NCBI GenBank assembly: GCA_951406725.2
Contig: OX597818.1
Span: 26,226,001-26,290,000, forward strand
DNA length: 64,000 bases
Reading direction: 5' to 3'
Source of the DNA: Octopus vulgaris
Lineage: Eukaryota
Positions within the stretch are counted from its first letter, which is position 1. Each line of letters opens with the position of its first letter. The translations under genes and the position numbers were made by a program. Below, piece after piece: positions 1 to 64,000 of the stretch. The notes beneath the pieces were generated by a model. It was not told the origin of the DNA. It ran no database searches and was given only the letters and a program-made list of their open reading frames with translations.

Positions 1-331
1 TACTGGCTTCATTCCTTGCAAGCTTACACACATGTTCAGTGTTTATTGCTCCTGAGCATCTGCCACATACAAAAACTATCTTCCCAGTTAGCCTTCCTTT
101 GATATTGCTGCACTTCTTATGTGTCCATAGCTTACAAGGGTACATCTTATAGAATTTCTACCTATGCCTTTTCTACAGATCGAGCTGGGCCATCTACCTG
201 AAGGGATTTGTGCTTTGTTTGCCTTCCTACTTATTAGGACTTTGGTTTTAGCTAGGTTGACTCTAAGACCCTTCGATTCTAATCCTTGTTTCCACACCTG
301 AAACTTCTCCTCTAGTTCTGATAGTGACTCA
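1..331 (-). mobile_element. RTE-clade LINE fragment (RT C-terminal part)
   Basis: WKQGLESKGLRVNLAKTKVLISRK, same family as 20155-21719; runs off window start. Confidence 0.9.
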
Positions 332-1709
332 ACATTTTGATTTTATATATCATCAGAACCCCCATCTACTGGTTCACTTCTGATATAGAACTGTTTGTCT
401 CCTTATCCCACCTTTTTCTCTGCCTCTAACTTTTAGTATAAGCAGTCTCTAGATGATGACCAGGCCTACATTGCCACAGGACACCTGCCAAGTGAAAGAC
501 TTTCGCTGTTGGTTCCAGCCTAATTCACAGCATTATTCAATATATTTGTGGACATTTTCTCTCTATATCAAGGGTTGTGTTTTAAGATTAGTCACCAACC
601 AGTATTTTTATTGAGTCACCATCTCTAGTAAGATTATCAACCAAGTCTGCAGAGCTCTTACTGTCCATATGTGTCAGGGGACCATGTTCATAATTTTTAC
701 TAGGAGACAGATGATGTTGATTGGTTCTATATCCTCATCTGACCATAACCCAGGAGCTAGCTCCTGATTTGTTGTTCAACCACCTTCATTCCAAGGTTGA
801 AGCCAGTGGCTACTGACAGGTTGCCACCAAGTCGGCTAAGAAATCCTATCTTCACCAGTTTTTAAAGCAGAGTGTTATTTCTTGTAGAAGGACTACCAAC
901 CAAAGCTCACGAGTTCTGTCTACCCATTTTAGATGGCCATTGACTCTCCTGAGTTCCTCTGTCCTTTGCTGGGTTTTGTTTTTCATCCCATAGGGTATCC
1001 AAACTTCACCCTCCTCACCAAGCAAGCCAACAGCTTGACCATGAGACAGTTGCACTCCAACACGTTAATCATTATCATTTACTTATTTATTATTATCATC
1101 ACTATTTCTACTACTTTCCTTTCCACCATGTTTACCTATTATTATCATTACCATTATTGCTAACACCATTATTATTTCTATTATTTGTTGTCATTGTTGT
1201 CAGTGGTGGTGGTGGTGGTGGTAGCTCTGTTATATGTGTTGTTATTGTGAGTTGTTACTGTCATAGTAGTTAACATTTTGTCATTCAACTAATTTTCTTA
1301 TCTTCTGTAGCACTGCTGCTGTCATTGCCTCTATTGCTGTTTTTTCAGTCCCTGTTCTTCTCTTCTGGTCCTGTTGTGACTGCCTTCTGTAGTCCTGATG
1401 GCTCTGTTCCTGATGTCATCATTAATATTTTTTGAGTTGTTGATTCTGATTTTGTCTTCACTACTTTCTTTAGTCACCTAGTTATTTTAGTTGCTGCTAT
1501 CGCTATCACCCTATATAGAAGGGTGAGGATGCTTGATTAGTGTTGTGGTATATGGGGTGGTGGAAGGGGTTTCATGTAGGAGCAAAGGCAGGTTGGACAG
1601 AACATAGCTAGCCAAAATATAGAAACACATTTACATGTATTCACATCAATATATTTATATAGATGACTATTCCATAAGCATCTCAAAGTTTTATTATTAT
1701 TTTTATTAA

Positions 1710-1935
1710 GGCAATGAGCTAGCAGAATTGTTAGCATGCTGGGCAAAATGCTTAGCAGCATTTTGTCCATCCTTACATTCTGAGTTCAAATTCTGCTGAG
1801 GTGAACTTTGCATTCCATCCTTTGTGGGGTGGTTGATGAAATAAGTACCAGTTATGCACTGAGGTCAATGTAATCAACTAATCCCCTCCCCTAAAATTTC
1901 AGGCCTTGTGCTAATATTAAAAAGGATTGTTATTA
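1710..1935 (+). mobile_element. tRNA-derived SINE, family A (Meta-like core)
   Basis: GAGCTAGCAGAA..GAGTTCAAATTC head and GCATTCCATCCTTT..GATGAAATAAGTACCAG core; many similar copies in window. Confidence 0.8.
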
Positions 1936-2094
1936 TTGAGTGAGAGAGCAATTAGTAGTAGTAGTAGTAGTACTAGTATTGTTATTGTTGTTGTCGTCGT
2001 CGTCGTCATCATCATTATTCTTATTCCCTGCACCCCCAAAATTGAAAGAGATTTAGTTTTGCATGTGGCATATTCCAGATAATTGTTTCAAATG

Positions 2095-2295
2095 GTACAA
2101 GGCCAGAAATTTTAGGATAGGAGATAGTCAATTGATCACAGTTATCCCTTTGCTCAACTGGTATTTATTTTATAGACCCCCAAAAGGATGAAAGGTAAAG
2201 TTAACTTCAGCACACCAGAAGAAATACTGCTAGGCATTTCTTCCAGTTTGCTAGTGATTCTGCTAGCTCACCATCCTGCATATTCCAGATAGCAA
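2095..2295 (-). mobile_element. SINE family A, decayed
   Basis: reverse complement of the family A core and head. Confidence 0.7.
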
Positions 2296-2974
2296 CATCT
2301 TTTAGTTTCTACCATATTTGACATTATTGTTTGAGCAATCACTCTCATCCTTACATATTGCAATATGAATTCAAAAGACAATTACCATATCCCAGATACT
2401 TTTTGTACTTTCTTCTATTGTTTATTTCACTTATTTTAGCTGTAAGCAAAATATGAATATTGATATCATTCTTACTCATATTTCTAACCTATGTTCTCTA
2501 CCTCAGATTATTTGGGACGTATATTAGCAATGAACAATATATATATATAGCAATGAATCATTTACAGTACAAGAACCCATAAGTGAATGGGAAAATGGCT
2601 TGAATGTAATTTTTGGATGATTAATGTTATTTATGAAGAAGTTACTTGTTAGCTAGCTAAGAAAGTAACCATGAAAGCTGACTATATTTGGAGTAAACAT
2701 TTAATATGAAGAGGCAGTGCATGCTGGTTGCAAACATATTGTGAGTTGTTTCTGTAAAATAACTAAGATGAGCTAATTTTAGGAAGACTTAGGAAGAAAT
2801 AATAAAGACAAGTTTAGGTAAAATTGTATCACATAAATTAGATAACCTAAGATCATGGTGTATTGCTGATGGTTTAAATCTATACTAACATGAAAAACAG
2901 ACAATAAAACTGCTTATGATAATGACTATAATATTAACTTAAAATTGCTATCAACATTTACATTTTTGTTTTAG

Positions 2975-3391
2975 GTGCATAGTACTAATGCGGCAAAAGA
3001 CCTGTTATCAATATCTATTGTGAAACGTCTCTATGAATACTACAAGAAACAAGGGCAGAAAAATAAAGTGATGCAACACCCGCCATACGTTATGCTGAAA
3101 CAAAATTATCGTAGCTGTAAAGAAATTGTTAATTTCTTGGCTTATTCTTTCTATGGTCTTTCTCATGAGATGACTTCAAAAGTTCAAAATCCTGTAAGTG
3201 ACATGAAAGCTTTGCAGTTTTACTCTGTAGAAGGCACTGCTGAAACTTTGCCCCAAAATATGTCATATTATAATAAGATGGAGGCTGAGGAAGTACGAAC
3301 TATTGTGACAAATGTGATGAAATCTTGGCCAGATGAAGAGGAAAAATTATCACCTGAAGACATTTGTGTTGTTTCAAATGAACTGAATCAG
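2975..3391 (+). CDS. HELZ/HELZ2-like SF1 helicase, internal exon (motif IV region)
   Basis: ttttag|GTG acceptor, CAG|gtaag donor, 417 nt, phase 0/0; encodes LKQNYRSCKEIVNFLAYSFYG, YYNKMEAEEV, ICVVSNELNQ typical of UPF1-like AAA_12 domains. Upstream exons lie outside the window. Confidence 0.9.
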
Positions 3392-4709
3392 GTAAGGATT
3401 CCTACATTGCTTTTTGTGTGCAGAAAGGAATTGTATTTATTTGTGTATAATATGCACTGGTGTTTACTGTGCAAAACTGATTATGGGCAATAAAATACTG
3501 GAAAAATTATGTGTAATAATATGCCATGATATTTCTTTAGTATAATGGTAAAAACAGAATTTAGCCAGGTTTACTATGTTTGCTATATAAGATAAATTGA
3601 GAAATTTCATGCTTTCTCAATAAAACAAAAGTAAATATGAAAGTAACTTTTGAACTTTACTTGTATAGGTATAAACATTTGCGTAAAGTTAACATTTTGG
3701 AAATTATACAATCTGTGTTACTGATAAATGTATATGATGTAGTTTTTGAAAACTATTTATTTTCTCTAAAATAGTTGACAAACTCTACGTTTCTAAATAG
3801 AACTTTATCAGACAGTGAAATTTATAGGTGATATTTTAATGAAATCCTGAAATTCCTTCAGCTTGTCTTCAAATTCTTCTGGCAGTTTTATGCTTAGTGA
3901 GTTGACTCCAGCCAGGACTAATCTTGAAGTTGTTAGGTATTTTAATTGTACTGACTTCAATGCCGGCCATGCTGCATTATCACCTATTCACTAAGGTCTT
4001 CTAACTTCAGAAATGCTACAGATTTTTCTGTCTATCTTTTTCAACTTTGGCATGGATTAAATTTGAGATGGGTTTTAACATTTTTTTTTTTTTGTGCCCA
4101 GTATTTTTTATGTAATTTGATGGGACATAAATCATGTAAATTTAGATCTATAAAAAAAAAATGGAAAAGTAAAAAAAGAGATAACTCTTTGTTTTCATAC
4201 ACAAGGTGCACCAAAATTTCAAAAGTTTCAAAATCTGATGGGGAAAAGTGTATATCATATATGAATAACTATGGTAGTTAGTTCTTGAACTGCAAAGGAA
4301 ATTATTATTTCATTGATAACCTTCACAGAGTTACACTTTTGTATTCTGTAGTATTTGTTATAGTCTTTTGAACATATAGAAGAATGGGTTAATAATTCAG
4401 AAAGATCAAATTCAGATCTGATTGTTTTATATTCTGTTTCCTTCAGCAAGTAAGAACATTCTAACTGCATTATTTACCCACTTAACATATTATATACTTT
4501 TCACATGACTTATATACAGTATTTGAGGAAAAACTAAGCATTTAGAATTATTTAGGGAACTGACTCTATCAATTAATGCAAACATTCTCATTTGTTGAAT
4601 CATTATAGTCTCAAAATAATAAATAATTCTGTATTTTATTTATTATGATAAAGCCTTGTTGGGTTTGTTACTATAAAATGCACCCACCCAGTGAAATAAA
4701 ATATATTGA

Positions 4710-5095
4710 GCGCAGGCATGGCTGTGTGGTAAGAATCTCGCTTCCCAACCACATGGTTCTGGGTTCAGTTCCATTGCATGGCACCTTGGGTAAATGTCTT
4801 CTATTATAGCCTCAGGCCTACCAAAGCCTTGTGAATGAATTTGGTAGACAGAAACTGAAAGACTCTGCCGCCCCCCTCCCCATATGTGTGTTTGTGTCTG
4901 TGTTTGTCCCCACCACTACCACTTGACAACTGGTGCTGATGCGTTTACTTCCCCATAACTTAGTGGTTCATCAATAGAATAAGTACCAGGCTTTAAAAAA
5001 TAAGTACCAGGGCCAATACATTTGACTAAAACATTCTCCAAGATGGTGTCCCTGCATGATGCAGTCTAATGACTGAAACAAGTAAAAGATAAAAG
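4710..5095 (+). mobile_element. tRNA-derived SINE, family B (CORE-like)
   Basis: A box TGGCTGTGTGG, B box GGTTCAGTTCC, CORE-like GGCACCTTGGGTAAATGTCTT; copies at 16742, 33130, 33570, 36165. Confidence 0.8.
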
Positions 5096-5841
5096 ATTAA
5101 TACCACAGAGATTATAATAAGTGAATCACAAATTTGGCTAGAACATATAGTAGCACTCACTAGAAAACCAGACTAAAATACAGTATATCTGTCATACAGT
5201 ATATATACTGAAGTTTGCAACTTTTAGTTGCCTTCTTTTCAATCGTTTCAAGAGATATTTTCAATTCATAGCTTTCCCTCAGGTATTGTATAAGTCATGT
5301 GAAAAGTTGTAATATGAGTTATATTAATCTTATTAATAATTCTTTGGTTTAATATATGGTTTTTGATAAATTTACAAATGTGTTAAATCTCAGAACAGTG
5401 AGAGAGCCTCCATGTTCACTTGATCTGCAAAAAATAACAACCAAATTTCCCTCAAATTAGACTTTGCTATCTTGAAAAAAGCAAGACCTAATGGATATTG
5501 TAGTCTCCTAATGCTTAGGAAAAAATGATGAGATAGTCATAACTGGAATATCTTGATCTTAGGTCTGCTCGGTTAAAGATGACCTGGTGCTAAACTACAA
5601 TATGGACTATTGATTGTTGTATTTGACAAGTTCATTATACTGGATCTAAATCAGTTTTCTGTTCACTTATTTTCTTACCTTAACCAGGAACACTGTGTTA
5701 CTAGTAAGCTCATCATTAACTGGCAATGACAATACAGCCTGCATTTCCTAATCTAATTACAATCATAAAATCAGATAAAATGATTGACTAGGTCACATAA
5801 TTATTACAGTTATATCATAAAAATTATTTATATTTTCATAG

Positions 5842-5908
5842 GTTAAGCTGATAAGGGAATACTTATCTGGAAAACACATCACTGTAGATTCTGTTATCAG
5901 TGTACAAG
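5842..5908 (+). CDS. HELZ-like helicase, small exon (start of motif V)
   Basis: ttcatag|GTT...CAAG|gtaag; 67 nt, VKLIREYLSGKHITVDSVISVQ(G); phases fit both neighbours; not in ORF track. Confidence 0.88.
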
Positions 5909-6000
5909 GTAAGCTACAATAAAATATAAGTACCTTTATATTATCAAAATTACAAAGTTACATAAAAATGTGAGTGGTTAACAATGGTGGTATGTTCACT

Positions 6001-6227
6001 GTGAGCTGGCAGAAACGTTAGCACGCCGGGCGAAATGCTTATCGGTATTTCGTCTGCCGTTACGTTCTGAGTTCAAATTCTGCCAAGGTCGACTTTGCCT
6101 TTCATCCTTTCGGAGTCGATAAATTAAGTACCAGTTACGCACTGGAGTCAATGTAATCGACTTAATACTTATGTCTGTCCTTGTTTGTCCCCACTGTGTT
6201 TAGCTCTTTGTGGGTAATAAAGAAATA
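6001..6227 (+). mobile_element. SINE family A, young copy with 19-bp TSD
   Basis: direct repeat GGTATGTTCACTGTGAGCT at 5989-6007 and 6228-6246, overlapping the SINE 5' end by microhomology; CpG-rich. Confidence 0.9.
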
Positions 6228-6863
6228 GGTATGTTCACTGTGAGCTAAGTCTATGACCCAATCCAGATTTGTGCTGCAATTTCTGCTGTAAAACAACTTT
6301 CAGAAGGAGATGCACTATCATGCTGATATTAGTTTGTGTTAATTTCATAGTAATAAACACATCTGTGGGACATATAGATATATCAGATAAATTTGTTTGT
6401 TTTTAACTATTTATTTTAATCCTTATTTTTCCTTAACAATTTTAATAAATCAGTCAATAATATATTCTCCTTCATTGTTCATGATTTTCTTTGCAATGTT
6501 CCTCTAGCTTGTCAGTATCTTGATGGTAGAAATCACTGGGCCTTGACTTGAAGAATTCATTGAACCCAAGTTTCAGCTCCATTTCATTGTTGAACAAAAT
6601 GCCTCACAGACTTTCAGAGAGTGATGGAAAAAGGTGATAATCCAAAGGCACTATATCAAGAGGGAATGGTGGATGCAGTAGAACTTCCTAGCTGAATATT
6701 TTTTGTTAAATTAGTGATATTGAAATGAGCACTATTTCACCCATCGCTATGTTCTGAGTTTAAATTTTTCCACTTTGTAAGAGTAATTTACCCAATATTT
6801 CTGCTGTTCTAATGGCATTTCTGTGTTCAAAAATAAATTATCATCTTATTTGTATCATATATA

Positions 6864-7137
6864 TGTGTCGGTGGCACATTAAAAAAAACACCATCCGAGC
6901 GTGGCCATTCGCCAGCCTCATCTGGCACCTGTGTCGGTGGCACATATAAAACACCATCCGAGCGTGGCCGTTCGCCAGCCTCGTCTGGCACCTGTGTTGG
7001 CATTAGGAAGGGCATCCAGCCGTAGAAACACTGCCAGATCTGACTGGCCTGGTGCAGCCTTCGGGCTTCCCAGACCCCAGTTGAACCGTCCAACCCATGC
7101 TAGCATGGAAAGCGGACGTTAAACGATGATGATGATG

Positions 7138-7139
<2 letters not shown>
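6864..7139 (+). mobile_element. RTE LINE 3' UTR/tail fragment
   Basis: GGCATTAGGAAGGGCATCCAGC...CCCATGCTAGCATGGAAAGCGGACGTTAAAC(GAT)n, same end as RTE copy at 20155. Confidence 0.85.
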
Positions 7140-7169
<30 letters not shown>

Positions 7170-7331
7170 ATTAAGATGATAATTATATATTTTATATATA
7201 TATATATAATATCAAAATAAACAACAAGGATATCTAGAGGTAATGCAGTACGATCGTTTCAAGCAAGGAGATAGACAAAGAACATGCTGTCTTCACTTCA
7301 GCTTAGAAGCTACTCTAGCCGCACCATACCA

Positions 7332-9139
7332 GACCATACCAGCGCAGTTGTCTCTCTTGCACTCCACATCTGATGCTTCTTAGGTCCAACTTTTCTCTCA
7401 AGGTACTTACACTATGTCGAGTATGAACACTGACATTACACATCCATCAGATCATACTGGCTTCATTCTTTGCGAGCTTACGCGTGTCCTCAGCAGTCAC
7501 GGCTCATGTTTCACTGCCATGTAGCATGGCTGTTTGTACACGTGTCATAAAGTCTACCTTTTACTCTGAGAGAGAGGCCCTTTGTCACCAGCAGAGGTAA
7601 GAGCTCTCTGAACTTTGCCCAGGCTATTCTTATTCTATCAGCTACACATTCAGAGCACCCTCGCCTGCTACTGACTAGGTCACCTAGCTAACGGAAGCTA
7701 TCAACTACTTCTAGTTTTTCTCCCTGGAATGTGGCGGAAGTTGTTCTCTGCACATTTCCTGTGTTTATTGCTTCTGAGCATCTGCCACATACAAAAACTA
7801 TCTTCCTATTTAGCCCTTCCTTTGATATTGCTGTACCTCTTATGTGTCCATAGCTTACACTGGGTACATCATATAGAGTTTCTACCTACGCCTCTACTAC
7901 AGATCGAGCTGGGCCATCTACCTGAAAGGATTTGTGGTTTGCCTGCCTTCCTACTTATTAGGACTTTGGTTTTAGCTAGGTTGACTCTAAGGCCCTTTGA
8001 TTCTAATCCTTGTTTCCACACCTGAAACTTCTCTAGTTCTGATAGTGACTCAGCAATTAGAGCAAGGTTGTCAGCATAAAGGAACTCCCAGGGGCATCCT
8101 ATCTTGAATTCCTCCGTTATTGCCTGGAGAACTATGATAAATAGGAGGGGACTAAGAACTGAACCTTGGTGGACCCCTACTTCCACCTGGAATTCTTCAC
8201 TATACTCGTTGTGAACCCTCACCTTACTAACAGTGTCCCTGTACATGGCTTGCACAGGTCTCACTAACCATTCATCTATCCCTAGTTTCCTTATTGACCA
8301 CTAGATAACAGATTGGGGGATCTTGTCAAAGGCTTTCTCCATGTCAACGAAAGCCAGGTACAGAGGTTTATCTTTGGCTAGGTATTTCTCCTGCATCTGT
8401 CTTACCAGGAATATAGCATCAGTGGTGCTTTTCCCTGGCATGAACCCAAACTGCATCTCATCTAAACTGATTCTCTTCCTAATTATTTGGGCTTTGACCC
8501 TCTCTGTGACCTTCTTTACCTGATCTAACAACTTGATACCTCTGTAATTATTTGCATCTAAAGTATCACCTTTTCCTTTGTAGCAGTTGACTATGGTGCT
8601 GCTTCACCAGTCATTGGGTATGACTCCTTCGTGTATCACCTGGTTAGCTATACAGGTGACTATGCTATAGCTGACACTGCCAGATATTTTGAGCATCTCT
8701 GCAATGATTCCTGATGGGCCAGGGGCTTTCCCTGTCTTCAAACCCTTTATTGCTTTATCTGCCAAGGTACTGTCAATTCGGATAGCTGGTCCCTCTGTTT
8801 GGTCAACATTCAGCAGACTCTCTTTCTCCCATTCATTCTCTTTATTGAGCAACCTTTCATAGTGGCGTCTCCAAACCTCTCTCTTTGCAGCCTCATTTAG
8901 GGCAAGTGAACCATCATCCATGCAAACACATTTCTCTCCTACAACATCACAATCCTCTCTCATACACTGTCTTGCAACACGAAATACCTCGAGTCTTTGA
9001 ACCTCACTGCACAGAACATTGGCAATTTTTTTCTTATCTGCTTCCCCTCTGGCTAAATAAACCTGCCTCCTAGCTTCCCTTCTGGCAGTCTGATACAATT
9101 ATCTGCTTCCACTGTCTTCCAGTCCTTCCAAGCCTGTTT

Positions 9140-9140
<1 letters not shown>
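7332..9140 (-). mobile_element. RTE LINE, truncated pseudo-ORF (RT)
   Basis: KAPGPSGI, QFGFMPGKSTTDAIF, AFVDMEKAFD, GVHQGSVLSPLLF, YADN; stops and frameshifts. Confidence 0.95.
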
Positions 9141-9187
<47 letters not shown>

Positions 9188-9189
9188 AG

Positions 9190-9870
9190 AAATTAAATAT
9201 AAATTACAAAATGGGACAAGAACGCAAAAACACACAAAGAGACAGCACAAAAAAACAGACGGGTCATTCAAAGCCTCTAATCTTCAGTCGGGAACCGGAT
9301 CATCTTAGCAATTTCGGCTGATTAATCCTCGATATCGCTCCGATATGGCCAGCCCCAAAGAAAAACTAAGCTACGGGCATTAGATTTCTTGGAAAGAGGA
9401 TCGAATGTATACGAAAAAAGGACAGGATGCCACACGAATATAAATACAAGAAACAAAAAATAGAAATAAAAAACTAGAATAGTAATAACAGGACAAAACA
9501 GTGGGTGTCTTACAACCTCAGACAATTTTTAACTTATCTTGGCTGGCGTATTTGAAAAATGCCTTTGCGGCAAACGAAGACAACAGTGTTAACGTGGCAA
9601 CGGTCAAGCCGGAAAGACCAGTTTGAAGTGAGAGGACGGTAGAAAGAGAAAGAAAAGCAGGGGGCAAGGAATCAAAGAGAGAGAGAAAGAAAGGGACAAA
9701 GGCACCAAGGAGGAGAGAGAGAGAAGGAAGGAATTAAAGAAGGGAGAAGAAATAGGATTGGCTTAGCAATAGAAATAATGGTGCAAAGTAAGAAAGACGG
9801 AGAAATGTGATAGAGTGGGGGAAGAATCAGAGGCAAGGAAAGAGAAAGACACAGACTATAGAGAAAGTGT
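9190..9870. mobile_element. probable Penelope-like terminal repeat / non-autonomous fragment between (TA)n tracts
   Basis: CpG-rich non-coding block with purine-rich tail, bounded by TA microsatellites; CTGAAGA and GAAA motifs on minus strand. Confidence 0.4.
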
Positions 9871-10509
9871 GTGTATATATATATATATATAATTTCATCC
9901 GCATTTTTCTTATATATTGCGTTATTTAACATAACTTAATTTAGTACAAGATAATAGAGTCAAGTCCCTATATTAATTTCTTTATTGACTTTTACTATCC
10001 TACCTACTAATAGTTAACCTTGAATTTTTTGTTTTTTGCTTTCTATTTATATACATTTATATATATTTATGCCTAGTTTGTTGTTTATGCTACCGGGTTA
10101 TCCATTAACCAACCATAACAAAGTCATGGCCTTTCAAAACAATAGCTGACCAATTAGATTATGGGACTGACCATACCCCCCCCCCCACACACACACACAC
10201 ATTTCAGCAACTCGATAAACAAAAAGTAATGGAAAATAATAAAGTACCTTGATTAATACCCGGAAATTTATTACTTTTAGTACCGACTAATATCACATGT
10301 ATTAATATAAACTCTTACCCACTTATTATGGACCTTTATCTTAAGCCATCAGTAGAAAACATATCACATATTTATTTATATGTATATATGTAAATATGTT
10401 TAAGTATAATTATCATAATTATATAAAAAGAAAAATGCAAACTACTACAGTAATCCTCTCTTCTCAATACATGAAATATGTATGTACCTATGGGTATGTT
10501 TGTACGTAA

Positions 10510-10541
<32 letters not shown>

Positions 10542-10547
10542 ATTTAT

Positions 10548-10703
10548 ATATTTCTTTACTACCCACAAGGGGCTAAACATAGAGGGGAAAAACAAGGACA
10601 GACAAAGGGATTAAATCGATTACATCGACCCAGTGCGAAACTGGTACTTTATTTATCGACCCCGAGAGGATGAAAGGCAAAGTCGACCTTGGCGGAATTT
10701 GAG
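10548..10703 (-). mobile_element. SINE family A, 5'-truncated
   Basis: reverse complement of 6070-6225. Confidence 0.85.
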
Positions 10704-11468
10704 TATTCCTCATTTATATACCTTTTCATTCGTACATAACTACAATGATCTTAAGATAGATTGATCATTTAAATTCCACTATTATTTCACTTTTGATAAT
10801 CTTTTCTTTCCTTTGTTTATACTTTATGTAATAGGAATAATTTAATACACCTAATAATAATAATAATGATTCCTTTCTATGTATATATACATATACATAT
10901 AAATATATAGATATGTATTTATGTATATATGTATGTATTTATATTTATAACTTAACCTTTATATTTATAACTTAACCTTATGAACTTTCTAAACTCTCTG
11001 ACGAAGCCCAGAAGCACACCCAAGTACCATAATCTTATCTACCAAATACTTCAGTTCACTGAAGGGATGGAAGTAAAGTGGGGTACTATGACCTTTTGGC
11101 TGAAACAGCTGCAAGATACTATTCTACTTCCTATGCTTTATGTTATATATCTTAATAATTACTGGTATTTTTATATTTTTATATATTATATATGTAAAGC
11201 ATATGTTATACATGTATATATATTGTTATAATGGTTTTTAAAAAATAAATATATAGACATAATATAATGTCTAAAAATTGATGAATACCACCTCTTGATC
11301 CCCTCCATTTTCTTATTGCTGTGTGTGTGTATATATATATAACTTTATATGTTAACATTGAACATACTAAGTCTTTTTTAAAGATTTTTATTAAGTATTA
11401 TTTTTTGTACATAAGCATTGGACATTGATTTAATACTAATGCTTCCTGTTTTATTTTGTAACCTGCAG

Positions 11469-12291
11469 GTAAACAATTCAAAGTAGTGATAATTAGCACT
11501 GTATATACAACTTCATCAGGTCTCTGTAATGGGGCAGAATACACAAACTTTCTGAATAATAAACTTTTACTAAACACTGCAATGTCAAGAGCTAAATATG
11601 TTGTCATTGTTGTTGGAGATCCAGTTGCTCTATGCATCTCAGGAGACTGCAAATATATTTGGCAAAATTTTATTCAAAGTTGTTCTGAACTGAATACCCT
11701 CTATCCTGCTCACTATACATATGATGTAATTCATTCAAAGATATTTGCACTATTAAATAGCATTTCACAAGAGGAATATGCTGCAGAAACATATGAGGAT
11801 GAAATGGAAGCAAATCCTAATATAAACAATTGCATAAAACATCATAAATGTCCCCAAGAATGTTTTCCATTATTATATACTGAAAGTATTGATAATTTGA
11901 AGCGCCCAATTATTGATGCTATTTGTCAAGAAGCTTTTTGTACTGCTATTACAACTTCACTTGTTATGTTTGTTGATATTAACATCAAGTGGGATCAAAA
12001 TCAAGGCTGTGGAGAATTCTGCATAAAGTCTTCCATTTTGAACGCTAAGAATATAGAATTGCATTCAGCACAAAGTATGACTAATATTCCAGATTGGTTT
12101 TGCATCAAATACAAAGGTCATCAAGCCTCAGCAACTTATTTCATTCATGTTTGGATCTTGGAGGTGAAAAGTGAATATGACAATCTTGTAGTGAAGATAA
12201 GAGTTATAGACTCTGAAGTTGATACATTGAAACAGATAACTGATAATCTTAGCTGCAGTATGTGGCTAATATCATTTGATAATTTTTACAG
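11469..12291 (+). CDS. HELZ-like helicase, exon with motifs V-VI and linker
   Basis: ctgcag|GT...AG|gtaata; GKQFKVVIISTV and FLNNKLLLNTAMSRAKYVVIVVGDPVALC..GDCKYIWQNFI match the HELZ/HELZ2 signature. Confidence 0.92.
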
Positions 12292-12295
12292 GTAA

Positions 12296-12356
<61 letters not shown>

Positions 12357-12392
12357 GTTGTTGTTGTTGTTGTTGTTATTGTTTTTGTTGTT

Positions 12393-12440
<48 letters not shown>

Positions 12441-12482
12441 ATTGTTGTTGTTGTTATTATTATTATGATTATTATTATTATT
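12296..12482. repeat. compound (ATT)n(GTT)n microsatellite
   Basis: starts 4 nt into the intron after the donor at 12291; explains the poly-I/V/N/T ORFs. Confidence 0.97.
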
Positions 12483-13260
12483 GGAGTAAATAGATATTTT
12501 ATTTTCAGTGTCAAAGTAGATCTTGCTTTTACTTACTTTTGTTGTTTTCTTTTGAATCAGATGAACTGATGACAAAACTACAAAATATCTCAGGTTCTGT
12601 AATCTTAAGCAGGAAAGGCTGTTTTTCCCTTAGGCAGTTTAGTCTATCATTTACTTGATTAACTTGAAACGACTATGGTAGTGTGCAGTGATCATACCAT
12701 AAAGTATTATGAGAATTAACTATAAATTACTATGATGAACCTGTTCCTCAAATTAACCTTTTGTTAGCTCTGATTCATGAAAGATTTAGACAGTAAAGGA
12801 GGGGTATAATGGAATTAATGGGCTGTTGAGTGATTTGTTCTTAAATACAATCTAGTATTTGGCACTGACTATTGATCTTCAGCTAGTTTCTAGTCTCATT
12901 TGTTGTTCTCCATTAAAAACAAAGGAAAAAAATCAGTCAGAATTAGAAAATTATTCAGTCATCTCTCATTCATAATTTTGTAAGTATTTAGACGAAAGTT
13001 GTTGCAAACTACAGAATTTGCCTAAATGAGTTCCTAATAAACATATTTATTGGAATGTCTGGATATACAACAGTATCATAAACCCACTGGACTTGCAAAG
13101 TACAAGCCTCAAAGAGTAGTGAACAAGCTATCAACTTACGAAACTTATCAACAACATAGGTAGGCTTGAAAGAAAAAATTCATGAAGCTAACACATATTG
13201 AAACATTTGTATGACTACTTTTTTTAAAAATAAATATGTTGTTTTTTAAGTGATAAAATA

Positions 13261-13297
<37 letters not shown>

Positions 13298-13299
<2 letters not shown>

Positions 13300-14137
13300 A
13301 AAAAAAACTGAATTATCCAAAATACAATTCATCCAAACTGATATAAAATAGACACAGTGTGCTGACCTGTGGTGGTGGCTAAGGCCATACTACCATGTGG
13401 TGTGTCTTTGTTTTACAGTGCTTCTTCCCTGTTCATCAATTTTGTGATGGCTAAAATGAAGGAACAGCACACTTCGGTAAAATTCTGTTTTCTGCTGGGA
13501 AAAATAGCAGCCAAAACAGTTGTCATGCTTCAAACAGCTTACAAGTGTGCTGCCACGTGCAAAACACAAATTTACAAGTAGTTTTCACACTTTAGGAATG
13601 GTCACTTGTCACTTAAAGGCCAAACTTGTTCAGGACAACCATCAACCTCTCGAACGAATGAAAATTCATGAACTGATCTTGGAGGACTGTCACCAAACAG
13701 TTGACAAACTTGTAGATATGATTAGTGTGTCCTAGAACTCCTACCCATGAATTTCAAGCAAGGAATTGTAACTGAAAAGAGTAACATCAAAATTTGTGCC
13801 TCACTTGCTCACGGAAGATCAAAAGCAGTTATAACTAAATGCATATCGTGAACTGAAAGAAAAGTTGGAAGTTGATCTGGACCTTTTTTTCGAAGATCAT
13901 CACTGGTGATATGGAATTTGCAGATGTAGAAGAGGTGAAGAAAAAAATCGATGGAGGCATTAAAAGGCATCACTTTAAAAAAGTTCCAGCACTGCTTCAA
14001 ATAGTGGAAAATGCACCTGGACTGATGCATTGCTTCAAATGGAGAATACTTTGAAGAGGATAAAAGTGTAAACATATAAAACTAAATGAATAAAATAATA
14101 TTGCAAAATTCCAGTTTCCTTTGAGTACTCCCTCATA
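13298..14137 (+). mobile_element. decayed, internally deleted mariner
   Basis: EQHTSVKFCFLLGKIAAKTVVMLQTAY N-terminus, KIITGD, terminal CCCTCATA resembling a mariner TIR plus TA. Confidence 0.75.
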
Positions 14138-14402
14138 CTTCCGAAAACATAAGATTACTCAGCTTTGAGAACATTTGACACAGAACCTTTATTTTTTGTT
14201 GGTGGTATAAGAAATTTTTAAATTGTTTGGATAATTATTTGAACTTTTAAAAAATGTCTGTAAATATTTATGGAACCTATTTCTTTTCTCATGCCACTGT
14301 ACTGTTAATTTAATGTTTCACTTGTGACTGTTTTAAAAATTTAGCTAAGTACTTTTGTATTTTAATGTATAATACTGTATTTTTTTTCTTGTTAAATATC
14401 AG

Positions 14403-14494
14403 GTTTTTGATAAACTCAGTCATAGACATGGATACCATATCATCATTGATTAAAATTTATGTAAATGACTTTCATAAAATACCAAAAAAATTAG
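14403..14494 (+). CDS. HELZ-like helicase, exon
   Basis: tatcag|G...TTAG|gtaatt; 92 nt, phase 2 to 1, open frame FLINSVIDMDTISSLIKIYVNDFHKIPKKL. Confidence 0.75.
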
Positions 14495-14643
14495 GTAATT
14501 ATGATATAATTTTATTTTTAATTATTACTTAATCATTGTTATATGTTTTATCTTATATTTAATCTTTATATAATATGTAATTTTTCTAAATGGTATAATT
14601 TAATTTTTCAATATTGAATTGATAAAAGGTGGTTTTTTTTCTA

Positions 14644-14694
<51 letters not shown>

Positions 14695-14790
14695 TTTGTA
14701 AAATTTGATTTAGTATTTCTAAATTGAATTTTTCCTTGTAAGTTTGGAATAATATTCCCTCATATTATATATATATAAATATATATATAT

Positions 14791-16446
14791 ATTGTTATAT
14801 TTCGGAATGGTCATTTTGCCAGTTTAGCCAATAAAAACACACGCACTATATATTTGGTGTTATTTTGCTTCAGTGTTATTTATTTTTTACATTAATCTTA
14901 ATCTTATTTCGGCCAGAGTTCTTTCGTCACACTCCTGTGACCACATCAGTGGTCCTTTGTTTTCTTCTTTCTTATTTGTGTCTCTCCTTACTAACCGTCA
15001 GCCATTTTGTATTTCTATTGTGTCTTCATTTGCGCATGCTTATATCTCTATGTGCGTCTATGTTTATTTAGTGTGTGTATGTGGGGGGATGCCTGTAATA
15101 TTTGTATCTTCTGTTTATATACGTTCATGTAATTTGTATTTTGTTTTTGTTGTTGTTGTTTTTGTTTATTCTTATTTTGTTCATGTGTTTACATCCACTT
15201 ATTATTATCATTACATATGCTTGTATGTATGTATGTATGTATGTATAACAACAATACTAGTAATAATAATAATAAATCGAATCGACAAAAAAAAAAATAT
15301 ATATATATATAGTTATTTATTTCTATTTGTTTATTATATCTGTGTATTTATTATGTTTTCGGGATCCTCTATCGTCATATGTTGTGGTGTGTGCTAGTGC
15401 TCCATTCTAGTTTTCTATTGAGGCTAGGTTTATTTTCTATTAGGTGTGTAGCTTCTGTAATTTGTCTGATTGTTGCATCTGTTCTATGTATGGACAATAT
15501 TTTAATTTCTATATTGTTGATTGATTCCCCCGTGTTCCTGTTCGGCGTGTTGGTACAGAATCGATGAGCTTTTACCTTCCTTGAGTTGTCTCCAATGTCC
15601 ATTTACCTGCTCTCCTATGCTTCTTGCCGTTTCCCCTACGTATGTCGTTATCTTGTTACTGCATTGTCCTTCTATACATCTTATACTATAGACTACATTT
15701 CTGGCTTTACAGTTTGTTTGTAGGCTAAATCTACATACAGTACAGTACTTATCTGTACAGGGGGTTCTACTAAAAGGATAGGTTCTACCAATTATAGATT
15801 TGATAGGGTTGCCTGGCTTTTCAACAACCTTAATTCTTAGCTTAAGTTTGTCTAGGGTCCTTCTAAAGCGGTACGCCAGTTCACCTCCAGGGGTGGTGTC
15901 AACGAACATGACACTCTGGTATTTATGGCTATCATACCAAGAATTGGCCTTCCCTATTTTCTTTTTTGTTCTTTCTATAGTGTTCCATGACTTGTTCCTA
16001 TAGAGTGGGCAAATCCCATTCCTATCATTACATAATATATTATCAAATTTCTTTATGGCTCCTTTGTATACTCTGATCCTTTCTTTATGGCTGTAACCTG
16101 AGAACTGCATGCGGTGAATGAAATATTGTATGAGTCTCTTTAACTCTGTGGGCTCGCACATGCGTGACACATTTCTCATTATTCTGACGAGGTCTGCCAT
16201 CAAAATATTGAATTTGGCATTCTCCGCAATGGCTGAGTTCCGGTGGATCAAGTATTTTGAGGCCATAGGTTTGGCATAGTATGAATGAAGGATTTGGGTT
16301 TTATTATTCACAATTTCTAGCCAGAGTTCAGTGTCTAGTACTGGTAGTCTATGGCTAAACTGGCAAAATGACCATTCCGAAATATAACAATATCTGTTTC
16401 AACACACGACTTCACATAAAAAATCTTGCACAACAAATATTTAAAC
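14791..16446 (-). mobile_element. Penelope-like element (RT C-terminus plus GIY-YIG endonuclease), 5'-truncated, inverted terminal segment
   Basis: ORF 15502-16311 with Cys-rich linker CTDKYCTVC..C and VVYSIRC...YVGETARS, continued by frameshift (RQITEATHLIENKPSLN); 14791-14830 inverted at ~16352-16392. Confidence 0.88.
14911..14955 (-). ncRNA. type I minimal hammerhead ribozyme motif in PLE terminus (core variant)
   Basis: minus strand ggacca-CTGATGTG-gtcac(aggagt)gtgac-GAAA-gaac-TC-tggcc; A9 position reads T. Confidence 0.6.
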
Positions 16447-16447
<1 letters not shown>

Positions 16448-16507
<60 letters not shown>

Positions 16508-16703
16508 CATCTGCACAAATGTACATATATACATGTATATATATAAATGTATATATATACATGTATACGTATAGATGTATTTCTATAGATATAGATGTAT
16601 ATGTATACACGTATATGTGTAGATGTGTATGTGTATATATATATATATATGTACATGTAATATGTACACATATATATACACATATATACATCTATACACC
16701 CAT

Positions 16704-16738
<35 letters not shown>

Positions 16739-17047
16739 CATAGGTGCAAGTGTAGCTGTGTGGTAACAAACTTGGTTCCAAAACACATGGTCCTGTGTGG
16801 TGAATTAGCATGTGTCTTCTGCTATAGCCTCAGACCAACCAAAGCCATGTCAGTGGATTTTGTAAACAGAAACTGAAAGAAATCAATCGTATATATATGT
16901 ATGTATATATGTAAGTGTATGTGTATTGTCTCTGTGTTTCTCCCTCATCACAACTTCACAACTGCTGTTCATTTATTTACATCCCCTTAACTTACTGGCT
17001 TCATATGTATGTATGTATGTATGTATGTATATATATATATGTATGTA

Positions 17048-17109
<62 letters not shown>

Positions 17110-17301
17110 TGTATGTATATATGTATGTGTATGTATGCATGTATATATGTTTGTATGTATATATGTATGTGTATGTATGCATGTATATATATATGTATGT
17201 ATGTATGTATATATGTATGTGTATATATGTATGTATGTATGTGTATATATGTATGTATGTATGTATATATATATATATGTATATATATATACATATGTCT
17301 G

Positions 17302-17371
<70 letters not shown>

Positions 17372-17385
17372 GTATATATATATAT
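16448..17385. repeat. (TA)n/(CA)n/(TATG)n microsatellite field with embedded SINE family B (16742-17000)
   Basis: direct reading; source of YI/VC-rich spurious ORFs. Confidence 0.95.
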
Positions 17386-19684
17386 ATGATCTGGCAGTGT
17401 TTCTACTGCTGGATGCCCTTCCTAACGCCAACCACTCCGTGAATGTAGTGGGTGCTTTTTATGTGCCACCAGCACGGTGCCAGGCGAGACTGGCAACGAT
17501 CACAATCAGTTGGTGCTTAGTATGTGCCACCAGCACAGAGGCCAGTTGGGGTGGCGCTGGCAACGGCCACGTTTGGATGGTTCTTTTACGTGCCACCGGC
17601 ACTGGTATCACAACGACAATTTCCATTGATTTTTGAGAGATTTCGATTTCGATTCCGATTTCGCTTACCTCAACAGGTCTTCGCAAGCAGAGTTTTGTGT
17701 CCCAAGAAGGAAAGGTATTCATAAGTGGGCTGGCAGAGGCCATGGGTTATGGTCTCACTTGTCCTGCTGGGTCTTCTCATGCACAGCATACTTCCAAAGG
17801 TCTCGGTCACTAGTCATTGCCTCGGTGAGACCTAATGTTCGAAGATTGTGCTTCACCACCTCGTTCCAGATTTTCCTGGGTTTACCTCTTCTACAGGTTC
17901 CCTCAACCGGTAGGGTCTGGCACTTTTGCACGCAACTATCTTCATCCATTCTCGCCACATGACCATACCAGCGCAATTGTCTCTCTTGCACACTACAACT
18001 GATGCTTCTTAGGTCCAACTTTTCTCTCAAGGTACTTACACTATGTCGAGTATGAACACTGACATTACACATCCCTCGGAGCATGCTGGCTACATTTCTT
18101 GCGAGCTTACGCATGTCCTCAGCAGTTATGGCCCATGTTTCACTGCCATGTAACATGGCTGTTCGTACACATGCGTCATACAGTCTGCCTTTTACTCTGA
18201 GAGAGAGGCCCTTTGTCACCAACAGAGGTAAGAGCTCTCTGAACTTTGCCCAGGCTATTCTTATTCTAGCAGCTACACATTCAGAGCACCCTCCCCCGCA
18301 ACTGACTAGGTCACCTAGCTAACGGAAGCTATCAACTATTTCTAGTTTTTCTCCCTGGAATGATGCGGAAGTTGTTCTCTGCACATTTCCTGTGTTTATT
18401 GCTCCTAAGCATCTGCCACATACAAAAACTATCTTCCTAGTTAGCCTTCCTTTGATATTGCTGCACTTCTTATGTGTCCATAGCTTACACTGGGTACATC
18501 TTATAGAGTTTCTACCTATGCCTTTTCTACAGATCGAGCAGAGCCATCTATCTGAAGGTGTTTGTGATTTGTCTACCTTCCTACTTATTAGGACTTTGGT
18601 TTTAGCTAGGTTGACTCTAAGGCCCTTTGATTCTAATCCTTGTTTCCACACCTGAAACTTCTCTAGTTCTGATAGTGACTCAGCAATTAGAGCAAGGTTG
18701 TCAGCATAGAGGAGCTCCCAGGAGCATCCTGTCCTGAATTCCTCTGTTATTGCTTGGAGAACTATGATAAATAGGAGGGGGCTGAGGACTGAACCTTGGT
18801 GGACCCCTACTTCCACCTGGAATTCTTCACTGTACTCGTTGCGAACCCTCACCTTACTAACAGCATCCCTGTACATGGCTTGCACAGGTCTCACTAACCA
18901 TTCATCTATCCCTAGTTTCCTCATTGACCACCAGATAACGGATCGGGGGACTCTGTCAAAGGCTTTCTCCATGTCAACGAAAGCCAAGTACAGAGGTTTA
19001 TCTTTGGCTAGGTATTTCTCCTGCATCTGTCTTACCAGGAATATAGCATCAGTGGTGCTTTTCCCTGGCACAAACCCAAACTGCATCTCATCTAAACTGA
19101 TTCTCTCCCTAATTAGTTGGGCTATGACCCTCTCCGTGACCTTCATTACCTGATCCAGCAACTTGATACCTCTGTAATTATTTGTATCTAAGGTATCACC
19201 TTTTCCTTTGTAGCAGTTGACTATGGTGCTGCTACACCAGTCATTGGGTATGACTCCTTCATGTATCACCTGGTTAACTATACGGGTGACTATGCTATAG
19301 CTGACACTGCCAGATATTTTGAGAATCTCTGCAGTGATTCCTGATGGGCCAGGGACTTTCCCTGCCTTCATACTCTTGATTGCTTTAACTACCAAGGTAC
19401 TGTCAATTCAGATAGCTGGTCCCTCTGTTGGGTTGACATTCAGCAAACTCTCTTTCTCCCATTCATTCTCTTTATTGAGCAACCTTTCATAGAGGCGTCT
19501 CCAAACCTCTCTCTTTGCAGCCTCGTTTAGTGCAAGTGAACCATCATCCATACGAACATATTTCTCTCCTACCACATCACAATTCTCTCTCGCACACCGT
19601 CTTGCTACACGAAATACTTCAAGTCTTTGGTCCTCACGGTGCAGAACATTGGCAAATTTTTTCTTATCTGCTTCCCCTCTGGCT
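17386..19684 (-). mobile_element. RTE LINE, 5'-truncated, RT plus 3' UTR
   Basis: ORFs 18319-19395 and 17755-18222 with RT motifs (YADN), internal TAG stop, 3' UTR repeat units. Confidence 0.96.
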
Positions 19685-19699
19685 ATATTGCTACCCTGG

Positions 19700-20150
19700 G
19701 AAATGAGAAATTGAAACTCTGACGTCTGGTAACTGACTTGGTAAACACCCACAAAATAATTAACCATCATGCCAACAACCACCTTGAGCACCTTTTGAGC
19801 TCCACGTGTCTAACACACATAAGTACACCTACAAAGTCAGAAAACAGCACCCCTCTGTGACTTTTGAAAACATTTTTTCACACTCAGTGATGCTGATGCA
19901 CGAAACAAACTACCTGCATCAGTTGTTAGTTGCCAAGACATTGTATCTTTTAAAAACCACCATGCTTCCTTAAAGTCAGCAACACTACACCTGATATCCA
20001 CCCCTCCATACGCATGCTCATATGTATATCATGACTCATGCGCTGTTCATTTTCCTGAGTTTTGTACATAATTGTATGTGCTATACATGCACCTTTCATG
20101 TGTTGCTGTGCACCTGAGCACTATAAACAACAATTTCATTACTTATTCCT
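19700..20150 (+). mobile_element. decayed CR1/L2-like LINE 3' end
   Basis: ~19904-19958 translates NKLPASVVSCQDIVSFKN, like the WNxLPxxVVxxxxxxxFK ORF2 end; (ATT)-like tail. Confidence 0.55.
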
Positions 20151-20154
20151 TATT

Positions 20155-21719
20155 ATCATCATCATCATCATCATCATTTAGCGTCCGTTTTCCATGCTAG
20201 CATGGGTTGGACAGTTTAACTGGGGTCTGTGAAGCCGGAAGGCTTCATCAGGCCCAGTCAGATTTGGCAGTGTTTCTACGGCTGGATGCCCTTCCTAACG
20301 CCAACCACTCCACGAGTGTAGTGGGTGCTTTTTACGTGCCACCTGCACAGGTGCCAGACAGAGCTGGCACAACGGCCACGAACGGATGGTGCTTTTACGT
20401 ATCACCGACACGGGTGCCAGACGAGGCTGGCAGCGGACACGAACGGATGGGTCACTTAACCCCTGCTTTCTGATATATGATTTGATTTTGATTGTTCTCA
20501 CTGGTCTTGCCAGGTCTTCTCACGCACAGCATACTTCCACAGGTCTCGGTCTCTGGTCATTTCCTTGGTGAGACCTAGAGTTCGAAGGTTGTGCTTCACC
20601 ACCTCGACCCAGGTTTTCCTGGGTCTACCTCTTCCACAGGTCCCCTCAACTGCCAGAGTGTGGCACTTTTTCACACACCTATCTTCGTCCATTCTCGCCA
20701 CATGACCATACCAGCGCAATCGTCTCTCTTGCACACAACATCTGATGCCTCTTAGGTCCAACTTTTCTCTCAAGGTACTTACACTCTGTCGACTATGAAC
20801 ACTGACATTACACATCCAACGGAGCATACTAGCTTCATTTCTTGCGAGCTTACGTAAATCCTCAGCAGTCACAGCCCAAGTTTCACTACCATGTAGCATG
20901 GCTGTACGTACACATGCATCATACAGTCTGCCTTTTACTTTGAGCGAGAGGCCTTTTGTCACCAGCAGGGGTAATAGCTCTCTAAACTTTGCCCAGGCTA
21001 TTCTTACTCTAGCAGTTACACTTTCAGCACACCCGCCCACGCTACTGACTTGGTCACCTAGGTAGCGGAAGCTATCAACTACTTCTAGTTTTTCTCCCTG
21101 AAACGTGATAGAAGTTGGTCTCTGCATATTTTCAGAGTTTATTGCTCCTGAGCATCTGCCACAGATAAAAACTATTTTCTTAGTTAGTCTTCCTTTGACA
21201 TTACTACATCTCTTATATGTCCATCGCTTACATTTGGTGCATCTTATAGAGTTTCTACCTACGCCTTTTCTACAGATCGAGCAAGGCCATCTACCTGAAG
21301 GCGTTTGTGATTGGTCTACCTTCCTACTTATTAGGACTTTGGTTTTGGCTAGGTTGATTCTAAGGCCCTTCAATTCTAAACCTTGCTTCCACACCTGAAA
21401 CTTCTCCTCCAGTTCTGATAGAGACTCAGCAATTAGAGCAAGGTCATCAGCATAGAGGAGCTCCCAGGGGCATCCAGTCTTGAATTCCTCCGTTATTGCC
21501 TGGAGGACTATGATAAATAGGAGGGGGCTGAGGACTGAACCTTGGTGGACCCCAACCTCTACCCTGAATTCTTCACTGTACTCGGTGCCAACCCTCACCT
21601 TACTAGCAGCGTCTCTGTACATGGCTTGTACAGCTCTCACTAACCATTCATCTATCCCTAGTTTCCTCATTGACCACCAGATAAGGGATCGGGGGACCCT
21701 GTCGAAGGCTTTCTCCATG
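20155..21719 (-). mobile_element. RTE LINE, young 5'-truncated copy with uninterrupted 3' ORF
   Basis: about 406 codons open from MEKAFD through YADD to stop at 20498; complete 3' UTR and (GAT)n tail. Confidence 0.97.
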
Positions 21720-21739
21720 TATATATATATGCTCACCTG

Positions 21740-21952
21740 TGTGACTCTTCTGTCCGGCAGTCACCATGATAGATCGTTAGCCACTACACTCATTTTTTTC
21801 TCTCTTTGTTTTTTTCTATGTCCCTTTCTGTAGAAGAGCATAGGCTCAAAACGTAAAAGACTTTTTCTATTCCTGAGCATTATACTAATACATCTGTTTG
21901 TTTTGTACACCACCTGTCTTCGTCTTTTGTTTTTTTCGTAAACTCTGCCTAT
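21740..21952 (+). mobile_element. PLE-like terminal fragment with decayed hammerhead motif (21824-21859)
   Basis: cttt-CTGTAGA-a-gagc(atag)gctc-AAAA-cg-TA-aaag. Confidence 0.5.
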
Positions 21953-22342
21953 ATATGAATTGATAACCAAGCAGAGAGTAGGGATTTATTCACATCCAAA
22001 ACTTTTTTATTAAATATTAAAAAGTTTTCTGCAGCATATATAACATTGACCAACATGTTTTTACTGTGATTGCACATTGCTTTGTATGTAGTTATGTATA
22101 TATATGTATAAAGGTAGGGTATTTCACCATATTCAATAAAACCCATCTGTCACAGTAAAAGTGGGATGCTAAAAGCATTAGATTTGGGAATACACTCACT
22201 GGGCCCTGTTTCTGTCAAACTCTTCCCACCTCTCAACTTCCCAACACCTTCCACCTTCACATTTATAACAATGGTACTGTTCATCTGTTATAAATCATAT
22301 GACAATAAAATCCAAACATATTTCTTGCTCTTTACGTTACTA

Positions 22343-22897
22343 TTGGGTTGTCCGGAAAGTTCATGCCAATTTATAGTAGCTTACCTTTCGACTTACTTTA
22401 GAACATGGTTGAGTTCATAAAATAGGATTTGACTACACCTCCATTTAGAACACAGTTTAAGCTATCTTTTCGTGGAAGAAAGTTTATGTTCCTATAACCT
22501 GTGTTAATTTTGTAACCCTTTAAAATGGAAGATAAGAAAGTTCATTTTCGGCACTTGATGCTTTGAGAACCAGACAAAAATTATTGCAGTTCAGCTGGGA
22601 TGTGTTACCCCACCCTCCATATTCACCAGATATTGCTCCTTCGGATTTTCACTTACCCAGGTCTCTGCAGAATAGTCTTAATGATAAAAATTTTAATTCC
22701 TTGGATGATGTAAAAAGATACCTTCATGAATTCTTTGCCATGAAACCACCTCAATTCTGGGAAGAGGGTATTTTCAAGTTAAAGGAAAGATGGAGACACA
22801 TTGTGCAACAAAATGGTTCATTAAAAATGTAATGGCAAGTATTTATTGACCTTTTTCTTTCCTTTAAAAATTGGCACGAACTTTCCGGACAACTCAA
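22343..22897 (+). mobile_element. internally deleted mariner
   Basis: TIRs TTGGGTTGTCCGGAAAGTTC / GAACTTTCCGGACAACTCAA, TA on both sides; MEDKKVHFRHLML joined to HPPYSPDIAPSDFHL. Confidence 0.93.
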
Positions 22898-23039
22898 TAG
22901 TTACCTTCCCCTCTCCCTGAAACCACTTCCTTTACCGTCCATCCCACATTCTAAATATTATCTCTCCTTGCTTTATTTTCACTAGTCACTATTTCTTTAT
23001 TATCCATACGGATTAACACAGATGGGGACAATACAATGT

Positions 23040-24280
23040 TTGGGGTCAACATGGAACTTTTTACAATAAAATCGAATGGGTTATTTACAATGAGATGAAA
23101 TTACAATGAAAATTAAATAGGACAAATAAACAAAATAAACAATGAAGATAAAAGAACAGGATAGCCAAACCCACAAGCCGTTATTTTAGCTGAAACCTTT
23201 TGGTAGGTGATCATGGCATGTTCATGCAGGGCCTTTCACACCCAGCATCCGTGCTACACGCATCCATCTTTTTTTGAATACAGACTCTGTCAGACACCTA
23301 TTCTCTAGCTCCACCTTCCTCTTCAGCTGGAATCTGAAGAAGTTCGTTAGGGCGGTGCCGGAGGTCATGGTGTCTGACATTATACCTTTCACTCTGGTCC
23401 TCCATATCACCTCTTTCGCAACAGCTACTATCACGAGAAAGCAATGCTTGCCTTCGTTCGTCATGAAACCAGGCGGGTCAATTTTAAAGATTGACTCAGA
23501 CGACAGCTGTACTCTTCCTTCGTCCGACAACAGGTGTTCGGCGTAAACCCACACTTCCGAAATTTCCGGACATTGAACAATGGCGTGCAGGACTGTTTCC
23601 ACATCCCGCCTGCATCTTGGACAGGCCGAAGGTCCACCGTGACCATGCCTTGTGAGTTTATCGTGAACGGGTAATGCTCCTCTGTAACACTGCCAGACCA
23701 GGGACTTCTGAAAGTTATCCAGCATCCCTGGTCTGAATGTCCTTTGGAACAGGCTGTCCAACAGATTACCGTCGAGACCCAGGGTCCTTCCCAGGGTATC
23801 GTCATTTCCGGCCTCTACCAACCTGCTATAGAACGCTGCAGTTGTACCAAAGCCACCGGCATTGCCCAAGCTGCAGAAGCGTAGGAGAGCCTTCCGGCAC
23901 TCCGAATACCACATACTCGATCTTAGTCTGTGACGAAACCAGGTTTCTCTACCACCAAAGCTGGGGAACGTCTGTTTTGTGAGCGGGGACCACACCCATT
24001 CACCTTCCAGGTAGAGCCAAAGATGCCTCAACCTCAGCGCATGTCTGCGCATCAACAGCCAAGGCATCTCTAACCCACCCTTTAATGGCTTTTGACAGCA
24101 GACAGATCGTCTCACAAGAGGAGTGGAACCCTTCCACCGGAAGCGAAAGATTTGCCTCTCCAACTTGTTCACCCACGAATCCGGACAGGGGACGACGGTT
24201 AGGCGGTATATGATGACCGATGCCATGAACACATTGGCCACCTCCGCCCTCCCTTTCAAGGATAGCCACCGCCGACTGTA
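23040..24280 (-). mobile_element. L1/Tx1-clade LINE, ORF2 C-terminus (zf-RVT) and T-rich 3' end
   Basis: 345-aa ORF with LSLKGRAEVAN, KGGLEMP, LPVHDKL..CPRC...ETVLHAIVQC; GC-rich relative to host; 5'-truncated. Confidence 0.88.
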
Positions 24281-24947
24281 TCCCTCTTCCCTGAGCTACA
24301 TCTTAGAACTGTCTTACCCCATTTTTAACACCTTTTCGTATCTGCCATCAACACCCCCACCTTTGTCCTTCACTCACTACAACCATCATTACATATTTCT
24401 GATATTCATCACTGTCCTTGTATATCTTTTTCTTCCCCATTCTCACATCAGCTCCCTGTTTTCTTTTTTATTGCAGGTTTATTATATTGTTGTTCTCCAC
24501 CCTTTCTATGCTGCTACTGATCACCTACTTCTTCATGAACTACTTTTTCTCTTTTCTTTTCTTTTTTTTGTACCTTTATCATTGGCCACACTGCCTTCCT
24601 TGTATATTATTAATTACATATCTAATCATCTTTCTCTTCTCACATTTATGAACTTACCATCCACATTTCCCTCTTCAGTTCAATTTCCCCTCTTATACCC
24701 ACCGTCTTGTACCTTGAGAGTGTGCTCTGACACCTCATCACCATCATTATCTTCATTCCAGCTACTCTCATCTGTACCTGTACAATGTGAAGTAGCTATT
24801 TATCATTTCTGCCCTTCTATCATACTTTTATCTCTCAACACTAGGCATAAAGCCACCTTCCCTTCTACTGTAACCCCACCCAGTTGAGTGGGGGTTTCCT
24901 TAATATTTAATACTCATTTATTAATGTATTTTCAAAATACTTTTCAG

Positions 24948-25121
24948 TTGAGGATAGCTTTCCTGAGCAAATTGTGAAATATGAATATCCAACAGATGGT
25001 TTTCGCATGATCAAACTGGTAGAATGGTTATATTTAGCCAGTAATAATGACAGAGCAAAAACTGAAAATTATCAAATTATTGTTTGTTCTAAGAATGAAT
25101 CTACACTAGATGCAATAGCAA
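24948..25121 (+). CDS. HELZ-like helicase, exon of degenerate second helicase domain (motif I/Ia region)
   Basis: ttttcag|TT...A|gtaagt; 174 nt, phase 1/1; QIIVCSKNESTLDAIA resembles motif Ia (ILVCAPSNxAVD); no GxxGTGKT. Confidence 0.8.
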
Positions 25122-25307
25122 GTAAGTACTCTGCTTGACAGTTTTGTAATCACAGTCTACATTACAAATAATAGTTGATTGCAATAGACATGGTGATTAT
25201 TAACTATAATTAATTTTTTTTTGTGAAGACAAGGAGAAACACCACTCTGAAGGCAGTTCTACTTTATATACCATATATAATCTCATCTTTATGAATATGT
25301 TACAGTG

Positions 25308-25682
25308 GAAGTGCAATAGCCCAGTGGTTAGGGCAGTAGACTCGTGGTCATAGGATCATGGTTTTGATACTCAGACCAGGTATTATGAGTGTTTATTGAG
25401 TGAAAACACCTAAAGCTCCATGACTCTGGCAGGGTGTGGTGGCGAACCCTGCTGTATTCTCCCACTATAACTTTCTCTCATTCTTTCTTCTTTCTGTTGT
25501 ACCTGTATTTTAAAGGGCCAGCCTTTATCACACTCTGTGTCACACTAAATCTCCCCGAGAACTAAGTTAAGAGTACATATGTCTGTGGAGTGCTCAACCA
25601 CTTGCACATTAATTTCACGAGCAGGCTGTTCCGTTGACCGGATCAGCTGGAACCCTCGTTGTAACTGACGGAGTGCCACAAT
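25308..25682 (+). mobile_element. tRNA-derived SINE, family C
   Basis: A box TAGCCCAGTGG, degenerate B box, TTGAGTGAAAACACCT CORE-like segment; related heads at 36030, 43118, 49200-49522. Confidence 0.7.
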
Positions 25683-26620
25683 TACTACTAGGTGTCAAAG
25701 GAAAATTACATATCCATTCAAACTACTGTTAACTTTTCATAATAAATTAACATTTTTCATATTCAACCCATTCCTTTAAAATCATTACAATTCTCTATTT
25801 ATTGCTTATGTTACATTAATATACAGCATCACACTCTTCTGTTTATTAAAAGTGGTCTCTTCAGAGTTTGCCTTAAATATATTATACATTTTGGTATTTG
25901 ATACAATATTGTACATGTGATTGCACCAGTAAAAATTAACAATGATGTGATACTTTTTATTTATGTTTTAGTTCAAAAATGATAAGCTGACAGTGAAAGC
26001 TGTGGTTTTTAGCTTATAATAAAGTGATTCTTCCACCTTATAACAATGTTATTGTTTCAATTTCTACCTGTGCAACTGCACCTCATCGTATATGTAAGGG
26101 TTTATGAACATCATCATCATTTAACATCTAAGCATGGTTTCTATGGCTAGATGCACTTCCTAATACCAACCACTTTACAGAGTGTGCTGGATGCTTTTAT
26201 GCAGCACTGGCACTTTTACATGGCACCACTGCAAGTGCTTCTGCTGCAGAGTATGGGTCTTCTTGAGTACAGCAAGGTGCCAGGCATCTTGGTCCTTTGT
26301 CATCTCACCTGAAAGGTTCAGTGTCCTGAAGTCATTCTTCAGTACTTCATACCATATCTTTCTGGGTGTTCCACTTCCATGTATTCCATCTACTTTGAGA
26401 AATTTAAATATTTTGTAGATAACACATATAAGACAAAGAAGCAGATGGTTTTAAATTTTTGATTATACTTATTTTCCTGAGGATACTAGTATTTTTTTTT
26501 TTTAGAAAGGCATGAGTATCACAAGTTTCAGTTCTCCACATTCTCTAAAAGAAAAACGTTTGTATATAATGGAAATATATTTTACACAGTTAAACTTTAA
26601 CATTTCCTTTCCATTTCCAG

Positions 26621-26952
26621 ATCAATTGAAAACTCAGCAGATCTTAGAAAACTGTATTATGAGAGTAGCTGATGAAAAAACAGAAGACAGCTATTTTGAA
26701 AAATACTGGCAATCAAATGTTTCAATCAATTCACAAGATGGTCTCACATATCTTCATGAACATCTATTGTGGAAGAATAGTTTGTTTCAAAAGTACATGG
26801 AGACTGTGAAAACACTAAAAGCTACTGGAATTGATGTATCATTGCAAACAAATAAGTTCAAAGAAAATATATTGGAAAATTCCCATATAATTTTTTGCAA
26901 CATTGTGACAACAAACCGACAGTTATTCAAGAAATTAAACAAAAAGAAAATG
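26621..26952 (+). CDS. HELZ-like helicase, exon of degenerate second helicase domain
   Basis: ttccag|AT...ATG|gtaggt; 332 nt, phase 1 to 0; ILENSHIIFCNIVT resembles motif Ib (LxxAxVIxxT). Confidence 0.8.
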
Positions 26953-27584
26953 GTAGGTTTGTATACTCAATAAGGAAAAATGCAATGCAATAATTCTTAT
27001 ATTATTTTGATCTGAAAGAATTATGTATCCAATTTTTCTCTCATTATATTTGCATTTTGTCATACTCATACAATTACATTGAACATCCAATGGAGCAGTC
27101 TATCTAGTTCATTCCTTTTTAATCTTCATAGGTCCTATGTATTCAAGACCCACATCTCACTAGCATTGCTGTTCATAACAACCATCATACAATTTGCTTT
27201 TTCAATCTGAGATAGATATTTCATTACTAATAGGCATAATAGCTCTGAACTTTCTCTATCCCCTTCTCATTCCAGTAACTCTTTCAGAAATCCTCCTTCC
27301 ACTGCTAATTTCGTCACTTAGTAACTATCTATTGCCTCAAGGGAACTTACTGAGCAGTCCAAAAGAATCTTATTTCCTGTGTATTTTTAGTGTTTATTGC
27401 TCCTGCACATCTGCTACATGTAATGCCTACTTTCTCCATTTAACCTCCCTGTGATTCCAATACATCTCTTGTGTATCCATAACTTGCACTGGGTAGACCA
27501 TATAGAATTTCTACCTACACCTTTCCTACATATCAAGGAAAGTCCTGTCTATTTCCCTGCTTACTAAGAATTTGGTCTTCGCCA

Positions 27585-28906
27585 ATCATCACTATCATCA
27601 TCATTTAACGTCTGTTTTCCATGCTGGCATGGGTTGGATAGTTTGACAGAGGTCTGAAAAGCCAGGCTGCACCAGGCTCCAGTTTGATCTGGTAACGTTT
27701 CTACAGCTGGATGCCCTTCCTAACGCCAACCACCCCGAGAGTGTAGTGGGTGCTTTTTATATACCACCTGCACAGGAGCCAGTCAGGCAACTGTGGCATT
27801 GATCACATTCAGAAAGTGATATTTACATGCACCAGCACGGAAGCCAGTCAGGTGGCCCTGGCATCGATCATATTTACGTGCCACTGGCACGAGAGCTAGT
27901 CAGGGGAACTAGCTTCAATCACATTCAGATGGTACTTTTTACATGTCACCAGCACAGGAGCCAGTCTGGGGGGACTGGCATCGACCACAATCGAATGGTG
28001 CATTTTACATGCCACCAGTATGGGAGCCAGTCAGGGGGCACTGGCCACAGCTGCAATTTTGGTTTTACTTGACTCAACAGGTCTTCTCAAGCATATCATG
28101 TCACCCAATGCATCAAGGGTACTTTTAAATGAGCCAGACATGCAACATTGGCATCGGCTATGGCTATGATCTCACTTTAGTTGCCAGGTCTTCTCAATCA
28201 CAGCATATCTTTAAAGGTCTCGGTCTCCTGTCACTGCCTCTGTGAGGCCCAATGTTTGAAGGCCATGCTTCACCACCTCATCCCATGTCTTCCTGGGTCA
28301 ACCTCTTTCACAGTTAGGGTGTGGCACTTCCTCACACAGCTGTCCACTTCCATATGCAACACATGACCATACCCAGGCAGTTGTCTCTCTTGTACACCAC
28401 ATTTGATGCTCCTCATATCCAACTTTTCTCTCAGGGCACTCACACTCTGTCGTGTATGTACACTAACATTACACATCCAGCGAATCATACTAGCTTAATT
28501 TCTTTCAAGTCTACGCATGTCCTAAACAGTCATGACCCATTTTTCACTGCCATATAGCATGGCAGTTCGCACACATGCATCATACAGTTTACCTTTCATT
28601 CTGACTGAGAGGCCCTTAGTTTCCAGCGGAGGTAGGAGCTCCCTGAACTTTGCTCAAGCTATTCTTATTCTAGCCACTACACTCTCAGAGCATCCACCCC
28701 CACTAGAGACTGGGTCACTTATGTAGCGGAAGCTATCAACTACTTCTAGTTTTTTCCCCTGGCATGTGATGGAATCTGTTTTCTGTACATCTTCAGTGTT
28801 TATTGCCATGTGCATCTGCCACACAAAAAAAAACTATCTTCTCAGTTAACCTTCCTTTGATATTGCTGCATCTTTTATGTGTCCATAACTTACACTGGGT
28901 ACATCG
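27585..28906 (-). mobile_element. RTE LINE 3' portion, decayed, nested in an older RTE (27440-27584, 28907-29213)
   Basis: (CAT)n tail at 27585, 3' UTR repeats, RT C-terminal homology; KAGKAPSPFGIIAEML in the flank. Confidence 0.88.
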
Positions 28907-29363
28907 TACCCACCTCATTTACTCCAATTCTGCTCTTAATTAATTTAGCTATAACTCTTCCTGTAACTTTCATGAGCTGGTCCAAGAATTTGATAACACT
29001 AATTACTTCTAAGGCATCTCCTTTACTCTTGTAAAATTTAGCTAAAATGCTAGTATACCAGTCTGGGTATGAAACCTCTTGTAAAACCTGATTAACTATA
29101 CCGATGACAATGCCATATCTTATTCTATCAGCTATATTAAGCATTTCAGCAATGATTCCAAATGGAGAAGGAGCTTTTCCTGCCTTCATATCTTTAGTTT
29201 CTTTATCTACCATAATAGATGAGGACAGTAACTTTTTTTATCATTTTTACAATTTTTTAAATTAAATTTATACTGTCAATGAAAGTTTGTGAAACTTAAA
29301 AGCAAAGAAAGAAATTGGTCTTTTTGTTTTCCTAAATAGTTTACTTTTTTTTCCATCTTTCAG

Positions 29364-29462
29364 ATTGTTATAGCTGATGCTGCCAACCATACTGAAATGT
29401 CAGTTGTACTACCACTATTACTGGATAACATCCAGAGTGTTTTTCTATTTACTACACCATGA
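29364..29462 (+). CDS. HELZ-like helicase, terminal coding exon (degenerate motif II)
   Basis: ctttcag|ATT; IVIADAANHTEMSVVLPLLLDNIQSVFLFTTP* parallels VIIDEAxQxxExxxLxPL; TGA at 29460-29462 followed by AT-rich UTR. Confidence 0.78.
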   Translation: MVIADAANHTEMSVVLPLLLDNIQSVFLFTTP

Positions 29463-29780
29463 TGAAATCATTTTATTCAAAATAATATATTATTTTGTTT
29501 CTTAATTCAATTTTCTATAAGTTTTCTTGAATATATTTTCATTTCTAAAAAAACATGAACTGATTAAATTATTATCTCTAAAAAGACCAAACTGATGTAT
29601 CTATTATAAAAGATGTCAGTCTTCTGGAATCAGTATTCAAATATTAATATTATTTTTACATCTTGAAAAACTCTTCAATTTTATTATACATTTGTAGAAT
29701 GAGTAATATCATTAATGGTAAAGGAAATATTCTAAATGTGAAACATTTTTAAAAACTGAATTTTACCCCTATTTTAAAAC

Positions 29781-29786
29781 AATAAA
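29781..29786 (+). terminator. candidate polyadenylation signal of helicase gene
   Basis: AATAAA ~320 nt after the stop (another at 29873-29878); region is AT-rich so chance match is possible. Confidence 0.35.
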
Positions 29787-29984
29787 ATGTTTGGAACAAA
29801 ATTTCAATCCATTCTCAAAATATTCACTGGTGTTTGAAACTTTTTCAAAATTTTAAAATGTTAAACAATGGAAATAAAATTTTTAAATAATCATTTCTTT
29901 CCATATCTACCCATACTCAGTGTGAAAGTTCAAGCATCTCTATGACTTTTTGAGATAAGTTTTATACTTTCAGTCAAATAAGTA

Positions 29985-31253
29985 CGAGGGGCGTTCAATA
30001 AGTAATGCCCCTGACCCACTTCCCATAGCAGTAGAACAACGAAACTTGGCACAGTTATTAGTCTTTTTCTACATAGGAACCACCCAGAGTTACGCATTTC
30101 TCCCATCGTTTGATGCGGCTCTGGAGACCGTTTTTGTAGAAGAACCCAGCTTGGTCCTCCAACCTCAACGTGACTTCAGAAATCAAGGCTGCATCATCTG
30201 GGAAACGCTTTCCTTTCAAAAGCAACTTCATGATTGGGAAGAGGTGAAAATCAGAGGGTGCAAGGTCAAGAAAGTAGGGGGATGGGGAGGAGTTCATAGC
30301 CATACGCCTGTGCTTATGATCTGGCGACAAGCGAGTTGTGGACCGGAGCGTTGTCCTGCAGGAGGAGGATGCCTTTGCTGATCTTGCCCCGCCTCTTGAT
30401 TTTGATAACTTCTCTTAATTTCCTCAAAAGTGAAGCATAATAGGCTCCTGCAATTGTGGTACCCTTTGCCAGGAAATCTGTCATCACTACTCCGTCCTGG
30501 TCCCAGAAGACTGTGAGCATGACCTTGCCAGCGGAGGGCTGCACCCTTGCCTTCTTTGGAGGGGGTGAGTCACGGTGCTTCCACTGCATTGACTGGGCTT
30601 TGGTCTCTGGATCATCGTGATGGACCCAGGTTTCATCCTGTGTAATCAGTCTTTTGAAAAATTTTGACTCATCTTCTTGTCACATCTCCAAATTCACCCT
30701 CGAGCACTCAACACGTTCTTGCTTCTGGAAAGGCGTGAGCAACCTGGGAATCCATCTGGCAGACACCTTTTGCATATGCAAATGGTCATGAATGATAGTT
30801 TCCACAGACCCGGTACTAATCTTGACCTCATGGGCTATTTGGCGAATGATTATGCGTTGATCTTCCAAAATAGCAGCCTCATCAATGGCAGAAGGGGGCG
30901 ACCAGATCTGGGAGCTGTTTCCACAGAGTTCCGACCATGTTTGAATTCACGATGCCAGCATTTTACAAGCTCATATGATGGGGCATCATCACCATAAGTT
31001 ACTTTCATTTCATCAAAAGTCTCCCGTGGTGTGTGTCCTTTCAAATACAAAAACCGGAGCACTGCTCGACACTCAACAGGCTCCATTTCACACTTGACTC
31101 GGTTCAAACACCTGTAAATCAGAAACCACAATTAATTCAGAGCTGTAATTTGCTACTTACTCTATAGAGATATAAATGATTGCACATGCAAAATTTCAGC
31201 TAGATCAAACAACTGCAAGTGGGTCAGAGGCATTACTTATTGAACGTCCCTCG
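29985..31253 (-). mobile_element. full-length mariner with frameshifted transposase
   Basis: ~37-bp TIRs CGAGGGGCGTTCAATAAGTAATGCCCCTGACCCACTT, TA TSD; WIPRLL, QDETW, LQDNAPVH, DLAPSDFHLF; lies between the two 3' ends. Confidence 0.96.
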
Positions 31254-31255
31254 TA

Positions 31256-31621
31256 CCTGTTTTCTGAATAGAGAAGTAATGTGGAAGAGAGAGACCCAGG
31301 TAGATATGGAATGAAGTACTGAAAGCCGATCTCAAAATGCTGAACCTTGTGAAGGAGATGGCAGAAGACCAAGATATGTGGCACATAGCTGTACTCAAGA
31401 AGACCTGACCACCACAACAGAATTGAGATCCTAAGACCAAGGTGCCATGTAAAAAGCACTCAGTACTCTCAGTAAAGTGGTTAGCATTAGGAAGGGCTTC
31501 CAGCCATAGAAACAAAGCCAAAACAGGCTTATGTAACCTGGTGCAGCCCTTGGCCCTGCCAGTTCCTGTCAAGCTGTCCAATGCATGCCAGCATGGAAAA
31601 TGAACATTAGATGATGATGAA
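31256..31621 (+). mobile_element. RTE LINE 3' end, decayed
   Basis: homology to RTE ORF end plus CATGCCAGCATGGAAAA..(GAT)n tail. Confidence 0.8.
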
Positions 31622-31780
31622 TGTATTGCATTCAATGACTATAAAATAGATTAAACTCATAATTTTATACTGTCAAACTTTAAACATAGTCACCTCTTAC
31701 CTACTTTGTGACTATACTACATTTTAAAAACAACAATGAATATTTTCTTTAAAAAGAATACAATAAACTTAATCGAAAAA

Positions 31781-31786
31781 TTTATT
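31781..31786 (-). terminator. candidate polyadenylation signal of SEL1L
   Basis: AATAAA on minus strand ~72 nt after the stop. Confidence 0.4.
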
Positions 31787-31857
31787 TACACATATATTTA
31801 CAATATCCTCAAATAAATTTTGTCCATCATATAGAAAAGACATGAGCAAAAGCAATG

Positions 31858-32001
31858 TTATGCTGCTTGTCCCATTTGTCGTCGTAACAAAATGACCAGC
31901 CCTAGTAAAACAGCAAGAAATGTTATTACATAAAGATCCCAGTCTGGGCCTAAATACAATTGAGGATTTAGTTTTTTTAGAAAATCCTTGTAGAATTCCA
32001 T
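31858..32001 (-). CDS. SEL1L: SEL1L terminal exon with transmembrane helix
   Basis: ttgcag|ATG; ...LGPDWDLYVITFLAVLLGLVILLRRQMGQAA*; TAA at 31858-31860. Confidence 0.93.
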   Translation of the reverse strand: MEFYKDFLKKLNPQLYLGPDWDLYVITFLAVLLGLVILLRRQMGQAA

Positions 32002-32280
32002 CTGCAATGAGAAAGAAAGAAACTTTTAAGAAGGATTGATAAGAATAAGATAAATTACATTCTGTTGTATATTAAAGAAATTGGCATGTCACAGTATCAA
32101 ATTTAGTCATTTGTTTTTCCATATTTGCATCAGGCAGACTTTCTACAACTGAATGTCTTTCCTGTTTCCAAACTAGATAATATTTTCCCCTGGCTGGACA
32201 TGTTTTTACAGAAGACAGGAAATGAAGGACACTACTTGTATGACAGCAATCACAAGATAAGGAGACACAAATACATACAC

Positions 32281-32328
<48 letters not shown>

Positions 32329-32339
32329 TTATACATATA

Positions 32340-33126
32340 CAAGGTATTCAGGCTAATTTGATGATTTTTATTTGCCTCCTTTTTTTTTAAGGAACAGTTT
32401 GATGTATTGGCAAACTGCATAAAGATTAAAGGTGTAATTGAGAAAAAATTAGTTCACATGGAAGACAGGAAGCCATCTTAATTCTAGAGAAGTGTTACCT
32501 CTATCATGATGATTCGTGCTGGACATCAAAATGCCGACATCATGACTGCTGCTCAATGCTCTATAAAGGCTGTAAGATGTAATATGGACATCATGAAAAC
32601 TAACTTCCCCAAAACTGTGATGGTGTTTCAGAGTGTTACTAGTGATAGTTATGTCATGCCACCCCATATCTTTGAACAGGGCCTCTATTAAGCTGCTGGG
32701 AGAACATAGGTGTGACAGCAGGATTTGGCTCCCTTACCATACCTCCAGAAAGAGTCACAAGTGTCCAGAGAATTTCTACAATTTCACCAACCTCAATTTC
32801 TAGCCTCCTGATTGTAATCCCATGGATTACTATGTGGGGTGTGGTTGAAAGACACTGGCCACTCTGCCTGCAACACTGAGCTGGTAGCCAAGATCAAGGT
32901 GTTTGAAGATCTTGCTATGGACGCAGTGAGGAACACATGCACTAGGTTCTGGAGCTGATTTGAGGCCACAGTGGAAGCTGAAGGTAGCTACTTTGAGTAA
33001 ATTGTTATCTCTCAGCTATAATTTAGTTGATATATAATTTTTTTTTCTAAACACTTATAATGTTTGGATGAGATATTGTTTTCTTTTCCTTTTACACAAA
33101 CTGTTAAATTTAGCCAAAACACCTTG
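32340..33126 (+). mobile_element. decayed Tc1/mariner-superfamily element (maT/DD37D-like)
   Basis: imperfect TIRs CAAGGTATTCAGGCTAATTTGA / TTAAATTTAGCCAAAACACCTTG; remnants VMPPHIFEQGL, QQDLAP, PDCNPMDYYVWG. Confidence 0.7.
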
Positions 33127-33569
33127 GATTTTTTCCGTTTCTTTCTACCAAATCCACTCACAAGGCTTTGGTCAGCCTGGAGCTATAACAGAAAACAGTG
33201 GGACTGAACACAAAAACATGGTTGCAAAGCAAATTTCTTAACCACACCCAATACATTGCTGTATTCATTTTGAAAATATCTGCTTACTCAGCAGAATTGA
33301 GTAAGCAAATATCTTCAAAATGAATGCAGTAACAGTGAAAGTAGAAAATACAAAGACCTGCCAGTCAGGAAAGCGAAGAAAAAAAATCTAGGTTCTCATA
33401 CTCTTATACTGCACTGTTTTCTTAAAAATAGTCACACCATTGAAAATTTCAAACCTACAGAGTAATGCATGATTAATCATAATGTAAAAAATATTATGTC
33501 TGACAAAGTAATCTGAATGCTAAAGGGTTAAAATGATGGTTTTGATGATGCAACTGAAAACTTGTGACT

Positions 33570-33925
33570 AAGCTTGCTTCCCAGCCACATGGTTCCAGGC
33601 TCAGTCCCACTAAGTGGCAACTTGGGCAAGTGCCTTCTATAGCCTCAGGCTGACCAAAGCCTTGTGAGTGGATTTGGTAGATAGAAACCGAAGAAAGCCC
33701 ATCGTATATATATTTATGTGTGTGTGTTTGTCCCCACCACCATTGCTTGACAACTAATGTTGGTGCATTTATGTCCCCCGTAACTTAGCAATTCAGCAAA
33801 AGAGACTGATAGAATAAGTACTAGGCTTACAAAGAATAAGTCCTGGGGTCGATTTCTTTGTCTAAAACCCTTTGAAGTGATGCTCCAGCATGGCCACAGT
33901 CAAATGATTGAAACATGTAAAAGAA
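33570..33925 (+). mobile_element. SINE family B
   Basis: similar to 4710-5095; an opposite-strand decayed copy sits at 33130-33250. Confidence 0.8.
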
Positions 33926-34124
33926 TAATTATTCTATCCCATAAAATCACTTAACAGTTTCCTTTGAAAATAAATTGTATAAATGCTTTCATAATCTAGT
34001 ACATATGAACAAAATTTAAAAACAAGAATCTCAACAATTTTACATTTCTTATTAACACTCAAAATGAAAAATAACCTGTAAATGGAAAGGAAATAGAAGA
34101 AAAATAATCATTCTGAACCTACTA

Positions 34125-35520
<1,396 letters not shown>

Positions 35521-35591
35521 CTAGTAACACATAAAAGAAATGAAAATCAATTCTAGTAGTTTCTTTAATAATAATACAAGGCATTATTTTA

Positions 35592-35867
<276 letters not shown>

Positions 35868-36367
35868 TTATCCTAAGATCATAATACATATTCAAAATCT
35901 ATAATCTGCAACAATTTCCTTTACACTAAAATAGCTTATTCAGTTTCATTATCGAACTGTTGCCATTCAAAGACATTGCTTTCAAGAATTTTAATTAAGT
36001 TAATTGATTCAGTAATTTTCATCTACTTATGGTTCAGTGGTTAGAGTGTCAGGCTCACAATTATGAGGTAGTGACTGCTGGTCTTCCATAAACAACCTTG
36101 CCTAGACTTGTACCTTGGAGGGGAACTTTCTAGGTGCAATCCCATGGTCATTCAAGACACCCCAACAGGATTTTGCACAGTTTCCTTCTAAACTTTACTC
36201 AGAAGGTTTATAGTGGATGATGCTTGCCCAAGGTATTCAGTGGAATCAAACCTGGAACCACATGGTTGTGATTCAAACTTTTTACCTATACAGTCATGCC
36301 TCTGCTTGTTATGTTAAAAAGAAAATACAAAACTACTACTATAAATTATTATATTACCATATATAAA

Positions 36368-36580
36368 GGTGGCGAGCTGGCAGAATCATTAGCATGCTGG
36401 GCAAAATGCTAAGCAGCATTTCCTCCGTCTTTATGTTCTGAGTTCAAATTCTACCCCAGTCGACTTTCCTTTCATTCTTCCGGGGTTGATAAAATAAGTA
36501 CCAGTTGAACACTGGGGTCAAAGTAATCAACTTATCCCTGCTCCTGAAGTTGCTGGTCTTGTGCCAAAATTTAAAATCAA
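36368..36580 (+). mobile_element. SINE family A with TSD
   Basis: TATTACCATATATAAA / TATTACCACATTTAAA flanks. Confidence 0.85.
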
Positions 36581-37009
36581 TATTACCACATTTAAAAATA
36601 TTCTGTGAGATAAGTTGTATATAAATTATACATCAGTTTTGATTTGGTATTGGGACCAAAGATTATAAAAAGATACTTCCATAAATTTTCTTCTATCTAC
36701 AAAACAATATTTTTTTTAATTCTTGTACAACAAAAATAGCCCAGAAGTTATTTTAAATAGTAATGAGTCCTGATGGAATTTATATTGAAAATCAGATGCA
36801 ATAAACTCCAACTATGGTTTACTATTAGCATAAACACCAAATGTTTATCACAACATGCAATAAGAATGTTTCAGAGAGGAGGTGGTGACATAGTCAATGG
36901 ACACAACCTAATATATGACTGATATTTGTTTCATCTAATCTAAATGGCTGAATTTTCATTCAGAACATAAAAATTTAATCTGGCAAATGTTAGTATAAAT
37001 ATAATTTAC

Positions 37010-37084
37010 CTTGGGAAGCAGCTCGAGTCCACTGCAAGAGAGCTCGTTTATTGGTTTCTTGCTTTAAAAACATCATACTTTCAC
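37010..37084 (-). CDS. SEL1L: SEL1L exon
   Basis: ttgaag|GT...G|gtaaat; GESMMFLKQETNKRALLQWTRAASQ. Confidence 0.93.
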
Positions 37085-37821
37085 CTTCAAAAAACAAACA
37101 TTACTTGATTATTAAAATATCTAACACTTACTAAGTGTGTTTAGAAAGGAGGGAATTTCACCATACTCTATCTATTTTTACTCTATGGCATCTTATTGTG
37201 ACACATACCAAACTGTCCTTCACAGACAGTTGGTTTAGTATCAACTACAAAAAAATAATTCCCTAAAGTTTTCATCTACAGCCACAAGAGAAAGTACAAT
37301 AATCTGATAAACAAACCCACAGCCACAGTCTTCAAACTTAACAAGTAATGGAGCAATTTGCACTATTTTATTCTGTTATAATAATGGGCACTGTTCCACT
37401 CATTTTACATGCTCACATTATTTTACTTTCTAAGGTCCAGACTAAGAACTTCCAATATTTCATCCTTAATACTGTACATCACTTCAACCTAATCTTACCG
37501 ATTTTGGGAGAGGAGGTATACTTAAATAATTATACCTATGGTCCTAAATTAGTCAGACATTATATATTCAGAATAACAAGTTTTTAAGTTGCCACTAATT
37601 CTTCAGTCTTTATCTTTCATTCCTCATGGCATTTTGCCATGAAGAATGAAAAATAAATCAACTGCAAAGGACAAAACCAAAAGAATTTATTCAGAGCACT
37701 ACTGTAACATATTCCAGTTTCAAACCACATCACCTTAATTCCAGCCCAAAGAAAAGATTCATATATCAATGAGATATGCTGTGACAGATGAAATGTTGCT
37801 TATGGATAATGCAGGAATATA

Positions 37822-37866
<45 letters not shown>

Positions 37867-37889
37867 ACACAAACACACACATACACAAA

Positions 37890-38990
37890 TCATCACCATC
37901 AACATCAGTTCCATGAAAAGTAGATCAGTTGAGATTGTGGAGATGCTGCAACAAAAGCAAGTGGATGTGAATTGTGTGCAAGAAAATGGAAAGGTGGCTT
38001 CAACCAAACTACTCATGGGTAAAGAACAAAAGTACAACGTTTTGGGGATGGGTAACAGAGGTGTAAGGTCAAATTCTTCAGGATGGGTAACAGAGGATAG
38101 GTAGATTAGACATATTGCTAATAGGGGAATGGATAGATGAGGTAACTGTGGTTTGTAGAGTTTGTGATGGCCTAAGGTAGTCTTGGATAACATAGCAACA
38201 TTTTTCTCTGCTTATTACTCTACAGTCAGGTCTGACTGAGAAACAGGATCACTTTCATAAGATCTTTCTGCAGATCACCTCAAAAATTAATGGCAGCAAC
38301 CTCACTACTATGCAGCAATACCAACTTTAAGAAAGCAGCCAGTTAGCTAAACATCTACTAATTGGAGAAACACAAGCCAGATAGACTTTGCACTCACCAG
38401 GAAAAGGGATAAAGAGTGAACACTGGGTCTATCCCTACTGAAGAAGAGACTAATGGTTAGTGACTTAAGAATAAGAGCTCAATATAACAAGAGGCAGCTA
38501 TCTGGAGACAGAGGACATGCAAGTTGGAAGAGCTAACAACCAGCAGTAGGTTCAGAGATACATTAATTGATGCATAGGACAAGATAAAAGAAGAGAAAAT
38601 TATAGCATAAAACACAGCTGGAATTTCTACAAGACAACCTACTGAAGGTGATAGAGCAATTTTGTAGTAGGTGCTAAGTCCCAACCGAAAAGAGTGATAT
38701 GGTTGTGGAATAGCTTTATAGTCATGAAGGGTAAGAGATTGGCCTGGAAAAATTGGAAGAAAAGGGGCAGCAAAGAGAAATGGCTAGGTGTCAGACATAC
38801 TTACCAAAGTGAGAAGACAAAAGTAAAGATCAGAGGTGTAAGGTATTCCAAATTGTAAGGGAATTTATGAGAAAAAAATTCAAAACATTTTTGAAGTGTG
38901 TATGGAATGATTAATTGTGCTCTTGCTCTTACAATGAAGAGTTGTTGAATGAGGGAATGTATAGGAAGGAGAAAGAAAGTCTGCCTCAAG
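37890..38990 (+). mobile_element. old RTE LINE fragment (AP endonuclease region)
   Basis: TINISSMKSRSVEIVEMLQQKQVDVNCVQE resembles the APE N-terminus; rest highly decayed. Confidence 0.65.
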
Positions 38991-40785
38991 TAAAAGGTAC
39001 AGAGAGAGACTAGCCATTCATCATCATCATTTAACATCTATTGTCCATCCATGCTGGCATGGGTTGGATGGTTTGACCAGAGCTGGGAAGCTGCACCACA
39101 CTCCAGTCTGATTTGGCATGGTTTCTATGGCTGATATCCCTCTGAATGCCAACCTCTGTACAGAGTGTGCTGGGTGCTTTTCATGTTCACAGTAATATGG
39201 TGGATAAAACAATTGCAGATTTGAAAGCACAAGAAGCACTCAGTCCATCAAAAATACCACCGAAATGCTTAAAATGTTTCCAAGGCATGGGCTAGTACCC
39301 ACATAGCAAATCAAGTATCGCAGGAGGGGATCATATCCAGTTACTGACAGATACAGTATCAACTGCTGCAAGAGTCTAACTAGGGATGTCACAGGACCTA
39401 TCTGACCTCATCTTCCCAACATTCACTTCCACTTTCTCATCCACATTCCCTAGCTCTCTTGCCCAATCTCAAGAACATGAATAAAAAGATCACAGCAGAT
39501 ATGCATGCTCACAATCACTCTACAATCACTCCTATTCTACTTGCCTGTTATCTCAGCCACCTGGTACCGACATACAACAATCACTCATCATGTATCTATT
39601 TCTATTACTGGCCATCCCTCTGCCACCCTCTTATCCTAATCATTCTGTTTTGACCAGCATATTCTTGCTCACACTGCTCTTCTATTCACCTACTCAGCCA
39701 CATAACTCTTAGTGAACAAATTCTTTATAGGAAAGTGAGGAATCTCTAATCGTCAGAAACACAAGACAACCTCACTAATGCTGATGCTGCTATAAATCTT
39801 CCCAGGATGCTCTGTACGGTGATTGATGAGGATATAGCAACTTGATACATTCTGTAATGTGGAAGGACATCCAACCATAGAAAGCAAACCATCCTCCAAC
39901 TCATATAGAAAGAATATTATTCTGAATAAGAACGGACCCAAATCACAATGACTTGTCCATGCCATGTGAGCATGGAAATCAGATGTAAAACAGCAGTAGT
40001 GGTAGTAAACTAAAACTCATAAAACACACGACTGGCCAGTTAACATTATCATCAGTTAACATCTGTTCAGATGGAAAGAAATCGAACCTTCAGAAATTGT
40101 TGAAAAGATGCCTAAGTAACAAAGCCAATTACTAATTGTAGCTATTTAAACTTACACTAACAACTGATTTAAACCAATTTTACTGATATTCATGTGGAGA
40201 AAATTTTTAGTAGTTTTGCTGTTAAAGTTTTGAATACTTGTTAATTGTATACATATATATTCACATATAACTGTTTTACTTCATTTTATTATTTATATTT
40301 GCATTATAGTTCAGTGAAAATTTCATAGCATATGAAAAATTTAAAAATCACACATTTCAAGCAAATAAAATTATTTCTATAGCATAATTTCATTGTAAAA
40401 ATCATACAGAACTTTTCCTAAAATTGGAAGTGTTTATCCACAAGATGTGTTTATTAGCAATTCTCTTTAAAAATCATCTTGAGTTAGAAGAAGGCACAGT
40501 TTGTTCTGTAATTCAGTTTTGAGGTACAAGGAAGTCATAAAGTTTTAAGAAGTAATGGATTCAACTTCTGTTAGCATCAGTCATGTTAGTTATTATGCCA
40601 TGTATGCCTGGGTATCTAAAGAAATCTTTCAGTCACAAGAATTCTTCATTTTATTAGAATATGACTTCTACATATATAAAATAGAATACCTTTTAATGCA
40701 AAATTCTAAAATTTTAAAACTTTCATAGTAAAATCTGAAATTCACGAAGCATTCTCACACCGGAATTTTTCTTTTAAAGTCATCA

Positions 40786-41115
<330 letters not shown>

Positions 41116-41544
41116 CTAAAAATTAGAAATACTTAACACTAAGAAAACAGCTAAAAATAATGATATTTTGTAGATGTACAGAATTACAAAAAAAAAAAAA
41201 AGAGTTCTGCTAATGTTAATATGGAAAAATTGGTAGGTAAATAAATAATATAAAAACCCAAAGCATTTTATAGCATGTTTGTAATCCCTTCAAACTCCTA
41301 AACCATCTAAAATGCAATGGACACTACTGCTCACCCAATATACTAAATATTTAAATGTGATTGATATGGTCAATTAAATCAACCCCAGTACTGACCACAA
41401 AATTATTGTATTGGTCTTGGAGAGATAAAAGGCAGTCAGCCCCAGTAGGAGTTAAGCTTAGAAGAAGAAGGTTTGAAACCCAAAACAATAAAGCATTTAG
41501 TCTAGTGTTCCACTGTCTTTACAACTGATAAATAGACAAATAAA

Positions 41545-42605
41545 AATAATCCTTTCTACTAAAGACACAAGGCCCGAAATTTTATGGGTAGGGGATAGTC
41601 GATTACATCAATCCCAGTGCTCGATTGATACTTATTTCATTGATCCTGAAAGGATGCAAAGCAAAATCGACTTCACTGGAGTTTGAGTTCAGAATGTAAA
41701 AACAGACAAAATGCCACAAAGCATTTTGTCTGGTACAGTAATGATTCTGCCAGCTCACCACCTTAATAATGATTTCATATTTTAGCACAAGGCCAGCAAT
41801 TTTATGAGAGGGTTAAGTCAATTACACCAATCCCAGTATTCAACTGGTACTTATTTTATTGACCCTGGAAGACTGAAAGGCAAAGTTGTCCTCAGTGGCA
41901 TTTGAACTCAGAATGTAAAGCTGGAAGAGATGCTGCAAAGCACTGTGTACAGCACAGTGACAATTCTACCAGCTCAATGCCTTAATAATAATAAAAATAA
42001 TCCTTTCTATTAAAGGCACAAGACCTGCAATTTGGCAAGGAGGGGACTAGTTGATTACATCAACCCTAGTGTTTCATTGGAAACATCCTTGAGCAATAGT
42101 AATAATAATTTCTAATTTTGGCACCAGGTCAACAATTTTAAGAGGAGAGGATTAGATGATTACGTCAACCCCAGTGCTCAACTGATACTTATTTTATCAA
42201 CCCTGAAAGGATAAAAGGCAAAGTTCACCTTGGCAGAATTTAAACTCAGCTGGAAGAAATGCAGCTAAATAGAATTTTGTCCAGTATAGTAACAATTCTG
42301 CTAGCTCACTGCTTTCATAATAATAATGATGATGATTTCTTTTATTGGTAACAAGGGCCCAAGACATTGAAGACAATATCAAGGGATGCAATACAACACC
42401 CAAAAAAGTAGGGTTTGCATCAATCAAAACAAGACACAACAACAAAGATAGCAATTTTGAAGGAAGGGAGCTTAGCTGATTACATCAACCCCAGTACTTG
42501 ACTGGTACTTTATTTTATTAACACTGAAAGGATGAAAGGCAAAGTTGATCTTGATTACAGAATGTAAAGAACCAGAACAAATACTGTAAGGCATTGTCCA
42601 GTGCT
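41545..42605 (-). mobile_element. head-to-tail cluster of about five SINE family A copies
   Basis: recurrent GATTACATCAA-CCCAGT..ACTGGTACTTATTT..GAAAGGATGAAAGGCAAAGT units separated by (TAA)n. Confidence 0.85.
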
Positions 42606-43704
42606 CTGGGTTTATTTTAATTGTTTTTTTGTGACATCAAAATTGATATTTTTGGAAGAAAGGAAAGACAACAGTATGATGTTCAAATTCTTTCCATAAT
42701 ATTTCTCAGGTCTTCTGTTAACATTGCTAAGATTATTATAATAAACGTTCTATTATTCGAATTGCTCAACTGGTGAAAAGCAGGAAATACTTTACAATAC
42801 TATAGATATCAGATCTGCAATCTCAAGATTGTAGCTTGGTAAAAGTAATCAGCTGTAGATAGCAATGCTTTACAAAAGAAAAAAGAACATATACACATAA
42901 TACAGTCGGTCCTGCTATATCTGCAAAAGCTTGTCTCAGTACCCCCAAGATCCCTTGACATAAATATCCATTGATATCTATATATCTATGAATATATAAT
43001 TTCCAAACCATAGGTACCAGATCCTGAAAACTGCAGAAAAGTAACTTTGTTGCTTACAAGTGGAGTAGGTACTGCATCTAATAATATTTACTTGTATACA
43101 TTTAATGAAGCCTAAATGTGGCCTAGTGGTTAAAGTGTCAGGCTCAGGATCATAAGGTTGTTGGGTTGATTCCAAAACTGGACCAGCATTTTGTATCCTC
43201 CAGCAAGGCACTTGCTGCTCCAATCAGCTCAACTGAAAATATGTACCAACCTAGTGCTGGTGCAGCCCTTTTTCACTCCAGTTGTTACAATCTTCCACTG
43301 GATCAAAGGCATCTGTGTCTTCTTGTGACTATATAGGCACCTAAAATGGTTCAAGAAAGCATGGTGCATGCTACTAGGCCATACTCACTTGCTTGTGACT
43401 GTTTGCTTTTTGGTTTTGACATTATACAACTCTTATACTATGTAAATTTCTTACTTTTCTCCTCAAGCTTTCAAAGACAATTTGTTAAACCAATTTTAAG
43501 TATGATATATCATAACCTTATTCCAGATTTGATTTCTAAATGCAATTTAAATGAACTGCTCCCAATCAAGTGACAAGTATCAGGTAACACAGACCTTCCC
43601 TTTCATATTTGTCTTGCTAAACCTCTACACCAGTCACCACCCCTTTCTCTTTCAGTTTGAGGGGATTATTTTGATTTCTGAGATATTAGCACTACTTGGC
43701 TTCA

Positions 43705-44055
43705 TCCTCATCGTCATTAACATTTAATGTCGGTTTTCCATGCTGGCATGGGTTGGACAGCTTGACAGGAACTGGCAAGGCCAGGGACCATAGTAGGTTC
43801 CATAGTCTGTTTTGGCTTGGTTTCTATGGCTGGATGCCCTTCCTATACTGGGTACTTTTGACATGGCACCATCACCAGTGCCTTTTACATAGCACCAACA
43901 CTCACACCAATACTTTTCGTGCGAACCTTGGTTTTAAGATCTCAATTTTGTTGGGGTGGACGGGCCTTTTTCAAGTACAGCAATGCACCACATAACTCAG
44001 TCCTCAGTTATATCCTTTGTAAGGTTCAGTATTTTGAGATCAGCATTCAATACTT
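43705..44055 (-). mobile_element. RTE 3' tail fragment
   Basis: TTTCCATGCTGGCATGGGTTGGACAG..GGATGCCCTTCCTA; similar tails at 26110, 39019, 46015, 47350, 59138 (minus) and 57520 (plus). Confidence 0.8.
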
Positions 44056-44189
44056 CAAATAAAGGGGGGTGAGAAAGCAGGTGGAAACATTCTTAATGAG
44101 ATAACAAGAAGTCCTAAAACAGATTGATGAAAAAAAAAATTAAATTATAATTAATAATTATTAGTAAGAATCAACATTCATATAAATTA

Positions 44190-44366
<177 letters not shown>

Positions 44367-44455
44367 TTAATTAATCAAAATAGTATTAAAATTGGATTTC
44401 TTATAAGTGCACACATAGAACACAACTGTTCTCCCTTTCTCTCTCTATACATGCA

Positions 44456-44490
<35 letters not shown>

Positions 44491-44896
44491 AATAAATACA
44501 CACACACCTACATACATTATTTGCCATAATGGTTAAAAATAAATTTGGTAAATACAGGAACTAAATATGACTAGCATTTTATATATATATCATCATTTAA
44601 CGTCTGTTTTTGATGCTAGAATAAATATGTAAATAAGTAACAAGGATGTACAGGTGTCAATACATTAGGGCTGTTCAAGCAGCTCCATTTAACTGATCAA
44701 TGAAAGCATTACATCAATTTGAAAGAAACCGCTCTCTTCAGATGCAGATGACCATATAGATTTCAAACAAAGGGTAAACCACTTTTAACAAATTTACATC
44801 AATAATAGAAACCAAAGTAATTACATTGTTTCCTTATGTTATATCTGTGGCAGAATGAGTTTAGAAAATAATGCATATCTTAAGTCTACTATATCT

Positions 44897-44928
<32 letters not shown>

Positions 44929-44930
44929 TA

Positions 44931-45617
44931 AGGGGTGCAGAAAAGTTCCTGACATTAAGGGTATTGTGAAAGGCCTGGTTGGAGGCCCAACCTCCTGAAT
45001 CCTTTTACAGAGCTAAGAAAGACTGAAGGGCTACTGCGATAAGTGTGTGAATCTGAGATAGGAATATCATCATCATTTAACGTCCGCTTTCCATGTTAGC
45101 ATGGGTTGGACGATTTGACTGAGGACTGGCGAACCAGATGGCTGCACCAGGCTCCAATCTGATCTGGCAGAGTTTCTACAGCTGGATGCCCTTCCTAAAA
45201 TCAACCACTCCGAGAGTGTAGTGGGTGCTTTTACGTGCCACCGGCACGAGGGCCAGTCTGGTGGTACTGGCAACGGCCACACTCAAATGGTGCTTTTTAC
45301 ATGCTACCTGCACAGGAGTCAGTCCAGCAACGACCTCGCTCAAATGTTTTGGTCACATGCCTCCGGCACAAGTACCAGTAAGGCAACGCAGGTAACGATC
45401 ACGCTCAAATGGTACTTTTTACGTGCCACCGACACAGAAGCCAGACAGCTGCTCTGGCAGTGATCCCACTCAGATGGAGCTGTTAGCGCTCCACTGGCAC
45501 GGGTGCCAGTCATCGAATTTGGTTCAAATTACGATCATGTTGAATAAAATCATAATTAACTGATCCTCCTGTATTTTCTTTTACTCAAAGCCAGGAATGT
45601 TTTAGCACCTGCCTTGT
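44931..45617. mobile_element. mariner-type MITE interrupted by an RTE 3' UTR insertion (45067-45536, minus)
   Basis: the two halves match the uninterrupted copy at 53820-54029 in opposite orientation. Confidence 0.8.
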
Positions 45618-46317
45618 ATATATCACATGTCAGTACGATTTTATTTTTTAAATATGGATTTACATTAATACTGCTGATGAAATCAACATTTGCAATATAA
45701 TTAATATTAAACTATAATCTCATCTAGTTTCTATTTTTGCAAAATTAATTTTTAATATTTATGCCAGATAGCATTATTAGACTTAACAAAATAAAATGTC
45801 TTTCCTTTCTTTTTCTTTTTTTTTTTCAAATAGTAGGGATTGAGTTGAGAGAAATAGGTTGCTATTTCTAGCAAGCTGAATGACTACAAAGAAGCTCTAT
45901 TCATATCTTATGCTAGTTAATATGGTCGGGACATGTATTTACTATGAAATGCCTATCTTAAGTGATGCAATACAACAATAGATGAAATATAATAATACAT
46001 GAGGTGACTGCATCATTGTTATCAAAATCTTTCTTACGTCTGCTTCCTATGCTAGCATGGGTTAGTCAGAGTCACTTCCCATTGGGAGCCAGTGCTCCTA
46101 AAAACATGGTACTTGTGTGTTTGTGCCATGTGACTTAGTTTCTCTGGCTGGATGTCGTCCTTAATGCCAACAACTTTACAGAGAGTACTGGATGGCACCA
46201 ACATCCAATGCTTTCATCAGTGACATGACATAATCGTTGAAGTAAATGCTTTTACAACCAAATACCCTTCTTTCCTTACCCAGTCGCTCATAGTCTTTTA
46301 GGAGTCCAATTCTTAAA

Positions 46318-46543
46318 TACCTTTAGCACTTAAACTGGCCATACCTAGTCTAAATATTCTACCTGTTTTACGTTCAAACCAGCCAGATCTGGCCTCTTAC
46401 ATCTACCCTACAATGTCATTCAAAAAATATACAACCACATGATCAAAATTTCAAAGCTATGAGATAATGTATGATTATTTTCTAAATAATATGAATAAAT
46501 AAGCATCACATTTGACAAAATAATCTGAATGCTAAGAGGTTAA
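46318..46543. mobile_element. TTAA-ended MITE family 2 (piggyBac-like termini)
   Basis: ends ..AATGCTAAGAGGTTAA; copies at ~33350-33531, 58271-58492, 61051-61279. Confidence 0.7.
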
Positions 46544-46553
46544 AATATCTGGA

Positions 46554-46740
46554 TTGAATTTCTGAACCTATGTGACTGTTTTTAGAAAATTTGAATTCCT
46601 GAACCTATGTGACTGTTTTTAGAAAATTTGAATTCCTGAACCTATGTGACTGTTTTTAGAAAATTTGAATTCCTGAACCTATGTAACTGTATTTTAGAAA
46701 ATTTGAATTCCTGAACCTATGTGGCTGTATTTTAGAAAAT
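46554..46740. repeat. 37-bp minisatellite, 5 copies
   Basis: TTGAATTCCTGAACCTATGTGACTGTTTTTAGAAAAT repeated head to tail, followed by (GATAT)n. Confidence 0.97.
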
Positions 46741-46892
46741 TAATATGATATGATATATGATATGATATATTGTCATTTAAAAAATTAATATTAAAACTAA
46801 AAACAATAACTGAGTTTACTTTTCCAAATTGTAGCTCCAAATGTTAATCACTGACATTACTAGCACAAATCTGAAATAGAAATTTTACTTAC

Positions 46893-46980
46893 TATAATGC
46901 ATAATTCCTAGCTGCAGTTGACCTTCAGCCCAGCCTTGTTCAGCAGCCAAAGTGAAATACTTTAAGGCATTAATGTAATC
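46893..46980 (-). CDS. SEL1L: SEL1L exon
   Basis: aaccag|GAT...A|gtaagt; DYINALKYFTLAAEQGWAEGQLQLGIMHY. Confidence 0.95.
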
Positions 46981-48241
46981 CTGGTTTAGAAAATAAAGGA
47001 TTTTGTATAGCTTTGCAGTGAAGAAGTGATCAAGAACTAAAACTTGGTTACTATAGTAGTTGCAATAAAATTATGAACTATACATTCTGGATTAGTAAAA
47101 CAAAATTAGTATCATACTTACAGAATATCAAATATAAAAGAAAAACCCACCCCAAATGTTATGTTTCCTCCTCACAACCAGAAAACTTTTCAGTTTGTTA
47201 ACCTGTGACAAAGCATATGTGGAACCCATATTAAAGTACTGCTTACATATTAGAGATCAAGCTGTTGCCTGCAATGCATCCAATCATTCCAAAACAACTA
47301 CCTGATGTGTAAATTTTCACTCTTTAACACACTAAAACCATTGGCCTACATTGTTTGATGTCCTCTTTCCATGCTGTCACAGGTTGGATGGTCTGACATG
47401 GAGCTGTCCTTACTCCAACTGTCTGTTGTGGCAATAGTTTCTACAGGTGGATGCCCTTCTTAACATCAAACACTTAACAGCGTGCTGGGTGCCTTTTATG
47501 TGCCACCGTAATGGGTGTGTTTATGCAGCACCAGCACAGGTGTGTTAACACAGCACCAGCATGGGTGCTTTTTAAGTGGTATCAGCATCTGAAAGGGCAA
47601 GCCTGTATGTGTGGAAGACAGTGATTTTACTTAACTTGACATGTCTTATCCATTTCCTTCATGAGGCCCAGCAACCAAAGATAAATATTTTTCTTCTTCT
47701 ATTTCAACTATGTTTCCAACACCTCTGAACTATCAATTCATCTGATGAACATACTTTCCTCAACTGTTTCTCACTTATTACAAACCCCATGATATACAAT
47801 TTTACTAGTTCTTTCTCCTTAGGGTAGACAAATCATGGGCAAGGAACTACTTTCCTTATTCACATTTTCCCTACAAACATCAACATCAGCAATTTGAGAG
47901 ATTCTGCAAAACTATGAGTAATGCTATATTCAGAAAAATAATACAAAAACTTAACAAATCTAGTCAATAATGTCAATTGATCCTGAATGGATATATTAGC
48001 TATTTTCTTTAAATGAAATTATGTAAAACTTAAATCATCTATTCAAATGATCTCCAGTTTAAAATATGGTACACAGAACATTCCTTGAATAAAATGCTTG
48101 AGTCAGTTTTAATAAAATCAATAATTAAGAGAAGAAATGACTCTGAATATCCAGAGAAAGCAAATTTTAGAACACTTTCTGAGAAATTTATTCACACAGT
48201 AAAAATGGATTTTGGCAAAAATGTAAGTAAGAATTCTTTAC

Positions 48242-48304
48242 CTTTTCAACACCTTGTCCTCGAAGATACATCAGTCCTAATCCACACTGTCCAACTGCAT
48301 TGCC
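48242..48304 (-). CDS. SEL1L: SEL1L exon
   Basis: ttgtag|GGC...AAG|gtaaag; GNAVGQCGLGLMYLRGQGVEK. Confidence 0.95.
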
Positions 48305-48766
48305 CTACAAATACAATAAATGAAATGGTTTCTTATTAAAAACAATGGAATACAAATTATATTACAAACTTTGGATAGTAATATAGTTTTTAATTGTATT
48401 AGTTTCATAATCCATGTCAGACTGAAATTTCTGATTTACTCCATTTAGATTAATATACAAAATTTAACAAAACAAATAACCAAGAGTAGATTATAAAAAA
48501 AATTTCAGTTGTCATATTTAAAAAGATGTTTTAAATGCTTCTTTCTTATACAAGTCATTTATTGATGCTCTCATAGCTAAGTTAGAAATAAAAACAAAAG
48601 AATAATCTTAGACTATTGAAAAGTTATTACATTTTTTAAAAATTCTCTTATCAGTAAGTCTGCTTAGATTCTATCTACATAAATTAAGTACACTTTTGAA
48701 ATGACATACCATTTTTAAAGATTAATTTCAATAATAAGAAAATAATTGAAAAGCTAAAATACTTAC

Positions 48767-48844
48767 TTTTTCAGCAGCTTTTTTGAAGTAACTTATAGCA
48801 GTTTCATTGTTTTGCTTTACTACAGGACTACCTTCTGAATACAT
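48767..48844 (-). CDS. SEL1L: SEL1L exon
   Basis: ttccag|ATG...AAA|gtaagt; MYSEGSPVVKQNNETAISYFKKAAEK. Confidence 0.95.
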
Positions 48845-48901
48845 CTGGAACAATTAGAATGCAGATTACAATAAATTACTTTCAATATTATAATACTACA
48901 A

Positions 48902-49130
48902 GGCGGCAAGCTGGCAGAATCATTAGCACACCAGGCAAAATGCTTAGTGGTATTTCGTCTGCTGTTACATTCTGAGTTCAAATTCTGCCAAGGTCAACTT
49001 TGCCTTTCATCCTTTCGGTGTCAATTAAATAAGTACCGGTTATGCACTGGGGATTGATGTAACTGACTTAATCCCTTTGTCCTTGTTCGTCCCCTCTATG
49101 ATTAGCTCCTTATGGACAATAAAGAAATAA
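48902..49130 (+). mobile_element. SINE family A with TSD
   Basis: ATA(T/C)TATAATACTACAA on both sides. Confidence 0.88.
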
Positions 49131-49199
49131 ATACTATAATACTACAAATTTTTGCCTGTTTTTTATGAAATATAAAAATTTAACTAAAGTGTAAAGAGC

Positions 49200-49522
49200 C
49201 CCTGTGATCATGAATGACCATGGGATTGCACCTAGAAAGTTCCCCTCCAAGGCACAAATCCAGGCAAGGTTGTTTATGAAAGACCAGCAGTTACCCATGC
49301 ATACCAGCCTTCCCTCTCTATGTCACCGATGTTATCCAAGGGAAGGCAAAGGCCAAAACAGCTTGGCACCAATGACATTGCAACGCATTTCTACAGCTGA
49401 GTGAACTGGAGCAGCATGAAACAAGGTGTCTTGCTCAAGAACACAACACACAGCTCAGTCCAGGAATAAAGCTCACTACCGCATGATTGTGAACCTGACG
49501 CTCTAACCACTGAGCCATGCAC
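49200..49522 (-). mobile_element. tRNA-derived CORE-like SINE
   Basis: minus strand TGGCTCAGTGGTTAGAGCGTCAGGTTCACAATC head, TGTGTTCTTGAGCAAGACACC core. Confidence 0.8.
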
Positions 49523-49636
49523 CTTTAAAAATGTAACTACTGAAATAGAAATTTTTCTTTGATTGTAAAATGGGGGAGGGGGGGTAAATATTTTAAATAA
49601 ATATTTACACACTGGTTTTAATCACTAATTTCCACC

Positions 49637-50160
49637 GTTCTACATTTAAGAGATGAGGAATTATGTACATTATTTACATTTGACAGATATTTGTCCTCAT
49701 CTTGTTTGTTGCTAACACGTCTCAGCTGATATACCCTCCAGCCTTCATCAGATGTCTTGGGGAAATTTCGAACCTGGGTTCTTGTTCCTAAGGTATTTTT
49801 CAACGTTATTATTATTATTATTATTATTATTCAGGTCACTGCCTGGAATCGAACTTGTAATCTTAGGGTTAGCAGACCACGTTCTTAACCACTATGCCAT
49901 ATGCCTGTGGGCTTATTATGGCATATGGCATAGTGGTTAAGAGTACGGGCTACTAACCCCAAGATTCCAAGTTCGATTCCAAGCAGTGACATGAATAATA
50001 ATAATAATAATGATAACATCAAAAAATACCTCAGGAATGAGAACCTAGGTTCGAAATTTCCCAAAGACACCTAATGGAGGTTGGAGAGTATATCAGCCAA
50101 AACGTTGCGTTAACAACAAACAAGATGAGGACAAATATCTGTCAAAATGTAAATAATGTG
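49637..50160. mobile_element. palindromic twin tRNA-headed element with hammerhead-like tails
   Basis: arms ~49667-49905 and 49920-50159 are inverted copies; 12-bp direct repeat CTAATTTCCACC at 49625-49636 and 50161-50172. Confidence 0.85.
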
Positions 50161-50266
50161 CTAATTTCCACCTTTGAATTTAATGCTCAATTAAGAAAAA
50201 GTGATTTTTCTTGCATATCATCAATGATTCCTCTATATGTTTTAAAATGATGCATTCAGGTAACTC

Positions 50267-50319
<53 letters not shown>

Positions 50320-50349
50320 GTGTATATATGCATATATGATATATATGTG

Positions 50350-50816
50350 TAGCCAAGTGGAATCATAGTTGTGGTGCTTGTGAAGCTCCATCAACCCAAG
50401 TGAAATCATAGTTGTGGCCATTGTTGGTGTCATGTAACTGGTGGCACATAAAAAGCACTTTTTGAGCATTGGGCTTCACGGAGACAATGTGGCCGATGCT
50501 GGTGTCGCAGAACTAGCAACCATGCTGGTGGCACATAAAAAGCACCTTTTGAGTACTGAGCCTCACAGAAGTCATGACAGGTGACTGAGACCTTTGGCAA
50601 TATGCTGTGCTTGAGAAGGAAGAGCGATCAAGCTGGGTGAAACCATAGTTGTGGCAGATACTGGTGTCACATAACTGACACCTGTGCTGGTGGCATGTAA
50701 AAGCACCCATTTCACTCTCAGTGTTGTAGGCGTTTGGAAGGGCATCCAACTTACCAGTCCTGGTCAAACCATCCAACCCATGCCTGCATGGACAACAGAT
50801 GTTAAATGATGATGAT
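50350..50816 (+). mobile_element. RTE 3' end, decayed and rearranged
   Basis: GGTGGCACATAAAAAGCAC repeat units and (GAT)n tail. Confidence 0.75.
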
Positions 50817-50972
50817 GCTGATGGTGTGTGTTAGGATGTATACAGTAGTCAACAGTGAAAAGAATGGTTTATATATAAGGATGAGGATGAATGATAATTA
50901 TGACAATGAGGGCAACAAAGACTACTTCCAAAAGTGCTTTGCATATAAAGATAGAAAAAAATTTTAACTAAC

Positions 50973-51041
50973 CTTTCCAAGAAATGCCAAAGCTAAAGCA
51001 TTTCCTGATTCAGCAGCCATAAGAAAGTAGTGCAAAGCACG
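50973..51041 (-). CDS. SEL1L: SEL1L exon
   Basis: ttgtag|CGT...AAG|gttagt; RALHYFLMAAESGNALALAFLGK. Confidence 0.93.
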
Positions 51042-51183
51042 CTACAAATGCAAATGCAAAAATGTATGAATATTTGTTAAAATAAAAACAAAAAGTTGAA
51101 ATCATTCTTTCCCTCATTAATAACATTCTTCAGAATCAAGTCAAACTTCAATTTTTAGTAACCAACTACTGAAAGCATTCATT

Positions 51184-51720
51184 TTAGATTCTGTGATACC
51201 GGTGACAACATTCTAATAAACATATACTCAATAACTTCCCATAAACTTTAATTTAGTTAGGGTGTGATTGGTTAAAGTCTACCACACACATTTTCATGTG
51301 CCTTATCACCACTCTTCTTATTTCTACATATCAAGTTAAAGAAATAGTAGCACTACCAGATCACAGATGAATAGGTTTCATTCAAAGAGGTATCCAGATA
51401 GAATAAAAACACTTTCCTGGAAATCAAGTATGAGTTAGAATTTTCAGAAAATCCAACCCAATTACTATACAAAGATTTATATATTTTTTTCTCGTATACC
51501 ACAGTGAAAGATTTGTAACACAAAATACATCTGGTAGTGCTACTATTTCTTTAACTTGATATGTAGAAATAAGAAGAGTGGTGATAAGGCACATGAAAAT
51601 GTGTGTGGTAGACTTTGAACTCAGCACCTTAACCAATCACACCCTAACTAAATTAAAGTTTATGGGAAGTTATTGAGTATATGTTTATTAGAATGTTGTC
51701 ACCAGTATCACAGAATCTAA
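51184..51720. repeat. near-perfect inverted repeat, arms 51184-51361 and 51529-51720
   Basis: arms are reverse complements apart from a 14-nt indel and about one substitution; 167-nt spacer. Confidence 0.95.
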
Positions 51721-51977
51721 TCATAATAAATATGTAGTTAAATATAATTTCAACTATAATGGACATTGTTGCAATGTCATCACAAATAAACTAGACTTTG
51801 AAAAGAAAACCACTAGATTACTTAGATTAGATTTCATTTTCTCTTGACACACCTGCACACTCACTTTATATGGTCTCTGAGAAATTAGTTGTAGTTATGC
51901 TTGTTCAAAGTATTAAAGAGCAACTCAGTTAAGAATTTAAATTTTACATAAACACAAAATAATTTTGTAAGCTTTAC

Positions 51978-52034
51978 CTCATGGTTGATTTCAACTCCTC
52001 GACCACCTTGATAATACAGTTGTCCAAGTACAAC
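51978..52034 (-). CDS. SEL1L: SEL1L exon
   Basis: atgaag|GTT...GAG|gtaaag; VVLGQLYYQGGRGVEINHE. Confidence 0.93.
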
Positions 52035-52713
52035 CTTCATGAAATAAGAAAGAATATCTTATAGACATTGAAAATATGGAGGTGATATGGTTATCTGGCC
52101 TGCCTAGGAGGACAATTACTCTGAATAAGAATTGATTCAGCCCATGATGACCCATCCAACCCATGGAAAATAAATATAAAATTAAGGTTTTTGACTGAGT
52201 CCAACAATCTGCAGTCTGATAGAGATTGAAAAAAGCTGTCCAGGAAATGTCTAAATACACTAAAAGCAAGTTAAAAGTCAGCAGTGAATCAAAGAGGAAT
52301 TTTGTGGGTGTTCATCAAGGCTTGATCCTCAACCCTTTATACTCTATCCTAGTCCCTGAAGCAACAGAGTACAAACCAAGTTTATGTACAGAGATTATGT
52401 ACATTAATAACCCTTTCCATTGCTAAGAAAGTTGTTGAACATGCAATTTCATGATCAATGTAAATTAAAACAGACACCAATTATAAATTATATCTAATAC
52501 ATCTAGATACTCTTTTAACTTGAGTATGAATGTGTGTGTGTGTGCCTGCATGCATGCAAGTATGTATGTACATACGTACATATGCATTTGAGTACTAACA
52601 GCTTGCCTATGGATTGTTTGATTGTGAGCCAAATAAACTATTTTGTATTACAATGATATTTTATTCCAAAGTAAATTCTAAAAAGCTTTTTCTGAGGGAT
52701 AATCTAAATATTA

Positions 52714-52953
<240 letters not shown>

Positions 52954-53819
52954 TTAATAAATAAGGATTAAGATTTTACAAAGTATAGAGCATTTTATTG
53001 TTTCTTTAAAACAAGAAATATAATAAAAGAGATTATTTTCAGAACAAGTATCTATAAGAATTTATGTATTTAGATATTTATGGAAAGCATTTTCTTGGTT
53101 CAAGCCTTAGTTCTAGGTTGCTGCCATACTATGTGTACACTTGGTTCACCATATTCCTTAAGCCACACCTTTACGAGATGATATATGAGCTGACCACCAT
53201 CAACCTCTAATGAAGCTATGATCAATGGTGGATGGGATTTGTTTTATCACAAACCAAACCATACAATATATTTTCAAAGATGGGAAGGAAATCTACTTTT
53301 TCTTTATAATATTTAATCAGAGAGACAAAATTGAAGTCTATAGAAAGCAAAAAGCAAATGAATCCACCCCACCCTGCATTTTTTCTATCTATTTTTCTCC
53401 CTGTTTGTCTATTTATTTATCTACCTAATTTACAAAAAAAAATTTTTTTAGTTTGAAAAAACACTGAACTCATGAATTTAGCAAAGCACTGAAGAGACCC
53501 AGCTGAGACAAAACATATGTGACAAAAAGTCTTTTTCTTTGTTTTTTATTTAAAGTTCTGCAGTTCAGTTTTAATTATTACTGTTATGAAATAAATGAAC
53601 AAGATTTTCTTCCACTTATTAAAATAAAATAAATGAACCAATTAATTGCTAGATTTACAAACCAATATATCAATAAATGAGTAATAAACATTGTTTTGAT
53701 TATACTTATTCATTTCAATAAAGATCACTGGTTTATTAAGATCATTTTATTTTTTTGTTGTTCTAAAAAACAATAAATTTAAATTATGCCACTTTACCCT
53801 ACTGCAATACAAGAGCATA

Positions 53820-54029
53820 TATGAGGGGGGGTGGTGCTGAAAAGTTCTTGGCTCTGGGTAAAACAAAATACAGGAGACTCAGTTAATTTTGATTTTATTC
53901 AACATATTCCTCTCTCAGATTCATACACTTATTGCTGTAGTCCTTCAGTTTTTCTAAGTTCTATAAAAGAACTCAGCCAGGTCTTTTGCAATACCATTAA
54001 AGCCAAAAACTTTTCAGCATCTCTTCGTA
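53820..54029. mobile_element. mariner-type MITE
   Basis: TA-flanked, GCTGAAAAGTT / AACTTTTCAGC inverted ends. Confidence 0.8.
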
Positions 54030-54289
54030 TGAGCTCACTCAACCTGCAAGAATCAACATCCAAATCTTCCTCAATCACATTCTATTGTTTTTAAAAACAG
54101 ATGCATTAGACAATAATTGGAATTTTGTGAATGGCAAATAGCTTCTGGTAAGTAGATTAATGTAATAAGATCTAAACATGTGACATACATATATTCAGCA
54201 GTCTAGCACTATGAACTCACAACCAATGCATCTAAATAATTAACAAACAAAAAAAAAAAAGAAAAGCCACATATAAGGTAAAGTTACTA

Positions 54290-54394
<105 letters not shown>

Positions 54395-54479
54395 TTAGTG
54401 TATAGCTAACTAGGATATTAACAAGAGTAATAGAAATGAACTTATATATATATGGCTGGTGATATCAACAGAGAGTTAA

Positions 54480-55510
54480 GATCCTGGATCTTCCGTTCAT
54501 CGTTTTTCCTGGATGGATGCTTCAGGATTTGGAAGTTTTCATTTAATCACAATCTACAATTTCTTGTTTCATTAATGTATGGGATTACTCTGTCCAGGCT
54601 ATTCCAGATTATGAGAACTAAATTCCACTAGCTATTAATTTCCAAATGAATTGTGACAGAGGCATTGAGATCTCTGTCCACTAATCTGAATACATACATA
54701 TGCTCATTGTATCACCTCTTAATGGTTTTGAGGTGAGTACCAACATTTTTTGCAATAGCATTTGTGGGTATCAGACTTATTCTACATATCACTGCATCAG
54801 AGAGAGATGATGCTCCAAGAAGACAGTTTGAAAAGTTTCTGCAATAATAAGTTGATCTGAGCTGAAGGCTGGTTTGGATGTATGTCTCAAATTGTGGCAT
54901 GAGATCTGAGAGACAATGCTGCCCAGACAAGTGTAACTCACTTTCTTGTTGTTAGTAATGAAAAGTTTGCAATATTTATACATAAGTGGGAAATGAGATC
55001 ATAATAGAGTCAAAAAATTCCTGGCTATATTGAGGAAGTGGTTTTTTTACCAGGTGATGAGAGGTTAAAGTATGAAAGAGAGACAAAAATGGATGTCTTG
55101 TTGTAGCGGAGATACAGGGTTACCCTAGTTGGAAAGGTGAGAAGATGGTGGTGAAGCAGTGTCAAGGCTCATCCCCAAGTTAGGAGACGGTGAGTATAAG
55201 AAAAATGGTCAAATGGATTGGACAGGGGGAATGGATAGCTAAGTTCATGAGAGTGTAAAAGGAGAGCAGCAGATGAAAGAAAAATGGAGATAGAGGTGAA
55301 GTGAGCGGGGAAGATGGGTAGAGATGCTATCAATGGTGAATATCAGTTGTGAAGGCAGAAGGTGGAGGCAACATGAGGAAGCACAAGTGATGTGAAGTGC
55401 GTTCAGTGTGCAAGAAATGCACAGTGCCAAGGATGAGGTCAGAGGTACATAGGGATGGAAATAGTGTAAGATGAACACAAGTAGTGGGGGCTGCCATTGG
55501 CAGAATGTGA
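54480..55510 (-). mobile_element. highly decayed retroelement, possibly Penelope-like
   Basis: purine-rich + strand and weak RT-like remnants on minus; no intact motif. Confidence 0.3.
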
Positions 55511-55544
55511 TCACTTAAATATTTACAGAGGATTATCTGCTTAC

Positions 55545-55604
55545 CAATGCCATTTGTGCTAATGGGTCTCCTCCAAGGGCTGCAAATGTCAAATAGACAA
55601 TAGT
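55545..55604 (-). CDS. SEL1L: SEL1L exon
   Basis: ttacag|ACT...TTG|gtaagc; TIVYLTFAALGGDPLAQMAL. Confidence 0.92.
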
Positions 55605-55658
55605 CTGTAATATAAGAAATAAAGTAGTCTTAATTGTTTTAGTTCTACAAGAAATTAA

Positions 55659-55883
55659 CCCTTTCATTACTGTATTTATTTTGAAATGCTCTGTGCTTCT
55701 TTCAATTATTTTAAATATAACAAAGAATTTAATAAAATAACTTAGTTATCATTAAGCTAGTATTGTTATGAACATAAATTGTGACTAAGGTTTGGTGGAA
55801 GATTTTAATTCGGAACTTTTGAAAACAAGACATTTATACTACAGAGCCATGAGTTGGTTTCAGCCGGGTTGGTAATGAAAGGG
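55659..55883. mobile_element. TTAA-flanked MITE family 1 (piggyBac-like)
   Basis: TTAA-CCCTTTCATTAC ... GTAATGAAAGGG-TTAA; older copy at ~58130-58553 carries a nested family 2 MITE. Confidence 0.85.
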
Positions 55884-56110
55884 TTAAACTTTCAAAGCAA
55901 ACTTTACTAATGGTTAAACTGATTTTTAAAAAAAAACTTTAGCCCAAACATTAATGCTAAATAGCAATTTTGACTTCCATTCCCAAATACCCATGTTCTT
56001 TTAGTTATCTTTTATCTCAACAAGAATTTATAGAGGAAATTTGTTGAGGTAGGTATATTCAAAAGACATTTAAGTATAGGCATAATGCATTACACACAGA
56101 ATAAAATTCT

Positions 56111-56336
56111 GTGAGCTGGCAGAAACGTTAGCACACCAGGCAAAATGCTTAGCAGTATTTTGTCTGCTGCTATGTTCTGAGTTCAAACTCCGCCAAGGTC
56201 GACTTTGCTTTTCATCCTTTTGGGGTTAATTAAATAAGTACCAGTTACGCACTGAGGTCGACATAATCAGCTTAATCCATTTGTTTGTCCTTGTTTGTCC
56301 CCTCTATGTGTAGGCCCTTGTGGGCAGTAAAGAAAT
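56111..56336 (+). mobile_element. SINE family A with extra 5' captured segment (56040-56110)
   Basis: 18-bp TSD AAGAATTTAT(A/G)GAGGAAA at 56022-56039 and 56337-56354. Confidence 0.88.
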
Positions 56337-57094
56337 AAGAATTTATGGAGGAAACAACAAGGATAGAATTGTACATATGCATAAAAATGCAAAGTAAAGA
56401 AGTTGAAATCAAAAGAAGAACAAAATTTTCAGAAATGTCTCTTTCTCATATTTCTTTCTTGAGATTTTTTATGTGACAGGTGTTGAAACAGATATTGCTG
56501 TATTTAGTAAATGCCATTATTCTAATGAAAAACCATGCACACAATATGTATTTCATATCTTTACCAATCAATTAATAAATAAGTAAACTACAACCAGTGT
56601 GTGGTGCTTTTATTGGTATAGTAACCCTCCCCAAAAAACAGCAAATTCTGTAATTACTGTCTACAAAGACGAAGGGATGGCCGTAGTTGGAGTTCACTAA
56701 AACAATATAAAAAGACAAAATATCTCGAATGTTGGTTCTCTGTCCATACATCTGACTTACACAGCTGCCATTTCTAGGTCTGAAGCTACAAACAATAACA
56801 AATGTGTTGATAAATATGTATGCCCAAGATTCAAGATGTTCATTGATTCATTATACAGTCAGAACTACACTGAAGCATCAACAAAAGAGTTTGATTCCTA
56901 ATAAGCACTCACTCTTTACTAGCTTTATATATCCATACAAGTACAATGCTTAAAAAATGGAAACCTATTTCTAATTCAATCTTAGTTTACTCATCAATAA
57001 AAAAAATTATAAAATTTTAATTATTTTCAGATTTTTATTCTAAAATTTAAAGTGTATGTATAATCACTACAATAAAGTAACATAGTACACATAC

Positions 57095-57148
57095 CTTAGC
57101 TTGACTGGAATTCACAGACATGCCAATACTGAACAACAAACCAAGGCC
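57095..57148 (-). CDS. SEL1L: SEL1L exon
   Basis: ttccag|GGC...AAG|gtatgt; GLGLLFSIGMSVNSSQAK. Confidence 0.92.
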
Positions 57149-58724
57149 CTGGAAATTAATAAGAAAAAATCAATATATTAGATAAAATACAAAGATAATT
57201 TTAAAGTGAGATGATTCCAAAACTTGTATCAATTTTTAGCTCTCTTATGGTTTTCTGCAAATTAGGTGACATAAGGCTAATTGAGACAAAAGTGCTCAAT
57301 TTCAGTTTCTGTCTTATTCTGTGTGTAATGCATTATACCTATACCTAAATGTCATTTGAATATACCCGTCTCAACAAATTTTGTATTTAATCCTCAATTT
57401 CCATTTTTTTTCCCTCCTAATGTTCCAACTGTCACTCTTAACTTGCTCTTACTCTGATGAAGAATCTCTTCTAATTCTCGTTACTCTAAAATTATCTTGG
57501 GAACTGACATGTTCATATCTGGTATTAGGAAGGGCATCTAGCTGTAGGAACCATGTCAAAACAGACAATGGAGCCCGATACAGTTCCCGGTCTTACAAGT
57601 TCCTGTCAAACCTTCCAACCAATGCCAGCATGGAAAATGGAAGGTAAATGATGATGATGGCTCTCACATGAGAAAGTGTTGTAAATAAGAAAAGTATTTG
57701 AAAGACTCATTTTTTTTTTTGATTAAAATTTATATTTCTCAGACAGAATTGTATTATTTAATAACATAGTTTGATTTATTAAGAGAACTCGCTGAGTTAC
57801 TGTAATAACATCGAAAGGAGTAAAATACATTTTGACATCTTAAATAGTCTTATTCAGAAAGAAATAGAAAATAGATATTTTATCATCTATTAAATCAAAA
57901 AGATGACTGTTTTCTGTCAAAACATCAAAAGTCTATCAGAGATAATATAACTCGATTATTTGAAAGAATTTATCAATTACGTTAAAATGCTTAATGTTCT
58001 TTGTAGCAAACATATATTTTACTTTAATTCTAATTGATTTTTCAGTCTATTTTAAGGAAAGTTATAATAGCAAAGGAAAGTCAATGAGGAAAGCAACCAA
58101 ATCTTCAAATCACATCCCACTGCCTTAAAATATTTCTATTGAAATATACTGCCTTGTTTTAAATAGTTTTGAAAATAATGAAAAAATTTAGAAACATAAC
58201 TATCATTATTTAGCTGGTGTTTGGTGTGTAAAATTAACATGAAATTTTGATAGAAAGTTTTTAGATCATTTTAACCATTTAATATTTAAACCAGCCATAT
58301 CCAGCCCGAATATTATACCAGTTTTTATGCTCAAACTGATGTTACTCTTTTCATACTCTATAGTATCATACTACAAATAAACAAGCACATCACTGAAATC
58401 TCAGTGCAAAAAGATAATGCATGAATAATTCAAAACAGCGAAAATAAATAAGCATTACATTGGACGGAATAATCTGAATGTTAAAGGGTTAAACAGAAAG
58501 TTTGTAACATAGAACCAAAGGTGGCCTCAGTTGGGTTGATATCAAAGGGGTTACACGGTTAAGTTTGATAGTTTCTCTATGAAAACACTGTGTATGGCCT
58601 TAACCATGCAAAATAGCTAAGATATTCTTAAATATTAAAGATAAACAATATAACAATGATAAGAGTGAATATTAAAAGATAAAAGAAATTAACAAATTGT
58701 TACATTAAAATACATTTTACTTAC

Positions 58725-58887
58725 AAGTTGACCTCGGGCAGACCCTCTATTGGACAAATCTTCAAAAATTTCTTTGGCTTTTGTAAAATTCTGATTACAA
58801 TGATCACCAAAGAAGTGCCCAAAACCTATGTATTCAAGTGCTTTTGTATGGTTCAGTTGAGCAGCAGCTTTGAAAAAGACATAGGCT
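58725..58887 (-). CDS. SEL1L: SEL1L exon (Sel1-like repeats)
   Basis: ttgtag|A...CTT|gtaagt; AYVFFKAAAQLNHTKALEYIG...LSNRGSARGQL. Confidence 0.92.
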
Positions 58888-59929
58888 CTACAATAAATTA
58901 CAAAAAAGACACAGGTTCTACAACAAAATTACAAAAAAGTCAAAATAATTATTTTTTAAAAAATATCAATTGAATAAGTTATAAAACCTTTTCCAAAAAA
59001 TAAGGTAACATAATTCCACCTTTTTATCATGCATTACAAGATGAAATTAAAAGCTAGGGACTAGGATTTTTTTTTTTTTGCATTATTATTATGTTTTGGC
59101 AGAACTACCGATGAATAAAAGTAATGTAGCTAAGTAATCATCATCACCATCATCTGTTTTCTATGCTGGCATGAGTTGGACAGTTTAACAGGAGCTGACA
59201 AGGCCGGGAGCCACATCATGTTCCAATGTTTTGACATGGTTTCTACAGCTATATTCCTTCATAAGGCCAACCATTTTACAGAGTGTACAATGTGCTTTCT
59301 ATGTGGCACCATTACCAGTGCTTAAACATTCAATATATTTAGAAACTCCAGTTGTCAAATTTTTTTGGTTTTAATTCTAATATTGAACAGGATTAGGTTT
59401 TATAGTAGATGACTGGTAACAGTGGATAACTATTACTATCATCAAAGTTTAAAGAATGGTTACTGCTTTTATTTTTGAATTTCATTTAAATACGCATCTT
59501 TCATATTTGATAGTTGACTTTGTGAAATAAGAGTGACATAAAAAAATCCTAAAAATGTCTATCCCCTATGAATTTTATGTATAATTTTTTTTAAATGTTT
59601 GACCACATACAATATTTACCATATGAAATTATTTATTTTGTGCTAAATTGTGTGATTAGTACAAAACTGTATCTACCATTTGCTACTTAACTATTTGTAA
59701 TGAAAAAGTTACTGACAATGTCAACTATAAAATACTTAAGTTTAAATTTTATTGAAAATAGTAGTTAAGACTAAATATACTATAATATGACTTTTCAATA
59801 AAACTACTGCCATTACCACTGTGATGCCTCTTGATTTTTGTTTAGAATTTCTCTGAATTCTCAACAGATTCAACTCTAAGAACTAAGCCATCAACATATA
59901 AAAATTCCTACTACAGCTGATGTTGAACT

Positions 59930-60225
59930 CTTCTGTAATGGCCCGAAGAACAATAATAATGAGAAGGGATCTCAGAACCAAGACCTGATGGATATCCATC
60001 TACACTAAATTATTCAATGAACTTATTGCCAACTCTTACCTTACTGACTGCATGGCTTGCATGACCCTCACATGCAATTCATCTACACCCAGTTTCCTTA
60101 GTTCTAGAGTGTGGAACTCCATCAAAAGCCTTTTTCAGATTGACGACTGCAAAGAATTGTGGCTTACTCTTAACTAAGAACTTCTCTTGTAGTTCTCTCA
60201 TTAGTAAAAGGGCATGAATGGTACT
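59930..60225 (-). mobile_element. old RTE RT fragment
   Basis: decayed similarity to the QEKY..DMEKAFD..KLGIDEW..QGSVLSP segment; further scraps at 52200-52420, 61790-62030, 62660-62790. Confidence 0.6.
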
Positions 60226-60469
60226 CAGAGGACCATGTCTCACTCACATATTCTATATTTATGGTATGATTTCTATACCCTTCCTAACACCAATCACTTT
60301 TCAGAAAAGAACTACTAAATGAAAATATGACATATAGGGAAAGATATTACATGTTAACGTGTGTTAACATGTATATGTTAACACACATACGTGTCACAAC
60401 CTGTTTAGAAATCACTAAAAACTAATATCTTAAAAAACAACTACTCATAACATATTTATAAATACCTAC

Positions 60470-60533
60470 GCTCTATAATTCTTATGGTAAGTATTGTTAA
60501 TCAAGACTTCTCCTTGTTCATAAAGTTCATTAG
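60470..60533 (-). CDS. SEL1L: SEL1L exon
   Basis: tttcag|CT...GC|gtaggt; ANELYEQGEVLINNTYHKNYR. Confidence 0.85.
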
Positions 60534-63500
60534 CTGAAAGACAAAAATACAGCTGTTAATGACATTGAGATGTTACACAAGAAAGTGTATGTATAGAAAA
60601 ACAAGTGGAAGTTCTTTCTTCTCTAGACATGTATATAGACCAGCAAATAATTTTTAATTAGCAGCAAATAATTTTTAGTTAGCAGCAAATAAATCTATAT
60701 ATAATAATTAGCAATGTGCTTTTATTTACTATCATGCTGAAGCGATAGTGTAGAACTAGAACTTCAAAGGACATATAGATAGTGAGCAACAGTTGAAATA
60801 AAATGAAAGTGAATGGAAGGATGAGATATTCATCTGTCATGCTTGTCTGGAATAACAAATAGAGAGAGAGTAAGAGTGGGTAAGAGTAAAAGGAGTAACA
60901 ATTGGACTGGCAGCTATAGACTAATTTATAGGATTCCAACAGGATGAGTTATTATACACACAAAATCATTTACCATCAACCTTCCATGCTGGCATGAATT
61001 AAAAGGATCATCATGCTCCAAGTCAGTTCTTATTCAAAGTTACTGCCCTATTAAGCCTTTAGCTTTCAGATTACTCTGTCAAATGTAATGCTTATTTATT
61101 TACATTATTTTGAATTATTTATGCATTATCTCAAAGGTTCAAGATTTCAGTGATGTGATTGCTTTATTCTTAGACTGACACTGTAAGGTAAGTGGGAAAG
61201 GCTGGATCTGGCCAGTTTGAACATAAAACAAGTAGAATATTTTGATGAGATATAGCCAGTTTAAATGCTAAAGAGTTAAACATGTTCGAGAATTGTCTCA
61301 TTCATACATTCTATATTTATTGGCTGGATTTCTATGCGCTTCCTGACATCATTACCTTTACAGAGTGTACTGGATGTATTTTACCATGATACCAGCATAC
61401 CAGCACCAGTAAGTTCGCCTTTTGCTCTACAAAGCTGAGAATTTTCACTACTCTATAGCACCTCCATTCATTCAAGGCAACATGCGAGAGAGAGAGAGAG
61501 AGGGTAGGTGAAGAGAATGGGGATGAAAGGAGAAATGGAGTAGGAGGTAACAGAAGCAAGACAGTAATGGCAAGGTATGAGGGAAGTGAGATAGTCAATG
61601 CCCATGGCTTCCTAGGTCTCATTTCACAGATTCCACCCACTATGAGTGACCTAAACTTCTTTATACATATGCATTATATATATCCATACCAACACAGTTT
61701 TCACTTTTGTACACTACATATGATCCCTACTGAATCCAATCTTTCTCTTAGCTCATTTATGTTCCTTCATGTACACTAATATTACACATCCATGGAACAT
61801 TCACTTTATTTCTTTATAGATTTTGAAAATAAATTCACTGCATTTAGAGCCCATGTCTTGATACTATGCAATATCACAGCTCATACACAAGCATCATCTG
61901 CCCCTCAGACTGAGAGTGAAACCCTTTGTTACCAGCAGAGGCAACAAACTTTTCTTACTCTAACTACAATACTTTTGTAACACTTACCTCCATTGCTAAT
62001 TAAGGTGCCTATGTAAAAAATGCTATCAGCTTTAGGGAGCTGTCCAAGTATTTGAGATAATCTATTTCACATGCTTGTGTCAGGCCATTTATGTTACTGG
62101 TTGGATGTAGTCCAGGACAACCTACTGCAAGGTCAGGTCACTGCTAACTAAACCAGCTCCTTCATAGGCTTATCTAGTGAGATGGGTTGCTACAAACCCA
62201 GCAGAATAAGAACAATACCTATCAAAAAGAGATAAATTTAACATAGGAACAATATCTAGCATTAGCACAGGGACTTAGAAATTCCAGGTTAGTGTTCAGT
62301 ATGATGTAAAACAATAGAGAGTAGGGTGCTCTTTAGCATTTAAAGCATGTCTCTAAGAGAAAGTACTACTATGTGCAATTACACCAAAGGATAGGCAGTC
62401 TGGACTCAGCATCCAAATTAGGAAGATTTGAATATAAATGAGGCTTAGGAGTACTTGCAAAAAGGTAAAGTCTACGAGAGTCAACCTGACAGTAAATTAG
62501 GCCAGAAAAGGATTCAAGCCCTACTGGCTCTATCAAAAAGAGAGCATAATGATGCAACAAATGAATGATAGTTGGGTCTGAAACACCCTAACTCTCAGCC
62601 ATAAGGATGAGAATATTCATTTATTTCACATGTGTTATGCTATATATACTGCATACAAAGTTAACCTTCTCTATTAGTTTGCCTGTGATCCCACTATGCT
62701 TTTTGTGTGTCCATAGTTTACAATGGGTACACCATATAAAGTTTCTAATGTTTCTTTTTCTGCATTACAAGTAAAGCCCTTTCCCTGATGGCAGCAGAAT
62801 TTTTAAGTCATAGGTTTACTCCACTGAGCTAACATGGGGTGATATGGCATATATTCATGTCAATGAAAATAAAGTGTAGATTGAATAATACATAAACTGA
62901 AACAAGGAAAATTTTTTTTTAAATCAAGGAAGGAACATAACTAAACAAGCTGACATTGTCATTGTTTTGAGAAAGAGCATCTATGTGGTCACTTGTTCTA
63001 CTAGAAATAGTAGTCACACATCCCTCAGATCATCTTTGCACATATGTGTGTATGTATATACACATAAATATAGATAGATATATAGATATACACACACACA
63101 CACACATACATCAAAACTTCAGCATCTACCCACATCCACTGAAATAAACTGAAGATTAATCAACAAATAAACCAAAACAAGAAAGTAAAAAAATTAAAAG
63201 TGTTCATAACTAAATTATTTGATGATGAAGTTGTTTAGCAAGAATGTTTCCAAGTGGTTGCTCAAAATATGAGAAATACCACCTACAATAGACACAGGTA
63301 TGGTTCAGAAATGTGTGATGACTGAGTGACTGCAGGGCATCTGCAGTGATTAGAGAAGAAGGTTCAGGTATAGAAGATAATGGAAGCACAGAACATAAAC
63401 TGAATTTAAAAAAACAAGCAGAAAATGTTAAACTGATTCAAACATCATGTAAATTCAAACTAGCAATTCCATTATTTCTAGTAGAAAGGGAAGAGCTGTC

Positions 63501-63537
63501 ATTTATGGTTTAGTGTTAAAAAAAAAAAAAAAGTAAC

Positions 63538-63687
63538 CTTTTATTTCTAGAGGAGTAAGTTCATCTTCCTTCATTTCCTCCCCTTTAGAATTCACGGCAT
63601 CAGCTGTGTGATCAGTATCAGGAAAATTAGCTGAATCAACATCTGAATTGAGATCTGCTGTATTTAAAGCTTCATTGGACGGTTCAT
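63538..63687 (-). CDS. SEL1L: SEL1L exon, acidic N-terminal lumenal region
   Basis: gcttag|AT...AAAG|gttact; 150 nt, phase 1/1; EPSNEALNTADLNSDVDS...EDELTPLEIK; joins next exon in frame. Confidence 0.75.
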
Positions 63688-64000
63688 CTAAGCAAAAAAA
63701 AAGAATTTTAATAAATAAAAAGTCAAAAATTTTTTACCAAAAATAAAAATAAAATTAGTTTGGTTTGATTTGCTTTGGATTAATGGTGATTCCTAATTGA
63801 CCATTCTAATTTCAGAGTCTAATTTGTTTAATCTTTTTAATATCAATTTGCATGAGACTCTCATAAGAAAGCTAGTATACGATTGTCTGTGTGATCCTGC
63901 AAGCTCATACAAGGATGGCTTAGCTATGACTGGAGTCCCTTTGATAGTAGATAGGCTTGATCAGGATTGACCTAGAGCTGAAGAAGAATACATGCTCAGC

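Follow-up and report, generated by a model that had tools for sequence, protein, structure and literature searches.

A 524-bp insert in the Octopus vulgaris DNA analysed here (64,000 nucleotides in all, referred to as the window) is a dead head-to-head pair of pLTRs, ordinary in its layout and unusual in its tRNA-derived head. Sequence comparison assigns the arm, almost certainly, to an autonomous Penelope/Poseidon-type element in the same genome, as its pLTR. The explanation that best accounts for the whole, which we consider probable, combines this dead inverted pair with a head that likely acts as a Pol III promoter and would make SINE-like RNAs copied by the element's own enzyme. The features of the insert and its surroundings are as follows.

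49625-49636, plus strand: target-site duplication, left copy, 12 bp; the last 3 bases are possibly the element's own
49637-49908, minus strand: left arm, read as a complete pLTR of a Penelope/Poseidon-type element, tail included
49637-49666, minus strand: terminal tail of ~30 nt, in this arm only; contigs end at both limits and RNA reads end at two matching places
49714-49756, minus strand: left hammerhead, minimal type I, decayed; GAAA box changed, 3-nt deletion in the palindromic stem III
49806-49831, minus strand: (AAT)n linker of the left arm
49845-49854, minus strand: B box of the left arm
49889-49899, minus strand: A box of the left arm
49903-49912, no strand: head-to-head junction, a CpG-decayed form of the family quasi-palindrome; the autonomous element has the same just before its A box
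49913-49922, plus strand: local 10-nt insertion, most of the apparent spacer, from comparison with family junctions
49909-50160, plus strand: right arm, read as a pLTR without the tail
49926-49936, plus strand: A box of the right arm
49971-49980, plus strand: B box of the right arm
49994-50016, plus strand: (AAT)n linker of the right arm
50037-50160, plus strand: remnant of a broken ORF N-terminus, from its match to P0003; ATG at 50037, early stop, hammerhead inside
50066-50111, plus strand: right hammerhead, minimal type I, decayed; two positions changed in the CUGAUGA box and one in the GAAA box
50161-50172, plus strand: target-site duplication, right copy
48191-51041, minus strand: context, Sel1-repeat frames (Pfam) on either side of the insert

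The first-pass annotation had described a 524-bp insert within a 12-bp duplication, and in the window sequence the direct repeat at 49625-49636 and 50161-50172 does bracket an insert of that length. Its final 3 bases coincide with the family's 3' end, so the length of the duplication may be anywhere from 9 to 12 bp. The A and B boxes, the (AAT)n linkers and the hammerhead-like tails were found where that annotation had placed them, and the tails at 49714-49756 (minus strand) and 50066-50111 (plus strand) are broken at different core positions, as it had also observed. The two arms are indeed inverted, with 88% identity over the aligned bases (208/237), but they are not the equal arms of ~240 bp first described; the left is ~272 bp long because the terminal tail of ~30 nt (49637-49666) is present there, and the right ends short of the tail. 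The 14-nt spacer seen between the arms was correctly noted at this locus. However, the usual family junction is free of a spacer and comparison with such junctions reveals a 10-nt insertion here (49913-49922), so the spacer is a local accident and not a family trait. Folding of the insert lies far beyond chance (z = -39), and RNA reading through it is predicted to form a hairpin of -350 kcal/mol. The Rfam models gave no tRNA or hammerhead match to the arms (E <= 10) or to an intact copy (E <= 5), and ARAGORN returned zero tRNAs within the window.

In contigs from four sequencing runs labelled as other organisms, ends pile up at 49637 and 49666, and one of these contigs crosses the left flank junction of the insert. 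No junction skipping the insert, as expected of an empty site, was present among the matches listed from the contigs of the four runs. The insert lies between minus-strand Sel1-repeat coding frames at 48191-48304 and 50967-51041. The Pfam Sel1 model matched with E 1e-10 at 35592-35867 and weakly in the two flanking frames (E 0.005 and 0.07), and the insert likely sits in an intron of a SEL1L-like gene. Between 35592 and 55745 of the window the minus strand holds scattered Sel1-repeat coding frames, likely the exons of this SEL1L-like host gene. Other high-copy repeats occupy 49208-49524, directly to the left of the insert, and a weak tRNA-like stretch was observed at 49461-49524 (Rfam 15.6 bits, below the cut-off). 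At 50350-50700, behind a GT/GA microsatellite, lies another repeat, which itself contains direct repeats of 29-59 nt.

The identity of the arm follows from its position beside an ORF. Arm sequence was found right behind the ORF stop in 30/30 loci selected by their endonuclease-coding stretch (the query locus included, and some loci internally deleted), and it adjoins the ORF start in 26/30 loci selected by their N-terminal stretch. At one locus (L074) the stretch upstream of the head is common to other loci and reads like the end of a PLE ORF, and at another (L251) the tail continues in frame into the ORF. Using a three-sequence search, we matched the peptide encoded by hammerhead and tail in one copy (L027) to the N-terminus of P0003 with E 2e-9, and the right-arm peptide of the window to P0003 residues 18-40 with 61% identity (E 2e-5). 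P0003 is a full-length homologue of 847 aa that is 55% identical over the RT-EN part. The complete pLTR measures ~274 nt, runs from the head through (AAT)n and hammerhead to the tail, and encodes the first ~50 residues of the ORF.

This single ORF contains a PLE-type RT (RVT_1 E 5e-10 on L270; YVDD motif) and has 2,735 homologues at E <= 1e-30. A C-terminal GIY-YIG-type motif and C-C-H-H residues align with the homologues P0069 and P0073, which bear PF01541; PF01541 itself gave zero matches to the family's own proteins. The proposed involvement of Penelope machinery is borne out; the arm flanks an RT and GIY-YIG-type ORF in the autonomous element. Neptune elements are described as carrying a linker Zn finger, which serves as a criterion for PLE clades (PMC8557442). 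This finger is absent from the family alignment and present in the Neptune-like family L121, so by that criterion the ORF is Penelope/Poseidon-like. A search for an intact full-length copy found none, the longest open stretch being 569 aa. Neptune-like families, recovered in a search of the GIY-YIG family, were considered as partners of the arm and rejected, as none share it. One such family, observed at L121-L127 and in many other places, is young; its open RT and GIY-YIG frame of 781 aa is overlapped by another of 330-480 aa lying upstream, its direct repeats measure ~460-500 bp, and its many near-identical copies are inserted in (TA)n.

Further copies were sought in the genome assembly, whose 227 contigs amount to 2.8 Gb. 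A consensus built from 35 arms at 30 loci shows intact A and B boxes and an intact minimal type I hammerhead, as the first-pass annotation had predicted from two arms mutated at different positions. Present in this consensus are the core boxes, stems I and II, an unpaired base before stem II, a palindromic stem III and an NUH site; the hammerhead was recognised by motif and stems, with no Rfam model score. Its 41-nt core motif has 1,117 exact occurrences in the genome, compared with 0 for the reversed control. The exact motif is found in 9/118 unselected arms, which by rough scaling gives ~14,600 arms genome-wide, and blind sampling, with 3 loci in forty 10-kb stretches, gives 4,300-61,000 loci. 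Median non-CpG divergence is 4.4% (52 arms). The hammerhead core has decayed by 4.2%, versus 4.9% elsewhere, as expected of dead copies; it is intact in 22 of the 40 arms that span it and in neither arm of this locus. In fold prediction the monomer favours a competing pairing by 1.4 kcal/mol. The contigs of the four runs labelled as other organisms, and RNA reads from one of these organisms, also contain the family, and there too it has these two 3' ends.

Several copies show further peculiarities. At the tail-less 3' end a 9-nt unit is present one to three times per copy (L078, L076, L157), as if the RT had slipped or re-primed at its start site. Other copies (L076, L084, L087, L089, L073) start at the (AAT)n linker, where they adjoin the (AAT)n with which another repeat ends; this suggests joining or insertion at AAT microsatellites. 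At four loci on two contigs (L037, L038, L040, L045) one inverted-pair insertion has been inherited through duplicated genes. The flank common to these four copies is explained by this single insertion, the flanking exons of which resemble what we take to be a macro-domain protein.

The inverted arrangement recurs across the genome, as had been supposed. Exact head-to-head junctions were observed at 202 loci, and tail-to-head junctions within 30 nt gave 0 genome hits. The usual junction reads CCC-AC/GT-GGG and is spacer-free (most of the 50 listed among the 202 loci). The full inverted dimer is not the fixed unit it was first taken for: partners are often 5'-truncated or eroded and solo copies exist, making the full dimer one outcome among many. 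We fetched 40 junction loci, of which 17 were dropped with the 3' part of one arm missing or low-scoring and 23 were counted. The tail is on one arm at 19 of these two-armed loci, on both at 2 and on neither at 2, and duplications of 9-16 bp flank 14 of the 23, where shuffling of the flank pairs gave 0.4%. Another collection comprises 32 divergent pairs, some possibly the same locus counted twice; here the tail is on one arm in 30 and on both arms in 0, with 7 expected (P 6e-7). The insertion signature of PLEs has been described as an inverted copy, a tail at one end, duplications of 8-10 bp and a palindrome at the pLTR 5' end (PMC8557442; PMC3846280). The combination of an inverted pair, a one-arm tail and 9-16-bp duplications observed here is this published Penelope insertion signature.

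Non-CpG variants are shared 3.5-4 times more commonly by paired arms than by random pairs, at 23/1,691 head sites and 44/9,397 tail sites (some loci possibly double-counted), and this excess fits a common source. The polarity of the central AC/GT shows no correspondence with the position of the tail (3 against 8), which fits two cDNAs annealing at the self-complementary head start but also later palindrome flips, and so does not separate fold-back from twin priming. Many pairs also carry large staggered deletions. These are likely the result of palindrome decay, from which the central 10-nt insertion may have spared the present locus.

The tRNA derivation of the head, claimed in the first pass, is supported by the A and B boxes in the consensus and by a best match to host tRNA-Arg(TCG), with the Rfam tRNA model silent. 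This match scored 44, compared with 14.7 +- 2.5 for shuffles, within a comparison set of tRNAs from 30 sampled host loci in which many isotypes are missing. The acceptor stem of the head is without pairing. Distant relatives (30-48% identity) were usable in 31 cases out of 80, those with the ORF end in view, and 0 of the 31 have a B box in the 700 nt that follow the match; relaxed ARAGORN on the relatives returned noise.

Exact 20-mers number 5,148 for the head and 1,027 for a point ~60 nt upstream, which scale to ~14,500 and ~2,000 copies. Of 54 head-bearing segments, 29 begin no more than 5 nt from the first A of the head, 4 at the junction, 14 inside the head and 7 upstream. Among the 17 segments that lack an inverted partner, 7 likewise begin no more than 5 nt from the head start. 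Five ORF-linked 5' pLTRs reach the head start; one stops there, so the full-length RNA need not begin at that point, and four continue into a preceding ORF end. Long copies therefore pass the head start in 4/5 cases, compared with 7/40 segments (P 0.01), a difference which suggests a short template distinct from the long one. The ORF stop codon is overlapped by a TATA-like motif, 32 nt upstream of the head.

The 2,634-nt consensus has 14 runs of three T and zero of four on its sense strand, a post hoc and weak result (P 0.026 by synonymous shuffle, P 0.06 and 0.2 by Markov tests). Natural copies, which are not independent of one another, contain 26 such T4 runs versus 97 expected, and the relatives 129 versus 133; among these relatives, which are without the tRNA head, 4/31 likewise show zero T4 runs across the matched ORF. 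RNA reads from three runs of a related organism contain the family on both strands, and 66-71% of them run into unlike sequence. Starts show no pile-up in these runs, the library type of which is ill-suited to showing Pol III RNA. Among RNA-read differences at L193:1400-2100 (runs X21-X23), A>G and T>C are the commonest and are mostly the reference copy's own mutations.

A short RNA is probably made from the head by Pol III. The pLTR is likely a built-in SINE, because ~14,500 heads stand against ~2,000 copies that reach upstream, 5' ends pile up at the head, and, more weakly, the sense strand lacks terminators. More tentatively, Pol III may read both the short pLTR, as a built-in SINE of ~15,000 arms, and the whole element, with the hammerhead possibly shaping an uncapped message. 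It is just as doubtful whether, within this last reading, a tRNA-derived promoter was taken into the terminal repeat and all Pol III terminators were lost from the 2.6-kb sense strand.

We propose the following route to the inverted pairs. Pol III would produce a short SINE-like RNA from the tRNA-like head, and this RNA would serve as a template for the element's own enzyme. The short template would begin at the head, ~32 nt behind the TATA-like motif. By analogy with the anole element PAc, the enzyme would cut both target strands and prime two cDNAs, and the use of two start sites ~30 nt apart would leave one arm with the tail and the other without. The cDNA ends would then meet at the self-complementary head start, or at chance microhomology if truncated, and be sealed head to head, with later deletions eroding many pairs. 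We give such twin priming modest odds over fold-back. Cleavage would require a hammerhead dimer or the help of protein, and both hammerheads of this locus are broken. Since the two hammerheads lie on opposite strands the pair cannot supply a dimer partner in cis, and with its transcript locked in the -350 kcal/mol hairpin the inverted pair does not serve dimer cleavage.

A less likely account, to which we nevertheless give some weight, is the ordinary truncation of a PLE. The head would then be a passive fragment of an old tRNA-SINE, the RNAs would be long Pol II transcripts, and the quasi-palindrome would make the cDNA fold back or stop. The autonomous element does carry a hairpin exactly at the head start, and short fold-back remnants of ~20 nt lie beside solo copies; Adineta elements, too, have been reported with a palindrome at the 5' end of the pLTR and with inverted junctions (PMC3846280). 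The TATA-like motif 32 nt upstream would equally fit Pol II, and the D. virilis element is described as having a LINE-like internal promoter (PMC2377424). However, a passive head sits uneasily with A and B boxes that are intact in the consensus, and truncation at the hairpin with long copies that pass it 4 times in 5. The 7/17 partnerless segments that also start at the head, and a sense strand without T4 runs where the pre-hammerhead regions of relatives are T-rich, argue in the same direction.

A separate non-autonomous ribozyme-SINE family, using borrowed Penelope enzymes and integrating as an inverted dimer, was the original interpretation and now appears improbable. It would account for short copies being ~sevenfold commoner than ORF-linked ones and for head-to-head junctions that recur at one point. 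Against it, the whole arm, head included, lies at both ORF ends of the autonomous element and codes for the ORF N-terminus, one consensus suits both short and ORF-linked copies, and the partner is truncated or eroded in most pairs. What survives of the SINE-like reading, in changed form, is the idea of a short RNA, most copies beginning at the head. A DNA transposon of the foldback type or a MITE, bounded by long terminal inverted repeats, which the long inverted arms within a short duplication resemble, or an assembly artefact, can hardly be entertained given the unequal ends, variable 5' truncation, duplication lengths of 9-16 bp and RT-coding parent element on the one hand, and on the other the same two ends in contigs of four other runs, one of which spans the left flank junction.

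With a dead pLTR pair and a putative Pol III-driven short template as the preferred reading, the closest known systems are PAc of Anolis carolinensis (PMC11167929) and Pen2/Pen2a of Adineta vaga (PMC3846280). As described in those reports, they share with the octopus element a single RT and C-terminal GIY-YIG-type ORF that starts inside the pLTR, a hammerhead over the ORF start, two 3' ends ~30 nt apart, an inverted 5'-side pLTR, duplications of ~10 bp and a palindrome at the pLTR 5' end. The tail of PAc was traced to two RT start sites, and its cleavage needed protein and was not required for insertion in vitro (PMC11167929). In contrast to these elements as described, the octopus pLTR opens with an A/B-box tRNA-derived head and an (AAT)n linker, its copies are mostly pLTR-only and start at the head, and its sense strand is without a T4 run. 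The hammerhead resembles the minimal type I hammerheads of metazoan PLEs in its 5-bp stem I, the unpaired base before stem II, the G-C pair that closes stem II and the palindromic stem III remnant (PMC4209133). Such motifs are reported 100-700 bp apart on opposite strands in metazoan PLEs (PMC4209133); compared with the hammerheads of that report, the octopus ones are known from sequence and both copies at this locus are broken.

The pairing of a Pol III-type promoter with a hammerhead in a short repeat is also known from Schistosoma SM-alpha and Sj-alpha (PMC6765202). These are described as tandem and non-coding, with the promoter at the 3' end of the cleaved unit (PMC6765202), whereas the octopus unit is part of a protein-coding element and is joined head to head, with 0 tail-to-head junctions. 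Animal non-LTR retrozymes are likewise short PLE-derived units with a type I hammerhead (bioRxiv 10.64898/2026.07.22.740005). They form head-to-tail tandem arrays, and their description as available makes no mention of a tRNA head; in the octopus family the search for tail-to-head junctions, up to 30 nt apart, gave 0. The TRIMp3 elements Cassandra, Helenus and Ajax have in their terminal repeat a Pol III promoter derived from a small RNA and are non-autonomous LTR elements whose autonomous partners are argued to need Pol II (PMC10886601). In the octopus, by contrast, the head lies in the repeat of the autonomous element itself, a PLE.

Ohshima and Okada in 1994 reportedly described the octopus tRNA-SINEs OK, OR1 and OR2. 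The heads of OR1 and OR2 derive from tRNA-Arg. The octopus pLTR resembles all three, compared here by description, in its tRNA-derived head. OR2 has been classed as a CORE-SINE (PMC4758252); in the pLTR the (AAT)n lies directly behind the head and leaves no room for a CORE domain, unlike OR2. Short non-autonomous Penelope elements have been reported in butterflies (PMC6685494) and algae (PMC8557442). The literature searches brought up no PLE whose pLTR is described as having a tRNA-derived head; the family may nevertheless have an entry in Repbase, Dfam or SINEBase.

Other hammerhead elements were observed in the same genome. Near-identical 359-bp tandem repeats, with a type I hammerhead in each, occupy L141:1900-4800 (C1:20.002-20.005 Mb). 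Their orientation changes at the ribozyme, so that two units lie on one strand and five on the opposite strand; this is a young retrozyme-like array with a head-to-head inversion. Two more unrelated minimal hammerhead motifs lie at L155:1-70 and in L167 (minus strand, near 1658). The finding of two unrelated hammerhead motifs in 400 kb of blind sequence indicates that other PLE-type families are common here.

Octopus repeat annotation is reported to contain many unclassified SINE families (PMC13282606), and annotators would misfile copies of this family as unclassified SINEs or as tRNA pseudogenes. Inverted pairs in introns are predicted to form long double-stranded RNA and could be substrates for editing. 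The family has thousands of insertions, their 3' ends falling at two defined points and their 5' junction at one, and provides a large natural test set for the origin of head-to-head inversion in PLEs. If it is true that Pol III reads the full element, this would be an exception to the need of autonomous retroelements for Pol II. SINEs are known to parasitise LINEs. In the present family a SINE-like unit and the machinery that drives it belong to a single element, and a Penelope element would in this way lead directly to a SINE-like family.
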